Source: an uncultured Spirochaetota bacterium
Lineage (GTDB): Bacteria > Spirochaetota > Spirochaetia > SZUA-6 > Fen-1364
NCBI GenBank assembly: GCA_963781885.1
Contig: CAWAHW010000003.1
Location: 32,001 to 96,000 of the forward strand
Direction of reading: 5' to 3'
Length of the DNA stretch: 64,000 nt
A model generated the notes under the pieces. The model did no database searches, was not told the DNA's origin, and saw only the letters and a list, made by a program, of their open reading frames with translations. Below, in pieces: positions 1 through 64,000 of the stretch. The translations under genes were made by a program, and so were the position numbers. How positions within the stretch are numbered: position 1 is the stretch's first letter; each line of letters begins with the position of its first letter.

Positions 1-1082
1 CCTATGGCTGCCTGTTCCACCTGGTAGCCCTGCAGGCACTCCACGACCGCCAGCGCGTCATCCAGGCGCTTCAACGTCACCAGCCGTCCGTCGCCGTTGA
101 AGGTGGCATCCTGCAGACGGCCTTCTATTGCATCGAGTGCAAGCCCGTCCGCCCGTCCGCACGCGCAGGGCTCCGCGCGCACGCGCCCAAGGTCGCCGAC
201 GTCGAAACGTAGCAGCGTGAACCAGCGGTTGTCCAGCGTGCTGACGAGCAGTCTGCCGACCCCGGGGTCGCCCCGGTCCGGCCGCAGCGGCTGGACCTCC
301 ACGTAACAGGTGGCCGTGTTCTGGTGAAATGTTCCTTCGCCGCACTGCGTGAAGACGTGACCGGTCTCCGTGGAGCCATATGAGCTCACCACGGGCACGC
401 GGGGAAATGCCCGCGCAATCTCCCGATAGTGGATGCATGACGGAAACTCATACGTGAGCACGATGCAGAGCGGCTGGTGGAGGCCGAGCCCCGCCTGCGT
501 CGCCGCCCGCGCGAACAGGCAGAGGTAGGCGGGGTCGGCCTCGAGCACCTCCGGGTGGAAGATGCCCAGCTCATGCGCCATGCGCCGGATCTGATCCTCG
601 TCCCACGCCGTCGGGTCGAGCGACTGGTTGAGAAAGAGCAGGTTGCCCAGGGTTCGTTCCTCCATCGAGGCATCCCCCAAATGGCAGAGACTGCCCGCGC
701 AGACGGGCGTGGTGAGAACCGCCTCCCGGTGGGGCGCGCTGAATGCCCGCGCGAGGGCGGGGTGAATGCGCGCGGCTTCCCGTTCGGATCTGTCCCACCA
801 GGGCTGGTGCCAGACGACCGACGCGCGGTCGCCCCCCGTCCCGCTCGTCGTCACGATCTCCACGTCGCCCGACGCGAAGCCCGCCTCGCAGGACCTCGTC
901 TCGTCCATGAATCCGCGGGGGACGTGGGCGCGAAGGTCGCGCTTGGTGAGCACGGGAAGCGCGGCGAGCCTTTTCTCGAACGGGAGAGACGGGCCGGGGT
1001 CGGCCTTCCGCCACGCGCGGTAGAAGGGCACACGGTCCAGGGCGCGATCGAGTGTCGACGTGCATCGATCGAGAGAGGACAC
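1..1082 (-). CDS. phenylacetate-CoA ligase / CapK-like adenylate-forming enzyme (3' end runs off the window)
   Basis: Not in the ORF track because it has no stop in the window. Manual translation from GTG 1082 gives ...VPFYRAW...LPVLTKRDLR...TTSGTGG...YGSTETG...LLRFDVGDLG...EGR, the motif series of PaaK/CapK-like ANL enzymes. AGGAGG lies upstream; the start is approximate. Confidence 0.75.
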   Translation of the reverse strand, partial: MSSLDRCTSTLDRALDRVPFYRAWRKADPGPSLPFEKRLAALPVLTKRDLRAHVPRGFMDETRSCEAGFASGDVEIVTTSGTGGDRASVVWHQPWWDRSEREAARIHPALARAFSAPHREAVLTTPVCAGSLCHLGDASMEERTLGNLLFLNQSLDPTAWDEDQIRRMAHELGIFHPEVLEADPAYLCLFARAATQAGLGLHQPLCIVLTYEFPSCIHYREIARAFPRVPVVSSYGSTETGHVFTQCGEGTFHQNTATCYVEVQPLRPDRGDPGVGRLLVSTLDNRWFTLLRFDVGDLGRVRAEPCACGRADGLALDAIEGRLQDATFNGDGRLVTLKRLDDALAVVECLQGYQVEQAAI

Positions 1083-1183
1083 CGTCAGGGAAATGGCCTG
1101 CCTCCTCCTGCTGGCATGATGGGGCGCGTGTCTGCGTGCGCCATGAACATATCCAAAACAGGGCGCCCGATCTATCCCCGGCG

Positions 1184-1212
1184 TTGACCCGCCCGCGCGG
1201 CTTTCGTACCTT
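1184..1212 (+). promoter_or_regulatory. sigma70-like promoter of bcp (TTGACC-17-TACCTT)
   Basis: TTGACC 1184-1189, 17-nt spacer, TACCTT 1207-1212, then GGAGG RBS and ATG 1230. Confidence 0.5.
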
Positions 1213-1229
1213 TTTGTCGGAGGACATCG

Positions 1230-1712
1230 ATGGACGTCGTACTTTCCCCGGGCCAGAAGGCGCCCGATTTCACACTCATGGACCAGGACGGCAGGACGGA
1301 AAAGCTCTCCGCTCACCGCGGGAAAAAGGTCCTGATCTATTTCTACCCCAAGGCGGACACCCCAGGATGCACGACCCAGTCCTGCGCCGTGCGCGATGCG
1401 CGGCAGGACATGAAGAAGCTCGGCGTCGACGTCCTGGGCATCAGCCCGGATGCACCCGAGGCGCAGAAGAAGTTCGACGTGAAGTATTCCCTCGATTTCC
1501 CCCTGCTCGCCGATGAAGACCACGCCGTCGCAGAAGCCTACGGGGTCTGGGGTGAGAAGACCAACTACGGCAAGACCTATATGGGCATCATCCGCTCGTC
1601 CTTCCTCGTGGACGAGAAGGGCGTCGTGCAGCGCGCCTGGTACAAGGTGAAGCCGGAGGACACCGTTCCGCTTGCGCGCGCGGCGCTGGAGGAGCTTGCC
1701 GCCGCACGGTAG
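1230..1712 (+). CDS. bcp: thioredoxin-dependent thiol peroxidase (Bcp/PrxQ)
   Basis: YFYPKADTPGCTTQSC peroxidatic motif, GISPD, RSSFLVD; GGAGG RBS. Confidence 0.93.
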   Translation: MDVVLSPGQKAPDFTLMDQDGRTEKLSAHRGKKVLIYFYPKADTPGCTTQSCAVRDARQDMKKLGVDVLGISPDAPEAQKKFDVKYSLDFPLLADEDHAVAEAYGVWGEKTNYGKTYMGIIRSSFLVDEKGVVQRAWYKVKPEDTVPLARAALEELAAAR

Positions 1713-1721
1713 GGCGCGCGC

Positions 1722-3299
1722 CTATTCGATGAAGTGGCAGCCCAGCGATCTCCCGTTTGAGGCCGCGGCGCCGACGATGAGCTGCGCGGCCACCACCGCG
1801 TTGCGCAGCTCGATGATGGAGCGGCTCACCGCGGCCTGTCGGTAGAACTTCTCGATCCTGTGCCCCAGGTAGTTCAGGTCCGCCTGCGCCCGCTCCAGGC
1901 GCTTGGCCGTGCGGATGATGCCGGCATAGTTCCACATCGTCGACTGGATGCTCACCATGTCCTGCTGGATGAGGACGGGGTCGAACTCTTCCATCGGCGT
2001 GGGGGATACCCAGGTGGGGATGTTTCGCTTCAGCTGTGCGGAGAGGGGGGAGAGGTTGCGCGCCGCGTCGATGCCCGCCGCGCGGCCGAAGTAGAGGCCC
2101 TCCAGCAGCGACACCGAGGCGAGCCGGTTCGCGCCGTGCACGCCGGTGCATGCCGTCTCCCCTGCCGCGTAGAGCCCGGGAACGGAGGTGCGCCCGGTGA
2201 GACCGACCTTGATGCCGCCGCAGAAATAGTGCGCCGCCGGCACGACGGGGATCGGCTCGCGACGGATGTCCAGGCCCACGCTCATGCAGGTCTGGAAGAT
2301 GCCCGGGAAGCGCTCCTCCAGCGGGGAGCCGTCGGCGCTGCGCGCGTCCAGCAGCAGGTAGTCGGTGCCCGCGTTCTCCATCTCCCGGTACATGGCGCGG
2401 GAGACCTCGTCGCGCGGGGCGAGGTCGGCGCGCGCGGGGTCGTACTTCTTCATGAAGCGCTCGCCCTGGTGGTTGATGAGGTGCGCCCCTTCGCCCCGCA
2501 GCGCCTCGGAGATGAGGAACCTCTTCACGTCGCGATGGAAGAGCACGGTGGGATGGAACTGGATGTATTCCGCGTTGATGATCTCCGCCCCGACGCGGCT
2601 TGCCATTGCCAGGCCGTCGCCCGTCGCGCAGGGAGGGTTGGACGTATGGAGGAAGAGGTTGCCGACGCCGCCCGTTGCCAGAAGAACCGCGGGCGCGAAA
2701 AAGGCCTTCACCTCGTTCGCTGCCGAGTCCCAGAGATAGGCGCCGATCACCCGCGTACGGCGGTATCGCTCCTGCGAATCGTTGGAGTTGTGGGTGTTGG
2801 TGATCAGGTCGATGGCCGCGTGCGCCGGGAAGAGCTGGATGCGCGCGTTGCCTTTCACCGCTGCCGCGAGTGACGTTTCGATGGCATGCCCGGTGGTGTC
2901 CTTGGAGTAGTAGATGCGGCGCACGGAATGAGCCGCCTCCTGCGTCCGCGCGGGTCTGCCGCTGCCGTCCTTCGTAAAGGGAACGCCGAGCCGGCGCACG
3001 AGCATGTCGTCCACGAGCGCGGGACCTTCGGCGGCCAGCAGCTCCACCGCCTCGCGGCAGTTCAGCCCGTCTCCCGCCACCGTGATGTCCTGCGTGAGGA
3101 GGCCGGGGGAGTCTCCCTCGCCGGCGGCGACGATCCCGCCCTGGGCATAGCGGGTGTTGCACTCCTCCAGCAGCGCCTCCTTGGAGACGAGCGCCACGGC
3201 GCGTCCCTCCTCCGCGGCGGCGAGCGCGGCCGTCATGCCCGCGATGCCGGAACCGATGATGATGAGGTCGAACTCGTAGACAGGATCGCGCGGCACCAT
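1722..3299 (-). CDS. nadB: L-aspartate oxidase
   Basis: GSGIAG FAD motif, YAQGGI, QFHPT, LISEALRGEG, GVHGANRLAS; adjacent to nadC. Confidence 0.93.
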   Translation of the reverse strand: MVPRDPVYEFDLIIIGSGIAGMTAALAAAEEGRAVALVSKEALLEECNTRYAQGGIVAAGEGDSPGLLTQDITVAGDGLNCREAVELLAAEGPALVDDMLVRRLGVPFTKDGSGRPARTQEAAHSVRRIYYSKDTTGHAIETSLAAAVKGNARIQLFPAHAAIDLITNTHNSNDSQERYRRTRVIGAYLWDSAANEVKAFFAPAVLLATGGVGNLFLHTSNPPCATGDGLAMASRVGAEIINAEYIQFHPTVLFHRDVKRFLISEALRGEGAHLINHQGERFMKKYDPARADLAPRDEVSRAMYREMENAGTDYLLLDARSADGSPLEERFPGIFQTCMSVGLDIRREPIPVVPAAHYFCGGIKVGLTGRTSVPGLYAAGETACTGVHGANRLASVSLLEGLYFGRAAGIDAARNLSPLSAQLKRNIPTWVSPTPMEEFDPVLIQQDMVSIQSTMWNYAGIIRTAKRLERAQADLNYLGHRIEKFYRQAAVSRSIIELRNAVVAAQLIVGAAASNGRSLGCHFIE

Positions 3300-3308
3300 A
3301 CGTCCTTT

Positions 3309-4142
3309 CTAGTCGATCTTCAGCGAGAAATCGAACGACCGCACGGAATGGGTGAGGGCCCCGACGGAGATGTAGTCCACGCCCGCGGCGCTCGCCGCCG
3401 GAACGGTGTCCGCGTTCATGGCACCCGATGCCTCCACCTTGGCGCGGCCCGCGATGCGCCGCACCTGTTCCCGCATCCTGTCGGGATCCATGTTGTCCAG
3501 CATGATGATGTCCGCCCCCGCGTCCAGCGCATCCTCCACCTCGGCGTCGTTGCGGCATTCCACCTCCACGGTGAAACGCGTGCCCCATTTGTCGCGCACG
3601 CGGCGCACCGCCGCGGCGATGGAGCCGGCCGCATCGATGTGGTTGTCCTTGATGAGGATCATGTCGTAGAGGCCCTGGCGGTGATTCTTCCCGCCGCCCA
3701 CCGTCACGGCGTACTTGGAAAGCGCCCGCCACCCGGGGAGCGTCTTCCGCGTGTCGAGGATGACGGCATGCCCGGAATCCCGGGCCAGCGCCGCCAGCGT
3801 GTGCGTGGCAGTGGCGATGCCCGACAGGAAGGAGATGAAGTTCAGCGCCGTCCGCTCACCCGCCAGGAGGGAACCGGTCTTCCCGCGGACGCCCGCAACC
3901 CGGTCCCCCTTGCGCAGCGCCGCCCCGTCGTGCATCGAAAAGCTCACCGTGGTTGTCGGATCGATCTGGCGGAACACGGCGCTGAAGACCGCTTCGCCCG
4001 CAAGGATGCCGGTGTCCTTGCTCCATAGCGCGGCCGCGCCTTTTTCGTCGGGGACCACGGCCTGCGACGTGATGTCGCCGGGATTTGCCAGGTCTTCCTT
4101 CAAAGCCATTGCTATCAGCGGCAGGTAGTCACTTTCCACCAT
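3309..4142 (-). CDS. nadC: nicotinate-nucleotide diphosphorylase (carboxylating)
   Basis: GDITS, ERTALN, LDTRKTLPG, IKDNH, MLDN, EASG, ISVGALTHS. ATG 4142 preferred because the ORF-track TTG at 4178 coincides with a -35 box. Confidence 0.94.
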   Translation of the reverse strand: MVESDYLPLIAMALKEDLANPGDITSQAVVPDEKGAAALWSKDTGILAGEAVFSAVFRQIDPTTTVSFSMHDGAALRKGDRVAGVRGKTGSLLAGERTALNFISFLSGIATATHTLAALARDSGHAVILDTRKTLPGWRALSKYAVTVGGGKNHRQGLYDMILIKDNHIDAAGSIAAAVRRVRDKWGTRFTVEVECRNDAEVEDALDAGADIIMLDNMDPDRMREQVRRIAGRAKVEASGAMNADTVPAASAAGVDYISVGALTHSVRSFDFSLKID

Positions 4143-4149
4143 GCTGTCA

Positions 4150-4178
4150 AGAATAAGTCGCAGCTTTTCGGGGATCAA
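4150..4178 (-). promoter_or_regulatory. leaderless-type promoter of nadC (TTGATC-17-TATTCT-7nt-ATG)
   Basis: Minus strand: TTGATC 4178-4173, TATTCT 4155-4150, ATG 4142 with no SD sequence. Confidence 0.5.
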
Positions 4179-4199
4179 GTGGTCGCGTCCTGGGACGGC

Positions 4200-5117
4200 C
4201 TACTCCCGCAGCGGCACCAGGAGGAACGGGACGCGGGCGCGGGAGACGACGCGCGCGGCAACGCTGCCTTCCCAGAAGGCATCGGTGCCGGCGCGTCCAT
4301 GGGTGCCCATGACGATTAGGTTCGCCGAAAGCCGCCGCGCCGTTCGTACGATCGCGCGCGCCGGGTCCCCGCGGGAGGTTTCTGTTCCCGTCGTGATGCC
4401 CTTCTGCTGGAACGGCAGGGCCGCTCCCTGGAGATACTCCTGGGCGCCCGCGCTTTCCATTTCCAGTTTCAGGCGGGTGGCTCCCGGCAGGAGCGTGCTG
4501 GTCCACTTCTCCGAGCCGGTGAGCTCCGCGACATGCGGCGTGACCATGAGGAGGTGGAGCGTGCACCCGAATGCCGCGGCCAGGTCCCCGGCGATGGGCA
4601 GGCCCTTCTCGTGGGAAGGGTTCCCGTCCACCGGCGCGAGGATCAGGTGCCAGCCCTCCCGCGACCCGGCTTCTCCGTTCGGCCAGACCAGGAGCACCGG
4701 GGTGGCGCCCAGGCCGATGACCTGCTGGGCCATGCTGCCCGAAAACAGCCGGCGCGCGCCCCCGCGGCCGTGCGTGCTCATGACAACCAGGTCCGGGGCG
4801 AGCTCCGCCGTATGCTCCGTGATGCTGCGCGCGACGTCACGCACCTCGGCCTCATGGACGTGGGTCTGCACGGAAAGCCCCGCGCAGATCGGTCGGCGTG
4901 ACACCTCGGTGAGGTAGGCGGCGGCCTCCCGCGGCGTCACGAGGTGGCGCTCGCTGTGGACCTCCGACGGGGCGTTTCTCTCGATGACATGCACGAGCGT
5001 GAGCGCCGCGTGGGTGCGCGCCGCGATGTCCGCCGCCATCGGCAGCGCCGATTCGGCCATGACGGAACCGTCCAAAGGAACAAGGAGGTGCGTGAACATT
5101 GCATCACCCTCCCACAA
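4200..5117 (-). CDS. tandem-domain universal stress protein
   Basis: Two USP domains: LLVPLDGS...VMSTHGRGG...GS and LAPVDG...VMGTHGR...GSVA. The start may be MFTHLL at 5099. Confidence 0.9.
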   Translation of the reverse strand: MWEGDAMFTHLLVPLDGSVMAESALPMAADIAARTHAALTLVHVIERNAPSEVHSERHLVTPREAAAYLTEVSRRPICAGLSVQTHVHEAEVRDVARSITEHTAELAPDLVVMSTHGRGGARRLFSGSMAQQVIGLGATPVLLVWPNGEAGSREGWHLILAPVDGNPSHEKGLPIAGDLAAAFGCTLHLLMVTPHVAELTGSEKWTSTLLPGATRLKLEMESAGAQEYLQGAALPFQQKGITTGTETSRGDPARAIVRTARRLSANLIVMGTHGRAGTDAFWEGSVAARVVSRARVPFLLVPLRE

Positions 5118-6390
5118 AGGTCTGGTAGAGGAGATAGACGTTAAGCGCCACGATCAGCGCGGCGGTGAGCCAGGCGAGGATGGTTGTCACTCCCTTGTTG
5201 ACCAGCACACCCATGATATCCCTGCGCTGCGTGAAAAGCACGAGCGGAATGATGGCGAAGGGAAGACCGAAGCTGAGGAATACCTGGCTGATGACGAGCG
5301 TGCGCGTCGGGTCGAGTCCGAGGAAGATGACGATCAGGGACGGCACCATGGTCATGAGCCTCCGTACCCACGAGGGGATGCGGCGCTTGAGGAAGCCCTG
5401 CATGATGACCTGGCCGGCCATGGTACCAACCGTGGAGGAAGACAATCCCGAGGCAAGAAGTGACACGCCGAAGACCCAGCTCGCCGCCTTGCCCAGCAGG
5501 GGCTCCAGCGTACGGTGCGCATCCACCAGGGAGCCCATGGTCGTGATGCCTTTCGCGAAAAACGTCGCGGCCGCCATGACGAGCATCGCCATGTTGATGA
5601 GCCCGGCCACTCCCATGGCGATGGTGACGTCGATCACTTCGAACCGCAGGAGCCGGCGCAGCTTCCCCGGGTCGCGCACGATGATGCGCTTCTGCGTGAG
5701 GGAGGAATGCAGGTAAATGGCATGCGGCATCACGGTCGCACCGAGTATCCCAACGGCCAGGAGCACGCTTTCGGGTCCCTGGAGCTGCGGGACCACCATG
5801 TGAAAGAGAACCTGTCCCATGGGGGGCTTGTCGAGGATGGTCTCCACGAGATAGCTCACGGCGATGACGCCGACAAAGCCGCTGATCACCGCCTCCAGCG
5901 GCCGGAACCCGAATCGCTCGAGGCCGAGGATCAGGAATGTCACGATGCCCGTGATGATGCCCGCGATCCACAGGGGCACACCCAGGAGGATGTAGAACCC
6001 CAGCGCGGCGCCGAGGAACTCGGCGAGGTCCGTGGCCATTGCCACGATCTCCGCGAGCAGCCACATACCGACCACCACGGGCCGGCGGAACTGTTCGCGG
6101 CAATGCTCGGCAAGATTCTTCCCCGAGGCGATGCCGAGCTTCGCCGAAAGGGTCTGGACGAGCATGGCGATGAGGTTGGATACAAAAATCACCCAGAGGA
6201 GCATCAGCCCGTACTGCGCCCCGCCCGAGATGTTCGTGGCAAAGTTGCCGGGGTCCATGTAAGCGATGCTTGCGATGAACGCGGGTCCCAGGAAGGGAAG
6301 CAGGCGGCGCAGACGACTCTGTTTGCCTTTTCCCGCAAGGGTCTTCTTCGCGCTGGCAAGCGTCCGGCGGTCGCCCTGCTTCACCGTCAT
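5104..6390 (-). CDS. mntH: Nramp-family Mn2+/Fe2+ transporter MntH
   Basis: GPAFIASIAYMDPGNFATN, GATVMPHAIYLHS, GTMAGQ. Real start MTVKQG at 6390; the ORF-track extension overlaps lysS. Confidence 0.93.
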   Translation of the reverse strand: MTVKQGDRRTLASAKKTLAGKGKQSRLRRLLPFLGPAFIASIAYMDPGNFATNISGGAQYGLMLLWVIFVSNLIAMLVQTLSAKLGIASGKNLAEHCREQFRRPVVVGMWLLAEIVAMATDLAEFLGAALGFYILLGVPLWIAGIITGIVTFLILGLERFGFRPLEAVISGFVGVIAVSYLVETILDKPPMGQVLFHMVVPQLQGPESVLLAVGILGATVMPHAIYLHSSLTQKRIIVRDPGKLRRLLRFEVIDVTIAMGVAGLINMAMLVMAAATFFAKGITTMGSLVDAHRTLEPLLGKAASWVFGVSLLASGLSSSTVGTMAGQVIMQGFLKRRIPSWVRRLMTMVPSLIVIFLGLDPTRTLVISQVFLSFGLPFAIIPLVLFTQRRDIMGVLVNKGVTTILAWLTAALIVALNVYLLYQTFVGG

Positions 6391-6392
6391 TC

Positions 6393-7973
6393 CTACGTCC
6401 CCTCGGAGAGGTGCGCCTCCAGGCGCTCGATGCAGCGGGCGTATCCCAGGAGCGCGATGAAGCTGCCGATGCGCGGTCCCTGCGACTGGCCCAGAAAGAT
6501 GCGATAGAGGGTGCGAAACCAGTCCCGGCCCTTGATGTCCCGGTCCTTGGCCACCTGGAAGACGAGCGTCTGGAGGGAATCCGCGTCCGGCGCGCCGTCC
6601 GCCGCGGAAAGGCGCGCAAGCTCGTCGCGCAGCGCGCCGACGGCCGCGTCTGCCGCGTGGTCGGCCTTCTCCGCGGTGCGCGTGGGCAGGAGCACCTCCC
6701 GGTAGTAGGTGAGGGCGTCCTCGATGAGCTGCTCGTAGTAGGCCACATTGCCCGCGATGTCCGGCTGGAACTTCAGGAGGTAGTCGCGCACCATGGCCGG
6801 GTCGTCCTGGTTGAGCGCGAGGATCAGCTCGAGGATGAGTGAATAGCTCACGCCCTTTCCTCCGCCGAGCTTGCCCGCGTGCGCCCCCTTGGAGAGGCGC
6901 GAGATGAACGGGACGGGCGAATCCTCCGAGCCGTCGTACTGGTCGACGAGCTCCAGGTACTGGTCGACGATCTCGGGCAGGATGGGCAGGCCCATCTTCT
7001 TGGCCTGCTGGGGCTTGCTGTACATGACGTAGAGGAGCGAATCGACCGGGGCGAATCGAAGCCACTGCTCGAGCGAGATGCCATTGCCGATCTTCTTGGA
7101 GATCTTCTTGCCCTTCTCGTCGAGAAAAAGCTCGTACTTGAAGAGCTCGGGCGGCTCGCCACCCAGGATCTTCACGATCCGGGAGGAAAGGCGCGCCGAG
7201 TCCAGGAGGTCCTCCCCGTGCATCTCGTAGTCGACGCCCAGCGAATACCAGCGCAGCGCCCAGTCCACCTTCCAGCCGACCTTGCATCGCCCGCCGAGCA
7301 CGCTCGTGTGGCCGGTGTGACCGCAGGCTTCGTAGCGACCCGCAAGCGGCGTGTCGCAGGCGTAGGCGACGCTGTGCGTCGCCCGGTCGAGCTCCGTCAC
7401 CCGGGTCGTGTAGACCCTGCCGCATTTTTCACAGATGGGGAAGAAGGGGCTCCAGGCGGCGCGCTTCTCCTCCGCGATGGTCGCCTTGAACAACGCGCTG
7501 ATCTCGTCGTAGTGCGTCATGATGCGCCGCAGGCCCTCGTCGAAGACGCCGGAGGCGTACTGCTCCGTGGAGGAGGCGAACTGGTAGCGGAACCCGTAGG
7601 AATCGAGGAATTCGCGCAGGCGCTTGTTCATATAGTGCGCGAATGACTTCTCCTCGCCGAAGGGATCGGGGATCGAGGTGAGGGGTTTTCCCAGGTGCGT
7701 CTTGAGCATCTCGGCGTTTGGCAGGTTGCGCGGAACGTCCCGAAGTCCGTCCATGTCGTCGGAAAAGGCGATGATCTTCGAGTCGATGCCCGGTTCCAGC
7801 GTTGCAAGGGCCTGGAGCACGAACGACGTGCGCGCCACCTCGCCGAACGTGCCGATGTGGGGCAGACCGGACGGGCCATAGCCTGTCTCCGCCGTCACCG
7901 CGCGGGTGCCGATCTTCGAAAGACGATCGATGATGCGCTGCGCCTCGACAAATGGCCATTCTTTGTGCGTCAT
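6393..7973 (-). CDS. lysS: lysine--tRNA ligase, class I
   Basis: [13 protein letters not shown] (HIGH), KISKKIGN (KMSKS-like), C-terminal GPRIGSF. Confidence 0.93.
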
Positions 7974-8078
7974 ACCGTACGACCTTCATATCCCTTTGCC
8001 CGGCCGGCAGTCAAGGACGGGGCGGAATTCAGTTGGCCCTCCCGATCATTGGAGTGTACTTTAGAGCCCAGGCAGATC

Positions 8079-9788
8079 ATGGAAGACAGCACACATTCGC
8101 GACGGTGCACCGGCGCCAAGGCCGTGGTGCACATGCTGGAGAAGCAGGGGGTGAAATACGTCTTCGGCCTCCCCGGCGGGGCCGCCATTCCGCTGTTCGA
8201 CGCGCTGGTGGATTCGACCATCCACCTCGTGCTCACGCGGCACGAGCAGGGCGCCACGCACATGGCGGATGGATACGCGCGCGCAACGGGCGAGCCTGCC
8301 GTCGTGCTCGTCACGTCGGGCCCCGGCGCCACCAACACGATCACCGGCATCCTCACCGCCGCGATGGATTCCGTCCCGATGGTCATCATCACGGGCCAGG
8401 CCAATGTTTCCAGCCTGGGGCTGGATGCATTCCAGGAGGCGGACGTCTCGGGCATCTCCCTTCCGGTGGTGAAGCATTCCTACCTCGTGAAGAACGCGGC
8501 CGACATCCCGCGCGTCGTGCGGGAGGCCTTCTACATCGCCCGGTCGGGAAGGCCCGGGCCCGTTCTCATCGACGTGCCCAAGGACTGCTCCAACGCGACC
8601 ATCGAGCTCCGCGAGGACGAAGAGTTCCAGCTCCCCGGCTATCACGTGCCCTCCGCCGGGGACCCCGCGCAGATCGCCTGCGCGGCGGGCATGCTGCACA
8701 AGGCGAAACGGCCCATCCTGCTCGTCGGCCACGGCGCGGTCATTTCGGGCGCCGGGGCCGAGCTGCGCACGCTCGCGGAGACAATGCGCATTCCGGTCAC
8801 GAACACGCTGCTGGGCAAGGGGGCGTTTCCCGAAACTCATTCACTGTCTATGGGCATGCTCGGCATGCACGGCACCGCCTATGCCAACAAGGCGATGGTG
8901 GACTCTGACCTGATCATGTCGGTGGGCTCGCGGTGGGATGACCGGATCACGGGGACCCCGGAGACCTTCTGCCCGGACGCGGTGAAGATACACATCGACA
9001 TCGACCCGTCGGAGATCAACAAGCTCTACACGATGGACTGCGCGATCGTGGGGGATGCACGGACGGTGCTTTCGTCCCTCAACGAGCACCTCGAGCCGGG
9101 CGACACCGCGGAATGGCTCGCGCGGATAGAAGAGTGGAAGAGACTGCATCCCCTCCATTACCACCGGCGCGGCACGTTCGAGGCCCAGTACGTCATCGAC
9201 GAGCTGTACCGGCAGACGGAAGGCAAGGCAGTCGTCACGACCGACGTCGGCCAGCACCAGATGTGGGCGGCCCAGTTCTACCGCACGGACGAGCGCTTCC
9301 ACTGGATCAGCTCGGGCGGGGCGGGGACCATGGGCTTCGGCTTCCCCGCGGCCATCGGCGCGCAGCTTGCGCGGCCGGACGCGCTGGTCTGCGCGATCGT
9401 CGGGGACGGGGGGTTCCAGATGACCATGTCCGAGCTTTCCACCGCCGTGAACCTGAAGCTGCCGCTGAAGGTGCTCATCATCAACAACCGCTACCTCGGC
9501 ATGGTGCGCCAGTGGCAGAATCTCTTCTATGAAAACCGTCTCTCCGGCGTGGACCTCCAGGGGAACCCCGACTTCGTGAAGCTCGCGGAGGCCTATGGCT
9601 GCAAGGCCATCCGCATCAAGCGCATCGGGGACGTAAAGGAAGGCATCGAAAAGGCGCTCGCCTGGAAGGACGGCCCGGTTGTCATCGATGCGGAAGTGGA
9701 AAAGGAAGACAACGTGTACCCCATGATCCCCGCGGGCGCCGCTCTCCGCGACATGCTGCTCGGCCCCCCGCGCAAGGAGCAGGCATGA
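8079..9788 (+). CDS. ilvB: acetolactate synthase large subunit
   Basis: [42 protein letters not shown] ThDP motif. Confidence 0.95.
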
Positions 9789-9791
9789 GCC

Positions 9792-9912
9792 CGGTAATAC
9801 TCATTTTGCTTCCCGGCGGGAGCGCTTCTCATTTTGCACGATATTTGGGAAGGCATTTTTGGCACCAATTCCTTTATCCGCCTACCCAGGAAGGTGCAAA
9901 ATGAGAAGCGCT
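9792..9912. mobile_element. ~121-bp non-autonomous MITE-like element, copy 1 (empty)
   Basis: Flanked by the 10-bp direct repeat GGCATGAGCC (9782-9791 / 9913-9922), which duplicates the ilvB stop/ilvN start. Contains the perfect 19-bp inverted repeat AGCGCTTCTCATTTTGCAC (9821-9839 / 9894-9912) plus an extra TACTCATTTTG copy. Colinear with 41080-41192+42677-42683. Confidence 0.75.
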
Positions 9913-9915
9913 GGC

Positions 9916-10425
9916 ATGAGCCAGACCCCTCCCACCGTGAAGCGCCACATGGTGAGCCTCTACGTGGCGAACAAGTTCGGCGTGCTGAACCGGGTGGCGC
10001 TGGTGTTCGCGCGCCGCGGCTTCAACATCGACAGCCTCGTCGTCTCGGAGGCCTTCGACCCGGCCTTCTCCCACATGAACATCGTGGCCACGGGGGACGA
10101 GAAGACCATCGTGCAGATCATCAACGCGCTCAACAAGCTCGTGGACGTCGTCCATGCGACCGACAATACTGGCAAGGACGTGATCCAGCGCGAGCTCGCC
10201 CTCGTGAAGGTGAGCTGCGCGCCGGAGAAGCGCACCGAGGTCCTCGACGTCGTGCACACCTTCAAGGGCCAGGTGGTGGACCTGGCGGAGAAGGCGCTCA
10301 CCGTCCAGGTCACGGGCAACTCGGAGAAAGTGGACGCGCTGCACCGGATGCTCGGACGCTACGGGGTCATCGAGATGGTGCGCACGGGCAAGGTCATCGT
10401 GTCGCGCGGCGAAGAGGTCACCTGA
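9916..10425 (+). CDS. ilvN: acetolactate synthase small (regulatory) subunit
   Basis: ACT domain NKFGVLNRVALVFARRGFNIDSL, RELALVKV, EMVRTG. Confidence 0.94.
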   Translation: MSQTPPTVKRHMVSLYVANKFGVLNRVALVFARRGFNIDSLVVSEAFDPAFSHMNIVATGDEKTIVQIINALNKLVDVVHATDNTGKDVIQRELALVKVSCAPEKRTEVLDVVHTFKGQVVDLAEKALTVQVTGNSEKVDALHRMLGRYGVIEMVRTGKVIVSRGEEVT

Positions 10426-10428
10426 AAC

Positions 10429-11832
10429 ATGGGCACAAATCTCCTGAACAAGGTGTGGGATCTCCACACGGTCGGCGTGCTGCCATCCGGCCAGGACCAG
10501 CTTTTCATCGGGCTGCACCTCATCCACGAGGTCACCTCGCCGCAGGCCTTCCAGGCCCTCGCGGACCGGGGCCTGCGCGTGCTGTTCCCCGGCCGGACAT
10601 TCGCCACGGTGGACCACATCGTGCCCACGGAATCGCAGGCCCGGCCCTTTGCCGATCCACAGGCGGAGGCCATGCTGCAGGCAATCGAGCGCAACACGAA
10701 GGAGCACGGCATCCAGTTCTTCGGTCTCGGCACGCCCGAGCAGGGCATCGTGCACATCATCGGGCCCGAGCTTGGCCTCACCCAGCCCGGCATGACCATC
10801 GCCTGCGGCGACTCGCACACCTCCACGCATGGCGCGCTGGGCAGTCTTGCCTTCGGCGTGGGGACGTCCCAGATCCGCGACATTCTTGCGACGCAGACGC
10901 TTGCCCTCACCCGGCCGAAGGTGCGCAGAATCGAGATCACGGGCTCGCTGGCCAACGGTGTCTCGGCGAAGGACCTGGTGATCCGCATCATCGCGGAGCT
11001 CGGCGTGAAGGGCGGCATCGGTTTTGCCTATGAATATGGCGGCGCCGCCATCGAGGCGCTCCCCATGGAGGCGCGTCTGACGCTTTGCAACATGAGCATC
11101 GAGGCAGGGGCGCGCGCCGGCTACGTCAATCCCGATGAGACGACATTCGCCTACCTCAAGGGCCGGCGCTTCGCCCCCACCGGCGCGGCGTGGGACACGG
11201 GGCTTTCCTACTGGAAGAGCATCGCATCCGACAAGGACGCGCAGTACGACCACGTCTTCCGCCTGGATGGAGCGGGCATCGAGCCGATGGTGGCATGGGG
11301 CATCAACCCTGGGCAGGCCGTGGGCGTCACGCAGCGGCTGCCCCGGATCTCCGACGCGAAAGAGGAGGACCGCGAGGCCCTGCACAAGGCCTACGCGCAC
11401 ACCGGCTTCGAGGAGAATCGCCCGCTGCAGGGTCTGCCGGTGGACGTGGCGTTCATCGGGTCATGCACGAACGGGCGCATCTCGGACCTGCGCGAGGCGG
11501 CGAAGGTGGCCCGCGGCCGCAAGGTGTCGCCGCACGTGAAGGCACTCGTCGTGCCGGGCTCGCGCAGCGTCGCGCGCCAGGCCGAAGCAGAAGGGCTGCC
11601 CGAGGTGTTCCGGGCAGCAGGCTTCCAGTGGCGGGAGCCGGGCTGCTCGATGTGTCTGGCAATGAATCCCGACAAGCTCTCCGAGCGCCAGGTCTGCGCA
11701 AGCTCTTCGAACAGGAACTTCATCGGCCGGCAGGGCTCGCCGCGCGGCCGCACGCTCCTCATGAGCCCGGCCATGGTCGCGGCCGCGGCGCTGGCAGGAG
11801 AGGTGGTCGATATCCGCAAAGAGAGGGTGTGA
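10429..11832 (+). CDS. leuC: 3-isopropylmalate dehydratase large subunit
   Basis: [43 protein letters not shown]. Confidence 0.96.
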
Positions 11833-12449
11833 TGGCAGCAATCGACACACGGCGCATCCGGGTGGAAGGCCGCGCGATCCCGGTTCCCGGCGATGACATC
11901 GACACGGACCGGATCATCCCCGCCCGCTACCTGCGCGAGATCACCTTCGAGCAGCTGGGCAAGTACGCCTTCATCGACGAGCGCTTCGATGAGAAGGGCG
12001 TCATGCGGGAGCATCCTCTGAACGACCCCCGTTTCAAGGGTGGGTCCATCCTCCTGGTGAGCCGCAATTTCGGCTGCGGCTCCTCCCGCGAGCACGCCCC
12101 GCAGTCCCTCATGCGCATGGGCATCACCGCGTTCGTCGGCGAATCGTTTGCCGAGATATTCTCGGGCAACTGCGTGTCGCTGGGCCTGCCCGCTGCCCGC
12201 GTCTCCCACGAGCACGCACGGGCGCTCATGGACCTCGTCACAAAGGACCCCGGCCTCAACGTGGTCGTGGACCTCGAAAAGCGCACGGTGGGCGCGGGCG
12301 CCGCCTCATTTACCTTCACCATGCCTGACTCGGATCGCGCCAGCCTCATGAGCGGGGAGTGGGACGGCACGGCCGTCCTGCTTTCGCGGGAGAGCGACAT
12401 CCGCGCAGCCGCGCGGCGCATCCCGTACGTGAACGGCTTCGCCTCTTAG
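11832..12449 (+). CDS. leuD: 3-isopropylmalate dehydratase small subunit
   Basis: DIDTDRIIPARYL, NFGCGSSREHAPQ; start overlaps the leuC stop. Confidence 0.95.
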   Translation: MAAIDTRRIRVEGRAIPVPGDDIDTDRIIPARYLREITFEQLGKYAFIDERFDEKGVMREHPLNDPRFKGGSILLVSRNFGCGSSREHAPQSLMRMGITAFVGESFAEIFSGNCVSLGLPAARVSHEHARALMDLVTKDPGLNVVVDLEKRTVGAGAASFTFTMPDSDRASLMSGEWDGTAVLLSRESDIRAAARRIPYVNGFAS

Positions 12450-12458
12450 GGAGGGAAT

Positions 12459-14144
12459 ATGAAGAGCACGACAGACACGCTGAACAGCCGCAGCCGGATC
12501 ATGACCGGCGGTGTTTCCCGTATGCCCAACAGGGCCATGCTCCGCGCGGTCGGCTTCACCGATGCGGACTTCGACAAGCCCATCGTCGCCGTGGCGAGCG
12601 CCGGCAGCGAGGTCTCGCCGTGCAACGTGCATCTCGATGACCTGGCCGCGATTGCCAAGACCGGCATCCGGGAGGCCGGCGGCGTGCCGCTGAAGTTCAA
12701 TACCTTTGTCGTGACCGACGGCGAGGCCATGGGTCACGAGGGCATGAAGTGCTCCCTGGTGAGCCGCGAGGTGATCGCGGACGCCATAGAGCTCGTCGTG
12801 CGCGGGCACCAGATGGACGCCATCCTCGGGCTGGGCGGCTGCGACAAGACCATCCCCGGCACGGTGATGGCCATGGCGCGCCTGGACCTGCCGAGCGTCT
12901 TCGTCTACGGCGGCTCCATCAACCCGGGCATGCACCGCGGGAAGCCCGTTGACATCGTGAGCGCCTTCGAGGCGGTGGGAAAGTTCAGCACAGGGGAGAT
13001 CACCGAGGAGGAGCGGCACGGGATCGAGTGCGCCGCCTGCCCGGGACCCGGCGCCTGCGGTGGCATGTACACGGCCAACACCATGGCCGCGGCGATGGAA
13101 GCCATCGGCATGAGCCTGCCCGGCAATGCCTGCATCCCCGCTGTTGACCCGGCCAAGAAGCAGGAGCTCCAGAGGGCCGGTCAGGCTGTCATGGAGCTGC
13201 TGCGCCGCGGCATCACGCCGCGCCAGATCATGAGCCGGCACGCGTTTGAGAACGCGATCCGCGTCTCGCTCGCCGTGGGAGGGTCAACGAACGCCGTCCT
13301 GCACCTCCTTGCCCTTGCCGTTGAGGCGGGTGTCAGCCTGGACATCTTCGACTTCAACGCCTTCTACGACACTACGCCGACCATCTGCGACATGAAGCCC
13401 GCGGGAAAGCACGTCATGACCGACCTCTACAAGGTTGGCGGCATCCAGAAGGTGATGCGCGTCCTCCTCGATGCAGGCCTCCTGCACGGAGAGTGCATGA
13501 CGGTCACCGGAAAGACCGTTGCGGAAAACCTCCAGGATATTTCACCCGATCTGCGCGGCCAGGAGGTGATCCATTCACTTTCCACGCCGGTAAGCCCGCG
13601 CGGTCCCATCAGCATTCTGAAGGGAAACCTCGCGGAAGAGGGCGCCGTGCTGAAGACGGTCGGCATCGGCGAGTTCCGGCACGAGGGGCCGGCCCGGGTC
13701 TTCGAGAGCGAGGAAGAGGCCTTGGACGCCATCCTCAAGGGCCGCATTGTGAAGGGCGACACCGTGGTGATCCGCAACGAAGGGCCGCGCGGCGGGCCGG
13801 GCATGCGGGAGATGCTCGCTCCTACGTCGGCGCTGGCGGGCGCGGGCCTGCTGCGGGACGTCGCGCTGGTCACCGACGGCAGGTTCTCCGGCGGAAGCCG
13901 CGGCATGCTCGTCGGGCACGTCGCGCCCGAGGCGCGGGATGGCGGCACGATCGCCCTCGTCCAGGACGGGGACATGGTCACCATCGACGCTTTCAAGAAG
14001 ACCATTTCGGTAAATCTCACCAAGAATGAAGTCGACCGCAGGCGGAAGGCTTGGAAACCCCGACAGATCGCCTATGCCACGGGTGCTTTGGCAAAGTATG
14101 CAAGACTTGTTTCTTCAGCGAGCAAAGGCGCCGTGACAGGGTAG
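12459..14144 (+). CDS. ilvD: dihydroxy-acid dehydratase
   Basis: PCN, GCDKTIPG, CGGMYTANTM, GGSTN, GGPGMREM, TDGRFSGG. Confidence 0.96.
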   Translation: MKSTTDTLNSRSRIMTGGVSRMPNRAMLRAVGFTDADFDKPIVAVASAGSEVSPCNVHLDDLAAIAKTGIREAGGVPLKFNTFVVTDGEAMGHEGMKCSLVSREVIADAIELVVRGHQMDAILGLGGCDKTIPGTVMAMARLDLPSVFVYGGSINPGMHRGKPVDIVSAFEAVGKFSTGEITEEERHGIECAACPGPGACGGMYTANTMAAAMEAIGMSLPGNACIPAVDPAKKQELQRAGQAVMELLRRGITPRQIMSRHAFENAIRVSLAVGGSTNAVLHLLALAVEAGVSLDIFDFNAFYDTTPTICDMKPAGKHVMTDLYKVGGIQKVMRVLLDAGLLHGECMTVTGKTVAENLQDISPDLRGQEVIHSLSTPVSPRGPISILKGNLAEEGAVLKTVGIGEFRHEGPARVFESEEEALDAILKGRIVKGDTVVIRNEGPRGGPGMREMLAPTSALAGAGLLRDVALVTDGRFSGGSRGMLVGHVAPEARDGGTIALVQDGDMVTIDAFKKTISVNLTKNEVDRRRKAWKPRQIAYATGALAKYARLVSSASKGAVTG

Positions 14145-14317
14145 GTGAGATTTCCATTTCAACAATTTTCTCGAAAAAAGTTGACTGATATCTCTTGGTA
14201 TGAGATTATTTGCTATCACTTAGTAGTTTAAAATGGATTTTCTCTATGAAGAGTATCAATAGAGAGTTTAGAGTACAATGGAAAGCCCCATGCAAAGGGC
14301 CGCCTGGTGACGGTGGC

Positions 14318-15940
14318 ATGAGCCAGGAGCCTCAAAACGCCACACGCCGCGGGCTGCCCGAGGCGGAGGATGGTCTTCGCGCGAGCGAAGCGAGATTCCG
14401 TCTCATGGCGGAGAATTCCTGCGACATGCTCTGGAGCCTCGATTCGCTGGACGGCTGCTTCACATTCGTGAGCGGCACCGTGGAGAAGCTCCTGGGCATC
14501 TCACGTGACGCCATGTACGCGAGGAGCCTCGGCGGCATCCTGAATCCCGACGAACGCGACGCCGTGCTGAGCCAGCTCCGCGAAGGCCTCCGCGGCCCCG
14601 GTCCCGCCGGGAATGCGCCGCGCGTGCACATCCCCCTCGTGCGCCTGACGCGGGCCGACGGATCGACCGTGTCCACGGAAATGACCGTCAGCGCACGCCA
14701 GGCGCCGGAGGGGACCTGCCGGGAGATATTCGGCGTGAGCCGGGACATCACCGAAAGGCTCCTCCTGGAAGCCCAGCTGCGCCAGGGGCAGAAGATGGAC
14801 GCTCTCGGCCAGCTCGCAAGCGGCGTCGCGCACGACTTCAATAATCTCCTCCAGGCAATTCAGGGATTCGCCCAGCTTGCAAGCGACGCGGTGGAAGCCG
14901 ACAGCGCCGCACGGCGGCACCTGGACGAGGTGCTCCACGCGGCGCAGAGGGCGCGCGCTCTTTCCGCCAAGCTCCTTGCCTTCGGGCACCGCGGGGAGGT
15001 GCCGCGCATCGCGGTGGATCTCGACGGGCTGCTGGCGGGGCTTTCTGAAAGCATTCGCCGCGCCCTCGGGGGTTCCTGCGACCTGGAGATCGCCTCCGAC
15101 GGGGGCGCGAAGTCCGTGCAGGTGGATCCTGCGCAGATCGAGCAGGCGCTCCTCAACCTCTGCGCGAATGCGCGCGACGCGATGCCCCAAGGGGGCACCG
15201 TGCGCCTTGCAACCGGCGTCGCGCGCCTGGACGAAGAGTTCTGCCGTCTCCGTCAGTGGGCGCGGCCCGGAGATTACGCGCGACTTACGATCTCCGATAC
15301 CGGCACGGGCATTCCGGCCGACCAGCTGCCCCGGATATTCGAGCCCTTCTACACGACGAAGGAGCGGGGACGCGGCACCGGCATGGGCCTTGCGATGGTC
15401 TACGGCATCGTGCAGAAGCACGGGGGATTCATCCACGCCGACAGCAGCCCGGGCGCCGGCGCCTCGTTCACCGTCTACCTGCCGTTGACCCCTGCGCCTT
15501 GGCAAAGGGCCGCCGCGGCAAAGCCGGCGGAGGATGCCCCCGCGCGCGAGGACGCGGAGACGATACTCCTCGCCGAGGACGACGAATCAGTGCACGAGTT
15601 CACCCTCCGCGTGCTGCGTGCGGCAGGCTACCGCGTGCTCGCCGCGCACGACGGCGCGGAGGCCATCCAGCTCTTCCGCGAGAAGGGGACCGCGGTGTCG
15701 ATCGCCGTCCTGGACGTGATCATGCCGAAGCTGAACGGCACCGCCGTCGCGCACGTCATCCGATCGCTGCGGCCGGGCATGCCGGTGCTTTTCAGCACCG
15801 GCTACGATTTCCGCCTGCTGGAGGACGGCTTTGCCCCGGGCAGGGAGACTGAGGTGATTCGAAAGCCTTTCAGCCACGCTGAGCTGCTCCAGAAGATACG
15901 GACCATGATCGACCAGTTCTCTCTCAGCACGCAGGACTGA
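14318..15940 (+). CDS. PAS-domain hybrid sensor histidine kinase/response regulator
   Basis: PAS, H-box AHDFNNLL, N-box NLCANARDA, G-boxes DTGTGI and GTGMGL, REC with LAEDD...DVIMP...KPF. Confidence 0.92.
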   Translation: MSQEPQNATRRGLPEAEDGLRASEARFRLMAENSCDMLWSLDSLDGCFTFVSGTVEKLLGISRDAMYARSLGGILNPDERDAVLSQLREGLRGPGPAGNAPRVHIPLVRLTRADGSTVSTEMTVSARQAPEGTCREIFGVSRDITERLLLEAQLRQGQKMDALGQLASGVAHDFNNLLQAIQGFAQLASDAVEADSAARRHLDEVLHAAQRARALSAKLLAFGHRGEVPRIAVDLDGLLAGLSESIRRALGGSCDLEIASDGGAKSVQVDPAQIEQALLNLCANARDAMPQGGTVRLATGVARLDEEFCRLRQWARPGDYARLTISDTGTGIPADQLPRIFEPFYTTKERGRGTGMGLAMVYGIVQKHGGFIHADSSPGAGASFTVYLPLTPAPWQRAAAAKPAEDAPAREDAETILLAEDDESVHEFTLRVLRAAGYRVLAAHDGAEAIQLFREKGTAVSIAVLDVIMPKLNGTAVAHVIRSLRPGMPVLFSTGYDFRLLEDGFAPGRETEVIRKPFSHAELLQKIRTMIDQFSLSTQD

Positions 15941-16032
15941 TGCGGCAGAAAACAGTACAAATGTTACGTAGTTCCTGCTGATTTCGCCCCCTTTTTTGTA
16001 TTTTCGCCTGAGATTTCTCTTGCAATATCCTG

Positions 16033-16062
16033 TATTGTGTAATAAACAGTAGTGGATATAGT
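16033..16062 (+). promoter_or_regulatory. putative operator (imperfect 19-bp palindrome) and -10 box upstream of the rSAM-PadR operon
   Basis: TATTGTGTAATAAACAGTA (16033-16051) has dyad symmetry, TATAGT lies at 16057-16062, and the intergenic region is AT-rich. Confidence 0.35.
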
Positions 16063-16097
16063 TCTGTATGGTGCATGAATTATTACCGGAGGCAAAA

Positions 16098-17429
16098 ATG
16101 AAGATCCTTTTGATCGACCCCTGCAAGGAGCCCATGACCGGCGGAGAGCGGAAGCGCGGAGTGACACGGTTTCCGCAGATTTCCCTGCTCTACATCGCGG
16201 CCCTCACGCCGGAAGCCCACGCGGTGAAAATCGTGGAGGAGGAAATCGAGCCCATCGATTTCGATGCTCCGTGCAACCTTGTCGGCATCACGTGCATGAC
16301 GGCGAACGCGCCGCGCGCCTACCAGCTTGCCGATGCCTTTCGGCGCCGGGGCAAACGCGTGGTGCTGGGCGGGGTCCACCCGACGGTCCGGCCCGATGAG
16401 GCGGCGCTGCACGCGGATGCCGTCGTGGTGGGCGAGGCGGAGCCCGTCTGGAGCACGCTGCTCGCGGACGCAGAGGCCGGCGGCCTGAAGCCCCGCTACA
16501 CGAATGACCACACCTGGAAGCTGGATGATTACCCGACGCCGCTGCGGAAGGCCGGGAAATCCGGGGCCGTGCTGGGCATCGTGCCCGTGGTGACGTCCCG
16601 CGGCTGCCCATATGCCTGCGATTTCTGCAGCGTGCACAACATGTTCGGCCGCGTCATCCGGCACGTCGCGGTGCCCCGCGTTCTAGAGGACATCGAACGG
16701 TCGGGCTCACGCAAGGTCATGTTCCTCGACGACAACATCGTCGGCGACCAGGGCTACGCGGAGACGCTCTTCGACGCGCTGCGCGGGCGCGGCATCTCCT
16801 GGGTGGGTCAGGCCTCCATCTCCTTCGTCCACAACGAGCGGCTGCTGGAGAAGGCCGCCGCCAGCGGGTGCAAGGGTCTTTTCGTCGGGCTGGAATCGGT
16901 CTCCGAGCAGAAAATGGAAAAGCTTCGCAAGAGTTTGAAGACACAGGCGGACACCGCCGATGCCATCCGCCGCATCATGCGCGCCGGCATTCTCTTCCAC
17001 GCCTCCATCGTCTTCGGTTTCGACGACGACGAGACGAGCATCTTCGACGAGACGATCGACTTCCTCCAGCGCGCGCGCATCGCCTCGGCGACATTCAACA
17101 TCCTCACCCCGTACCCGGGCACCGTGATATTCGACCAGTACAAGGCGGAAGGCAGGCTCCTCACGGAGGACTGGAAGGACTTCGATCACTGCACCCCCAC
17201 CTTCAACCCGCGGCACATGAGCGCGGAGGATCTCATGGAGGGCTACCACCGGGTGCGCCGGAGCTTCTTCGGTCTGGCGAACATCGCCGCGCGCCTGCCG
17301 GCGAACTGGCGCACACCCGTGCTCTTCCTCGTGGCGAATCTCGGGCTTCGGGTCCAGGTGCGCGCCGACCAGGCGCGGCTGCGGGAAGGCATTGCGCGGC
17401 CCGTGGTGTCGGCGGTGGGCGGCATCTAG
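16098..17429 (+). CDS. B12-binding domain radical SAM protein
   Basis: GGVHPT...VGEAE cobalamin-binding domain, SRGCPYACDFC, GLES, TPYPGT; GGAGG RBS. Confidence 0.9.
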   Translation: MKILLIDPCKEPMTGGERKRGVTRFPQISLLYIAALTPEAHAVKIVEEEIEPIDFDAPCNLVGITCMTANAPRAYQLADAFRRRGKRVVLGGVHPTVRPDEAALHADAVVVGEAEPVWSTLLADAEAGGLKPRYTNDHTWKLDDYPTPLRKAGKSGAVLGIVPVVTSRGCPYACDFCSVHNMFGRVIRHVAVPRVLEDIERSGSRKVMFLDDNIVGDQGYAETLFDALRGRGISWVGQASISFVHNERLLEKAAASGCKGLFVGLESVSEQKMEKLRKSLKTQADTADAIRRIMRAGILFHASIVFGFDDDETSIFDETIDFLQRARIASATFNILTPYPGTVIFDQYKAEGRLLTEDWKDFDHCTPTFNPRHMSAEDLMEGYHRVRRSFFGLANIAARLPANWRTPVLFLVANLGLRVQVRADQARLREGIARPVVSAVGGI

Positions 17430-17456
17430 CACAGCGCACGATCTCAGGGAGAACTC

Positions 17457-17777
17457 ATGAATATTCAATTCAAGAAGGGCGTGCTGGAGCTCTGCGTCCT
17501 GGTGGCACTCTGCCGCAAGGATTATTATGGCTACGAGCTCGTCCAGGCAATCTCGAAGAACATCGACATCGCCGAGGGGACGGTCTACCCGCTCCTGCGG
17601 CGCCTGATGAAGGAAGGGTACTTCACCACGTACATCCAGGAATCGGCGGAAGGGCCCGCCCGCAAGTACTACCAGATCACCGACAAGGGCCGGGAGTACC
17701 AGGCGGTCCTCCTGGAAGAGTGGAACCGATTCGTCCACGGCGTGAACACTCTCATCGGAAAGGGGGCTGCGGCATGA
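17457..17777 (+). CDS. PadR-family transcriptional regulator
   Basis: QFKKGVLE...YGYEL...[11 protein letters not shown]...[11 protein letters not shown]. Confidence 0.93.
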
Positions 17778-18358
17778 CACGGCAGGCTTTCGTGGCGGAG
17801 CTGGCGCGCGCCCTCGGGCGCATGCCCGAGACGGACCGCAAGGAGATCCTCTACGACTACGAGGAGCACTTCCGCATGGGGCTCACCGACGGAAAGAGCG
17901 AGGAGGAAATCGCGCGGTCCCTGGGCAACCCCCGCGTGCTCGGGAGGTCCTTCGCGATCGATGCAATGCTGGAGGCGCCGGCATCGGGCGCGGGGGTGAC
18001 GGCGGGATCGGTCATGCGGGCGGTCTTTGCCTCCATGAGCCTCACGATATTCAACGTGATATTCGTCCTGGGACCCTTCCTGGGGCTCGTCGGCGTCATG
18101 ATCGGGCTCTGGGCTGCCGCGGTATCGCTGCCGCTGGCAGGGCTGGGGACATTCCTCTCACCCATTGCCGCCCTCATCCTGCCGCGCTACGTGTCGCTTG
18201 CGGGCATGAACGCCGCCTTCCTCCTCTTCGCGGGCATCGGCGTCGCGGGCCTCGGCCTGCTCGCGGTGATCGGGATGTGGAAGCTGAGCCGCCTGTTCGT
18301 GCTCATGATCGCCGCCTACGTGCGGTTCAACGCGCGCATCGTCACGCGCAGAAGATAG
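17774..18358 (+). CDS. DUF1700/HAAS-domain membrane protein
   Basis: [10 protein letters not shown]...[11 protein letters not shown]...[14 protein letters not shown] followed by TM helices; overlaps the padR stop. Confidence 0.88.
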
Positions 18359-18368
18359 GAGTGAAGAG

Positions 18369-19291
18369 ATGACCGGAAAAACACCCCTTGCGCGTGTCGT
18401 GATCTACACGGCCGTCATCACGGCCGCCGCGCTGTGCATCGCCGCGGTGATCGGGGCCGCCGCCGGCGGATTCCGCCCCTGGGCGCCGTCGGCGGGCGTG
18501 ACGGTGGACGAACGTGTGTCGGTCCCCCTCGACGGCGTCACCCTTGTCTCCGTGGCCTCCGCCAGCGACAAGGTGCGCATCCTCGAGGGAAGCGGCGCGG
18601 CGGTGGAAGTCTGGCTGCACGGCTCCCTCAGCACCGGGTCCGCCGATGCGGTCCCCCATATCCTGGCGGCCCGGACGGGTCCCCGCGCGGACATCGGGCT
18701 GCAGCAGCGGAATCCCGTCACGATCGGCTTTCTCTGGAGCAATCTCACCCTGGAGGTGAGCGTGCCGCGGGGATACACGGGACGGGTCATCGCGCACACC
18801 TCGTCGGGCGACATCGAGGTGCCGGACCATTCCTTCGGAGGGCTGGAGCTTTCCACGACGTCGGGCAGCGTGCATGCCGGGGCTCTGCGCGCGTCCGATA
18901 TCTCCATGCACACCAACTCGGGGATCTTTCGGCGAAGGGCGTGACCGCGGCGCACGCCGCGCTTTCCTCCACGAGCGGGAGGATCAGCGTGGAGGCGATC
19001 ACCGGCGATGTCACCGCCCAAAGCAGCTCGGGTGAGATCACGCTTGCCTTCGCGGCGTCCCCGTCCCACGTGGAGGCGGGCACGTCGTCGGGCGGGGTGA
19101 TGGTGAAGCTGCCGGCGGATGCGGGTTTTGTCCTGGACGCCCACAGCAGCTCGGGTGATATTTCCTGCACCTTCCCGATCAGCCTGGACGGCTCGACGGG
19201 CGCCCGGCACGTGATGCGGGGGAGCGTCGGAAGCGGCGCGGGAAGCATCGTCCTGCACACGTCTTCGGGGGACATCCGCGTCGAGCAATGA
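18369..19291 (+). CDS. DUF4097 (Toastrack) beta-strand repeat protein; frameshift at G-run 18920-18923
   Basis: N-terminal TM helix, then repeated xTSSGDIx units continuing across two frames. One extra G gives TNSGDLSAKG. Confidence 0.82.
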
Positions 19292-19464
19292 GCCGGGCCC
19301 ACGGGGCGAAGACCGGCTCGCGGCGGCAAACGAGGTTATAAGAAGCAATAACGGGCAGATTCGGTGTTCAATGATTGCACGAGCGACGACGATGGTGGTA
19401 TGCTCGGGTTCTTCCCGCGCAATCGTGCACGACAATCCACACCGAAGGGAGAACGCACTCGATC

Positions 19465-20550
19465 ATGGCTCGACAAATGTCCTCAGCCGCGCGGCTCAAC
19501 CAGGGGCTTCGCATCTTCTTCTCCGAGTTCGTCCGCGTGAGCCTTCGGCGGCCGCGCCAGGCGCTCTTCTTCGCGCGCACCGTGATCTGGCAGGGAAGCG
19601 CCGCGCGTCGGCGCGCCCGCATGGCCCGCGAAGGCATCCACGTTCCCCCCATCGCCATCTTCAGCATCACCAATCGGTGCAATCTCCGATGCAAGGGCTG
19701 CTATTCCCAGGCCATCCATCGGGACACCGCCGACGAGCTTTCTCCCGATCGTCTTCGCAGCCTCGTGCAGGAGGCGGACGACGTGGGCATTTCTTTCTTC
19801 GTGATCGCGGGCGGGGAGCCGCTCGTGCGGCCGGAGATCGTCGAGATCACGCGCGATTTTCCCCACATCGTCTTTCTCCTGATCACTAATGGCCTGCTCC
19901 TGGACCAGTCTCTCATCGACCGTCTCACGACCCAGCGCAATACGGTGCCCGTGCTCAGCATCGAGGGCTCCCAGGAGCAGACGGACGACCGGCGCGGAGA
20001 GGGTGTGCACGATCGCCTGAAGAAGCGCATGGTGCAGCTGCAGGAGGCGGGCATCTTCTTCAGCCTTTCCCTCACCGTGACGCGGCAGAACTTCGCCACG
20101 GTCACGGATCGCGCGTTCCTGCAGAGCGCCGTCGATGCCGGTTGCCGTCTCTTCTTCCACATGGAATACACGCCGATCCGCGCGGGAACCGACGAATGGG
20201 TCATCACGGACGCGCAGCGCGGCCGGATGAAGGAGCTCGTGACCGGCTTCCGCCAGAGCTTCAAGGCCCTCTTCATCGCGGTGCCGTGGGACGAGGAGGA
20301 ACAGGGCGGATGCCTTGCCTCGGGCAGGGGATTCGTCCACATCAGCGCTTCCGGTGACCTCGAGCCGTGCCCCTTCGCCCCATACTCCGATGCGAATGTG
20401 CGCACGGCGCCGCTGCGGGAGGCGCTGCAGTCCCCGTTCCTTGCCTCGATGAGGGACAACCACGCCCTGTTCGCGGAGACCGACGGCGGCTGCGCCCTGT
20501 GGAGGAACAGGGAGACCGTGGAGGCGCTGCTGGCACGGAAGACGGGCTGA
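19465..20550 (+). CDS. radical SAM protein with SPASM/twitch-like C-terminus
   Basis: ITNRCNLRCKGCY, AGGEPL, TNG, GGCLASGRGFVHISASGDLEPCPF. Confidence 0.88.
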   Translation: MARQMSSAARLNQGLRIFFSEFVRVSLRRPRQALFFARTVIWQGSAARRRARMAREGIHVPPIAIFSITNRCNLRCKGCYSQAIHRDTADELSPDRLRSLVQEADDVGISFFVIAGGEPLVRPEIVEITRDFPHIVFLLITNGLLLDQSLIDRLTTQRNTVPVLSIEGSQEQTDDRRGEGVHDRLKKRMVQLQEAGIFFSLSLTVTRQNFATVTDRAFLQSAVDAGCRLFFHMEYTPIRAGTDEWVITDAQRGRMKELVTGFRQSFKALFIAVPWDEEEQGGCLASGRGFVHISASGDLEPCPFAPYSDANVRTAPLREALQSPFLASMRDNHALFAETDGGCALWRNRETVEALLARKTG

Positions 20551-20561
20551 AGCGGGTCATT

Positions 20562-21815
20562 GTGGAAACCAACGCGCCGGCCGAAAAACTCTGGACGCGC
20601 AACTTCCTCCTCCTCTGGCAGGGACAGCTCGTGTCGATACTCGGGGACGTCGTCTACGCCATCGCGCTGGGCTTCTGGATCCTCGGCGCCACGGGCTCCA
20701 CGGCGCTCATGGGCGGGCTGCTGGCCGCCTCGACGCTTCCGCGCATCCTCGTCTCGCCGGTCGCGGGAGTCGTGGTGGACAGGTTCGACCGGCGCCGGCT
20801 CATGATCTGGATGGACGTGATCCGCGGCGCGGCCGTCGTGGCGGTCGCCATCGGCGCCATTGCGGGATTCCTGCAGGTCTGGATGGTCTTCGCCGCGGGC
20901 ATCGTCATCGGCGTCTGCGGCGCCTTCTTCTCACCCTCGGTGAGCTCCGTCATCCCCGATATCACCGGCAAGACCAGGGTCGTGCAGGCCAACTCCGTGT
21001 TCAGCATGATCGGCACGGGGGCGAACATCATCGGCAACTCGGTGGGGGGGGTGCTCTTCCAGGTGCTGGGTGCGCCGCTTCTCTTCCTCTTCAACGGCAT
21101 CTCGTATCTGTTCTCCGCCGGCAGCCTGCTTTTCGCGCGCTTTCCGCGCGTGGAGCACGCGCACGCGCAGACCCATTTCCTCACGGACCTGAAGAGCGGC
21201 TTTTCTTTCGTCTGGAAGATCCGCGGACTTCGCTTCCTCGTCCTCAGCGCGGCGGTGCTGAACTTCTTCGCCAACATGGCGATCGTCCTCCTCCTCCCCT
21301 TCTACCAGAGGAACCCGGCGCTCGGGCCCGTCAAGTACGGCATTGCAATGGCGCTCTTCACCGGCGGCGCGTTCCTCGGCATGGCGCTTACCGCGACGGT
21401 GAAGATTCCCGCTGCACGCCGATTTTTCTGGTTTATCTGGAGCGGGCTGGGTTCGACGGTCTTCCTCATCGTTTTCCCCTTTGTCGGAAGCTTCCCTTTC
21501 GCGATTGCTCTTCTGGCTTTTTCCGGCTTCGCCAACGCAGTGTTGAATGTACTCTTCATGGCCGTCGTGCAGCTCGCCGTTCCCCAGAATATGCGCGGCA
21601 AGGCCTTTTCCCTCCTGGGCATGATCACGCAGGGCCTGACGCCGATCGCATTCGCGCTTGCGGGCGTCCTTGCGGAGTTCCTCCCCCTCGCGCCCCTCAT
21701 GAGCGCCTGTTTCGCCGTGACCCTGATCGTCGGCGTTCCGATGGGATTCGCGGCTTCCCTGCGGCGCTTCATCAACTTCGACCCGGAGAAAGACACGATA
21801 GAGTCGGTGAGCTGA
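20562..21815 (+). CDS. MFS transporter (DHA3/MefA-like)
   Basis: NFLLLWQGQLVSILGD, AGVVVDRFDRRRLMI motif A, about 12 TM segments; GTG start inferred. Confidence 0.88.
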   Translation: METNAPAEKLWTRNFLLLWQGQLVSILGDVVYAIALGFWILGATGSTALMGGLLAASTLPRILVSPVAGVVVDRFDRRRLMIWMDVIRGAAVVAVAIGAIAGFLQVWMVFAAGIVIGVCGAFFSPSVSSVIPDITGKTRVVQANSVFSMIGTGANIIGNSVGGVLFQVLGAPLLFLFNGISYLFSAGSLLFARFPRVEHAHAQTHFLTDLKSGFSFVWKIRGLRFLVLSAAVLNFFANMAIVLLLPFYQRNPALGPVKYGIAMALFTGGAFLGMALTATVKIPAARRFFWFIWSGLGSTVFLIVFPFVGSFPFAIALLAFSGFANAVLNVLFMAVVQLAVPQNMRGKAFSLLGMITQGLTPIAFALAGVLAEFLPLAPLMSACFAVTLIVGVPMGFAASLRRFINFDPEKDTIESVS

Positions 21816-21873
21816 AGCGGGCGCGGCCGCGGGCGGTGTACAGGCGAGGCCCGCGGGGCTATGCTCGTCCACC

Positions 21874-22968
21874 ATGAGACACGCGTTGATCCTGGCAGGC
21901 GGCTCCGGCACGCGTTTGTGGCCCATGAGCCGCGGCGCAACACCCAAGCAGCTCCTCCCCCTGATCAAGGGGAAGAGCCTTCTCTCCCTGGCCTGGGATC
22001 GGCTTGAGGGGCTCATACCGGCGGAATGCCGCTGGGTCTGCGCCAGCGAGCGGCATGCGGCCGCCGTACGTGCGGCGCTGCCGGAGCTTCGCGCGGAGCG
22101 CTGGCTGGGTGAGCCGGTCGGCCGCGACACGTTTCCCGCGCTCGCCTATGCCTCCGCGGCCATTGCGCGCGTGGATCCGGATGCGACCATCTGTGTCCTG
22201 ACGGCTGACCACCTCATGACGCCGGCGGATGCTTTCCGCGCGACGCTCGCAGACGGGTGCGCCGCGGCGGAGACCGCGCCGGGCATCCTCGTCACCTTCG
22301 GCATCGCCCCCACGTCGCCCGCCACGGGGTATGGCTACCTGCGGCTGGGTGCGCCTTTTCAGGGACGCGCACGGGTCGTGCAGGAGTTCAAGGAGAAGCC
22401 TGACGCGCAGACCGCGGTGGCGTGGGTCGCGGAGGGACCCTCGCATTTCCTGTGGAACAGCGGCATGTTCGTCTGGAAGGCGGCCTCTTTCCTGGCGTGT
22501 GCAGGCCGTTACGAGCCCGAGGTTGTGGCGGCAGTCAACCGCATCGCGGATGCGCGCGGAACGGCCGCGCAGGCCTCAATGATCGCCACGCTCTATCCAA
22601 CGCTGAAAAAGATCAGCGTCGACTATGCGGTGATGGAGAAGGCGACGCGCGACCCATCGGCAATGGTCGTCGCGCTTCCCATGGAGCTCGCGTGGCGTGA
22701 CATCGGGTCGTGGACCGCTTTTGCCGAAACGTGCGAACGCGACAACGCAGGCAATGCGCTCGCGGCGGAGCGCCATCTGCTCGTCGATACGGCCGGCACG
22801 CTGGTCGTCTCCGCCGATCCCTCGCATCTGGTCGCGACGATTGGCTGCGACGACCTCATCATCGTGCACACCGCCACGGCAACGCTCGTCTGCCGCAAGG
22901 ACCGCGCGGAAGACATCAAGAAGCTGCAGGCGCTTGCCGCGGAAAGATACGGCGCGGAGTACGTGTGA
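21874..22968 (+). CDS. manC: mannose-1-phosphate guanylyltransferase
   Basis: ILAGGSGTRLWPMSR..PKQ, EPVGRDT, FKEKP, WNSGMF, ISVDYAVME; no C-terminal cupin PMI domain. Confidence 0.92.
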   Translation: MRHALILAGGSGTRLWPMSRGATPKQLLPLIKGKSLLSLAWDRLEGLIPAECRWVCASERHAAAVRAALPELRAERWLGEPVGRDTFPALAYASAAIARVDPDATICVLTADHLMTPADAFRATLADGCAAAETAPGILVTFGIAPTSPATGYGYLRLGAPFQGRARVVQEFKEKPDAQTAVAWVAEGPSHFLWNSGMFVWKAASFLACAGRYEPEVVAAVNRIADARGTAAQASMIATLYPTLKKISVDYAVMEKATRDPSAMVVALPMELAWRDIGSWTAFAETCERDNAGNALAAERHLLVDTAGTLVVSADPSHLVATIGCDDLIIVHTATATLVCRKDRAEDIKKLQALAAERYGAEYV

Positions 22969-22978
22969 GACGGCGTCT

Positions 22979-25965
22979 TTACGACGCCGTCGGCACCCCC
23001 GCCTTGAACAGCATCGCCTTCGGCGACCGGGCGGCCACCGAGTAGGCCACGCCTGCCGGGACCATCGCGCATGCGCCGCGCGCCAGTGTCAGGGTCCGGC
23101 CCGCTGCCACGAGTGCGGCGGCGCCATCGATGACGATGAGGGTGTCGGCGCTGTGCTCCCGGCCGCCGGAATAGGGCACGCCCGGCGTCACGTCGATGCG
23201 CTCCAGAGCGAACTCTTCCGTCGGTGTCTCATATTCCCTGCTTGTTTCCGACGACGTCCGTCCCTCCAGGATCAGCGGCGCCCCATCGCGGAAGACAAGC
23301 GTCGCGAGCAGCTCCGGTACGTCGACGTGCTTCTCCGTGAGCCCCCCCCGCAGCACGTTGTCCGAGTTGGACATGAGCTCGACATTCACCCCTTCCAGGT
23401 ACGCGTGGAGCGTGCCCGCGGGCTGGAACGTGCCCTGCCCTGGCTTCAGGTGAACGAGGTTCAGGAGATAGATCGAAACGATGCCCCTGTCGTGATGCCC
23501 GCCGGGCAAGGGGAAAGGCGCGGGAAGCGCGCAGCACCCAGAAGCCGTGCTGCTCCTTTGTCAGGGCGCCCTGCCCCTCCGCGGCGAGAAGGCGCGCAAC
23601 GAGCGGCCCGGGCAATGGCGTCGATATTCGCCTGCGGCATGGTCATGATGTGCGCGTAGAGGTCCCGCAGAAGCGTGGTCCGGGCCTCGTCATTCGCGCC
23701 ACGCCGCCTCTGGCCGAAGTCCGGCATGAGCGCCGCGAGCTCGGGCTCCGTCTCCAGCGCATCGGCGATCTCGGGAAGCGGACGGAAGCCATGGAGCATC
23801 CAGAAGTCGCTGAGCGCGACGTGGACCTCGGGTTTGTGGTTTTCGTCCCGGTAGTTCCTGTTCGGGGCATCCAGGGGGATTCCCGCCGCATTCTCCCGGG
23901 CGAATCCCTCCTCGGCCTGCGCCTTGGAGGGGTGCGCCTGGAGCGACGGCATGACGCGCACGTCGAGCACCTTGAAAAGGTAGGGGAGGCGCCCGGCGAA
24001 TCTGAGAGCGGCGTCCGGGCCGAGCGTGAGCCAGGGATCGGCTGCCACGAGCTGGTCCAGCGAGACGCGGGCTTCGTCGATCGTGGCCTGCGCGGTGCCC
24101 CGGGGGTGCGCGCCCAGCCACAGCTCCGCGAAGGGCCGGCGCTCGCTGTTGTCCCTGCCGAGGAGGCCCGGGATGAAGTCGTATCCTCCCCAGGCATAGG
24201 GCTGGACCACGCCCAGAAGCGGAAAGGGCCGCGGCAGCGCCCGGTAGCTCGCCAGCGCAACGCGCTGGAAGGAGTCGGTCGCCATTTGGCCGAGGATGCC
24301 GCCGGGCGACGCGCACGCCCGGAGCATTTCCTCCGCGCGCGCGGCCGTGTCCGCGGTCACGTACAGGCGCATCTCGGGGGCGTTGCCGGAAGGCCGCAGA
24401 TGCACGACGTCCCCCGTCTGGAAGCGGATGCGCACGCCGTCCTGCCAGTTCAGGCGTTCGACCTCGGTGAAACCCGCGGCCGGAGTGAAAGAGTGCGCGA
24501 TGTGCGACCGGAAGCCCTGCACCCGTTCCGCCAGGGGGTCGCCTGGTTCCACGACGCGTTCGGCGCCGTCTGCGTCACGCACCCGGATCGAGCCGTCGGC
24601 AAAGTGGGCCTCGATGACGGACGCACCCGTGGGTGTGAGCCATGCCATGATCTCGGCCGCTGCTTTCATCGGATAGTCGTGCAGCACGGCGGATCTCCCC
24701 TGCCGGGGGGGAAGCGTTTCCAGAAGCGACAAGAGCGAGCGGCCCTTTCCCAGCGACGCGGAGAGAACGCAGGAGATGGGGAGGAGCGCGTCCCGGGTGG
24801 GAAGCGGATCGAGGGACCCGCCGCCTGGCACGCCCAGGGGAACGGCGGTGAGGAAGCCGCCGTTGCCTTCCCAGCCTGCCTCCCGCATGGCAGCGACGAC
24901 GTACGGCGAGCCGATACGCGTCTTCACCAGGGAGATGGACGCATCCCGCGCCCAGAGGTCGACGGCGTCGTTGACGTTCACGGGAACGGCGCAATGCCGC
25001 ACACCCAGGAAGGAGGCGGTGAGCAGCCCCACGATGTCGCCTGGAATGAAGCGCACCCGGCCGTTCTCCACGGCCATGACGAGCGGCCTGTCGCTGTCAC
25101 CGTCCGTCGATACCACGGCTTCAATCTGAGCCCCGCCGTGCGCATCCACGAGGGCCTGCACCGCGTCGAGCATCTCCTTGTTCACAGCCTCCGTGTCGAT
25201 GGGCACGAAGGTGTCGCTGCGGCCGGCGCGGACCACCACGGCGCCCAGCGCGCCCAGGACCTGGCAAAGCAGGTCCCGCCCCACGGCGGAATGCTCCCAG
25301 ACCAGCACCCGGCGGCCGGCGAGCGCGCCGGCGGGAAAGGCCGCGGTGAAGCGCGCCGCGTATTCCGCGGCCGCTTCGGCGTTGGCTTCCGGAAGCGACA
25401 GCCGATGCTCGGGCCGCAGCATGCCGCGCTCGTCGAAGATGCTCTGCGCAAAGGGCCGGCCGTACTCCGAGGCGCGCGCCGCGCGGACCGCCTCCAGGAT
25501 CGGCGCTTCGTGCTGCTTCTGCACCTCGCCGGTCGGCAGGGTGAACTTGATGCCGTTGCGATCGTAGGGGATGTGGCTGCCGGTCACCATGATGCCGGGC
25601 GCGCCGCGCTTCATCGCGTAGAGCACGAGCGCGGGCGTCGGGATGAGCCCGAGATTCCCCGTGGAGAGCCCGGCATCCACAATGGCGCGATGCACCGCGG
25701 AGAGGATGTCGCCGCGGAAATCCTCGTCGGCGACGATGGCGACCGTGCTGGGGCGCAGGTCGCCGGCGATGAACACCGCGGAGCCCGGTGGGACGCCCGC
25801 GTGCGCCATTGCCCACGCGAGAAACCCGCGCGTGCTGGCGTACGCCTCGAGATTGGTGATGTCGCGGACCCGGCCGCGCAGACCGCTCGTGCCGAATGCA
25901 AGCTCGACCGGTTCGTAGGAGAGCGACTGGCGCAGGGTGATGACGGATGCCTTCTTCTGTTTCAC
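22979..25965 (-). CDS. phosphomannomutase/phosphoglucomutase fused to type I mannose-6-phosphate isomerase; two frameshifts (~23611, ~23511)
   Basis: N-part: [24 protein letters not shown]-part in the same frame: [39 protein letters not shown]. After the shifts: [26 protein letters not shown]. Confidence 0.85.
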
Positions 25966-26058
25966 GATGCCCGCAGTGTACCGGACGGTCGCGGGTCTGG
26001 TATAGTCATGCAGCACGCGATGTACCGCCCGGCAAAGGGTGCGGGAAAGGGGGCAGGC

Positions 26059-27027
26059 ATGAAGGCAATGGTCGTGGCGCGCTATGGCGGGCCCGAGGCG
26101 CTCGCGCTGGAGGACATCCCGCGGCCCGAACCGGGGCAGGGTGAGGCACGGGTGAGGATCGAGTTCTCCGGCGTGAACTTCATCGACGTCTACGGCCGCA
26201 AGGGTCTCTATTCGGGCCCGCTCCCGCGCGTGCTCGGCGACGAGGCGGCAGGCGTCGTCGACGCGGTGGGACCCGGTGTCACGGACGTGAAGCCGGGGGA
26301 CAGGGTGGCCTGGGCGATGCAGACCGGGTCCTACGCCCAGTACGCCTGCGTGAGCGCATGGAGACTCGTCCCGGTCCCCGCCGGTGTCTCCACGCGCGAC
26401 GCGGCGGCGGTCCTTCTCCAGGGCATGACGGCCCACTACCTTGCGACGAGCACCTACCCGCTGGGCCCCCGCGACACCGCGCTCGTCCACGCGGCTGCCG
26501 GCGGCACCGGCCGACTGCTGGTGCAGGTCGCCAAGCGCCGCGGCGCGCGCGTCATCGGCACCGTCTCCACGGCCGAAAAGGAAAAGCTCGCGCGCGACGC
26601 GGGTGCCGACGAGGTCATCCGGTACACGGAGACCGACTTCGACGTGGAAGCGCGCAGGCTGACGGGCGGCAGGGGCGTGGACGTGGTCTTTGACTCGGTG
26701 GGACAGGCCACATTCGAGCGCAGCCTCAACTCACTGCGTCCGCGCGGTTGCCTCGTGCTCTTCGGGCAGTCCAGCGGGCCCGTCTCCCCCCTGGATCCAC
26801 AGGTGCTCAACCGCAAGGGCTCCCTCTTCCTGACCCGGCCGACACTCGCCCATTACACGGCCAACCGGGATGAGCTTCTGTCACGGGCGGCGGAGGTGTT
26901 TGGCTGGATGGCGTCCGGGGCGCTGCAGGTGAGGGTGGACAAGGTGTTCCCTCTCGCCGACGCCGGCCGCGCGCATGAGTATCTGGAAAGCCGGGAGACG
27001 AAAGGCAAGGTCCTGCTGGAGATTTAG
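26059..27027 (+). CDS. qor: NADPH:quinone oxidoreductase (zeta-crystallin/MDR family)
   Basis: [41 protein letters not shown]. Confidence 0.9.
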
Positions 27028-27057
27028 CGGCCGTCCCGCGCGAGCTCGTTCAGGACC

Positions 27058-28208
27058 TCACTTCAGCACCGCCTTCAGACCCGGGATACGCCGAAGGATC
27101 AGGAAGGAAACGGCGAGCGTCGTCGCGAAGGCCAATGGGGCAACGGCGGCGTGCTTGAGGAGAAACGGCGCCTGCCAGGACCGCAGGAGCAGGGAGATGG
27201 AAATCAGGATCGGCGCGTGGAACATGTAGATGCCGAAAGAGTTCCTGGCGAGAAGCCGCGTGAAGGCGTTCTCCACGCTCAGGAACTTCCGGAAAAAGGC
27301 GATGAGCCCTATCGAAAAACCGATCGCCACGAAGGCTTCCCAGAACGCGTAGGCGAAGCTCTGCCAGTTCAGGCCCCCGCCTATCAGCGTTTTCCCCCGG
27401 CCGCGGCTTGACCGACAGCAAGGATGATGAACCACACCGGGAGGCCGGCCGACAGGACGACCGTGAACCATCGCATGCCCGTCTTCTCGGGATAGTCTTC
27501 AAGCCATTTCCTCTCTCCCGCATGCAGGCCGAGGAGGAAGAGGGCAATATATGAGGCGAAATAGCAGAGCTGCAGATTTGCAACGCTCGTCCCGATGGGC
27601 TGCACGAGCCTGATGGAGAAAGCCGCCAGTCCGGTGGCCAGGATGATGAGGATCACGGTCAAAGTCCTTGGAGGAGCAGCCGCGACATTCTTCGCGGGCC
27701 GCATGGCCCTCCACGCGGCATAGAGCAGGCTGAATATGAGCAGCGCCTCGACGAACCAGAGCGGTCCCGTGGCTCCCACCCACCTGAAGGACACGAGATA
27801 GCCGACAAAGAGGCGGCCCGCTCCCGCCGAGCCCCGGACATTGCCGTCATTCATGATGAAATAGGAGATGCAGGGGTCGATGACGAACATGTAGATGAGC
27901 AGGGGAACGCCAAGGCGGAACAACCTTTCCTTCACGAAGCGGGCCGGCCCGCGCTTTGCAATGGACCGTGCCGCGAAGAAGGCGGCAAGGAAGAACAGGA
28001 GCCCCATGAACCATGCCTGTGTGAAGGAACCGTACAGGGCGAAAAACAGGGTGGAAAATATGTCGAGGTTCTTCGGGTCAGCTTCCGTGTAGTACCAGCC
28101 GCCGAAGCCGCTGTAAGTCACGTTGGAGTGCATGACGACCACGAGAAAGATGACGAATGACCGGATATTATCCAGGTAAGCAAAACGCTCCGTCTCAGCG
28201 GTTTTCAT
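27058..28208 (-). CDS. acyltransferase_3 (OpgC/OafA-like) membrane protein; frameshift at 27390-27398
   Basis: RFAYLDNIR, FMGLLFF, ERLFRLGVP, GPLWFV; second frame continues with NSFGIYMFHAP. Confidence 0.82.
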
Positions 28209-28301
28209 CCGCCCCCCTTGGGCGCCTGCTGGCGATATTTAAATGATATCATTACGATCTCAACTTGTCAAATGCTCTTTTCCGGCGTTAAACTGCCGCC
28301 C

Positions 28302-29699
28302 ATGATATCAGAGCTGCCCCGTGCGAAGACGATCATCGAGCCGTTCCGCATCAAGTCGGTGGAGCCCATCCGGCTCCTGTCCGCCGCAGAGCGTCAGCGC
28401 CACATCGAGGAGGCGGGCTACAACCTCTTCAAGCTGCGCGCGCAGGACGTCACATTCGACCTTCTCACGGATTCGGGAACCTCCGCCATGAGCGCCCGCC
28501 AGTGGGCCGGCATCATGGTCGGCGACGAATCCTACGCCGGCTCCCCGAGCTTCCAGCGCTTCGAGGCGGTCGTGCAGGCGCTCACGGGTCTTGCGAATGT
28601 CGTCCCGACGCACCAGGGACGATCGGCCGAGTTCCTCCTCATCCAGGCACTGGGCCTCTCAAAGGGCGACGTGGTGATCGGCAACACGCACTTCGACACG
28701 ACGCGCGCGAACATCGAGCACGTCGGCGCCGAGGCGCGGGACCTTCCCTGTAAAGAGAGCGCGGACACGCAGTCCGAGGCGCCCTTCAAGGGGAACATCG
28801 ACCTGGACGCACTTGCGGAGACGCTAAAAAAGGACCCCCGCCGGGTGCGCCTTGTCATCATCACGGTGACGAACAATTCCGTGGGCGGCCAGCCCGTTTC
28901 AATGGAGAACGTGCGGCGCGCCCGGGCCATCGTGAAGCCGTACGGCATCCCGCTCTTCCTCGACGTCGCGCGTTTCGCGGAGAATGCCTTCTTCATAAAG
29001 AAACGGGAGCCGGGCTTCCAGGACCGGCACGTGCGCGACATCGCGCACGAGATGTTCTCACTCTGCGACGGTGCGCTCATGAGCGCCAAGAAGGATGCCT
29101 TCGGCAACATCGGCGGCTTCCTCGCCATCGGCGACCCCGCGCTTGCCGAGACCGTGCGCAGCCTCATGGTGATCACGGAAGGCTTTCCGACCTACGGCGG
29201 CCTTGCGGGTCGGGACCTCGAGGCGCTCGCCATCGGCCTGGAGGAGATACTGGATGAGGACTACCTCACCTATCGCCTGCGCTCCACCGAGTATTTCGGA
29301 GAGGGCATCAGGGCGGCCGGCATTCCGGTGATCCGGCCCATCGGCGGTCATGCCGTGTACGTCGACGCGGGCGCGGCGCTCCCGCACATCCCCTGGCACC
29401 AATACCCGGGACAGTCGCTCAGCGTGGCGTTGTACACCGGCATCGGCATACGGTCCGTGGAGATAGGGTCGATCATGCTCGGGTCCCGAGACCCGGTCAC
29501 CGGCAAGGAGAGGCCTGCCCCGCAGGAGCTCGTGCGGCTTGCAATACCGCGGCGCGTGTACACCCAGAGCCACGTGGACTACATGATCGAGATGATCGGG
29601 CACCTGGCGGCCAGGCTGGGAGAGCTCAAAGGATATGCCTTCACCTACCAGGCGCCGGTGCTGCGGCATTTCACGGCGCGCTTCAAGCCGCTGGACTGA
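28302..29699 (+). CDS. tnaA: tryptophanase
   Basis: EPFRIKSVE, DLLTDSGT, SAKKD PLP lysine and LRHFTARF. Tyrosine phenol-lyase typically has SGKKD/LRFFTARF. Confidence 0.85.
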   Translation: MISELPRAKTIIEPFRIKSVEPIRLLSAAERQRHIEEAGYNLFKLRAQDVTFDLLTDSGTSAMSARQWAGIMVGDESYAGSPSFQRFEAVVQALTGLANVVPTHQGRSAEFLLIQALGLSKGDVVIGNTHFDTTRANIEHVGAEARDLPCKESADTQSEAPFKGNIDLDALAETLKKDPRRVRLVIITVTNNSVGGQPVSMENVRRARAIVKPYGIPLFLDVARFAENAFFIKKREPGFQDRHVRDIAHEMFSLCDGALMSAKKDAFGNIGGFLAIGDPALAETVRSLMVITEGFPTYGGLAGRDLEALAIGLEEILDEDYLTYRLRSTEYFGEGIRAAGIPVIRPIGGHAVYVDAGAALPHIPWHQYPGQSLSVALYTGIGIRSVEIGSIMLGSRDPVTGKERPAPQELVRLAIPRRVYTQSHVDYMIEMIGHLAARLGELKGYAFTYQAPVLRHFTARFKPLD

Positions 29700-29715
29700 G
29701 CGCGCCGCGTCGGAG

Positions 29716-30744
29716 CTATGCCGACAGGATTAGCTTCGCGGCTTGCTCGAACTGCTGCATCAGCAGCCGCCGGATCCCCGTCTCGGCAAGACCGTAGCGC
29801 AGGCCGTTGAGGTTGAGATCCCACAGCTCAGTCGCGGAAAGGCCCAGCTCGTCGCGCGCGCGGCGCCACTCACGACCCAGATCGGTGCCGAAGAAGGGGG
29901 GATCGTCCGTGGAAAGCGTGACGGGCACCCCGGCGTCCATGAACCGGCGCAGGGGGTGTGCCGCGACTGAAGGGAACACCTTCAGGCATTCGTTGCTGGT
30001 GAGGGCGATGTCGCAGCACACCCCCCTCTCCGCGAGCAGGCGGAGCACCGCGGGGTCCTCTGCCGCGCGCACGCCGTGCTGGACGCGCCGCACGCCCAGC
30101 TCCATCACCGCCTGCTGCACGTGCGCGGCACCGCCCGTCTCTCCTGCATGCGCCACGGTCCAGTATCCCGCCCTGCGCGCGCGGTCGAAGAACTCCCTGA
30201 ACATGGCGCGCGGCAGACCCGTTTCAGGTCCCCCGAGGCCCAGCGCCACCACCAGCGGGTTGGCCTCCTGCTCCAGCAGCGTCACGGTATAGTCCCCGCT
30301 CACCCCGGCGGATTCCCCCGAGATGTCGGTGATCAGCCGTACGATCGGTCCGCCGGAGCTCTGCGCGGCGGCAAACCTGCGCGTGACGATGTCCAGCGCC
30401 CTGCGGCCGCCGATTCCGAATTTTTCATGGTTGTAGGGTGTGAAATGAAGTTCCGCGTAGCGGATATTCTGTCGGGCGCAGTCCGACAGGAATCCGTCCA
30501 CCATCCGCTCGTAGTCTTCGGGCGTGCGGAAGCACGAGCACATCAGGAGCCACAGCTCGATGAAGGCGTCAAAGCTCGTGAACGCGTACAGGCGGCGCAG
30601 CTCGTGGATGCTGTCGGCGGGAAGCGCGACGTGATTCGCGGCCGCCATGGCCCAGAGGGTCTCGGGCGCAATGGTGCCCTCGAGGTGGAGATGCACTTCC
30701 GCCTTTGGAAGCCGCGCGATCTGTTCGTCTGTTGGTGTGGCCAT
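29716..30744 (-). CDS. add: adenosine/adenine deaminase
   Basis: LPKAEVHLHLEG, AHAGE, RVQHG, LSTDDP; own ATG 30744 with a promoter-like arrangement upstream. Confidence 0.88.
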   Translation of the reverse strand: MATPTDEQIARLPKAEVHLHLEGTIAPETLWAMAAANHVALPADSIHELRRLYAFTSFDAFIELWLLMCSCFRTPEDYERMVDGFLSDCARQNIRYAELHFTPYNHEKFGIGGRRALDIVTRRFAAAQSSGGPIVRLITDISGESAGVSGDYTVTLLEQEANPLVVALGLGGPETGLPRAMFREFFDRARRAGYWTVAHAGETGGAAHVQQAVMELGVRRVQHGVRAAEDPAVLRLLAERGVCCDIALTSNECLKVFPSVAAHPLRRFMDAGVPVTLSTDDPPFFGTDLGREWRRARDELGLSATELWDLNLNGLRYGLAETGIRRLLMQQFEQAAKLILSA

Positions 30745-30776
30745 GCCAATGCTCGTACCGAATCCGGCCGCTCCGG

Positions 30777-32244
30777 TCAAGGACTCTCCGGCTCGTCGAC
30801 GGGCACACCCGGCCTGATGCGACGGCTGCAAGGCGGAGACGAGCGCCGCCACGATCGTGATGACAACGGATATGCCGAAGACCTCGTGGAGGCCGCGGGT
30901 GAAGCTTTCCAGCGCCGGGGATGCGCCGGACATGCCGCCGCCGTACAGGAATATCTTGAACATCACGTCCTGTGGAATGCGGCTGAGCACGAGCGGGAAG
31001 GCGAGCGTGATGCTGAGCATCTGGCCGGTGTTCATGAGCATGGTCCGGATGCCCGCGGCGCTGCCGCGATGCTCCCGTGCGACGGCCGTCATGATGGTGT
31101 TCGTGTTCGGCGAGCTGAACAGCCCCGAGCCGCCGCCCATGAGGACCATATAGAGCGCAAGGAGCCAGTAGGGAGTCGAGGCGCTCACGGTGGCGAGCCC
31201 GAAGAGGCCGACGGCGGAAACGAGCAGACCGGCGGTCGCCAGGCCCCGCGAGCCGTGCCTGTCGGAGAGATAGCCCGAGAAGGGACCCACGAGCATGAAT
31301 GCCGCGCCGAACGGGGCCATCATGATGCCCGCCTGGAGGGGATCCTTCCCATACGGACCCTGGAGGAAAAAGATCAGCACGAAGAGCACCGCGCCGCGGG
31401 CAAGACCGTTGAGCGCGTTCGCCAGGGATGCAAAGGAGAAGAGTCTCTGGCGGAAGAGACGCAGGTCGAGCATGGGCTGCGGCGCGCGCACTTCCACGAC
31501 GAAGAAGAAGATCAGGCCCACGACCCCGCAGCCGAGGATGACCATCACAATGGGAAATGCCAGGAGGGGGAAGGCGAGCAGGGAGAGTGCCAGGAGCGTC
31601 GCGCCGAGGCCGACCGTGAAGGTGACGCTTCCCGGCCAGTCGAATGTCTGGGAAGGCGCCGGACGTCGGGGCTCCCTCAAGCGCAGGATGCCCCATACCG
31701 TGCCGAATATCCCCAGGGGCACATTGACAAGGTAGACCCAGCGCCACGAGATCGCCGTGAGAAGACCGCCGACAACGGGTCCCAGCAGGAAGCCTGCTGC
31801 CGCGGCGATCTGGTTCACTCCCAGGCCGAGGCCGACCCTGCCGCGCTCGAAGGCATCGGTGACGATCGCGGTGCTGTTCGTGAAGAGGAGGGCCCCGCCG
31901 ACGCCCTGGATGACGCGCGACACCACCATGTCCCAGGCGTGGAACTGCGGCTGGGAGAGCCCCGCGAGCAGCGAGCCCAGCGTGAAGATCACGAAGCCGG
32001 CGTTGTAGAGATTCTTCCGGCCGTACATGTCGGCAAGCCTGCCGATGACGGGGACGAGGGCCGTCGTGATAAGCAGGTAGCCGAGCAGCACCCACATGAT
32101 GGTAAGGAATCCCGCCCGCAAACCCGTGAGGATTTGCGGCAGCGCGATGGTGAGGGCCGAGCCCTGTATCGATGCAAGCAGGGCCCCGACCGTCGTGACG
32201 GAAAGGGCCGTCCATTCGTAACGAGTGTCCGTGCGATTTTCCAC
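30777..32244 (-). CDS. MFS transporter, DHA2 (14-TM) family; apparent read-through into add, probably from an extra base at 30808-30810
   Basis: GRLADMYGRK, RVIQGVGGA, WRWVYLVNVPLG, PMLDLRLF. Removing one base in the CCC run gives ...AGVPVDEPESP-TGA (30777-30779). Confidence 0.82.
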
Positions 32245-32321
32245 GACAGAGAATATACGGAAAGAAGGCCTGCGATGCATCAGGGTCGCCCGCCCACTCC
32301 CTGTCCGGACCCGCCCGGGCC

Positions 32322-32350
32322 TTGACCCTCCCACGCGCCGCGGATACACC
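32322..32350 (+). promoter_or_regulatory. leaderless-type promoter (TTGACC-17-TACACC-6nt-ATG)
   Basis: TTGACC 32322-32327, TACACC 32345-32350, ATG 32357, no SD sequence. Confidence 0.45.
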
Positions 32351-32356
32351 ACCGGC

Positions 32357-32782
32357 ATGCGCGACGTGCTCCGCCCCTTCACGATGAACGATTACGACGC
32401 GGCCGTCGCGCTCTGGAAGACGGCAGAGGGCATCGGCCTGAGCGAGGCCGACAGCCGGGAAAACATCGCGCACTACCTCGCGGTGAACCCGGGGATGAGC
32501 CAGGTTGCCGAGGAGGACGGCATCATCGTCGGCGCCGTGTTGTGCGGGACCGACGGGCGCCGGGGCTTCCTCCACCACCTCGCCGTTTCCCCCGCGCATC
32601 GCCGCGCCGGGCTGGGCCGCGCGCTCGTGGACGCGTGCCTCGCGCGGCTGGCGGAGGCGGGCATGCGGAAATGCCACATCTTCGTGCTGGCGGACAACGC
32701 GGAAGGCCAACGCTTCTGGGCGAAAATCGGTTGGGAGGAGCGCACAACCCTGAAGGTCATGTCGCACGACGTCGTGAGCTGA
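32357..32782 (+). CDS. GNAT N-acetyltransferase (YpeA-like)
   Basis: GTDGRRGFLHHLAVSPAHRRAGLGRAL acetyl-CoA motif A. Confidence 0.88.
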   Translation: MRDVLRPFTMNDYDAAVALWKTAEGIGLSEADSRENIAHYLAVNPGMSQVAEEDGIIVGAVLCGTDGRRGFLHHLAVSPAHRRAGLGRALVDACLARLAEAGMRKCHIFVLADNAEGQRFWAKIGWEERTTLKVMSHDVVS

Positions 32783-32874
32783 GCCGGGCCGGGCGCACGG
32801 CCGGCCGGCGCGCGGGTCGGCGCCCGACATCGATCCCCCGTCATGCTATACTCTCTTCATAAGGAGAGAATGGC

Positions 32875-35586
32875 ATGGCTTCCCCCGGCAAGGATCAGCC
32901 GACGTTCAAGGACAACCTTATCCGCGAGGGGATCGCGCCGGATGAGATCCAGAAGGTCTACAAGACGCTGAAGGAAAAGGGCTACGGCGACGAAGAGGCG
33001 CGCCGCCGTTCCCGCGCGGCGCTGGAGAGGCTGAAAGCGCAGCGCGAGATGGAAGAACGGCGCAAGGCGTCGGCGGCCTCCGCGCCGCGCATCGGCGCCG
33101 CGACACGGACCAGCTCCGGGCCCCTGCCGGTCGAGGCGGAGAGCGCCCGACGCGCCGTGGACATGCTGCCGGAAGTGCCGCCGTGGCTGCGGCGGAAGAT
33201 CAACCGATACGCGTTTCGGGGCGGCTTCCTCATCACGCGCGTCGCGGAGCGGTGGAGCGACTTCCGAAGCTACTTCGACGCCAAGAGGCCCGATTTCGTG
33301 AGCGGAGCCTTTCTCCGGCTGATGGCCGATGCCCGCGGCTACCGCGGGGCCAACCCGTACCGCCTCTCTTTCGTGGACAACCTGGACGCGCTGCACGACA
33401 GCGCCGCGAGGCTCCTCGGCGTGCGACCGGCCGCGCTGGACGGGCAGTCACCCGTCATCGCCGCCCTCAAAGCAAAGGAACCCTTTGCCGTCGCCTTCTT
33501 TTCGGCCTTCACCCAGCCGCAGGACATGCTCCGCCGCAGTCTCGACTACCTGGAAGCGAACCACCTCGCGCATTCCCGGGTGCCGGTCTCGGCGCTCGCG
33601 CGGGTGGTGAAAGACGGCTACCGGCTTTTCCTGATTACCGATGCGCTGGAGAAGGAGAAACTGGAGACGCTCCTGGACATCGTGCGCCAGGCGAATCTGG
33701 AGCACCAGCACGGCGCCGCCGCCGCGCAGGAGCTCACCGAGGCGGAGGGGCTCTTCCGCGCGTGTTTCCAGAATCTCCGCCGTTTCGCGCACGAGCTTTA
33801 CCCGGCCCTGTTAAAGATGATCGCCGCCTTCTTCGAGGAGTCGGACGGCCGTCCCGAGAAGATCAGGACGATCTGGGAGTTCGTCGGCGTGCGGGAGGAG
33901 GACCTCCTTGCCTGGGAAGGCTGGCAGCGTCGGATGGAGGCGCTCCGGGAGAAAGAGCTGCGGGAAAAGCAGGAACGGGAGCTGGCAAAGCTGGAGCAGG
34001 AGAAGACCGAGCAGTTCAGCCAGCGCTTCGAGGGCACGCTCACCATGATGTCCTCCGTGTTCCCCGGCTCGGGAGTGGAGCGCATCGAGCAGGGCGCGTT
34101 CCTTCTGCCCTATTTCGCACACCGCATCTTCGGCCGCACCTCCGTGTTCCAGGCGCGCGCCACCGACATCGAGAAGCTGTCCTCCGCCGACGTGATGTCG
34201 CTCGTGATCGTCCTCCATTCCATCCTCGATGACATGCTCTCCTCCCTCGATGCCTATGCCCTGGAAAAGATCGTCGGCCGGGAAGGCCTGGCGGCGGAGA
34301 TGGTGGGGCTGCGCGATTCCTGGCGCGACGCCTATCCGAAGCTCTTCGAGCCTTACCTGGACGCGGTGGGCGAGTTTTCGCGCGAGACAGGGGGGAATAT
34401 CCGTTACGCCCTCCTTTTCCGGGAGAGCGCGCGGGCGCGGAGCATCGAGGAGAAGATCAACCAGCTGCGCGCCCGCGCGATCCGGCACTTCGGGCACGTG
34501 TTCACCGAGCGCGACCAGTTCGACGGCCCGAAGCTCTACGAGCTTGCCGCCCGACTTTCGCCTCTCCTCACCGAGGCCGGTGAGGCGATCAACCAGGCGG
34601 CCCTTGCCGCCGAGGACCCGGTGAGCCGCAAGGTGATCGCGGATCTGCGCGTGCATGGCATCGTGGACTTCGTATCGAGCGCCCGCACGGGAACCGTGGA
34701 CTATCGGCCGGTCACCCGGCAGATCAAGCGGTGGATCGAGGCGCGCTTCCGCGAGACGGTCCTGGAGATTCCGCAGAAAGCCCAGGTGGCTTTCATGGAC
34801 GCCTTCCGCGGCGTCGCCTACATGTATGACTCCCTTCTCAACGAGCCGACGAGCCCTGCCCTGCGCGCCGGGCACTCGCTGGTGACCGCCTCGACCGCGG
34901 ACCACGAGGCGTGGGCCCGGGAGCAGTCGGTGGGGGCGCGGGATTCCATGGCGGCGCTTCAGGCCACGCTCATGGAGCAGTTCCCCGGGCAGTTCGTCGA
35001 CGCCCTCACGGGGCTGAAGAACAAGGACTACTTCCTGAACGAGCTTCCCCGGCACCTCAAACGGCTGCGCGCCCACCGCGCGCCCCTGGCCTTCCTCATG
35101 ATCGACATCGATCACTTCAAGTGGGTGAATGACGCCCTCGGCCACCCCCGCGGCGACGAGGTGCTGCAGGCAACCGCGGGCATGATCCTGGACAATGTCC
35201 GGGAAGGGGACCTCGCGGTCCGCTATGGCGGGGAAGAGATCCTCATCGTGGTGCCGTCGGACCTCCACACCGGCATCATCCTCGCCGAGCGCCTGCGATT
35301 CGCGCAGGAGAGCCGCGTGCTCGCGCGGGACGCGATGCAGGACGTGCGCAAGGTCGGCGAAGAGGGGGGCGCGCCCTGCGGCACGCTTTCCATCGGCGTC
35401 GCCGAGGTCGGCGGGATCGTGGACGTCCAGAAGGCGGTGGAGAAGGTGGACAAGGCGTTGTATGCCGCGAAGCTGGGCAGGAACGCGGTGGTCTTTGTGG
35501 ACCCCGAAAAGGGCGACAAGGCGGTGGGGAACCTCACGTCCTACACGGAATATCGCAAGAAGGCGGGCTCGTCGCCCGCGTTGTAG
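32875..35586 (+). CDS. diguanylate cyclase (GGDEF) with ~700-aa uncharacterised N-terminal region
   Basis: C-terminal DALTGL, MIDIDHFKWVND..GH..GD, RYGGEE, SIGVA, ALYAAK..GRN; AAGGAG RBS. Confidence 0.88.
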   Translation: MASPGKDQPTFKDNLIREGIAPDEIQKVYKTLKEKGYGDEEARRRSRAALERLKAQREMEERRKASAASAPRIGAATRTSSGPLPVEAESARRAVDMLPEVPPWLRRKINRYAFRGGFLITRVAERWSDFRSYFDAKRPDFVSGAFLRLMADARGYRGANPYRLSFVDNLDALHDSAARLLGVRPAALDGQSPVIAALKAKEPFAVAFFSAFTQPQDMLRRSLDYLEANHLAHSRVPVSALARVVKDGYRLFLITDALEKEKLETLLDIVRQANLEHQHGAAAAQELTEAEGLFRACFQNLRRFAHELYPALLKMIAAFFEESDGRPEKIRTIWEFVGVREEDLLAWEGWQRRMEALREKELREKQERELAKLEQEKTEQFSQRFEGTLTMMSSVFPGSGVERIEQGAFLLPYFAHRIFGRTSVFQARATDIEKLSSADVMSLVIVLHSILDDMLSSLDAYALEKIVGREGLAAEMVGLRDSWRDAYPKLFEPYLDAVGEFSRETGGNIRYALLFRESARARSIEEKINQLRARAIRHFGHVFTERDQFDGPKLYELAARLSPLLTEAGEAINQAALAAEDPVSRKVIADLRVHGIVDFVSSARTGTVDYRPVTRQIKRWIEARFRETVLEIPQKAQVAFMDAFRGVAYMYDSLLNEPTSPALRAGHSLVTASTADHEAWAREQSVGARDSMAALQATLMEQFPGQFVDALTGLKNKDYFLNELPRHLKRLRAHRAPLAFLMIDIDHFKWVNDALGHPRGDEVLQATAGMILDNVREGDLAVRYGGEEILIVVPSDLHTGIILAERLRFAQESRVLARDAMQDVRKVGEEGGAPCGTLSIGVAEVGGIVDVQKAVEKVDKALYAAKLGRNAVVFVDPEKGDKAVGNLTSYTEYRKKAGSSPAL

Positions 35587-35709
35587 AGGACTCAAGCGGC
35601 GAAAAGCCCTTGCACCCGGTAAGGGATTTCATAATACTAGACGTGACGGGCATGCCTTCGGCAACGCGCACCCCCCCGCATGCACGAGACGAGAGAAGGA
35701 GTCACGGAA

Positions 35710-36507
35710 ATGGCAGAAAAAGCAACGTCTGCTTCTATAGCAGATTCGAGCAAGCCGAATGCGGGCCGGATCTACGACTTCCTTCTCGGCGGCAATCACA
35801 ACTTCGAGGTGGACAGGCTCGCCGCGCAGCAGCTCCTGCATGTCGCCCCGTTCCTGCCGAAGCTCGTCCGGGTCATCCGCTGGTTCCTGGGCGAGGCGGT
35901 GCACCGTCTCACCGATGCCGGCTACACGCAGTTCATTGATTTCGCCTCCGGTCTGCCGACCATCGACCACATCAACCACATCGCCCCCCCGGGGACGAAG
36001 GTGATTTATTCCGACATCGATCCGGTGACGGTGGCCTACGGCCAGCAAATCATCAAGGACGACCCGAATGTGCGCTACGTCGTCTGTGACGCCGAAAAGC
36101 CGGAAGCGCTGCTGGCGTCCTCGGTCGTGTCCCAGTTTTTTGAAAGCGACAAGCCGGTCGCGATCGGTTACAACGGCATCTGCTACTTCGTGAGCGATGA
36201 CGCCATTCGCCACGCGCTCAGCGTCCTGCACGCCTGGGCGCCGGCGGGCTCCCGGCTTTTCCTCTGCGACTTCGACGCGGCGGTTCCCACGCCCGCCATT
36301 GAGACCATCCTCAAGCTCTACGAGCAGATGGGGCAGCCGGGCTACCGGCGCACGCGCGCGAAGCTGGAGGAGCTCACCCGTCCCTGGAAGGTGGCGGCAC
36401 CCGGCGTCATGCTGCTGGAGGACTGGATCTCCGTGAATAAGGACGTCGCCGAGGACACGACCAGCGCATTCGGCGGCGTGCTCAACGGCATGATCCTGGA
36501 AAAGTGA
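35710..36507 (+). CDS. SAM-dependent methyltransferase, PF04672 (Methyltransf_19/DUF574)-like
   Basis: DSSKPNAGRIYDFLLGG.HNFEVDR, QFIDFASGLPT, YSDIDP, PGSRL. Confidence 0.85.
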   Translation: MAEKATSASIADSSKPNAGRIYDFLLGGNHNFEVDRLAAQQLLHVAPFLPKLVRVIRWFLGEAVHRLTDAGYTQFIDFASGLPTIDHINHIAPPGTKVIYSDIDPVTVAYGQQIIKDDPNVRYVVCDAEKPEALLASSVVSQFFESDKPVAIGYNGICYFVSDDAIRHALSVLHAWAPAGSRLFLCDFDAAVPTPAIETILKLYEQMGQPGYRRTRAKLEELTRPWKVAAPGVMLLEDWISVNKDVAEDTTSAFGGVLNGMILEK

Positions 36508-38464
36508 GCCCGGCGGCCGAATCCCTTCGGGCACGGGAGAGCGCGCTCGCGGGGATCTTCAGAAGCTCCTCCGCGACAACGCCTTTGAGAACCGCTACGC
36601 GATGCACCCGCGGCGGCTGGCGGAGCTGGGGGGTGAGCTCGCTCGCTTCTTCATCCAGTCCGTCACGGAGCGCGGCGGCAGCGATGCCTTCTCCTTCGGG
36701 CAGGAGCTCGCGCGCACCGGCCTCGGGGAAAAGACGCTCATCCTCCTCACGCAGCTCATGCCGCGCTTCTGCCGACGCGAGCTCCCCGGCTCCCCCGACG
36801 TCGATGTCATCCTCCAGCAGGTCGACGCGGCCTCCCTTGCGCTGCTCAGCGGCTTCATGAAGTTCCGCGAGAGCCAGATCCTCTCCGACCAGGAGCAGCT
36901 CCGCCGCGCGCTTGCCACCGCGCTGGAGAACCAGAGCCAGGAGCTCCTGGTGAAGAATCACGCCATCAATACCTCCATCAACGGGATCATCCTCGCCGAC
37001 CTGGGGGGAAAGGTGACCTGGGTGAACTCGTCCTTCCTTCAGATGTGGGGCTACGCGTCGGCGGCGGAGGCGATCGGGCTCGACATTGGCGGTCTCTGGG
37101 TCGGGGAGGAGGACCGCCGGATCGTCCAGCTCCTGTCGCGCACGGGGGGATGGCGCGGCGAGCTCACCGCGCGGCGGAAGGACGGCTTGTCCTTCAGCAT
37201 CGAGGTCTCCTCGTCGCTCGTGCGCAACGAGGAGGGGGGCGCCATTGGCCTCATGGCCTCCGTCATCGACATCACGGAGCGCAAGAGGCTGCAGTCGCAG
37301 ATCATCCAGGCCCAGAAGATGGAAGCCCTCGGACAACTGGCCGGCGGCATCACGCACGATTTCAACAACCTCCTCACCGCCATCAGCGGCTACCTCCAGC
37401 TCCTCCTCCTGAGCGCGCCGCAGGACCCGCAGATGCAGAAGGACCTCCAGCAGATCAAGACCGCGGTGGACCGGGGCTCGGGCCTCACCCAGCAGCTGCG
37501 CTTCTTCACGCGCCAGGCGGCCGGCACACGCCAGATCATATCGTTGAACGACGTGGCCAACGAGACGTACGGCATCTTCCACCGCACCTTCCCGCCCGAG
37601 ATCACCGTGGAGCTCGCCCTTGCCTCCACGCTCTGGACCGTCGAGGCGGACCCCAACCAGATGAGCCAGGTGATGGTGAACCTGTGCGTAAATGCCCGGG
37701 ACGCGATAACGCAGTCGGGCGCGCACGCCGCCGGCGGAAAGCTCCGCATCGAGACGGCCAATGTCGCGCTCTCCCGCGACCAGGCGGAGAGATACGTAAA
37801 CGCCGTGGAGGGCCGTTACGTCGTCCTGAAGGTGATCGATACCGGCATCGGCATGCCGCCGGAGCTGCTGGAGAAGCTTTTCGTTCCCTTCATCACCACG
37901 AAGGGACCGAAGAGCGGCACGGGGCTCGGTCTTGCGGTCGTCTATGGCATCGTGGCGAGTCACCACGGCTTCATCGACGTGCGGAGCGCCGTGGGAAAGG
38001 GATCGACCTTCGAGGTCTACCTGCCCGTCGCGGATCGCGAAGCGTCCCGGGTCGCCGCGGAGGCACCCGGCGGGGCATTCGCGGCCGGTCGCGGCAAGAT
38101 CCTCGTGGTCGACGACGAGGCGCAGGTACGGGAGGTCATCTGCCGCACCTTCACCGCGTGCGGGTACATCGCCGTCCCCGCCGGCAACGGGCGCGACGCC
38201 CTGGAGCTCTGCCGCCAGCAGGGTGATTTCAACCTCGTCGTCCTCGACATGGTGATGCCCGACATGGGCGGACGGGAGTGCCTGGCGGGTCTGCGCGCGC
38301 TGCGCCCCAACCTCGCCGTCATCATCGTGACCGGCTATACGGCCGACGGGTCCGCGCTGGAGCTCCTCAAGGAAGGCGCCTGCGAGGTGCTGGAGAAGCC
38401 GATCGATCTCATGGCGCTCACGAAGACAGTCCAGAAACAGCTGCGCGGCGCCCCCGCCTGCTGA
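36504..38464 (+). CDS. PAS hybrid histidine kinase/response regulator with helical N-terminal domain; probable frameshift at 36551-36554
   Basis: GTG 36504 overlaps the MTase TGA. One extra G gives ...LAGDLQKLLRDNAFENRYAMHPRR joining ORF 36602. THDFNNLL, NARDA, GTGLGL, REC DMVMP. Confidence 0.88.
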
Positions 38465-38473
38465 CTCGCCCGG

Positions 38474-39805
38474 TCAAGGGCCCGTTCCCTCCGTCGATTC
38501 CCGGAAATCCGCCAGCCTGCGGGAGACCTCATCGGGCACGCGCGCGCGCAGCCGGACGCCCTCCGCGAGGTCCTCCTGGCTTCGGACCGACCCCCGGTCG
38601 TAAACGAGCCGCACGAGGTCGTAGCGGGCGTAGGGGAGGAGCAGGCTCACGTCGACCAGGCCGTCATCGAGGAGCTTCTCCATCTTCGAGAGGAGAGCGG
38701 GCAGCCCCGCGCCCGTGCGCGCGCTGATGGAAAGGGCATGCTCGTGCGTTCCCCCGAGCACGGCCGACATGCCGCCCGCGGGCAGGAGGTCCGCCTTGTT
38801 CCAGGCGAGGAGGCGCGGGGTTGCTGCCACTTTCAACCCGCCGAGCACCGTTTCCACGGCGGCGATCTGCTCGGTCGCGTGGGGATGGGAGCCGTCGACG
38901 ACGTGCACGATGAGCGAAGCCTCCTCTATTCCTTCCAGGGTGGAGCGGAATGCCGCCACCAGGTCGTGGGGAAGCTTGCGGATGAAGCCGACGGTGTCCG
39001 TGAGAAGGGACTCCCTGCCGCCGGGCAGCGACAGGCGGCGCGTCGCGGGGTCCAGCGTCGCAAAGAGCTTGTCCTGGACGAGGACCCCCGCGTCCGTGAG
39101 CGCATTCATGAGGGAGCTTTTACCGGCATTCGTGTAGCCCACGAGGGCGATCATGGGGAGGCCGGCGCGCTGCCGGTCGTCGCGGTGGCGCAGGCGCTGA
39201 CCGCGGAGCTCCTCCAGGCCCCGCCGCAGCACGGCAATCCGTCGCCGCGCCTGCCTGCGGTCCAGCTCCAGCTGCGTCTCGCCGGGTCCGCGCAGCCCCA
39301 CGGGGCCCGCACCCGAACCGCCGACCTGTTGGGAAAGACCCAACCGCATGCCCGCCAGGCGCGGAAGCAGGTATTGGTACTGCGCGAGCTCCACCTGCAG
39401 CTTGCCTTCCCGCGAGTGCGCGTGCTGACCGAATATGTCGAGGATGAGCCGTGTGCGGTCGATGACGCGGATGCCTTCGCCGAGCCCCTCTTCGAGCTTC
39501 CGCTGCTGTCCCGGCGAAAGCTCGTCATCGAAGAGCACGTAGCGCGCGTTGCACGAATCCACGAGCTCCTTCACCTCCTGGACTTTTCCCGAACCGATCC
39601 AGGTGCGGGCGTTCGGCCGTCCGAGCTTCTGCCAGGTGGCGCCGGCAACCGATAGGCCGGCGGTTTCGGCGAGCTTGCCAAGCTCGTCAAGGGAATCCTT
39701 GATGCTCCACGTTGAGGTGGCGTCTTTCAGCTCGACGCCGACCAGGACGGCAAGGTCTCCGGGCCCCGGACCCATCGCTTCCTGGGTGAGAAAGTCTTTC
39801 TGCAT
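38474..39805 (-). CDS. hflX: ribosome-splitting GTPase HflX
   Basis: GPGETQLELDRR, GYTNAGKS, LFATLD, DTVGFI, NKAD. Confidence 0.95.
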   Translation of the reverse strand: MQKDFLTQEAMGPGPGDLAVLVGVELKDATSTWSIKDSLDELGKLAETAGLSVAGATWQKLGRPNARTWIGSGKVQEVKELVDSCNARYVLFDDELSPGQQRKLEEGLGEGIRVIDRTRLILDIFGQHAHSREGKLQVELAQYQYLLPRLAGMRLGLSQQVGGSGAGPVGLRGPGETQLELDRRQARRRIAVLRRGLEELRGQRLRHRDDRQRAGLPMIALVGYTNAGKSSLMNALTDAGVLVQDKLFATLDPATRRLSLPGGRESLLTDTVGFIRKLPHDLVAAFRSTLEGIEEASLIVHVVDGSHPHATEQIAAVETVLGGLKVAATPRLLAWNKADLLPAGGMSAVLGGTHEHALSISARTGAGLPALLSKMEKLLDDGLVDVSLLLPYARYDLVRLVYDRGSVRSQEDLAEGVRLRARVPDEVSRRLADFRESTEGTGP

Positions 39806-39826
39806 GCTCTCCAGACAATACAGGAT

Positions 39827-41047
39827 TCAGTCCGCGGCGGCGAGCCCCGCGATGCGTCCCGTGCTCCATGCGGCCTGGAGGTTGAAGCCTCCCGTGAAAC
39901 CGTCGACGTCCAGGAGCTCGCCGCAGAAGAAGAGGCCGGGCACGATCCGCGATTCCATGCTCCGCTGGTCCACCTCCGTCAGGTCCACCCCACCGGCAGT
40001 CACCATCTCCTCCCCCTTGTCGCGGTCGACGATCGTGAGCGGCAGCCGGTCCATCAGCTCGACGAGCGACTTCCTTTGCGCGCGCGTGAGCACGGAGGCC
40101 GCGGCATCAGGGGAGATGCCGGCCAGCTCCAGGACCGTCTGGGCAAGGGATCGCGGCATGAGACCGCGCAGCGTGGAGAGGATCTGCTGTCGCGGCCTGT
40201 CGCGGACGGCGTCCATCAACCGGCTTTCGATGGCCTGCCGGTCGTGATCCTCCAGCACGGAAAGCCGCAGTTGCAACGGCGCGCGAGGGGACAGGGGAAG
40301 AAAGGCGCAGCGCGAGGAGACGCGGAACACGACGGGCCCTGAAATGCCTTTGTGCGTGAAAACAAGGCCGCCAGTCTCCTGCAGCGGCCGCATCCCCTCG
40401 GGATGGGCATCGACGCGCGCCCGGGGCAGCGACAGGCCCGCAAGACGCCCCGGCCAGGATTCCGCCGCGGTGAGACCCGTCAGCGCCGGGGCAAGAGGGG
40501 TCACCCGGTGACCGAGGGCCAGCGCGAGGCCGTAGCCCGAGCCCCGCGCATTCCGCCAGTCCCCTCCCGTGGCGAGGACGACGCGGTCGAAAGGTTCTTT
40601 CCCGCGCGGCGTTGCAACCAGAAAGCCCTCCGGCGCGCGGGCGATCGACGTGATCGGCTGCCGCGCGGAGATCTTCACGCCCGCCGCGTGCGCCTGTCCC
40701 TGGAGAAGGTCCCGCACGTCCTGTGCCTTGCCGGACCGGGGAAAGATCCTTCCTTCCTCCTCCTCCACGAGCGGCAATCCGCGGGAGCGGAACCAGTCCA
40801 TGGTCTCCGTCGGGCCGAAACGGGAAAAGGCTGAAAGGAGAAAGCTTCCGCCGCGCGGATAATGTGCCGCCATTCGCTTCCCTTCCGATGAGGCATTCGT
40901 GAGATTGCAGCGGCCGCCGCCGGTCCTCAGGATCGTCGCAAGGGGAACGGCCGCGTCGAAAACAAAGACGGCGGCGCCCTTCTCCTGCGCGGCAAGAGCG
41001 GCCATGATTCCCGCGGGCCCGGCGCCCGCCACGGCAATGCGCGGCAT
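39827..41047 (-). CDS. HI0933/YhiN (BaiN-like) NAD(P)/FAD-dependent oxidoreductase
   Basis: GAGPAG, TGGGRCNLTN, GRIFP, FTHKGISGP, VTAGGV, DVDGFTGGFNLQAAWSTG. Confidence 0.9.
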   Translation of the reverse strand: MPRIAVAGAGPAGIMAALAAQEKGAAVFVFDAAVPLATILRTGGGRCNLTNASSEGKRMAAHYPRGGSFLLSAFSRFGPTETMDWFRSRGLPLVEEEEGRIFPRSGKAQDVRDLLQGQAHAAGVKISARQPITSIARAPEGFLVATPRGKEPFDRVVLATGGDWRNARGSGYGLALALGHRVTPLAPALTGLTAAESWPGRLAGLSLPRARVDAHPEGMRPLQETGGLVFTHKGISGPVVFRVSSRCAFLPLSPRAPLQLRLSVLEDHDRQAIESRLMDAVRDRPRQQILSTLRGLMPRSLAQTVLELAGISPDAAASVLTRAQRKSLVELMDRLPLTIVDRDKGEEMVTAGGVDLTEVDQRSMESRIVPGLFFCGELLDVDGFTGGFNLQAAWSTGRIAGLAAAD

Positions 41048-41295
41048 GGGAGGAGTGTAGCAGGCCTGTTCTGCCGATAGCAATTCTCATTATGGTGACC
41101 GAGGGACGCAGTTCTCATTTTGTTCCCATGGTAGAAGGGCTTTTTTCATATGAAAGTGCCCGCCCGTCAGCTCCGGATGGTCCAAAATGAGACAATATGA
41201 AGTGCCCCCAGGTGGTTGCTACAACGTGGATCGGCCGTATCATGAGATTGGCGTCTCGATGCGGCACGCCACAAACAACGCACAAGGGGGCAGTC

Positions 41296-42390
41296 ATGGG
41301 TATTGTACATTACGTTGGCATGGACGTCGACAAAGAAAAGATCGCCATAGCGATCCTGAGCGGGCGCGATCAGAAGCCGAGGGCCGAGACGGTGATTCGC
41401 AATGAAAAGAGCGTAATCCAGGCCTATTTCAAGAAGCTCCAGTCCGCGGGGGACCTGGTGACATGCTACGAGGCGGGATGTCTAGGGTATTCCCTGTATC
41501 GACAATTGACGGAACTGGGTGTGCCGTGTGCGGTGCTGGCTCCGTCTCAGATTCCACATCGTCCGGGAGATCGCATAAAGACCGATAGAAGGGACGCTGT
41601 GATGCTTGCTCGCGCACTTCGGAGCGGGGATGTGAGTGCCGTTCATGTACCCACGCGGGAAGACGAAGCGGTTCGCGACTATCTACGAATGCTGGAGGAC
41701 ATGAAGTCCGATCTGCGCAAGGCCAAGCAGCGCGTGCTGGGTTTTCTTCTGCGGAGGCGGATACGTTATGAACAAGGAGCCACATGGACGCAGCCGCATC
41801 GAGCATGGTTGCAGGCTCTTGAGTTGGAGGATCCGCTGGAGCAGTTGACTCTCACCGAGTACCGCTGCCAAGTCGACGAGCTGGAGGAGAAGTGTCGGCG
41901 GATCAAGGCGGGCATCGAAGAGATCGCGGCACGTAAAAGCTATGCCGAACCTGTAGCCAAGCTGAAGGCGTTCAAGGGCGTGGAGACGCTGATCGCCTTG
42001 TCGCTTGTTTCGGAGATCGGGGACTTTCGGCGCTTTGCAGGTGCGGATCAATTCATGGCGTTTTTGGGGTTGGTGCCCTCCGAGCGATCCAGCGGAAACA
42101 AGAGGCGCTTGGGAGGAATCACAAAGGCGGGTAATTCCCACCTGCGCAAACTTCTGGTGGAGGCCGCCTGGCAATACCGCAGCTACCATCCCAGTAGCAC
42201 TCGGTTGATGAAACGACGCGAGGGTCTTTCTCCATCCTTGGTCAGCTATGCCAACCGTGCGTGCAGGCGGCTAAACAAGAAATTTCTGCGTCTGCTTTTT
42301 CGCGGCAAAGCTTCTCAGACCGTGGTGACGGCGGTGGCGCGAGAGCTCTCGGGGTTCCTGTGGGGCGCGATGGTTGATCGGGTGGCTTGA
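41296..42390 (+). CDS. IS110-family DEDD transposase/recombinase
   Basis: YVGMDVDK, CYEAG, IKTDRRDA (DEDD), GLVPSERSSG...GGITKAGN..LR..LVEAAW, VTAVAREL. Confidence 0.95.
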   Translation: MGIVHYVGMDVDKEKIAIAILSGRDQKPRAETVIRNEKSVIQAYFKKLQSAGDLVTCYEAGCLGYSLYRQLTELGVPCAVLAPSQIPHRPGDRIKTDRRDAVMLARALRSGDVSAVHVPTREDEAVRDYLRMLEDMKSDLRKAKQRVLGFLLRRRIRYEQGATWTQPHRAWLQALELEDPLEQLTLTEYRCQVDELEEKCRRIKAGIEEIAARKSYAEPVAKLKAFKGVETLIALSLVSEIGDFRRFAGADQFMAFLGLVPSERSSGNKRRLGGITKAGNSHLRKLLVEAAWQYRSYHPSSTRLMKRREGLSPSLVSYANRACRRLNKKFLRLLFRGKASQTVVTAVARELSGFLWGAMVDRVA

Positions 42391-42439
42391 GGAGGCTGCG
42401 TATGCAATCGAGGCAACCGGGACGGATGGGGAAGGTTCG

Positions 42440-42580
42440 TGGCGAACGGAGAATCCTCGAGCGGTTCTGCAGGCAGACTATGGTCTGATCCTGGTAATGA
42501 GACGGAGGCAAGCTCCTGACGATCACATTGGCCTGCGGTAACCAATCCACGCATATCAGACTGGTCGATCGTCGGTTATG
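42440..42580 (+). ncRNA. putative bridge/seek RNA of the IS (target- and donor-binding loops)
   Basis: Loop 1: CCTC..AGCGGTTCT..CAGG-CAGAC(TATG)GTCTG-CCTG..AATGAGA..GAGG, matching both strands of the target. Loop 2: closed by GACGATC/GATCGTC and containing CATATCAGAC, identical to the circle junction. Ends are approximate. Confidence 0.75.
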
Positions 42581-42935
42581 CCCTTCTCCATCTCTTCGGG
42601 TTGGCCTCGATGTTCAGAAGGAGTTCTAAAGAAAAAAGGAGGCTTTTAGAGCTTGACGGGGGCACATCATATCAGAACTGCTGTGTTCTGCCGATACACT
42701 ACTTGACGGGGGTTGGGGAAAATATGCCCGGGAGTGGAAATGTCGCCCCGGAAAGCATGAAACCTCTTGCATTTGTTTTTTGACTGTAGTATGCATTGCA
42801 AAGAGACGAGGGGAGGGGACCCGCCTTTCGCGCGCTATCCCGGAGGCACGACAGGACGAACAGACCGCCCGCTCAGACACCAAAGGGGCATGGCCCCTTG
42901 CGAATGCCTCATGAGATGAAGGAGTTCCGACAGAA

Positions 42936-44246
42936 ATGGAAACCAAAGTGCTGAGCACTGAGGAGGCAGAACCTCCAGGTACAATGCCCGTAGTCCAGGA
43001 GTTTGCCGAACTGGCCGGCATCCGGACTACGATGACCCGGTTCACGTCCTATTCCCGCCCGAGAAAGCCTTCGCCCGTTGCGCCCCGCTTCACCGTTTCC
43101 AATCGATCCGAAGAGTTCCGCGCGCGCTTCTTTCCCCTTGCCACGGCCGCCGAATGGTGCGACTGGCGCTGGCAGCTGCGAAACCGCGTCCGCTCGCTCG
43201 AGGACCTGGAAAAGATGGTGCGGCTCACACAGGACGAGCGCACGGCGATCGCCCGGCACACCGGATCGCTGCCTTTCGCCATCACTCCGTACTACCTGAG
43301 CCTTGTCGACCCCGACAACGCGGAACAGCCGCTGCGCCGTACGATGATCCCGGTAACGGATGAATACCTGCGTATGCCGGGTGAGGCCGCGGATCCGCTG
43401 GGTGAGGATGACGACAGCCCGGTGCCCTGCATCGTGCATCGCTATCCGGACAGGGCCCTCTTCCTTGTCGCCAACTCCTGCGCCTCCAACTGCCGCTACT
43501 GCACGCGGTCGCGCATGGTGGAAAACCCCAAGAACGACAGCATCTTCTTCCAGTCGCAGTGGGAAGAGGCCATTTCCTACATCGAAAGCCACCCCGAGAT
43601 CCGCGACGTGCTACTCTCCGGGGGCGATCCCCTGACGCTCTCCGACGAGAAGCTGGACTGGCTTCTCTCGCGGCTGCACCGCATCCCCCACGTGGAGTTC
43701 CTCCGCATCGGGACCAAGGCGCCCGTGGTGATGCCCCAGCGGATCACGACCTCGCTCCTGCGCGTGCTGAAGCGCTACCATCCCCTCTGGATGAGCATCC
43801 ATTTCACGCATCCGGAGGAGCTCACGCCCGAAACCGTGGAGGCCTGCGGACGCCTGGCGGACGCCGGCATCCCCCTGGGGAGCCAGACGGTTCTGCTGGC
43901 GGGCATCAACGACACCGTGGAGGTCATGACGCGCCTCATGCACGGCCTCTTGAAGGCGCGCGTGAAGCCCTACTACCTCTACCAGTGCGACCCGATACTC
44001 GGCTCGGCGCACTTCCGCACCCCGGTCCAGAAGGGCCTGGAGATGATCCAAGGCCTGCGGGGACACACCTCGGGATACGCGGTTCCGTCGTACGTGATCG
44101 ACGCCCCCGGGGGAGGCGGCAAGATACCCCTCCTGCCCGAATACGTCGTCGGCCGCGACGGAAATGACCTCGTGCTCCGCAATTACCAGGGTCTCCTCTT
44201 CCGCTACCCGGACACGTTGGGCGCCAAACAAGAGCCCGCGACATGA
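42936..44246 (+). CDS. kamA: KamA-family radical SAM aminomutase (lysine 2,3-aminomutase-like)
   Basis: DWRWQLRN, ITPYY, HRYPDR, CASNCRYCTR, LLSGGDPL, DAPGGGGKIP (PLP lysine). Confidence 0.88.
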   Translation: METKVLSTEEAEPPGTMPVVQEFAELAGIRTTMTRFTSYSRPRKPSPVAPRFTVSNRSEEFRARFFPLATAAEWCDWRWQLRNRVRSLEDLEKMVRLTQDERTAIARHTGSLPFAITPYYLSLVDPDNAEQPLRRTMIPVTDEYLRMPGEAADPLGEDDDSPVPCIVHRYPDRALFLVANSCASNCRYCTRSRMVENPKNDSIFFQSQWEEAISYIESHPEIRDVLLSGGDPLTLSDEKLDWLLSRLHRIPHVEFLRIGTKAPVVMPQRITTSLLRVLKRYHPLWMSIHFTHPEELTPETVEACGRLADAGIPLGSQTVLLAGINDTVEVMTRLMHGLLKARVKPYYLYQCDPILGSAHFRTPVQKGLEMIQGLRGHTSGYAVPSYVIDAPGGGGKIPLLPEYVVGRDGNDLVLRNYQGLLFRYPDTLGAKQEPAT

Positions 44247-44254
44247 GAAACACC

Positions 44255-44290
44255 TGCGCCGCGCCCGCAAGGGCCGCGGCGCATTCTTTT
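44255..44290 (+). terminator. intrinsic terminator-like hairpin after kamA
   Basis: TGCGCCGCG-CCC-GCAA-GGG-CCGCGGCGCA followed by TTCTTTT. Confidence 0.55.
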
Positions 44291-44301
44291 GTGCTTCACC
44301 C

Positions 44302-45321
44302 ATGACGGCGTCGAAAATCGCACTTGTCTACGGTCGCGTCGACGCGGAAGCGCCGCTGGATGAGCGGGACGTGCTCGTTCAGGTCGACGCGGTGCGCACG
44401 GCTCTCCATTCCCTCGGGCATGCCACGATCGACGTGCCGCTCTCCCTGGACCTGGGCGCTGCTGCCGCGGCGCTTTCTGCCGCGGGGCCGCTGATCGCCT
44501 TCAACCTGGCGGAGACCATCGACGGGAAGGGGAGCCTCATCCAGCTCGCCCCGACGCTCCTGGAGAGCCTGCGCATCCCCTATACCGGGGCGCCCTCAGA
44601 GGCCGTCCTTCTCACCTCTCACAAGCTCCTGGCCAAAAAGACGCTGTCCGCGGGCGGCATCCCCACGCCGGCGTGGGCGTCCGCGAAAGAGGCCCTGAAC
44701 GGCCGCCCTCCCGGTCCCGCCCCCTGGATCGTGAAGTCGGTCTGGGAGCATGCCTCCATAGGGCTGGAGGACAGCGCCGTGGCCGGCACGGAGGAGGAGC
44801 TGGTCCGGGAGGTGCGCCGGCGGGTTGCGCGCGAATCCATCGAGCACCTTTTCGTCGAGCAGTACGTCGACGGCCGCGAGCTCAATCTGGCGCTCCTGGG
44901 CGGCCCGGCCGGCCCGCAGAACCTGCCTCCCGCCGAGATACGGTTCGTCGGCTACCCCCCTGGCAAGCCGCGCATGGTCGGCTACCGTGCAAAATGGGAC
45001 GAGGGCTCATTCGAATACGGCAATACCCCGCGGCGTTTCGACTTCCCGCCGGAGGACGAGGGGCTGCTGAAAAAGCTCGTCGCCCTGAGCAGGGAATGCT
45101 GGCGGCTTTTCGGGCTCGCGGGCTATGCCCGTGTGGACTTCAGGGTCGACGCCGCGGGGCGGGCCTGGGTCCTGGAAATCAACACGAATCCCTGCCTGGC
45201 GTTGGATGCAGGCTTCATGGCTGCTGCGGACAGGGCGGGATTGACGCTGGAACAGGTCGTCGAGAGGATCGTCGCCGAGGCGGCGCACCCCTCCGGCGGC
45301 TGCGAGGAGAGCAACGTATGA
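44302..45321 (+). CDS. D-Ala-D-Ala ligase-like ATP-grasp enzyme
   Basis: FNLAE, IPYTG, IVKSVWEHASIG, VEQYVDGRE, YRAKW, GYARVDFR, LEINTNPCL; lacks the canonical Ddl N-terminal GGxSxE motif. Confidence 0.85.
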   Translation: MTASKIALVYGRVDAEAPLDERDVLVQVDAVRTALHSLGHATIDVPLSLDLGAAAAALSAAGPLIAFNLAETIDGKGSLIQLAPTLLESLRIPYTGAPSEAVLLTSHKLLAKKTLSAGGIPTPAWASAKEALNGRPPGPAPWIVKSVWEHASIGLEDSAVAGTEEELVREVRRRVARESIEHLFVEQYVDGRELNLALLGGPAGPQNLPPAEIRFVGYPPGKPRMVGYRAKWDEGSFEYGNTPRRFDFPPEDEGLLKKLVALSRECWRLFGLAGYARVDFRVDAAGRAWVLEINTNPCLALDAGFMAAADRAGLTLEQVVERIVAEAAHPSGGCEESNV

Positions 45322-45818
45322 GCGTCCAGACAATCGGGTTCCGCACCACGGTCACGGAAAGCGACCCGCGCTTGGTGCGCGAGATCACCGATTCCACCGG
45401 TTTCTTCTATCCCGAGGAGGTCGAGACGGCGGTCGAGCTCGTCGACGACTGGCTCCTGAAGGGACCGCGCTGCGGATATCACTTTCTCTTTGCCGAGCAG
45501 GACGGCAGGACCGTGGGCTACACGAGCTACGGTCCCATCGCCTGCACGAAGGAAAGCTACGACCTGTACTGGATCGTCGTGGCGGGCGATTATCGCGGCA
45601 AGGGGCTGGGCACGCTGCTGCTGGAGCGGACGGAGCAGGCCATCGCCGCACTCGGCGGCACACGGATCTACATCGAAACTTCCGCGCGCCCCTTCTATCT
45701 CCCCACGCGCGCCTTTTACCTCGCGCGTGGATACAAACAGGTCGCGGAGCTGGAAGACTTCTATGCCCCCGGCGATGCAAAGGCCATGTACCTGAAGGTC
45801 ATGCCAAAGGCACGCTGA
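45318..45818 (+). CDS. GNAT N-acetyltransferase
   Basis: YDLYWIVV...YRGKGLG, IYIETS, TRAFY, DFYAPGD; overlaps the stop of the ATP-grasp gene. Confidence 0.88.
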   Translation: MSVQTIGFRTTVTESDPRLVREITDSTGFFYPEEVETAVELVDDWLLKGPRCGYHFLFAEQDGRTVGYTSYGPIACTKESYDLYWIVVAGDYRGKGLGTLLLERTEQAIAALGGTRIYIETSARPFYLPTRAFYLARGYKQVAELEDFYAPGDAKAMYLKVMPKAR

Positions 45819-45850
45819 CATTCGCCTCCATCGCGGGTAGGCTCCTCAGC

Positions 45851-46366
45851 ATGAAGCGCGCACTGCCCGGTCTCCTTGCCGGCCTCATCCTGTTCGACAT
45901 CCTCCTGAACCTGCCGGGGCTCCGCACGGCGGCGCCCGTCGCCTCGTTGCTCGTGCCGTCGATCGACCTGCTCGTCGTCGGCGCGCTCTGCGCGGGAATT
46001 GCCCAGGCGGGAGAATCATCGCGGCAGGGTCTGCGCATCGCGATCAGCGCATTCGCAGCTCTCCTGCTCGTCTATGCCACCGGCGGCAGGTTCGGTTTCG
46101 GCATTGCGTTCCACCTCTTCGGGACCGCGGGCATCCTCGTGGCGGCAAGCTGCGTCGCGTCGCTGCTGGCCGTTGCGCTGGCGGGCGCGGCCGGCTACCT
46201 GCTCACGGGGCTTCTGGTGCGCGGGTTCGCGGCACCGCTGGTGCGCAGCATCTTCGTCCTTGTCATCGCGCTCTGCGCCGTGCTGCAGGTGCTCGTGGGC
46301 AGGCACGTCTTTGCCCCCAGCGTCATCCCGCGCATCGTCCGCGACATCGCCGCTCAGCTTCGATAG
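45851..46366 (+). CDS. hypothetical membrane protein
   Basis: Several hydrophobic segments, host-like codon usage, TAGGCT-7nt-ATG upstream. Confidence 0.6.
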   Translation: MKRALPGLLAGLILFDILLNLPGLRTAAPVASLLVPSIDLLVVGALCAGIAQAGESSRQGLRIAISAFAALLLVYATGGRFGFGIAFHLFGTAGILVAASCVASLLAVALAGAAGYLLTGLLVRGFAAPLVRSIFVLVIALCAVLQVLVGRHVFAPSVIPRIVRDIAAQLR

Positions 46367-47349
46367 CGGGCCATCTCGGCCTCGACGCGCGCGTGCTCGG
46401 CCTGCACCGTCGCAAGCTCCTGCTCGGACAGGAGATGCCGGCAGAGAGCGAGCGGGATCCGCACGGGCATGTGGTGGGCGTCCGCCATCCGGGCAAAAGA
46501 CCGCGTGACCTGTCGATAGTAGCTCGGTGCCGCATTGCCCCAGTCGGGCCGACCTGCCGGGACCGCCGGATAGAGACGGTCGATGCGGGCGGCAAGATCG
46601 GCATTATCTCCCGCAACCGCGCGCATGAAGTGCTCCTTCTGCCGCCCCTGCTTCAGCGTCATGCCGCCGAAGACCACGTACTGCGCGCCCGCGGCGGCCG
46701 ACGCGGCGACGCTCCGCTCGATCTCGGCAGGAGCATCGCTCAGGAACGGGACGACCGGGATGAGGAAGACGCCGCCATTGATGCCGCGTCGCCGCAGCTT
46801 GGCAAGCGCCTGGAGACGCGCCGAGGGGGGAGGGGCACCCGGCTCCAGAAGCGCGCCAACCGTGTCGTCGGCCGTGGAGATGCTGAAGCTCACCAGCGCG
46901 CTGCCGGAGGCGGCAAGGCGTCCCAGGAGGTCCGCATCGCGCAGCACCAGGGATGATTTCGTGAGGACGTGGACGGGGATGTCGTACGTGGCGAGCAGCT
47001 CCAGCACCTCGCGGGTGATCCGGCAGCGGCCTTCCGCCGGCTGATAGCTGTCGCCCACGCCGCCGCCCAGGAGGAGAAAGCCTCCCTGGCGCGCGGAGGA
47101 AAAAAGCTCGTGCTGGACCGGCCGGTCCAGGCCCAGCTCCTTGCGGAGAAGCGCGATGGCATTCGCTTTCACTTGGACGTCCGCTGCGAAATCACCGTCG
47201 ACCCGGTATTTCTCCGCCCGGCCGTCGCAGTAGGCGCAGTTGTGCGCGCAGCCGCGATAGAGGTTCATGCCGGCGCGGGACACGAAGAAGGAATCGATGC
47301 GCCGCGCCTTTCGCAGGAGTGTTTTTGCCGTGGATTCCGTGACGCCCAT
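46354..47349 (-). CDS. radical SAM protein, SplB/DNA-repair photolyase-like (COG1533-type)
   Basis: MNLYRGCAHNCAYCDGR, DSYQPAE, LTKSSLVLRD, LEPGAPPPSARL. Confidence 0.82.
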   Translation of the reverse strand: MGVTESTAKTLLRKARRIDSFFVSRAGMNLYRGCAHNCAYCDGRAEKYRVDGDFAADVQVKANAIALLRKELGLDRPVQHELFSSARQGGFLLLGGGVGDSYQPAEGRCRITREVLELLATYDIPVHVLTKSSLVLRDADLLGRLAASGSALVSFSISTADDTVGALLEPGAPPPSARLQALAKLRRRGINGGVFLIPVVPFLSDAPAEIERSVAASAAAGAQYVVFGGMTLKQGRQKEHFMRAVAGDNADLAARIDRLYPAVPAGRPDWGNAAPSYYRQVTRSFARMADAHHMPVRIPLALCRHLLSEQELATVQAEHARVEAEMARYRS

Positions 47350-47353
47350 GGAT

Positions 47354-47460
47354 CAGCGGCCAGATGAATGCCACCAGGAGTGGCCGGACGAATGCCGCCA
47401 GCAGTGGCCGGACGAATGCCACCAGCAGTGGCCGGACGAATGCCACCAGCAGTGGCCGGA
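47354..47460. repeat. 24-bp tandem repeat, ~4.5 copies (CAGCAGTGGCCGGACGAATGCCAC)
   Basis: Units at 47375-47398, 47399-47422 and 47423-47446, with degenerate or partial units on both sides. Each unit holds a GTGGC...GCCAC hairpin. Confidence 0.9.
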
Positions 47461-47688
47461 AATGTGGAAGGGGATGTGAGATGCGCATGTGTAGGTTGCT
47501 CTCATCGAGAGACCTTTACCTCCATCGGGAGGCCCCTGCTTCTCACAATCCCCTTCAGTGATGAATGTGATTCATCGCGGTCATTATAGACCCCGGGCAT
47601 TGTGAATGCAACGAAAATGTGCGCGTGATGCAACTCATTTCCTTTTCACGAGATAGCGCGCCGAGCGGACGCGTGGCCCTGTCCGTCA

Positions 47689-47717
47689 TTGCACCTCGTG
47701 CGGGGAAAATGTAGTCT
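47689..47717 (+). promoter_or_regulatory. leaderless-type promoter (TTGCAC-17-TAGTCT-7nt-ATG)
   Basis: TTGCAC 47689-47694, TAGTCT 47712-47717, ATG 47725. Confidence 0.45.
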
Positions 47718-47724
47718 CTGCCTG

Positions 47725-48735
47725 ATGGACAGCATGTTGAAAGCGCGTGAGATACACGCGCGGAGCGCCGTGATCGACGCGCACGCCGACACGTTCGGAC
47801 GCTACCTCGATGCACCGGATGGTTTCTTCGGGGCCGGGCGGGAAGGGCACCTGGACAGCAGGAGGATGCGGGAGATCGGCCAGAATGTGCAGGTCATGGC
47901 CATCTATACCCCGCCTGAAAAGACCGGCCCTGCCGCGTTGGAATACGGGCGCGCCTTCCTGCGGGCAATCGACAAGGTATTCGACTCGCCGCTCAATCTG
48001 CGGCTCACCCCGCCGTATCGGCGCATCCTGACGGCCGCCGACCTCGATGAGGCCTGTCGGCCCGGCTGTTTCGGGTTCCTTCTTTTCATCGAAGGCGCCT
48101 CGCCGCTCTGCGGCAGCAGGGACAACCTGGAGCTTTTCCATCGCATGGGCATCCGGGGCATCACGGTCACGCACAACCACGACAATGAAGCGGCGCGGGG
48201 ATGCTTCGCGGAAGGACCCGACAGCGGGCTCACCGCTTTCGGCAGGGAAATGGTCACGGCGATGTTCGACCTCGGCATGACGGTTGACCTCGCGCATTCG
48301 AACGAGCGGGTCTTCTGGGACGTCATGTCCATTGCCCGCCGGCCGGTGATCGATTCGCACACGGGCCTCCGCTCGTTCTGGGATCACCCACGCAACCTGC
48401 GCGACGAGCAGGTGAAGGCCGTTGCCGGCACCGGCGGGGTGGTCTGCATCGACTTCGTGCCCGATCATCTCTGCCTGCGCGCGGAGCCGAAGAAACCCGT
48501 GGGCATCGGCCAGGTCGTTCGGGTCATCACGCGCACCGTGGAGATCGCGGGCGTGGCGCACGTGGGGCTGGGCGCAGACTGGGACGGCTTCGAGGAGACC
48601 GTGGAAGGCCTGGAGGACTGCGCGAAGCTTCCGCGGCTCACCGCGGCGCTCCTGGACGCGGGGTATGCGGAAGCTGACGCCGCAATGATACTTGGTGGAA
48701 ACCTCCAGCGCGCGCTCACGGGGGCAATGGCATGA
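47725..48735 (+). CDS. membrane dipeptidase (peptidase M19)
   Basis: IDAHAD, IEG, GLTAFG, VDLAH, DSH, RNLRDEQ, GLGADWDG, LGGN. Confidence 0.9.
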   Translation: MDSMLKAREIHARSAVIDAHADTFGRYLDAPDGFFGAGREGHLDSRRMREIGQNVQVMAIYTPPEKTGPAALEYGRAFLRAIDKVFDSPLNLRLTPPYRRILTAADLDEACRPGCFGFLLFIEGASPLCGSRDNLELFHRMGIRGITVTHNHDNEAARGCFAEGPDSGLTAFGREMVTAMFDLGMTVDLAHSNERVFWDVMSIARRPVIDSHTGLRSFWDHPRNLRDEQVKAVAGTGGVVCIDFVPDHLCLRAEPKKPVGIGQVVRVITRTVEIAGVAHVGLGADWDGFEETVEGLEDCAKLPRLTAALLDAGYAEADAAMILGGNLQRALTGAMA

Positions 48736-49250
48736 GCGATCCGCTGCCGCACCAGGTAAGCAAGATCGACTGGGCGACGTGGGTGCCGACCGAGCGGGCG
48801 ACGCTGCTTTTTGTCGTGCGCGACGGCAGCATCCTCCTCATCGACAAGAAAACCGGCCTGGGCGCCGGCAAGATCAACGGGCCCGGCGGACGCATCGACC
48901 CCGGGGAGACCGCCCTCCAGGGCGCCATCCGGGAGGTGCGGGAGGAGCTTTGCGTGACGCCTACGGGCGTGCGGGAGGCCGGCGAGCTTTCCTTCCAGTT
49001 CCTCGACGGCTATTCGCTGCACGGCGCCGTCTTCACGGCAAGCGGTTTCGACGGTGAGCTGTGCGAGACCCGGGAGGCGCGGCCGCGCTGGACGCCCGTG
49101 GACAGCATCCCCTACGACCGCATGTGGGCCGACGACCGGCTCTGGATCCCGCACATGCTGGAAGGCCGACGTTTCATCGGCTGGTTCATCTTCGACGACG
49201 ATAGGATGCTCGATTCCCGGGTCCACGTCGACGCGCCCGGCCCGCGCTGA
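48732..49250 (+). CDS. NUDIX hydrolase (MTH1/8-oxo-dGTPase-like)
   Basis: Nudix box GGRIDPGET...AIREVREE, IPYDRMWADD. Confidence 0.88.
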   Translation: MSDPLPHQVSKIDWATWVPTERATLLFVVRDGSILLIDKKTGLGAGKINGPGGRIDPGETALQGAIREVREELCVTPTGVREAGELSFQFLDGYSLHGAVFTASGFDGELCETREARPRWTPVDSIPYDRMWADDRLWIPHMLEGRRFIGWFIFDDDRMLDSRVHVDAPGPR

Positions 49251-49285
49251 TATAATCATATCATGGAGGAGACCGACGCCGCTCT

Positions 49286-51195
49286 TTGAGAGGACGCGTT
49301 CGCGGTCTCGCGGGAGCGTCCTCCCTGCCTGCCTCATCCTCGTCCTCGTCCTTGGCTGCGCCGGCGCTCTGCCCGGGACCGCGGAGTCACTCTTGCAGGT
49401 CGACGCCCTGGTCGGGTTCAACGGCCTGGCGCGCGAAGGCCGTTTCGCCCCCATCCTCGTGAGCATCGCCAACGCGGGCACGAGCATTCCCGTGGACGTG
49501 CGCCTCGTCGTCTCCTGGGGCAGCAGCCTGCGGGGGACCACGGACGGACGCGTCTTCACCCGGCAGAGCGTCCTTGGCGGCGGCGCGACCCGCCGGATCC
49601 CCTTCCTGGTGCCGCTGCCCCCGGACGCACGCTCACTTGACCTGAGCGTTTCGTCGCAGGGATCCGTGCTCGCCCACCAGAGCATCGACCTGCGCGGACA
49701 GGTGAGTCGTGACCGTATCGTGGTCGGCGTGGCGAGCGAGCTGTCCCTGGACTCGATCACGGCGCTGTCCGACGACACGGGCAATGTCCGCGTCGTGTAC
49801 CCCCGGATCGACGATCTGCCCGAGTCCTGGGCGGCCTACGACGGCGTCGACATGGTGGTCGTCCACGACACTTCCTTCCAGCAGCTGCGGTCGTCGCAGG
49901 TGTCCGCGCTGGAGCGATGGGTCGTCACGGGCGGCGCGCTCGTGCTCACCGGCGGCGCGGCGGGCCTCCAGCACGCGGATGCCGGCTTCGGCGGGCTCAT
50001 GCCCGTGCGCGTCACCGGTCTCGTCACCCGCACCGCGCTACCGGCGGTCGCGCGCCTTGCCGGCGCGCCCCGCGCCCCGCGCGGCAGCATCGTCGTGGCG
50101 CAGTCGCTCGTGACGACGGGCAGGACGCTCGCCCGGGACGGGGACCTGCCGCTCGTGGTGGAGCGACGCCTGGGCCGGGGCTCCGTGTGGTTCCTGGCCT
50201 TCGATCCGACCCTCCCGCCTTTCCCCGGCTGGGGCGGGACGCTCGCGCTCTGGCGCCTGATGGCGTCGCGCGACAGGCAGCCGACGCTCCCCGCGGATTC
50301 TCACGCGCCCCTGGACGACCCGTGGCTGCGCGTGATGCTCGCCTCCCCCGGTATGGCCGTGCCGTCGGTGATCCTCGTTCTCGCCCTCGTGGCGCTGTAC
50401 TGCGCGCTTCTCTTTCCGCTCACCGTCGGCCGGCTGCTGAGGGGCATGAAGACGCGTCTGCGGATCGCCCTGCTTCTTCTCATTCCCCTGCTCGCGGGCG
50501 CGGGAAGCTGGATTGCCTTCGACAAGGTCATCTTTCGCGCAGCGCCGCGCTCCATCGATGCGGCCCTCGTGGAGATGCGGTCGGGCGACGGTCAGGCGCT
50601 CGTCACCGAAAGGGTGGGCATCGTCGCCTCCCGGCCGGGCACGGTGGACATCGCGGCCGGCATCCACGAGCTGCCGGTGAGCGAGATCAGTCTCCGGCTC
50701 GCGGGAGCCGCCGCGCGCACCCCTCCACCGCCGGGCTTCGCCGTGGCGGCGGGCGATGCAACGACGCTTTCGGGCATCGCCGTCGGCCGGTACGGCACAA
50801 GGCTCCTGCTTCTGCAAGATGTGGTTCCCATGCCCGTCACCGCGCGCGCCGTCCGCGCGGGATCGGAAGTGGCGGTCACGGTGAGCAATGACTCCGCGCG
50901 CGCCCTCCAGTCCTGCTTCTTCTGGACCGGCGGACGCGGCTACCGGCTGGGCGACATCCCTGCGAATGGCGTGGCGCGGGCGTCATTCGCGCTCGAGGAC
51001 GGCGTGGCCCCGCAGGCCCTCCGGGTCGTGGACGATGCGACGCGGGCCGCGTTGTGGAATCTCGTGGCACCGGGCGTGAGCGGTCCCGCCGTCATCGGCT
51101 GGCTGGATGACAGCGCGCTCGCCCTTCGCGTCGGGGGCGCCGACGCGGTCGACGGGCGCGCACCCCTGTCGCTCCTCGTGGTGGAGTCGGAATGA
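49286..51195 (+). CDS. exported/membrane protein with class I glutamine amidotransferase-like domain (first gene of the MoxR operon); start uncertain
   Basis: Signal-like N-terminus, LPESWAAYDGVDMVV...LERWV..GG.LV, LGRGSV, two TM helices. A TTG at 49286 after GGAGG would need a 1-nt indel near 49316. Confidence 0.6.
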
Positions 51196-51196
51196 C

Positions 51197-51964
51197 ATGC
51201 GCGTGAATCCATTCCTTCAGGAGGGGGTCAGGACCTATTTCGCGCATCCCGGCATCCTGCGGACCTACTTCTACCTGCCGACCGTTCTTGCCGTCGTGCT
51301 TCTCGTGGTCTGGCCGCGCGGCAGTCTTGAGTCGGTGCTTCGCAGCGGCCCGCTCGCCGACGCCTTCTCCGTCGTTTCCATCGCCTTTCTCGGTCTCCTT
51401 CTCTACCTCGGCGGGCGCTATGGCGCGGAGGATTTCTCTCCTGACACCATGGTCCAGCTTCGCAACTACGTCACCCTGACTCCCGTGCCGCTCCTTTCCG
51501 CGATCCTGGGCAAGGCGGGCTTCTTCATCCTCCACACGCTCTTCCTCCTGCTCCTCGGTGCACCCTTCCTGCTCGCGCCTCTGGCGGTCGGCGGGCTCAC
51601 CGTGCCAAAGGCATTCGCCGCGTTCGCCATACTCGGGACGGCGAGCGTCGCGGCAAGGATGTTCGGCCTCCTCGTGCTGTCTCTGGTGGGCAGCAGGCCC
51701 CTGGTGAGAAATGTCATCCTCCTGCCGGGCATCCTGCTTCTGGTCATCCTGGTGCTCGTGTTTCTTCCGTTGCTCAGCCCGATCCACGCGCTTCTCAGCC
51801 TCGGCTCCACGCCGGCCGCCGGCGCCGCGGAGGCCGGCATGTCCGCCGTTGCCGCGAGCAGTCTCGTGGGCATCGGCGCTGCGCTTGTTGCCGCCGCGGG
51901 GGTCTTTCTCGTCCTGCGCGTTTCCCGCGGCAGCGCCCGCGGGCGGGGCTCGACCGATGGGTGA
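51197..51964 (+). CDS. ABC-2-type permease-like membrane protein
   Basis: NPFL N-terminus, LTPV....ILGK, SPI motifs, about 6 TM segments. Confidence 0.6.
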   Translation: MRVNPFLQEGVRTYFAHPGILRTYFYLPTVLAVVLLVVWPRGSLESVLRSGPLADAFSVVSIAFLGLLLYLGGRYGAEDFSPDTMVQLRNYVTLTPVPLLSAILGKAGFFILHTLFLLLLGAPFLLAPLAVGGLTVPKAFAAFAILGTASVAARMFGLLVLSLVGSRPLVRNVILLPGILLLVILVLVFLPLLSPIHALLSLGSTPAAGAAEAGMSAVAASSLVGIGAALVAAAGVFLVLRVSRGSARGRGSTDG

Positions 51965-53384
51965 TGCATTCAAGACGGGCGTGGCGGCCGTGCTCCGCCG
52001 GGCGCGGGCCGACGTCGTGCTCCGCCGCGGCTCGATCGGCCTTTTCTACGGCCTGCTTCCCGGACTTGCCGCCGCGGCGGTCGCGGGCAGCGTCAGGCTG
52101 CCTTTCCCGGTGGCCGGGGCGGCGGCGATCGGCGCTGTTGTCGGCCTGGCGGCCGGTATCGCGGCAGGGCTTTTCGCCGCCATCGACCCGCACGCGGTGC
52201 TCCTGCGCGGCGACCGACTGCTTGCCACGCACGAGCTTGCCAGCACTGCCCTTGAGCTTGCCGGACGCCCGTCGCGCGGCAGATTCGCAGAGACGGTCAT
52301 TGAAGACGCGGCGGCATTTCTCACGGCCACCGCGCCGCGCAGGATGCTCGGCCGCCGTCGCCTGCCCTTCGCGCCATTCATTCCCGTCATCATCGCGCTC
52401 ACCGCAACGGCGCTCCTCTTTCCCCTGGACCTGCGGCCGCTCTTTTCCCGGCCGGGCGGGCTGGACAAGGAGATGGCCGACATCGGGGAGGATCTGAAGG
52501 AACAGGGCCAGTCGCTCGCCGACGCGGCGCGTGAATCGAATCTTGGGCGCAGTCTCGCCCTTTCCCAGGAGCTCGCGCAGCTCGGGCGGGAGCTCGAGGC
52601 CCGCAAGCTTTCACTCGATGAGGCGCTGGACCGCATGTCCGATCTGGAAAACAGGCTCGGACAGGAGTATCAGCTCGCACTGCGGAACGGGGAGGCCACC
52701 GTGCCGCAGGCGGGCGCCGGAAAATCCGACGAATCCACCGGCCCGGAAGGCAGTGAGCCCGGCGCGCAAGGCGCCCCGGCCGATGGGTCCTCCCCGTCGG
52801 GAGAGGCGGGCAGCGCGGATCAGAACCAGAAAAGTCTCGGCGACGCGCTCGACAGGCTCCAGCAGGACAGGGGCCGGCTTTCGCGGCAGCAGGGCCCGGG
52901 TGACGGCCAGCCGGGGAGAGGCGCCCAGCGCCCCCCCGCGGGCGCCGGCACGACGGGCAAGGGCACGGGCGGGTCCGGGGATACCGGCAAGCTCCAGGGC
53001 CAGCAAGGCCAGGAGGGCGAATCCTCGGGGGACAGCCAATCGGACAGCTCCGGGCAAGGGCAGGACCAACCCGGCAAGAGCAACGGAAGCCAGCCGGGAA
53101 ACGCCCCGGCGCCCGAGAAGACCGGGCCGCCCACCGCGATTGCGCGGGGATCGAAGGGACCCAGCCTGCAGGCGCAGGGGACGACCGGTGAGGGGGACAT
53201 CGCCCGGCTGCTCGCGCGGTCGCTGCCGGACGCCGGCGGCGCCACGCTGCCGGATGCGACGGCGCTGGACCGGTATGCACGCCAGGCGGAAAGCGCCCTT
53301 GCGCACGACGAGGTGCCGCAGGACCTGCGGGAATACGTGAAGGGATATTTTACCAACATTGGCATGCCGAACACGGGCAAGTAG
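51957..53384 (+). CDS. membrane-anchored coiled-coil protein with G/Q/S-rich low-complexity tail
   Basis: TM helices, ELASTALEL, helical middle, G/Q/S-rich region, C-terminal VP..LREYVKGYF seen in MoxR-operon proteins. Confidence 0.65.
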   Translation: MGDAFKTGVAAVLRRARADVVLRRGSIGLFYGLLPGLAAAAVAGSVRLPFPVAGAAAIGAVVGLAAGIAAGLFAAIDPHAVLLRGDRLLATHELASTALELAGRPSRGRFAETVIEDAAAFLTATAPRRMLGRRRLPFAPFIPVIIALTATALLFPLDLRPLFSRPGGLDKEMADIGEDLKEQGQSLADAARESNLGRSLALSQELAQLGRELEARKLSLDEALDRMSDLENRLGQEYQLALRNGEATVPQAGAGKSDESTGPEGSEPGAQGAPADGSSPSGEAGSADQNQKSLGDALDRLQQDRGRLSRQQGPGDGQPGRGAQRPPAGAGTTGKGTGGSGDTGKLQGQQGQEGESSGDSQSDSSGQGQDQPGKSNGSQPGNAPAPEKTGPPTAIARGSKGPSLQAQGTTGEGDIARLLARSLPDAGGATLPDATALDRYARQAESALAHDEVPQDLREYVKGYFTNIGMPNTGK

Positions 53385-53398
53385 AGGCGGGGGAGCAC

Positions 53399-54412
53399 AT
53401 GGACGCACGAGAGCAGGCAGCATGGGTGATGGACAGGGTGCGCGCGCTGCGGGGCGAAATCGCCCGGGCCATCGTGGGGCAGGAGGGCATCGTGCAGGAT
53501 GTCCTGATCTGCCTCTTCTGCTCCGGTCACGCCCTCCTGGAAGGGGTGCCGGGGCTGGGAAAGACGACGCTCATCAAGAGCCTCGGCCAGGCGCTCGACC
53601 TGGTCACGTCGCGCATCCAGTTCACGCCGGACCTCATGCCCGCGGACATCATCGGGACGAACGTGCTCGTCCAGGAGGACATGCAGGCCGCCGGGGCGAG
53701 CGCCGATGCGCGCCGATTCGTGCGGTTCCAGAAGGGGCCCGTGTTCGCCAACATCGTGCTCGCGGACGAGATCAATCGCGCGACGCCGAAGACCCAGTCC
53801 GCGCTCCTGGAGGCGATGCAGGAGAACGCCGTGACCGTGGGCGGCACCACCTACCCGCTCGCGCCTCCTTTCATCGTGCTGGCGACGCAGAACCCCATCG
53901 AGATGGAGGGCACCTACCCGCTTCCCGAGGCGCAGCTGGACCGGTTTTTCTTCAAGCTCACCCTCGGCTATCCCACGGCGGAGGAGATCGCCCAGATCGT
54001 GGACCGCACGACGACGGGCACGGCGCAGCCGCTTGCGAAGATACTCGACGCGGAGGCGGTGTTGCGGATCCGCGGCCTCGTGCGGGAGGTGCCCATCGCC
54101 ACGCACGTGAAGGAATACGCAATCAGGCTCGCCATGGCCACCCGGCCGGGCACGCCGGCATCGACGGATCTTGCCACCCGGTACGTGCGCTACGGGGCAA
54201 GCCCGCGCGGTCCGCAGAGCCTCGTGCTCGCGGCAAAAGCGCGTGCCCTTTTCGAGGGCCGCATGCACGCCTCCTTCGAGGACGTCACGGCCGTCTCGCG
54301 CCAGGCGCTCCGCCACCGGGTGCTGCTCAACTTCGAGGGCGAGGCGGAAGGCATCTCCCCCGAACAGATCGTCGACGATATCCTCCAGCGCGTGGAGCCG
54401 GGCGCCGGCTGA
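53399..54412 (+). CDS. moxR: MoxR-family AAA+ ATPase
   Basis: LLEGVPGLGKT, RIQFTPDLMPADI, DEINRATPKTQSALLEAM, ATQNPIEMEGTYPLPEAQLDRF. Confidence 0.94.
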   Translation: MDAREQAAWVMDRVRALRGEIARAIVGQEGIVQDVLICLFCSGHALLEGVPGLGKTTLIKSLGQALDLVTSRIQFTPDLMPADIIGTNVLVQEDMQAAGASADARRFVRFQKGPVFANIVLADEINRATPKTQSALLEAMQENAVTVGGTTYPLAPPFIVLATQNPIEMEGTYPLPEAQLDRFFFKLTLGYPTAEEIAQIVDRTTTGTAQPLAKILDAEAVLRIRGLVREVPIATHVKEYAIRLAMATRPGTPASTDLATRYVRYGASPRGPQSLVLAAKARALFEGRMHASFEDVTAVSRQALRHRVLLNFEGEAEGISPEQIVDDILQRVEPGAG

Positions 54413-55304
54413 TGGACGAATCCCTCTTCGACCGGGATTTCCTGCGAAAGCTGGAGACGCTCTCCTTCGTCGCGCGCAGGATCTATCGCGGCGACACCCG
54501 GGGCAGCCACACCGCGGTGCGCCGCGGCACGAGTCTGGACTTCGAGGATTTCCGCACCTACCAGGCAGGGGATGACTTCCGCTCCATCGACTGGAGCATC
54601 TACGGACGCCTCGACCGTCTCTTCGTGCGCCTCTACGCGGAGGAGGAGGACCTCACCGTCCACGTGCTGCTGGACGCAAGCGCGTCCATGGCCTATGGCT
54701 CCCCGCCGAAGATCGACTACGCCCGGCGCCTTGCCGCGGCGCTCGGCTATGTCGGCATCGGGTCGCTGGACAGGGTGGGCGTGACGACATTCGCCGCCGG
54801 CAGAAGCGGCGCCCTGGCGCCGCGCCGCGGCAAGGCCCAGTTCTTCCACCTGCTGGAATACATGAGCAGGGTCGGCACCGCGGGCGGCACCGACATCGCC
54901 CGGTCGCTGCGCGACTACGCCCTGCGCTCCCGCACCCGGGTCTTGCCATCGTCATCTCCGATCTCCTGGACGAATCTCGCGAAGGCTACCGTACGGGGCT
55001 TCGCGCGCTTCTTTTCCACAACTTCGACGTGGTGCTCGTGCACGTGCTGGACCGGGAGGAGATCGATCCGCGGACCCAGGGCGCGCTGCGGCTGACGGAT
55101 ATGGAAAGCGGCAAGGCCCTTCCCCTCACCATCGACCGGCCGCTTCTTTCCGCATACAAAAGGCGCGTCGAGGGCTTCTTCGCCGAGACGGAGGACTTCT
55201 GCCTCAAGGCGGGCATCGAGTACCTGCGCGCCGCCACGCTCGTTCCCTTCGAGGACGTGGTCCTGCGCTACCTGCGGCAGGGGGCGCACCTGCACTCCCG
55301 ATGA
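54412..55304 (+). CDS. DUF58 domain protein; frameshift at 54935-54940
   Basis: GTSLDFEDFRTYQAGDDFRSIDW, LLDASASM, DRVG. One added C restores PGLAIVISDLL and joins ORF 55029-55304. Confidence 0.85.
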
Positions 55305-57208
55305 GCTTCGCGTCGCCCCTCTGGCTCCTCCTGCTCGGTCTCATCCCGCTCATCGTGATCCTGCACGCCCTTTCCGTGCGCTGGCGGAACACCCCCGTGT
55401 CGTCGCTTGTCTTCTGGGTGGAGGCCCTGCAGGAGCGCACGGCGCGTATGCGCCTGCGGCGCATCCTCGGGTCTCTCGTCCTCCTCTTGCAATTGCTCGC
55501 CGTGGCGGCGCTCGCGCTCGCCCTTGCGGGCCCCGGCCTCACGATCGGCAGCCTGTCGTCGACGGGGGACGCGATACTCGTGCTGGACGCCACCGCGAGC
55601 ATGCAGACGCGCGAGGGGTCGTCGACGCGCTTCGACGCGGCGCGGGCGCGCGGCCTGGCGCTGGTGGCCGGCCTGCACCGGGGCGCGCGCATGGCGGTGA
55701 TCCTTGCGGCGCGCGCCCCGCACCTCGTGCAGGCATTCACGGACGACCGTGCCGCGCTGCGGCGCGTCCTGCAGACGGCCGCCCCCACCGACGAGCCCGG
55801 CGACATGGCCGACAGCATGACATTCGCCCTGTCGCTGCGCAGCGCGCGCCGCGGCGACCAGGTTGTGCTGGTGACCGACGGCGCATTCGAGTCCCTGGGG
55901 GACATCGACGCATCCCAGCCCTGGATCCATGTTGTGCTGGTCGGCTCCCCGCACGACAACGCGGGAATCACCGGTCTTGCCTTCCGTCGCGCGGCGGCAG
56001 GCGCGGCGCCCTACGAGCTTTTCGTCGCCGTGCGCAACAGCGGCCGCCTGCCCCTCGCCGCGCCACTGCTCGTGAGCGTCGGCGGCGCCACAGTGGTCTC
56101 CCGGACGGTGAAGGTCGCGCCCGGCGAGCGGCGGGGCCTCAGCATCCCGTGGACGGGCCCCAGGACGGGACGCGTGGAGGCGCGCCTGCAGACCGGTGAC
56201 GACTTCCCGCTCGACGACCAGGCCTATGCCGTCTTTTCCCCGTCGCGGCAGCTTCGGGTCCGCGTCGTCGGCGCAGCTTCCTATTTCACGCAGAAGGCGC
56301 TCTCCGCGCTGCCGGGCATCAGTCTGCGTACGGAGGCTGCGCCGCCGTCCGGCCTCGTCCGCGCAAGCCCTTCCACGGGAGGCGCGGACGGGGCCGCGAC
56401 GGACGACGTGACGGTCTATGAGAACGTGCAGCCTCCGCCGCTGGGAACGGGAAATGGCCCGGGGGCCGACCCGAACCCCGCCGGCAGCTTCATGCTCTTT
56501 GCCGCTGTGCCGCCGGATCTGCCCGTGCAGGCTTCGGGATCCATCGCGCGCCCGCCGGTGACGGGCTGGAGTCGCAGCGATCCGCTTCTTTCCGCCGTCT
56601 CCCTGTCCGGGCTCACCATCAGCAGCGCGCTTGCGCTGGAGCCCGGGCCCGGTTTCAACGTCATTGCGGCGAGCGGGGAATCGCCGCTCATGCTCACCTG
56701 GGACCACGCCGGCCTGAAGGTGCTCCTCCTTGCATTCGATCCGCAGGGATCCGATCTTCCCCTGCGTGCGGGCTTCCCCGTGCTTCTGGCCAACACATTA
56801 TCCTGGTTCTTCCCCGGGTGGCTTGCCGTGCAGGCCGACCAGGTGCAGGCGGGCCTGCCGCGCACCCTTGCCACGCAGGGGGCGACCAGCCTCACCGTCG
56901 TGAAGCCCGACGGGTCGCGGCTGCCGATTGCGGCATCCGGCGCTTCGGTGGATTTCCTGGACACCGACCGCACGGGCTTCTACGGCGTGGAAGTCGGTGC
57001 GGCGTCGAGCGAGTTTGCCGTCAACCTCATGAGCGACACCGAGACGGACATCAACCCCCGCTACGTCCCCCCAAAGACCGCTGCCCCGGAGTCTCCTGCG
57101 GCGCCGGCCCGATCCCCGATCTGGGAGGCCCTTGCCGCGTTCGCCCTGGCGCTCGTCCTGGTGGAATGGTGGGCGTGGCTGCGGTCATCCGGGAGGGCCG
57201 GCGCGTGA
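55301..57208 (+). CDS. BatA N-terminal + VWA domain membrane protein
   Basis: MSFASPLWLLLL...LH, LDATASM MIDAS, VTDG, C-terminal LVEWW. Confidence 0.85.
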   Translation: MSFASPLWLLLLGLIPLIVILHALSVRWRNTPVSSLVFWVEALQERTARMRLRRILGSLVLLLQLLAVAALALALAGPGLTIGSLSSTGDAILVLDATASMQTREGSSTRFDAARARGLALVAGLHRGARMAVILAARAPHLVQAFTDDRAALRRVLQTAAPTDEPGDMADSMTFALSLRSARRGDQVVLVTDGAFESLGDIDASQPWIHVVLVGSPHDNAGITGLAFRRAAAGAAPYELFVAVRNSGRLPLAAPLLVSVGGATVVSRTVKVAPGERRGLSIPWTGPRTGRVEARLQTGDDFPLDDQAYAVFSPSRQLRVRVVGAASYFTQKALSALPGISLRTEAAPPSGLVRASPSTGGADGAATDDVTVYENVQPPPLGTGNGPGADPNPAGSFMLFAAVPPDLPVQASGSIARPPVTGWSRSDPLLSAVSLSGLTISSALALEPGPGFNVIAASGESPLMLTWDHAGLKVLLLAFDPQGSDLPLRAGFPVLLANTLSWFFPGWLAVQADQVQAGLPRTLATQGATSLTVVKPDGSRLPIAASGASVDFLDTDRTGFYGVEVGAASSEFAVNLMSDTETDINPRYVPPKTAAPESPAAPARSPIWEALAAFALALVLVEWWAWLRSSGRAGA

Positions 57209-60022
57209 AATTCCTTTCCCCTTTCTGGCTCATCGCGCTCGCCGCCATTCCCCCCCTCCTGTTTCTCACCTGGCGCATCGTGCGAAGGGCGGAAAGCCTT
57301 TCCCCGGCACGACGACGCGTATTTTCGATCCTTCGCGCCGCCTCCATCCTCTTTCTCGTGCTCGCCCTTGCCGGGTTCATCCTGGCGCGCACCTCCGACC
57401 GGCTGTCGGTCCTCTTCCTTCTCGACCAGTCCCGCAGCGTGAGCGACGAACAGCGCGCCCGGGCGCTGTCACTCATCGAGCAGATCCCGGGGAAGGCTGG
57501 GTCGCGGAGACGCCGCCTCGCTCGTGCGATTCGGGGGTGACGCGGAGCTGGAGGAGCTCGTTCCCGGCAGACCTGTCGCGGCGGAGGGCGGGGACGTGGG
57601 GGAGAATACGACGAACATCGCGAACGCCCTCCAGTTCGGCCTGGCCCAGGCCGCCGGGTCCGCGTCGCCACGGGTGGTGCTCCTCACGGACGGCAACGAG
57701 AACCGGGGGAGCGCGGAGCAGGCAGCGGGCGTCGTGCGCGCCCTGGGTGCCCGCATTTTCCCCGTGCCCCTGGGTTCCGCCGCAGGCCCGGACGAGGTGG
57801 AGGTCTCCGTGGAAGACGTCCGCGCTCCCGCGAGCGTCCGGCAGGACGAGCCGCAGGAGGTCGTCGTCATGATCCGGAGCCGCACGCGCGCGCGCGCCCG
57901 GGTGACGCTCCTGCGGGACGCGGACCCCGTGGCCACCCGCGACCAGATCCTTGCCCCCGGGGAGAACGCGATCTCCTTTACCGGTTCCTTCCCCGCGCGC
58001 GGCCTTCACGCATGGGATGCCCTGGTGAGCGCGCCGGGGGACGTGCTCCAGCAGAACAACCACGCGCGGCGCTTCGTCTCCGTGAGCGGTCCTCCCCAGG
58101 TGTTGTATGTGAGCAGATCGGGCCGGCAGTCCCCCTCACTGCTTGCCGCCCTCGCGGCCCAGGGAGTCACCGCCGTACGCGCCGACCCTGCCGGTCTCCC
58201 CGGCACGCTCGCGGGGTATCTCCCCTACGACGCCCTCATACTCGACAACGTCCCCGGCTTCGGCATCTCCACGGAGAAGATGGAAACCATCGCGCGCTAC
58301 GTGCGGGACGCCGGCGGAGGCCTCCTCATGGCGGGCGGGGACTCCAGCTTCGGCGCCGGGGGCTACTACAAGACGCCCATCGAGCGGATCCTGCCCGTGG
58401 ACATGGACGTGAAGTCGCGCCTGGAGGTGCCGCGGGTGTCGCTTGTCCTGCTCATCGACAAGTCGGGCAGCATGGGCGGCACGGTGAGCTCGGGTGAATC
58501 GAAGCTCGACGTCGTGAAATCCGCCGCCCTGTCGGCGATAGAGTCGTTGAATCCCTTCGACAAGGTGGGGCTCCTTGCATTCGACGCGGACTGGCAATGG
58601 GCGGTGCCCCTCACGGACGCGGGAGATACGGCCTCCATTGCCGCCGACCTTTCCACGCTCACACCCGGTGGCGGCACGGTCATGTACCCGGCGCTCCAGG
58701 AGGCGGACCGGGTCCTCGAGGCGTCCCCGGCGCCGTTGAAGCACGTGATCCTCCTCACCGACGGGCTCACCGACGCGGGAGATTTCCAGGCCCTCGTGAA
58801 GAGGATGGCCCGCGCGAAGATCACGGTCTCCACCGTCGCCATCGGTGAAGACGCCGACGCGGCGCTCCTCCGGGACATCGCGCGCTGGGGGGGCGGCAGG
58901 ACGTATGCCACGAGCGATCCCCGCGACGTGCCGCAGATATTCATGACCGAGACGAGACTCGCCGCGCAGGGGCTGCTCGTCGAGCAGAGCTTCCTGCCCC
59001 AGCCGTCCTCCGCGGGGGAGAGCACGCGGGGCATCAGCTTTTCCGGCATGCCGGCCCTGAAGGGTTTCGTCCTTACTTACATGAAGACCGGCGCCGAAAT
59101 GGAGCTCTCTGCGCTGTACGGCGCGCCGCTCCTTGCAACCTGGCGCTACGGCCTGGGCCGCACGGCGGCGTTCACCTCTGATTTCCGGGGTCGATGGAGC
59201 GGCGCGTGGCTGGGCTGGAGCCAGTTCCCCCGATTTGCGGCCCAGCTTGTGCGCTGGATCGAGAAGCCGCCCGACAGCGGCATCCTCCATCCCCGGATCA
59301 TCATCAGCGGGGGCAAGGCTTCCGTCACCGTCGACGCGTGGGACGCCACCGGCGCTTTCGTCAATGGGCTTTCCCTCGACGCCATCCTCCTGGGGCCGGA
59401 AAGCGACCGGGTGGAAACCACCGTTGCCCAGACCGGCCCGGGGCTCTACGAGGCGAGCGTGCCCGCGGACGCCGTGGGCGACTACGTCCTCACGCTCTCT
59501 GCGCATGCGGGGGCTGAGAGCGTCGCCCCCGTCACGCTCGGCGCGAATGTGCCCTACTCCGACGAGTACCGGATGCTCGGTGTGGACACGACCCTTCTGG
59601 ACCTGCTGGCCCGGCAGACCGGCGGCCGCGTGATCGCCGGGCCGGATGATCGCCCAGGGCTCGATGCGCTCCTGCGCCGCGAGCCGGGCGCCGCGCCCGT
59701 CGGGGACACCGCCTGGCAGTACATGCTTCTTGCCGCGCTCGTCCTCTTCTTCATCGACATCGTGGTCCGCCGCATCGCCATCCCCGAAGGATTCGGGGCG
59801 CGGGTGTCCGCGCGGCTTGCATCCCTGCGCGCGAGGCGCCGCTATTCGATCGACGAGCTTTCCGGCATGGTGGCGCGGGGCAGGGAGGAGGAGAAGGCGA
59901 GGCTGCGGGCCCGGATCTCCGGCGCAGCGGGCGGCGGAAAGGTCGATCCCGAGCTCGCGGCGTACCTCTACATCGCGCGCCTGCGCAGCAGAAAGGCCGC
60001 GGAGGAGAAGGAGAAGAAGTAA
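57205..60022 (+). CDS. double-VWA / glutamine amidotransferase-like (DUF1355) membrane protein; frameshift at 57486-57492
   Basis: LLDQSRS, LLTDGNEN, GGGLLMAGG..SFGAGGY, IDKSGSM, LLTDG, W.YGLGR, TGG. Confidence 0.83.
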
Positions 60023-60041
60023 AGGGAGGACGTCACGAGGC

Positions 60042-60716
60042 TCAGCCCGGCCCGTCCAGCAGCTTCCGCATCCGCCTCATGTTGTCCAGAAGCCCTGCCG
60101 CGCCGTCGAAAAGGGAAGAGCTTCCCGCGACCAGGATGTCGGCCCCGGCAGCCACCATGACCGGGACATTGTCCCAGCTCACGTTTCCATCCGCCTCGAC
60201 GTCCATCGCAAGCTCCCGGTCGGCGATGAGACGGGAAAGGGCCGCGATCTTCGCGATGGTCGTCGGCACGAGCTTCTGGCCCGCGAAGCCGGGATTCACC
60301 GTCATGATGCAGACCATGCTCACCGACGGCAGCATCTCGTCGATGGCGGCCAGAGGCATGGCAGGATCCACGGCAATGCCGCAACGCGCCCCAAAGGAGC
60401 GGATGAGGTCGAGCGTGCGGAAGGGGTGCCGCGAGGTCTCGGGATGGAAGCAAACCGTGGCACCCGGTATCGCGGCGAATGCCTCGATGTGCGCATCGGG
60501 GTCTTCCACCATGAGGTGAATGTCCAGCGGCAGGCGCGAGGACTTCGCGAGGGCCCTGCAGAAGCCGGGCCCGAGGGTGATGTTCGGCACGTAGTGGCCG
60601 TCCATGACGTCGACGTGGAGGAAGTTCGCACCCCCCTCTTCCAGGACGCGCACGTCGTCGGCCAGGTGGAGAAGATCCGCGCACATGATGGAGGGGGCTA
60701 TCCGGACGGGCTTCAT
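60042..60716 (-). CDS. rpe: ribulose-phosphate 3-epimerase
   Basis: IAPSIM, HVDVMDGHYVPN, DIHLM, MTVNPGFAGQ, DGNV, VAGSS; the family also includes allulose-6-P 3-epimerase. Confidence 0.85.
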   Translation of the reverse strand: MKPVRIAPSIMCADLLHLADDVRVLEEGGANFLHVDVMDGHYVPNITLGPGFCRALAKSSRLPLDIHLMVEDPDAHIEAFAAIPGATVCFHPETSRHPFRTLDLIRSFGARCGIAVDPAMPLAAIDEMLPSVSMVCIMTVNPGFAGQKLVPTTIAKIAALSRLIADRELAMDVEADGNVSWDNVPVMVAAGADILVAGSSSLFDGAAGLLDNMRRMRKLLDGPG

Positions 60717-60809
60717 GCTCGACTCCTCGCGTGGCACTGTAGGGCGGGGGAGGCGTCTTTCGCAAGCCGAGGAGACAGCGCGGCGTCATCCGGCGTGCGC
60801 GCGGCAGAC

Positions 60810-60838
60810 TTGATCCCGGAGGCCGAAGCGGGTACGTT
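60810..60838 (+). promoter_or_regulatory. sigma70-like promoter of araA (TTGATC-17-TACGTT)
   Basis: TTGATC 60810-60815, TACGTT 60833-60838, AAGGAGG RBS before ATG 60886. Confidence 0.45.
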
Positions 60839-60885
60839 GTGGCGGCGGAAAGCTTGCAGAGACGAAAATAGGCGAAGGAGGCCTT

Positions 60886-62391
60886 ATGATCGACTTCAAG
60901 AACCGGGAAGCGTGGCTCGTCACGGGCAGCCAGCATCTGTACGGCAAGGAAACATTGGACAAGGTTGCCGAACATGCGCGCGAGATCGCCCACGGCCTTT
61001 CCGCCTCTGCCGGCATCCCTGTCACGCTGGTCTTCAAGCCGGTCGTCACGACCCCGGACGCCATCCTGCAGGTGTGCCGCGAGGCGAATGCCGCGCCGTC
61101 CTGCATCGGCATCGTGGCGTGGATGCACACATTTTCTCCCGCGAAGATGTGGATCGCGGGGCTCTCCGCGCTCGCCAAACCCTTTGCCCACCTCCACACG
61201 CAATTCAATCGGGACATCCCCTGGGCGTCCATGGACATGGATTTCATGAATCTCAACCAGTCCGCGCACGGCGACCGCGAGTTCGGCTTCATCGGCACGC
61301 GCATGCGGCGGGAAAGGACCGTGATCGTCGGTCACTGGCAGGAGAAGGACGTGCAGGAGGAGCTGGCGGTCTGGATGCGCGCAGCCTGCGCGTGGCACGA
61401 CGCCCAGGGGCTGCGCGTCGCGCGCTTCGGCGACAACATGCGCGAGGTCGCGGTGACGGAAGGCGACAAGGTGGAGGCCCAGATCAAGTTCGGCTATTCC
61501 GTGAACGGATTCGGGGTGGGGGACCTCGCGGCGCGCATCAAGGACGTGAAGGACGCGGAGGCGGGCTCCCTCCTCTCCGAGTACGACGCACAGTACGACG
61601 TGGCAAAGGAGCTGCGGCCCGGCGGCGCGCGGCGCAAGGACCTGCAAGAGGCGGCGCGCATCGAGGTCGGCATGCGGCGCTTCCTCGACGAAGGGGGCTT
61701 CAAGGCGTTCACGACGAGCTTCGAGGACCTGCATGGGCTCGCGCAGCTCCCCGGTCTTGCCGTGCAGCGGCTCATGGCCGACGGCTACGGCTTCGGCGCG
61801 GAGGGGGACTGGAAGACGGCGGCGCTGGTCAGGTCGATGAAGGTCATTGCGGCGGGGCTTCCGGGCGGGACGTCATTCATGGAGGACTACACCTACCACC
61901 TGGATCCGGCGGGTCAGAAGGTGCTCGGCGCCCACATGCTGGAGGTCTGTCCCAGCATTGCGGCGGGCAAGGCGTCACTGGAGATGCATCCGCTCGGCAT
62001 CGGGGGGAAGGACGACCCTGCCCGGTTGGTGTTCACCGCGGCAAAGGGCCCGGCGCTCAATGCCTCCATCATCGACATGGGCACGCGCTTCCGCATGATC
62101 GTGAACGAGGTGGATGTCGTGCAGCCCGACGCACCGCTGCCGAAGCTTCCGGTCGCGCGCGCTCTCTGGATACCGCGGCCGAATCTGAAAGTGGGAGCGG
62201 CGGCGTGGATACTCGCCGGCGGCGCCCATCACGCCGGCTACAGCCAGGCAGTCACCGTCCGCCACCTCGAGTGTTTTGCCGAGATGGCGGGCATTGAGCT
62301 CCTCCTCATCGACAGCAAGACGGAGATCGCCCAATTCAAGAAGGAGCTGCGCTGGAACGCGGCGTACTGGGCGCTCGCCCAGGGGGTGTAG
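60886..62391 (+). CDS. araA: L-arabinose isomerase
   Basis: [53 protein letters not shown]. Confidence 0.96.
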
Positions 62392-62405
62392 CCCTTTTTT
62401 GATCG

Positions 62406-62431
62406 GTCCGGGGACTCGAGAGTCCCCGGAC
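62406..62431. terminator. hairpin between the convergent araA and AIM24 genes
   Basis: Perfect stem GTCCGGGGACT-CGAG-AGTCCCCGGAC. Confidence 0.55.
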
Positions 62432-62439
62432 TCCGATTC

Positions 62440-63135
62440 TCAGTCCGCTGTCTCCATGTGCAGGTACATGGACTGCAGGCCGACCATGCCGGGGCCCGTG
62501 AAGCGGTTCATCACGAGATTCATGCCCGCGAGCATGCCCGTGGACAGTCTCTGCATGTTCGTTTCCATCTTCACGCCGGGATCCTTGTACAGCCAGCCGC
62601 CCGGCTCGATGTCGATCTGCTCGCCGGCCGCGAGGTTCTTTTCGAAGACATTGCCGTAGCCGTGCAGCCACAGGATGCCTTCCGTTTCCGGAGCCCGGAA
62701 CTTGTCGATGAAGAAGCCGCTGCCGCCGAAAAGGATGTTCGCGACCCCTTTCACGCGCTCGAAGGTATAGTCCACGTTGCCCGTCGCGGCGAGGAACTGG
62801 TGCTCGCGCACGTGCACCTCCTGGCCCTTCTTGAGGTGGATGGCGGCAATGTGGCCCGGCCCGTCGCGGCTGAAGGCGATCTCTCCCGTGCCCTTCGCTT
62901 CCGTGACGAAGATCTGGATGCCCGCCATCATGCGCTTCATCATGCCCTTCATGGGCTTGATCCCGATCTGCACCCCTGTGTGCTTCCAGAGAAGGATGTG
63001 ATGCTCGTAATACACGGAGGCGCTTCCGCTGAGGTCAACGGTCAGGACGGGAACAAGCTCTCCGTCCAGATGGTAGGTGACCCCTGCGAAGGTCTCCTCC
63101 TTCGCGCTCGTCGCCAGAAGGACCGGTCTTTCCAT
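62440..63135 (-). CDS. AIM24-family protein
   Basis: G.GEIAFS..GPG, GGSGFF, G.LWLHGYG, FTGPG.VGLQSM; GAGG RBS; TTGACC-17-TACTCT promoter at 63216-63188. Confidence 0.85.
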   Translation of the reverse strand: MERPVLLATSAKEETFAGVTYHLDGELVPVLTVDLSGSASVYYEHHILLWKHTGVQIGIKPMKGMMKRMMAGIQIFVTEAKGTGEIAFSRDGPGHIAAIHLKKGQEVHVREHQFLAATGNVDYTFERVKGVANILFGGSGFFIDKFRAPETEGILWLHGYGNVFEKNLAAGEQIDIEPGGWLYKDPGVKMETNMQRLSTGMLAGMNLVMNRFTGPGMVGLQSMYLHMETAD

Positions 63136-63225
63136 GCTTTCCTCCTCGAAACAGGCTGTGGCAGGGCACATGACCCCGCGAGTTTCAAGAGTAGCGCCCG
63201 CCCGGGGAAGGGTCAACAGAAATGC

Positions 63226-64000
63226 TCAGGAAGCGGGCCTTTCTTTCGGGGCGCCGAACGCCGCGCGCACGGCGTCCTTTGCCATGCCGACGCCCGTGAA
63301 AGACGCCGACGCCTGACCGGGGGAAGGACGCTCCGAAGGCTCCTCCGGGCCGATCAGGGTGTCGAAGCCCCGGTCGTGGCAGGCGCGGCCGCGCTTTTCA
63401 AGCCCGGGCACCGCGCGCACTTCGCCGGTAAGGCTCACCTCGCCGACGATCGCCGTGCGCGCGGGGAGCGGCGTGGACACGCGCGCCGAGTACAGCGCCA
63501 TGGCGAGCGGCAGCTCGACGCCCACCTCCGCCACGCGAAGACCGCCGGCCACGTTCACGTAGATGTCGTGCTCGGCGAGGTGCAGCCCGAGGTGCTTTTC
63601 CAGCACTGCCGCCATCCGGGCGACCCGTCCGCCGTCGATCCTGTCAGAGTAGATGCGGCTGATGCCGCTCTTGGCCGGCACGGTGAGGGCCTGTATCTCC
63701 ACGAGCAGCACGCGCGAGCCTTCGAAAACCGGCGCAACCGCGACACCCGGGGGGATCTCCCCGTCGCGACGGGTCAGGAAGAGGCTCGACGCGTCGCTTA
63801 CCTCCTCCAGGCCCTCCTCCGTCATGCGGAAAAAGCCCATCTCGTCCACGGAGCCGAACCTGTTCTTCACTGCCTGCAGCGTCCGCACCTCGGCGCTCGC
63901 CTGGTCGAATGACAGCACCGTGTCCACGAGGTGCTCCACGAGCTTCGGTCCCGCGATGGCGCCCTCCTTCGTGACGTGAGCAACGAGCAGGAGACCCGAG
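63226..64000 (-). CDS. radA: DNA repair protein RadA/Sms (5' part outside the window)
   Basis: HVTKEGAIAGPKLVEHLVDTVL, KNRFGS, EGSR.LLVEIQAL, DIYVNVAGG, GEVSLTGEVR. Confidence 0.94.
   Translation of the reverse strand, partial: SGLLLVAHVTKEGAIAGPKLVEHLVDTVLSFDQASAEVRTLQAVKNRFGSVDEMGFFRMTEEGLEEVSDASSLFLTRRDGEIPPGVAVAPVFEGSRVLLVEIQALTVPAKSGISRIYSDRIDGGRVARMAAVLEKHLGLHLAEHDIYVNVAGGLRVAEVGVELPLAMALYSARVSTPLPARTAIVGEVSLTGEVRAVPGLEKRGRACHDRGFDTLIGPEEPSERPSPGQASASFTGVGMAKDAVRAAFGAPKERPAS

Follow-up and report, generated by a model that had tools for sequence, protein, structure and literature searches.

An apparently intact IS1111-group insertion sequence with a covarying, putatively target- and donor-guiding RNA structure downstream of its transposase gene

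The element and its layout

The window, that is, the whole stretch of 64,000 nucleotides that was analysed, contains at 41190-42676 an element which the original prediction had assigned to the IS110/IS1111 type. This assignment holds, and the element is a complete insertion sequence (IS) of the IS110 family and IS1111 group. The element and the host repeat that it interrupts comprise the following features.

41067-41079, no strand: direct repeat TGTTCTGCCGATA of a MITE-like host repeat, with a second copy at 42684-42696
41080-41189, no strand: body of the MITE-like repeat, including the left half of the target that is used, which ends with CAAAATG at 41189
41080-41094, minus strand: outer degenerate 15-mer of the MITE-like repeat
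41108-41122, minus strand: inner 15-mer GCAGTTCTCATTTTG of the MITE-like repeat
41190-41191, plus strand: left AG core copy
41192-42673, plus strand: IS proper, ACAATATG...CATATC, between both core copies
41195-41209, plus strand: left subterminal inverted repeat ATATGAAGTGCCCCC, conserved in relatives
41216-41243, plus strand: promoter-like site at the left end, TTGCTA-16-TATCAT (9/12, consensus match only)
41296-42390, plus strand: transposase gene, 364 aa, with its ATG behind GGGGG
42653-42658, plus strand: outward -35 box TTGACG
42658-42672, plus strand: right subterminal inverted repeat GGGGGCACATCATAT
42674-42675, plus strand: right AG core copy
42676-42683, no strand: right target half, AACTGCTG, which forms the final 8 bp of the terminal inverted repeat of the MITE-like element

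Including one core copy, the IS is 1484 bp long. It has the layout of the IS1111 group, in which a short left end (here 104 nt from core to start codon, 106 nt with the core) precedes the transposase gene and a long non-coding region follows it (283 nt from stop codon to core, 285 nt with the core). The subterminal inverted repeats, 15 bp each and hence within the 7-17 bp of IS1111 elements, sit 3 nt (left) and 1 nt (right) inward from the core copies, and the left repeat agrees with the reverse complement of the right one at 14 of 15 positions.

The longest open reading frame of the transposase frame begins at 41197, and the N-termini of related proteins align from the ATG at 41296. The frame is open. 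The protein combines an N-terminal RuvC-like DEDD domain with a C-terminal Tnp domain, as is characteristic of IS110 transposases, and matches PF01548 (E 3.7e-13), PF02371 (E 4.8e-22) and the NCBIfam model NF033542, "IS110 family RNA-guided transposase", with 237 bits at a cut-off of 140. Among five aligned proteins, the columns of D10, E59, D97 and D100, which are equated with the catalytic residues of IS621 by position only, are invariant, as is the motif GLVPSExSSG (G258 L259 x P261 xxxx S266 G267). The latter corresponds to the C-terminal motif GL-P----S(T)G of the IS1111 group (PMC11187229). With 364 aa, the protein lies outside the 330-350 aa given for this group, a descriptive and non-defining range (PMC11187229), and its relatives measure 356-367 aa. 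Family membership is thereby established, and the element is very probably an apparently intact IS1111-group IS whose DEDD/serine recombinase takes its guide RNA from the 3' non-coding region.

Copies of the element and the host repeat

The genome holds nine copies of the IS, comprising seven full copies, one seen in part and one internally deleted (query positions 603-1487). The full copies, found on six of seven contigs, share 100% identity (rounded). All visible junctions read CAAAATG/AG..AG/AACTGCTG; when the flanks of the genome's own copies were compared, as the original prediction had proposed, left flanks ended in CAAAATG in 8 of 8 visible cases and right flanks began with ACTGCTG in 8 of 8. 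Copy number and a single, identical insertion site are thus direct observations, and the use of one site in a single orientation, without duplicating more than the core, is that of an IS110 element. A further candidate, CTTGACGGGGG in the right flank (42702), was considered as a second right end and set aside, as its two non-IS occurrences in the genome are about the number estimated for chance.

The site of insertion is the terminal inverted repeat of the MITE-like repeat, 8 bp from the end of this repeat. Without the IS, the repeat is about 117 bp long, and direct repeats of 7 to 10 bp are readable by eye at 8 of 10 such elements. Since the identical IS copies lie in host repeats that differ in sequence and in direct repeats, the IS entered each repeat separately, and the identity of the copies points to recent activity. 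An alternative is that the element is an inactive relic of a recent expansion, in which RNA and gene have stayed intact through inertia and duplication of the host repeat, in place of transposition, produced the identical copies. The internally deleted copy, the stop codons or frameshifts in 5 of 9 relatives from genome contigs, and the finding of no circle or empty-site polymorphism at this locus within the assembled contigs of four sequencing runs are all in line with such a relic. Against it stand the seven full copies on six contigs, located in host repeats with differing sequence and direct repeats, and the open reading frame of the transposase, and we consider the relic very unlikely.

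A covarying RNA structure in the 3' non-coding region

Both loops of the predicted guide RNA could be extracted by regular expression from 44 of 84 sources (the window and L027-L109), the rest being truncated contigs or distant proteins; L029, L044 and L078 escaped some of the expressions, and L029 was placed into alignment A3 by hand. The following features, all on the plus strand, were delimited.

42413-42604, plus strand: predicted long guide RNA of about 192 nt, enclosed by an outer stem between 42413-42435 and 42581-42604
42448-42516, plus strand: target-binding domain, stems GGAG/CTCC (42448-51 with 42513-16) and CCTC/GAGG (42455-58 with 42505-08)
42460-42468, plus strand: predicted 5' target guide AGCGGUUCU
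42470-42493, plus strand: hairpin closing the target loop, CAGGCAGAC-uaug-GUCUG-au-CCUG (CAGG-CAGAC 42470-78, GTCTG 42483-87, CCTG 42490-93)
42496-42503, plus strand: predicted 3' target guide AAUG-AG-AC
42517-42574, plus strand: donor-binding domain, outer stem 42517-24 with 42567-74, inner stem UGCGG 42534-38 with CCACG 42547-51
42525-42533, plus strand: 5' strand of the donor loop, ACAUUGGCC
42552-42559, plus strand: predicted 3' donor guide CAUAUC-AG

Folding of the non-coding region as a single sequence was no better than that of shuffled sequences (z -1.8 and +0.5) and did not recover the structure reliably; therefore, comparative analysis was relied upon. A search of Rfam matched no family at E values up to 1 within 40500-43500. 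Across 40 relatives, a structure of about 190 nt is backed by covariation: 96.9% of cells were paired, compared with 90.2% after shuffling and 40-50% with slid partners, and 15 pairs changed on both sides versus 6-13 with slid partners (114 versus 23-36 cells). The outer stem alone carries compensatory changes at 13 of its 16 pairs (40 sequences). The covarying RNA structure is therefore established as such, and its many G-U pairs assign the guide RNA to the plus strand. A shorter form of the RNA probably covers 42445-42520.

The stems CCTC/GAGG, CAGG-CAGAC/GTCTG-CCTG and GACGATC/GATCGTC, which the original prediction had named as closing the two loops, were all recovered, and the conserved fold displays the guide segments in an internal loop. 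In the target domain, a G-C pair is swapped to C-G in 13 of 40 sequences, with CCTC/GAGG invariant, and the closing hairpin takes the same shape from different sequences in all 34 distinct homologous segments. The donor domain contains GACGATC (42518-24) and GATCGTC (42567-73) within its outer stem, and its inner stem has one C-A mismatch in the element of the window. An ATTGG/CCAAT hairpin within this domain was dropped; L082 and L085 (19-nt insert) retain an enclosing UGCGG/CCGCG stem. The additional pairs ATTGG/TCAGT and TTGG/TCAA proposed by RNAalifold never change on both sides and were for this reason left outside the counted structure.

Guides that follow the target

The motifs AGCGGTTCT (42460-68), AATGAGA (42496-502) and CATATCAGAC (42552-61) lie where they had been predicted. 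In the first loop, the 5' guide pairs with the top strand of AG+AACTGCT with one G-T wobble, and the segment 42496-502 pairs with the bottom strand, so that the two matches overlap at AG; in the 3' guide, AAUG equals the left target, AG the core and AC the first two bases of the IS. In the window alone, a target match of 7 nt is within chance, as 655 of 2000 shuffled versions of the non-coding region attain it. Because the match and the fold of the window alone are unremarkable, the evidential weight lies with the position of the segments in the covarying structure and with the covariation of guides and flanks.

This covariation was observed for both guides, so that the proposal of two target guides displayed in the first loop is borne out in relatives, where both segments change along with the flanks. 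The 5' guide scored 5.29 of 7 against its own right flank and 3.82 against other flanks (24 distinct flanks), and the 3' guide 2.89 of 5 against its own left flank and 1.64 against others (18 distinct flanks). The own-flank score was equalled in 0 of 10000 permutations in either case, in tests that do not correct for sequence relatedness and that apply a best-offset score equally to own and other flanks. Scoring of the 5' guide in a fixed CT register was abandoned, since it failed at 4 of 34 loci and gave wrong scores where a 1-nt bulge was present. Poor fits to the right flank (3/7) were found for L027 and L040, which share one insertion whose gene contains a stop codon, and for L072.

It could be argued that the protein itself picks the target by way of the terminal inverted repeat of the host element and that the loop matches are coincidental, and the match in the window, taken alone, would permit this. 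Such a view is contradicted by guides that change with 24 right and 18 left distinct flanks among proteins that are 58-91% identical, and targets that follow the guides are the published behaviour of the family (PMC11187229); we regard it as hardly credible. The new target specificity that had been claimed for the element is real and at the same time ordinary, as nearly every lineage of the family has a target of its own.

The core and putative handshake bases

An AGA core, as originally proposed, is not sustained across the family. Only AG is shared by both junctions, and the third base, A, is identical to the base with which the IS begins and is not derived from the target. This A follows AG in the target loop of 44 of 44 relatives, of which only 11 have A at the corresponding target position. 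The invariant A after the core, matching the IS, suggests that IS1111-type RNAs use handshake bases like those of IS621, in mirrored orientation. If true, this would tie the IS1111 and IS621 groups to one mechanism of strand exchange. In the donor loop, comparison of the base that follows AG with the first base of the target gave identity in 12 of 24 distinct cases; about 9 would be expected by chance, by estimate, and the difference is not significant.

The putative donor loop

The second loop was predicted to hold a 10-nt match to the circle junction (42552-61) and an ATTG complementary to the CAAT of the left end. The match is present and rare in the window alone, with 9 of 2000 shuffles of the non-coding region reaching it, and it tracks the right end; across the family, only eight of its ten bases are conserved, the last two being variable. 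The conserved portion, CAUAUC-AG, equals the right end plus the core. In three lineages, the 3' donor strand changes together with the right end, reading ATATC in the family of the window, ATAAG in a Sinorhizobium relative and ATGAG in an Agrobacterium relative. The Sinorhizobium sequence is seen at three intact right ends and in 5 of 6 RNA copies; one Sinorhizobium copy (L116) has CAUAUG in the RNA and CATAAG at the right end. Covariation of the right end with the donor loop is thus observed, in three lineages only, because ends and donor domain are nearly invariant in the family of 44 loci.

For the 5' strand, AUUG is found at 42527-30 and is complementary to CAAT at 41193-96. Its role as a 5' donor guide reading left-end bases 4-7 is moderately supported by a hand count at the variable left-end positions, where own combinations pair at 11 of 15 and crossed combinations at 27 of 60. 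By lineage, two pair at 3 of 3 positions and the other three at 2, 2 and 1 of 3.

These observations bear on an alternative reading, in which only the first loop guides, 42517-42574 serves as a scaffold or in processing, the protein recognises the ends by way of their subterminal inverted repeats, and the match of CAUAUCAG does not function through base pairing. For ISEc11, an 82-nt RNA with the target matches alone gave 42% transposition, compared with 15% for the long form, and the authors left the recognition of the ends open (PMC11187229); as the short target-loop RNA sufficed there, the donor loop may be dispensable in the IS1111 group. The near invariance of ends and donor domain over 44 loci, and the poor fit of the 5' strand in L082/L085 and in a Leptospira relative, are also compatible with guidance by the first loop only. 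On the other hand, the 3' strand of the second loop follows the right end in all three lineages, the 10-nt match is rare by chance, and both domains are of one architecture, each consisting of a stem, a 5' strand, a hairpin preceded by AUCC and a 3' strand ending in AG. Furthermore, donor-complementary nucleotides are reported in predicted IS1111 bridge RNAs by Durrant et al. (PMC11208160). We therefore consider guidance by the first loop alone unlikely, and prefer a donor-reading second loop.

A proposed cycle

By homology with the published systems, the RNA would be expressed and processed, the protein would bind, a circle would form and strands would be exchanged by the chemistry described there. 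The first loop would read the target on both strands, AGCGGUUCU with top-strand AG+AACTGCT and AAUG-AG with the bottom strand of AATG+AG. The second loop would hold the joined ends of the IS, with CAUAUC-AG reading the right end together with the core and AUUG probably the left-end bases 4-7, and strands would be exchanged at the dinucleotide AG, whose opposite strand, CT, is the core of IS621. The element would excise as a circle, in which the joining of the ends places the outward -35 box 16 nt before G-ACAAT. The sequence of this putative junction promoter, TTGACG-16-GACAAT, is as had been predicted, and 10 of 10 aligned relatives keep TTGAC unchanged. The promoter would drive the transposase gene and then the RNA behind it.

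Relation to known systems

All observations fit the published seekRNA/bridge RNA model. The RNA-guided mechanism, and the fact that it can be read from sequence, were already published in 2024, and the folds and target logos of IS1111 RNAs in published supplementary files may already include the donor matches or cores treated here. Knowledge of how IS110/IS1111 elements work is unchanged by the present element, which presents an RNA-guided recombinase in a clean, natural form, with guides legible in the sequence and nine insertions at one site. Together with at least 44 relatives that combine invariant ends with many different targets, and a donor segment that follows the right end in three lineages, it forms a test set for two questions on the IS1111 group, namely whether the long RNA has a working donor loop and whether handshake bases exist.

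The closest comparison is with the IS1111 seekRNA elements ISEc11, ISPa11 and ISKpn4 (Siddiquee et al. 2024, PMC11187229). These share with the element described here a DEDD transposase with GL-P----SG, subterminal inverted repeats, a long 3' non-coding region, and a top-strand match located 5' of a bottom-strand match, both overlapping at the insertion point. Common to all are also a fixed site and orientation, a target in a repeated, foldable sequence, and a circle-junction promoter, which is predicted in our case. They differ in their proteins (330-350 aa, compared with 364 aa here), in their ends, targets and core (AG here), and in the long RNA, which measures 145-170 nt in these elements and about 192 nt by prediction here.

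IS621 (Durrant et al. 2024, PMC11208160; Hiraizumi et al. 2024, PMC11208158) likewise has a target and a donor loop, each reading both strands, and a dinucleotide core, which corresponds to the AG of our element as CT on the other strand. Taken on the strand complementary to the transposase gene, our target loop has a 3' strand that gives right target, core and two donor-matching bases, the order of the right target guide, core and handshake guide of IS621. In contrast to IS621, the RNA lies 3' and not 5' of the gene, the guides run in mirrored order with respect to the gene strand, long subterminal repeats are present, and the donor loop is asymmetric, with strands of 9 and 15 nt. The proteins themselves resemble each other only remotely (PDB 8wt6, E 1e-7 over 68 residues).

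Insertion at a fixed target within the terminal inverted repeat of a different mobile element is itself reported for an IS1111-type element that targets a large transposon; in this case the proteins are only about 26-27% identical, and the host of our element is a non-coding repeat of about 117 bp. ISPpu9 and ISPpu10 of Pseudomonas putida similarly occur in many copies in one repeated intergenic element and insert in repetitive palindromic or stem-loop targets, although their subgroups and targets differ from ours.

Occupied and empty sites in the host repeat

The host repeat offers a natural contrast in specificity, with nine occupied terminal sites and 13 empty sites that share the same 15-mer. 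Terminal sites, which continue ...ACTGC-T, are occupied in 9 of 11 cases, whereas the 13 internal sites, which carry the identical 15-mer and continue ...ACTGC-A or -G, are occupied in none (Fisher p 4e-5). We put forward only tentatively, and with more doubt than conviction, that the choice of target is gated beyond the 15-bp match and that mirrored, IS621-like handshake bases operate in IS1111-type RNAs. The gate between terminal and internal sites may be the most distal (ninth) base of the 5' guide, or the end of the repeat or its structural context may act as a second gate. For ISPpu10, a determinant beyond base pairing, in the form of a target stem-loop, is reported in a preprint (bioRxiv 10.64898/2026.03.19.712850). 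As a separate observation, an uninterrupted copy of the target was found at another locus, on one contig from an independent study.

The transposase and its element

The insertion sequence at window positions 41190-42676 holds a single ORF on the plus strand, of 397 aa, or of 364 aa with a start at the internal ATG at 41296, where the alignment of relatives begins. Both Pfam domains of IS110-family transposases were found in the protein, which passed the NCBIfam model "IS110 family RNA-guided transposase" (237 bits; cut-off 140). The GLVPSExSSG motif and the acidic residues D10, E59, D97 and D100 are unchanged across five aligned proteins, and the solved structures are only remotely similar (IS621, E 1e-7; ISCro4, E 1e-6; about 68 residues each). 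Of 8000 database candidates that were scored, about 7600 proved related, the nearest at 91% identity. With its subterminal inverted repeats, a left end of 106 nt and 285 nt after the stop codon, the element has, judged from its sequence, the hallmarks of the IS1111 group, which include subterminal repeats and a long post-stop region (Siddiquee et al., PMC11187229, section 6; Durrant et al., PMC11208160).

Features of the element and its surroundings (window positions)
41067-41189 and 42676-42696: MITE-like host repeat at this locus
41195-41209 and 42658-42672: subterminal inverted repeats, 15 bp, 14 of 15 matching
41216-41243: weaker promoter-like site, in the left end
42460-42468, plus strand: predicted 5' target guide AGCGGUUCU, pairing with top-strand AG+AACTGCT with one G-T wobble
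42496-42501, plus strand: predicted 3' target guide AAUGAG, identical to left target plus core
42517-42524 with 42567-42574: outer stem of the donor domain, with one compensatory pair change (4 of 10 sequences)

The element occupies nine places in the source genome (seven contigs, 4.6 Mb). Seven copies are full-length, with a rounded identity of 100%, and one is visible in part, up to a stretch of withheld sequence. The remaining copy (L009, C2:775982-776866) covers element positions 603-1487: an internal deletion has fused the six outermost left-end bases to position ~603, and what remains, seated in the usual target, is the gene's C-terminal part, the RNA region and the right end. The flanks agree as originally proposed, CAAAATG closing 8/8 visible left flanks and ACTGCTG opening 8/8 visible right flanks.

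The observation behind the original prediction of an RNA-guided IS110/IS1111 element was confirmed and its reading is supported, except that the core is to be read as AG instead of AGA and that the 5' donor guide is a candidate. The element adds no new mechanism, since the RNA-guided IS110/IS1111 kind is already known; its value is that of a clear natural data set, in which invariant ends meet many targets, the donor segment follows the right end, and occupied sites contrast with unoccupied ones.

The predicted guide RNA and its proposed transcription

Non-coding regions of 10, later 40, relatives from genome and metagenome contigs were aligned. Their consensus is a long outer stem (42413-42435 with 42581-42604) enclosing two domains. 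Among the 40 sequences, standard pairs fill 96.9% of cells, against 90.2% in shuffles and 40-50% with slid partners. The proposed fold is also supported by covariation: 15 pairs change on both sides (6-13 when slid), as do 114 cells (23-36 when slid), and in the outer stem compensatory changes occur at 13 of the 16 pairs. The hairpin closing the first loop, too variable for alignment, was judged by folding its distinct versions, and 34/34 take the same shape with differing sequences. G-U pairs are frequent, which assigns the RNA to the plus strand. No Rfam family matched the RNA region.

Joining the element's ends places TTGACG (42653-42658) 16 nt ahead of G-ACAAT, exactly the geometry first described, and TTGAC is kept in 10/10 relatives; promoters formed at the junction are on record for this IS family (PMC11187229). 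Contigs compared at this locus contain no joint between the two ends. No promoter-like site was found ahead of the RNA on the plus strand, which fits a scheme in which the guide RNA would be co-transcribed with the transposase gene and processed afterwards.

Predicted target recognition by the first loop

AAUGAG, being identical to left target and core, would pair with the bottom strand. Published IS1111-family seekRNAs arrange their two guides likewise (PMC11187229, section 9): from the 5' side, the match to the top strand comes first and the one to the bottom strand second, with an overlap between them in the target. In the window alone the 7-nt target match is within chance, being reached in 655/2000 shuffles; it is the comparison of sequences across the family that settles the match between guides and target.

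Both loops could be extracted from 44/84 sources. The 5' guide matches its own right flank at 5.29 of 7 positions and other flanks at 3.82 (24 distinct right flanks), and the 3' guide its own left flank at 2.89 of 5 and others at 1.64 (18 distinct left flanks); in each case 0/10000 permutations, which ignore the relatedness of the sequences, reach the observed value. Single cases are clear all the same, several relatives with widely differing targets matching at 7/7. Exceptions are four relatives (L027, L040, L072 and L065) with a right-flank match of only 3/7; L027 and L040 are one and the same insertion, whose gene has a stop codon.

The core dinucleotide

Every left end in the family begins with ACAATATG and every right end closes with CATATC; the two junctions have only AG in common, as in a large-clade example with ...CATAG-AG-ACAAT and CATATC-AG-TTCAG (hyphens mark junctions here and below). 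The core is accordingly AG, and the AGA first proposed does not hold: it is apparent in the window because the next target base, A, happens to equal the first IS base. The 3' strand of the target loop reads ...AG-A in 44/44 relatives, but in only 11/44 is the corresponding target base an A, so the A of the loop follows the IS and not the target.

On the strand opposite the gene the core reads CT, and the loop 3' strand then runs from right target through core to donor-matching bases. In IS621 the right target guide, the core and the handshake guide follow one another in the same way (PMC11208158), and we infer that the two arrangements correspond.

The putative donor loop

The inner stem of the donor domain, UGCGG/CCRCG, is invariant except for G-U changes; it has a C-A mismatch in the window element and encloses a 19-nt insert in the relatives L082 and L085. 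The 3' strand of the loop carries CAUAUCAG, that is, right end plus core. The 10-nt junction match originally reported is rare by chance (9/2000), but most relatives have UAUAUCAGUC there, and the conserved length is about 7-8 nt.

As the IS ends are invariant within the family, further-out plasmid relatives were compared. Six copies of a Sinorhizobium relative (42% protein identity) were read; the three with an intact right junction end in CATAAG-AG, and the loop reads CAUAAGAG in 5/6 copies and CAUAUGAG in the sixth. In an Agrobacterium relative (42%; one copy), its ends deduced from repeats and guides, the right end is CATGAG-AG and the loop AUGAGAG. ATATC occurs in both right end and loop of a Leptospira relative (46.5%) and of L082/L085 (47%). 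The donor segment of the loop therefore keeps step with the right end (ATATC, ATAAG, ATGAG) across three lineages.

The 5' donor strand, the proposed ATTG guide, was scored in a fixed register from the inner stem; the left end varies only at positions 5-7. Agreement in five lineages is 3, 3, 2, 1 and 2 of 3 positions, or 11/15 for own pairs against 27/60 for crossed pairs (hand count), and L046 has a perfect 7-nt complement to the left end. This is suggestive, not conclusive, of a 5' strand that reads the left end. Durrant et al. (PMC11208160) describe bases complementary to the donor in IS1111 bridge RNAs that they predicted. For ISEc11, a short RNA bearing just the target loop sufficed (Siddiquee et al., PMC11187229), so a donor loop may be dispensable in the IS1111 group.

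In three of the six Sinorhizobium plasmid copies (L111, L112, L115) a short stretch is missing precisely at the right-end junction, either ~11 bases from the end of the IS or ~10 from the start of the flank, which would immobilise these copies.

The host repeat and site occupancy

The genome has 15 exact instances of the target 15-mer, taken without the IS, and two more that differ at one base (reversed control, 0). These sites are part of a ~117-bp MITE-like repeat with the termini CAGCAATTCTCA...TGAGAACTGCTG, which carries the 15-mer three times: an outer degenerate and an inner perfect one at one end, and one perfect at the other. A script found 10 copies, on contigs C1, C2, C3, C4, C6 and C7, and flanking direct repeats (7 to 10 bp) were judged by eye at 8/10. 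Among the 25 sites that match the 15-mer at ≤2 mismatches, none shows a full-length parent element with such ends.

The IS is set 8 bp in from the single-copy end of the repeat, and this terminal site holds 9/9 insertions. Exact 15-mers followed by T are occupied in nine cases and empty in two; of those followed by A or G, none is occupied and 13 are empty (Fisher p 4.2e-5; 9e-5 without the copy whose right flank is unseen). On C6, an empty terminal site at the partner end of the C6:136248 repeat reads CAAAATGAGACTGCTG, one A fewer than the usual target; this may reflect a mutation or a scar left by excision.

Right flanks of L029, L044 and L084 (AG-AATTGCTG) and the left flank of L081 (CCAAAATG-AG) resemble the repeat ends of the source genome; relatives of the same repeat may be targeted by several IS lineages. 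The largest clade of relatives (L030-L034 and L047-L070; many metagenomes) sits in one conserved target, ...TAACATAG-AG-TT(C/G/A)AG(T/C)TGCC..., slight differences in target being mirrored by slight differences in guide; this target may in turn form the terminus of a different mobile element.

From their ORF translations as read, we take the neighbours of the IS to be GTPase-like (38474-39805), flavoprotein-like (39827-41083) and radical-SAM aminomutase-like (42936-44246) genes. They look ordinary chromosomal, and the IS and its host repeat occupy the intergenic gap between them.

Follow-up and report, generated by a model that had tools for sequence, protein, structure and literature searches.

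An IS1111-type insertion sequence with a predicted guide RNA in the terminal inverted repeat of a MITE family from an uncultured Spirochaetota bacterium

Results

Organization of the locus

The window analyzed here is a stretch of 64,000 nt from the assembly of an uncultured Spirochaetota bacterium (GCA_963781885.1, contig CAWAHW010000003.1, positions 32,001-96,000 of the forward strand), and all positions below refer to this window. It contains a MITE copy that is interrupted by an insertion sequence (IS), and a second, empty copy of the same MITE family. The features are as follows.

9792-9913, + strand: MITE copy 1, GC subfamily, empty (nhmmer family; own target duplication)
41067-41079, no strand: left copy of the 13-bp direct repeat flanking MITE copy 2 and the IS (single at the orthologous, element-free site of the relative G005)
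41080-41191, + strand: MITE copy 2, left and main part (nhmmer family and alignment)
41190-42676, + strand: IS110-family (IS1111-type) insertion sequence, 1484 bp (the span takes in both AGA copies; full and partial copies, empty sites)
41197-41209, + strand: left sub-terminal inverted repeat, 13 bp (complementary to 42658-42670 at 12 of 13 positions)
41296-42390, + strand: transposase gene, DEDD type, 364 aa (Pfam and NCBIfam)
42425-42592, + strand: predicted seekRNA or bridge RNA, about 168 nt (RNAalifold on 10 relatives)
42460-42468, + strand: putative target guide 1, complement of the top strand over the core AG and 7 nt of right flank, with one rG:dT at +4
42469-42494, + strand: predicted distal hairpin of the target-binding loop (single folds; compensatory changes in both stems between lineages)
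42496-42502, + strand: putative target guide 2, AATGAGA, in the same sense as the left half of the target
42518-42573, + strand: predicted second (donor-side) loop (stem of 42518-42524 with 42567-42573; UA to CG covariation)
42653-42658, + strand: -35-like hexamer at the right end of the IS (direct reading; kept in relatives)
42658-42670, + strand: right sub-terminal inverted repeat (direct reading)
42676-42683, + strand: outer tip of the MITE right terminal inverted repeat (TIR), severed by the IS (direct reading)
42684-42696, no strand: right copy of the 13-bp direct repeat (direct reading; G005 comparison)

The transposase belongs to the IS110 family, which is defined by an N-terminal DEDD/RuvC-like domain and an IS116/IS110/IS902 C-terminal domain, and both are present. 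It scored 50.3 bits against PF01548 (cut-off 29), 78.8 bits against PF02371 (cut-off 21.3) and 237.3 bits against NF033542, 'IS110 family RNA-guided transposase' (cut-off 140). The behavior of the IS also conforms to this family, with one site, one orientation and no multi-bp duplication of the kind found in DDE elements. Several features place it in the IS1111 group. The sub-terminal inverted repeats, usually 11-13 bp long in this group, measure 13 bp; 286 nt of non-coding DNA lie past the stop codon compared with about 104 nt ahead of the start codon; and the group motif of the C-terminal domain, GL-P----S/TG, is found as G-L-V-P, four residues and S-G. The asymmetric terminal extensions of the group (left, 7 bp; right, 3 bp) would fit exactly if the ends, which are ambiguous by 3 nt, are placed at 41190 and 42673. 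The closest annotated plasmid matches of the transposase are about 46% identical and are labelled only 'IS110 family transposase'.

Upon circle formation, the -35-like hexamer of the right end would face a -10-like hexamer of the left end. Junction promoters have been described for the IS110/IS1111 family, and on this basis we infer a circular IS intermediate with a promoter at its junction. Part of the stretch is contained in five DNA metagenome runs from two studies, and the runs listed as containing it include none of RNA. When contigs (not reads) from four DNA metagenome runs were compared with 39800-43800, none spanned the IS and none corresponded to a circle junction, and this comparison is uninformative on excision, polymorphism and expression. 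One metagenome contig over this interval bore the flank of another IS copy.

Insertion point and genome-wide distribution

The left junction of the IS reads CCAAAATGAGA followed by CAATATG (41192/41193), and the right junction reads CATATCAGA followed by ACTGCTG (42676/42677). Because AGA is present at both junctions (41190-41192 and 42674-42676), the IS boundary is ambiguous by 3 nt. The split given in the preliminary description is one among four equivalent splits, and the true ends are one option from 41190-42673 through 41193-42676. As that description had also stated, the IS lies inside the right arm of MITE copy 2; the sequence there is as described, and the insertion point is in the right TIR, 7 bp from the tip. 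The main part of copy 2 contains the outer TIR of the left side, a mirror copy of the right arm in its interior and the inner half of the right-hand TIR, and it ends in the putative core AG (41190-41191). Three of the empty MITE copies in this genome have the complete 13-mer of the target, which indicates that the IS inserted cleanly, without an extra duplication. Judging from the empty sites, a core of 2-3 nt alone is common to both IS junctions. Relatives of the IS suggest that this core is the dinucleotide AG.

An nhmmer search of the 4.64-Mb assembly identified 14 copies of the MITE, each of about 120 bp. All IS copies in the assembly (9/9) sit at the same point of the MITE and in the same orientation. 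Seven of them are full and two are partial, and the full ones differ by 0-2 of 1484 nt. Nine of the 14 MITE copies are occupied by the IS and five are empty; among the 13 right arms of the CT type, nine are occupied, three are intact and empty, and one has a 1-nt deletion in the target. The location of most IS copies outside this repeat family had been named in advance as the result that would speak against targeting of the MITE, and the reverse was found throughout the genome. In contrast, the proposal that the MITE serves as a 'renewable' harbour is not supported in that wording. With this occupancy, the pool of targets is nearly exhausted and is not obviously renewable, and the MITE copies are old compared with the IS. 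All genome-wide counts refer to one assembly with about 93% completeness, in which 16,000 bases read N and cut one IS copy, so additional copies could be hidden.

A predicted guide RNA past the transposase gene

The predicted RNA is closed by an outer stem between 42425-42435 and 42582-42592. RNAalifold on 10 relatives gave 36 pairs, six of which have compensatory changes, and the architecture of the target loop was identical in 10 of 10 single folds. In the distal hairpin, 42470-42473 pairs with 42490-42493 and 42474-42478 pairs with 42483-42487. Neither the entire 3' region nor a 171-nt piece of it gave a better minimum free energy fold than shuffled sequences (z of -1.8 and +0.85), and an Rfam scan of 40900-42900 (E up to 1) gave no match. 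The RNA from 42425-42592 is presumably made and bound by the transposase.

Both guide stretches are present where the preliminary description had placed them. The reverse complement of guide 1 (42460-42468) is AGAACCGCT, and guide 2 (42496-42502) would pair with the bottom strand of the target. As in seekRNAs, the two sides of the internal loop match opposite target strands and overlap at the core, with the complement of the top strand coming first. In mononucleotide shuffles of the 3' non-coding region, both guide matches appeared in this order in 0 of 20,000 sequences, and singly in 327 and 360. In the donor-side loop, 9 nt (42552-42560) repeat the terminal bases of the IS right end exactly, and the match of this loop to the left end is only 4 nt. 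The donor-loop base after the right-end match appeared to covary with the first flank base in the IS described here, G018 and L073, but L065-67 break this pattern and we discarded it.

We propose, with a probability of about 0.85, that this IS1111-type element inserts by RNA-guided site-specific recombination into one 13-bp site in the right TIR of the MITE. The DEDD transposase and the guide RNA of about 168 nt encoded past its gene would together act on the site 7 bp from the MITE tip. In the target loop, one side would pair with the top strand over the core AG and 7 nt rightward, with one rG:dT wobble, and the other side would pair with the bottom strand over 5 nt leftward and the core. Every insertion separates the MITE tip from the MITE body, and because the tip of the host element is severed, the guided IS may disable its host transposon. 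What was observed directly in support of this proposal is how the locus is built, where the IS copies lie across the genome, in which order the insertions took place, that the RNA stems covary, and that guide 1 follows the right flank in relatives. The central claim of the preliminary description, a guide RNA aimed at the conserved arm of the MITE, is borne out in that two guide stretches read the right arm in which all nine copies lie; its further statements on the family consensus, on copy 1 and on renewability fared less well.

Wobble pairing and MITE copy 1 as a target

The preliminary description regarded the guide as the consensus of the MITE family, in which case copy 1 (9900-9912, core 9904-9905) would be an equally good, merely unused target. 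We consider this reading unlikely. Its starting observation is correct, since the 13-mer of copy 1 and the occupied site each differ by one letter from the guide-implied target. Moreover, the five subfamilies among the matches listed all have a pyrimidine at +4, with which the guide G of this position can pair. However, the two variable positions read CT, GC, AC, GT or TC in the arms of five genus members, and CC does not occur among the matches listed, which argues against a consensus. It appears simpler to assume that the guide G and the T of the CT subfamily form an rG:dT wobble. Copy 1, the sole GC-subfamily copy in the genome, places a G opposite the guide G at +3, which is a true mismatch, whereas the occupied sites have the wobble only. 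The natural target of IS621 likewise pairs with its guide through one rG:dT, and according to excerpts of the same report, IS621 tolerates mismatches poorly but accepts rG:dT (Durrant et al. 2024, PMC11208160). The mismatch rules of the present guide are putative.

Copy 1 is also empty in this genome. The earlier prediction of an insertion site at 9904-9906 keeps its basis in the single letter that separates copy 1 from the guide-implied target, but it has to contend with the G-G mismatch at +3 and with the empty copy, and it is a weak prediction. Nineteen of 20 other genus genomes matched the copy 1 locus, and in the pairs read, the flank matches are too close for a 122-bp element (with the sequence-level comparison made in G005 only). 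Since copy 1 is absent from the other matched genus genomes, they offer no natural test of it as a target.

Site choice and tracking of flanks by guide 1

Another explanation, which we regard as improbable, is that the site is chosen by the transposase or by DNA structure, for example a long hairpin of the MITE arms, and that the matching stretches of the 3' region are relics or chance resemblances. There are hints of a context beyond 13 nt. The internal mirror site is used in 0 of 14 MITEs although it differs only at +7, and one exact 13-mer outside the MITEs (C4:720262) is empty. Because the mirror copy is never used, the real recognition rule should be stricter or wider than the 13-nt reading. 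The three intact MITE arms that are empty would also be usable under the 13-nt reading. The base at +8, a position not obviously read by the guide, is G in 9/9 occupied sites and T in three of four unused exact 13-mers (post hoc Fisher p of about 0.014).

Against this explanation, guide 1 differs among three other target classes in step with the right flank, whereas the scaffold is conserved. The match between guide 1 and the right flank is 7/7 in L066, in L067 and in the L068/69/70 group, and 6/7 plus the wobble in the IS described here. It is lower when the guide of one lineage is set against the flank of another, and one relative, L065, has only 3/7 with its own right flank. For the left flanks of L067 and L070, the junctions were read directly, and both are left out of the left-flank table. 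The rarity of the ordered guide matches in shuffled sequences and the experimental demonstration of RNA dependence for four IS1111-type members (Siddiquee et al. 2024, PMC11187229) also argue for guidance by the RNA.

Origin of the MITE and order of insertion

The repeat has the properties of a MITE: it is short, non-coding and multicopy, has TIRs and target duplications, and both window copies have element-free orthologous sites in G005. Every copy has its own target duplication, which is 9 bp long in most copies and 13 bp in copy 2. The 9-bp duplication of copy 1 is at 9783-9791 and 9914-9922. In G005, the site of copy 1 lacks the MITE and has the 9-mer once, and the site of copy 2 is element-free and has the 13-bp stretch once. 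This comparison of orthologous sites indicates that the MITE moved after the split from G005, the nearest relative. The MITE copies of this genome and the G005 comparison gave no sign of recent bursts.

The autonomous partner of the MITE is a 1653-bp IS, which is present three times in this genome, contains a 437-aa ORF and has a duplication of 9 bp. Its 18-bp ends match the left end of the MITE at 16 of 18 positions. The Pfam DDE matches of the ORF fall below the cut-offs, and tblastn revealed proteins of about 45% identity annotated as 'ISNCY family transposase'. Judging from these similarities, the MITE is a non-autonomous derivative of the 1653-bp DDE IS.

The occupied MITE parts are 65-95.5% identical (36 pairs). 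Since the IS copies are nearly identical and the occupied MITE parts are far more diverged, the insertions appear to be independent events in older MITEs. In addition, occupied and empty copies are both present in each of two MITE sequence types. These comparisons indicate one-by-one entry of the IS into pre-existing, diverged MITE copies. In the proposed course of events, the MITEs would have been derived from the 1653-bp IS, and the guided IS would then have invaded diverged copies singly, so as to occupy now 9/13 copies of the matching subfamily.

It is very improbable that the IS entered one MITE only once and that the resulting composite of about 1.6 kb then spread by means of the DDE transposase of the 1653-bp parent. 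The composite is close to the parent IS in size, keeps both outer tips, and is flanked in each case by a DDE-type duplication. At the window locus, the orthologous site in G005 contains neither the MITE nor the IS, so this locus alone cannot order the two events. However, no pair of occupied MITE parts exceeds 95.5% identity while the IS copies are at most 2 of 1484 nt apart, and the mixture of occupied and empty copies in both sequence types also opposes a single entry. Furthermore, the insertion divides the right TIR at 7 bp from its tip, which should hamper recognition of that end by the DDE transposase.

There is next to no chance that the repeat of about 120 bp, which stands before every IS copy, is part of a longer IS110-type element, because the five empty copies with their own duplications refute this reading, the repeat shares its ends and the 9-bp duplication with the autonomous DDE IS, the orthologous sites in G005 are element-free, and the MITE is independent of the IS in G005 (at least 21 MITE matches) and G019 (eight matches), where no IS match was found.

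Comparison with known elements

IS4321/IS5075 are reportedly IS1111-type elements with sub-terminal repeats that occupy a fixed point of the Tn21 TIR in one orientation. Their host is a large Tn3-family transposon on plasmids, whereas the host here is a MITE. Excerpts of a study on Coxiella burnetii describe a similar case, in which 20 of 21 copies of IS1111, the founding element of this type, are in copies of the MITE QMITE2 in one strain (Wachter et al. 2018, PMC5896051). QMITE2 has variable direct repeats of 7-11 nt, and its occupied and empty copies were used to date insertions. As in the present genome, an IS1111-type element resides inside copies of a MITE, but the target in QMITE2 is described as a REP-like palindrome inside the MITE and not the terminal inverted repeat, and the excerpts contain no reading of a guide RNA (PMC5896051). 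The two transposases are presumably distant from each other.

ISEc11, ISKpn4, ISPst6 and ISPa11 are seekRNA-guided IS1111-type elements, and ISEc11 and ISXne4 represent a natural retargeting through a change of the guide stretches only (Siddiquee et al. 2024, PMC11187229). The IS described here shares with the seekRNA elements the position of the RNA past the transposase gene, the order of a top-strand complement and then a bottom-strand match that overlap in the target, and the GL-P----S/TG motif (PMC11187229). The targets named in excerpts of that report are a short linear site, attC sites and REPs, whereas the target here is a MITE TIR. The transposase has 364 aa compared with the 330-350 aa quoted there for the IS1111 type, and the present RNA is a predicted one. 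Common features with IS621 are a two-loop RNA, a dinucleotide core, one rG:dT at the natural target and the targeting of a genomic repeat, a REP in the case of IS621 (PMC11208160). In the IS110 group, which includes IS621, the RNA lies ahead of the gene and the guide order is reversed, and the core of IS621 is CT (PMC11208160), in contrast to the probable AG core here.

The targeting of MITEs, REPs and transposon ends is already published, and the known biology of the IS110/IS1111 family is unchanged by the present case. A limited literature search found no paper that reports MITE terminal repeats as sites of IS110/IS1111 elements; the supplements of Siddiquee 2024 (target logos for >300 IS) and Durrant 2024 may list such cases. 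The system is a convenient test bed, because the sequence reveals the guide and its target, the sites that are empty, the autonomous element from which the target derives, and relatives that have been retargeted. It could address which mismatches and wobbles IS1111-type guides allow, a matter that has received less study than in IS621, the reach of recognition past the 13 paired bases, and whether one transposon restrains another by cutting its ends.

Relatives of the IS at other transposon ends

One relative of the IS in a Spirochaetaceae MAG and one in a Pirellulales MAG adjoin a homologue of the parent DDE transposase (57% and 47% amino acid identity, respectively). Both are placed at the equivalent point of the left end of a parent-like IS. 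A third subgroup, with members in three phyla, is located 12 nt into another element, which is about 115 bp long and has inverted ends. The guide described here has G at two positions where relatives have A, and since a guide G pairs with either pyrimidine through the rG:dT wobble, it could pair with several end variants at once. We tentatively suggest, as a possibility that is rather less than even, that the IS belongs to a lineage of RNA-guided IS1111-type hyperparasites of transposon ends that extends across phyla, with guides drifting along with the end variants.

The flank of L066 resembles a transposon end, but neither an inverted partner nor a DDE homologue was found within 1.5 kb of it, and we did not retain it as one. 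A search of five MAGs for extra insertion sites of IS relatives found a single copy in each. Among 400 more genomes of the phylum, the transposases other than those of this genome itself were only 46-50% identical.

Nested elements in the span 41067-42696

This span consists of two mobile elements, an insertion sequence (IS) nested inside a MITE (copy 2), with the following features.

MITE copy 2, outer element (~120 bp): body 41080-41191, severed tip 42676-42683
Direct repeat around MITE copy 2, 13 bp: 41067-41079 and 42684-42696
IS, inner element: 1484 bp, between MITE body and tip
IS-encoded protein, 364 aa: 41296-42390
IS sub-terminal inverted repeats, 13 bp: 41197-41209 and 42658-42670, 12/13 complementary
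5' guide stretch of the predicted RNA: 42460-42468, complementary to the core AG and 7 nt rightward
3' guide stretch of the predicted RNA: 42496-42502, same as 5 nt leftward, the core and one base

AGA is present at both junctions (41190-41192 and 42674-42676), which leaves a 3-nt ambiguity in the IS ends. The 364-aa protein matches both IS110-family Pfam domains with scores over the cut-offs, and the NCBIfam model 'IS110 family RNA-guided transposase' with 237 bits (cut-off 140). It contains the GL-P----SG motif, and its gene is followed on the 3' side by 286 nt of non-coding sequence. According to the excerpted text of Siddiquee et al. (PMC11187229), this motif, the sub-terminal repeats and the 3' non-coding region distinguish IS1111-type from IS110-type elements. 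The repeat that flanks MITE copy 2 is 13 bp long, against 9 bp for most of the other copies, and the two bases that normally begin the left tip are missing; in G005, a genome of the same genus, the counterpart of the repeat is present once, as a 14-nt variant.

IS and MITE copies in the genome

In the genome under study (G000, where the window is C3:32001-96000), blastn recovered seven full and two partial IS copies, a lower bound because one copy runs into an assembly stretch of 16,000 bases that read N from C4:160001 on. All nine copies have a ~113-bp MITE body before them and a 7-bp tip after them, in one orientation. The preliminary description placed the IS within the right arm of copy 2 and took its guide RNA to be aimed at that arm. 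The placement is confirmed by the sequence reading and by the genome-wide copies, and the aim is upheld in that 9/9 copies lie within the repeat, not mostly outside it. One partial copy is interrupted by a run of N. The other (C2:775866-776875) carries a ~597-bp internal deletion near the left end, in which the start of the transposase gene is gone and the extreme left end and the entire guide RNA region are kept.

A MITE profile made from eight IS-carrying bodies gave 15 matches in G000, two of them on one copy, and thus 14 MITE copies (likewise a lower bound), nine occupied by the IS and five empty. The exact, uninterrupted 13-mer target is present in three of the empty copies. Another (C6:136180-136292) lacks a single A within the 13-mer, which could be a scar of imprecise excision or an ordinary slip; an occupied copy lies 2.2 kb away, in opposite orientation. 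The fifth is the divergent copy 1 (window 9792-9913). Outside MITEs, the exact 13-mer occurs at one place in G000, C4:720262, which is unoccupied.

Predicted guide RNA and target recognition

The IS was compared with nine others from Spirochaetota, Pirellulales, Terriglobales, NC10 and Deferrisomatales MAGs (45-67% amino-acid identity), and the scaffold of the 3' region is conserved across all ten. The RNAalifold consensus has 36 pairs, 6 with compensatory changes, and comprises an outer stem, a CCUC/GAGG stem closing a large internal loop, and a second stem-closed loop; its GGAG/CUCC stem becomes GCAG/CUGC in five sequences. Single-sequence folds gave the same first-loop architecture in all ten: a 9-nt 5'-side stretch, a distal hairpin, both stems of which vary compensatorily between lineages, and a 7-8-nt 3'-side stretch. 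The order of the two guide stretches and their overlap are as in the IS1111-type seekRNAs, in which, in the available text of Siddiquee et al. (PMC11187229), the top-strand complement comes first and the two overlap at the insertion point. Both guide matches in order were found in none of 20,000 shuffles of the 3' region. We infer AG as the core because it is the sole dinucleotide common to both junctions in this IS and its relative in G018, another genome of the genus. Among relatives in other MAGs, the 5' stretch matches its own right flank at 7/7 positions in L066, L067 and the L068/69/70 group, which represent three different targets, and fits the flanks of other lineages less well; the exception is L065, with only 3/7.

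At position +4 of the right flank, the guide G stands opposite the T of the occupied sites on the paired strand. This apparent mismatch would be an rG:dT wobble rather than a clash. IS621 is similar: in the excerpted text of Durrant et al. (PMC11208160), its common natural target departs at a single position from the sequence that the guide encodes, and an rG:dT pair forms there; mismatch tolerance is otherwise low. Among the matches listed from five genus members, the arm varies at two adjacent letters, which read CT, GC, AC, GT or TC, and none of those matches carries CC (121 further matches stand outside the list). Paired arms among the matches listed mostly agree, with at least two pairs differing (G019:C58 and G019:C66), and copy 1, inspected individually, has the same two letters in both arms. 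Subfamilies of the MITE superfamily can be distinguished by these letters in the genus members G005, G019 and G018 (e.g. loci L035, L045, L056 and L038); G018 has 102 pattern matches, of the TC type in all those listed.

Copy 1 belongs to another subfamily and places a G opposite the guide G at +3. Because of this G-G opposition, the wobble at +4 and the lack of CC among the listed arms, the guide does not read as the family consensus that had been proposed, and 9904-9906 in copy 1 becomes a weak prediction as an insertion site. The copy 1 locus was matched in 19/20 other genomes of the genus, with flank matches, in the pairs read, too close together for a 122-bp element (junction sequence read in G005). 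Copy 1 thus appears unique to G000, and nature therefore offers no trial of IS insertion at 9904-9906.

Two observations are left unexplained by the 13-nt reading. In every MITE the right arm has an internal mirror copy (window 41105-41120 in copy 2, at the equivalent place in all 14), which departs from the target at +7 alone (A in place of T), and none of the 14 mirror copies carries the IS. Position +8 is G in 9/9 occupied sites and T in 3/4 unoccupied exact 13-mers (post hoc Fisher p ~0.014). Recognition is probably wider or stricter than the pairs that can be drawn.

Parent of the MITE and order of events

A second, longer element shares the ends of the MITE.

Parent IS, 1653 bp, three copies: C4:220865-222517, C6:77551-79203 and C1:278052-279704 (loci L033, L034)

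Two copies are identical and one is 99.6% identical. The 18-bp ends match the MITE left end at 16/18 positions, and the duplication is 9 bp, the same length as that of the MITE. The encoded 437-aa protein gives Pfam DDE matches under the cut-offs, and tblastn retrieved 'ISNCY family transposase' annotations on cyanobacterial plasmids at ~45% identity. As judged from these features, the element is the autonomous DDE IS from which the MITE derives. Its ends are at least two letters off the IS target, one having CG at the expected core AG position, and are unoccupied by the IS.

The seven full IS copies differ pairwise by 0-2 of 1484 nt, whereas identity among the MITE bodies that carry the IS is 65-95.5% (36 pairs, median 76.8%). 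Each of these bodies is flanked by a duplication of its own. Joint spread of MITE and IS as a composite, moved by the MITE's own transposase, predicts identical MITE parts, but no pair exceeds 95.5%. The combination of diverged bodies and a near-identical IS indicates that the IS invaded old MITE copies one by one. MITE matches without an IS match were found in G005 (at least 21) and G019 (8); G005 is only 69% complete, and the IS there is to be read as not found rather than absent. At the G005 sites orthologous to both window copies there is neither MITE nor IS, and the duplicated stretch occurs once. At C1:278040-281330 (L034), an IS-carrying MITE and a parent IS copy are arranged head to tail, and an identical 9-mer stands before, between and after them, so that the later of the two must have inserted precisely at the duplication of the earlier.

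Gene setting and target pool

Copy 2 is intergenic, between genes for an aminoacetone-oxidase-family flavoprotein and a KamA-family radical-SAM protein. Copy 1 is also intergenic, between the genes for the large and small subunits of acetolactate synthase. With its duplication (window 9783-9922), it sits exactly in their ATGA stop/start overlap; the stop and the start codon are restored at opposite sides by the 9-bp duplication, which leaves both genes intact. They are now 127 nt apart, and G005, the nearest relative, keeps the undisturbed overlap.

The suggestion of a renewable intergenic safe harbour is therefore reasonable as to the harbour for the two window copies, but not as to renewal: because 9/13 matching arms are already occupied and the MITEs are old, the target pool looks nearly exhausted instead. 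Every IS insertion parts the MITE tip from its body and should harm the MITE. Of the preliminary interpretation as a whole, the location in the MITE arm and a guide aimed at that arm are supported, whereas the consensus guide, the copy 1 site and renewability are not.

Relation to known systems and to relatives

In the excerpted text of Wachter et al. 2018 (PMC5896051), IS1111 of Coxiella burnetii lies in QMITE2 for 20/21 copies in one strain. For IS4321 and IS5075, the source excerpt names Tn21-family transposon ends as targets; IS621, ISPa11 and ISPpu9 target REP sequences, and ISKpn4 and ISPst6 attC sites. The family is therefore already known for such 'nested parasitism'. What sets this case apart is that the target is the terminal repeat of a MITE, that the guide can be read and includes a wobble, and that the parent IS has been identified.

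In tblastn, the parent DDE protein matches DNA directly beside two of the IS relatives, with 57% identity over 390 aa for L065, from a Spirochaetaceae MAG, and 47% over 188 aa for L067. The left flank of the IS relative in L065, and as read here in L067 too, looks like the inner part of the DDE IS left end. In L067, the 7 nt rightward are the tip of the DDE IS end, with a 7/7 guide match. The IS of L068-70, from MAGs of three phyla, has inserted 12 nt into a different element, ~115 bp long and with inverted ends. From these few loci, a lineage specialised on the ends of other transposons has perhaps one chance in three. The IS relatives in the Terriglobales (L068), Spirochaetota (L069) and NC10 (L070) MAGs are nearly identical and share the same ~115-bp element, which points to a recent transfer of the IS, the small element or both.
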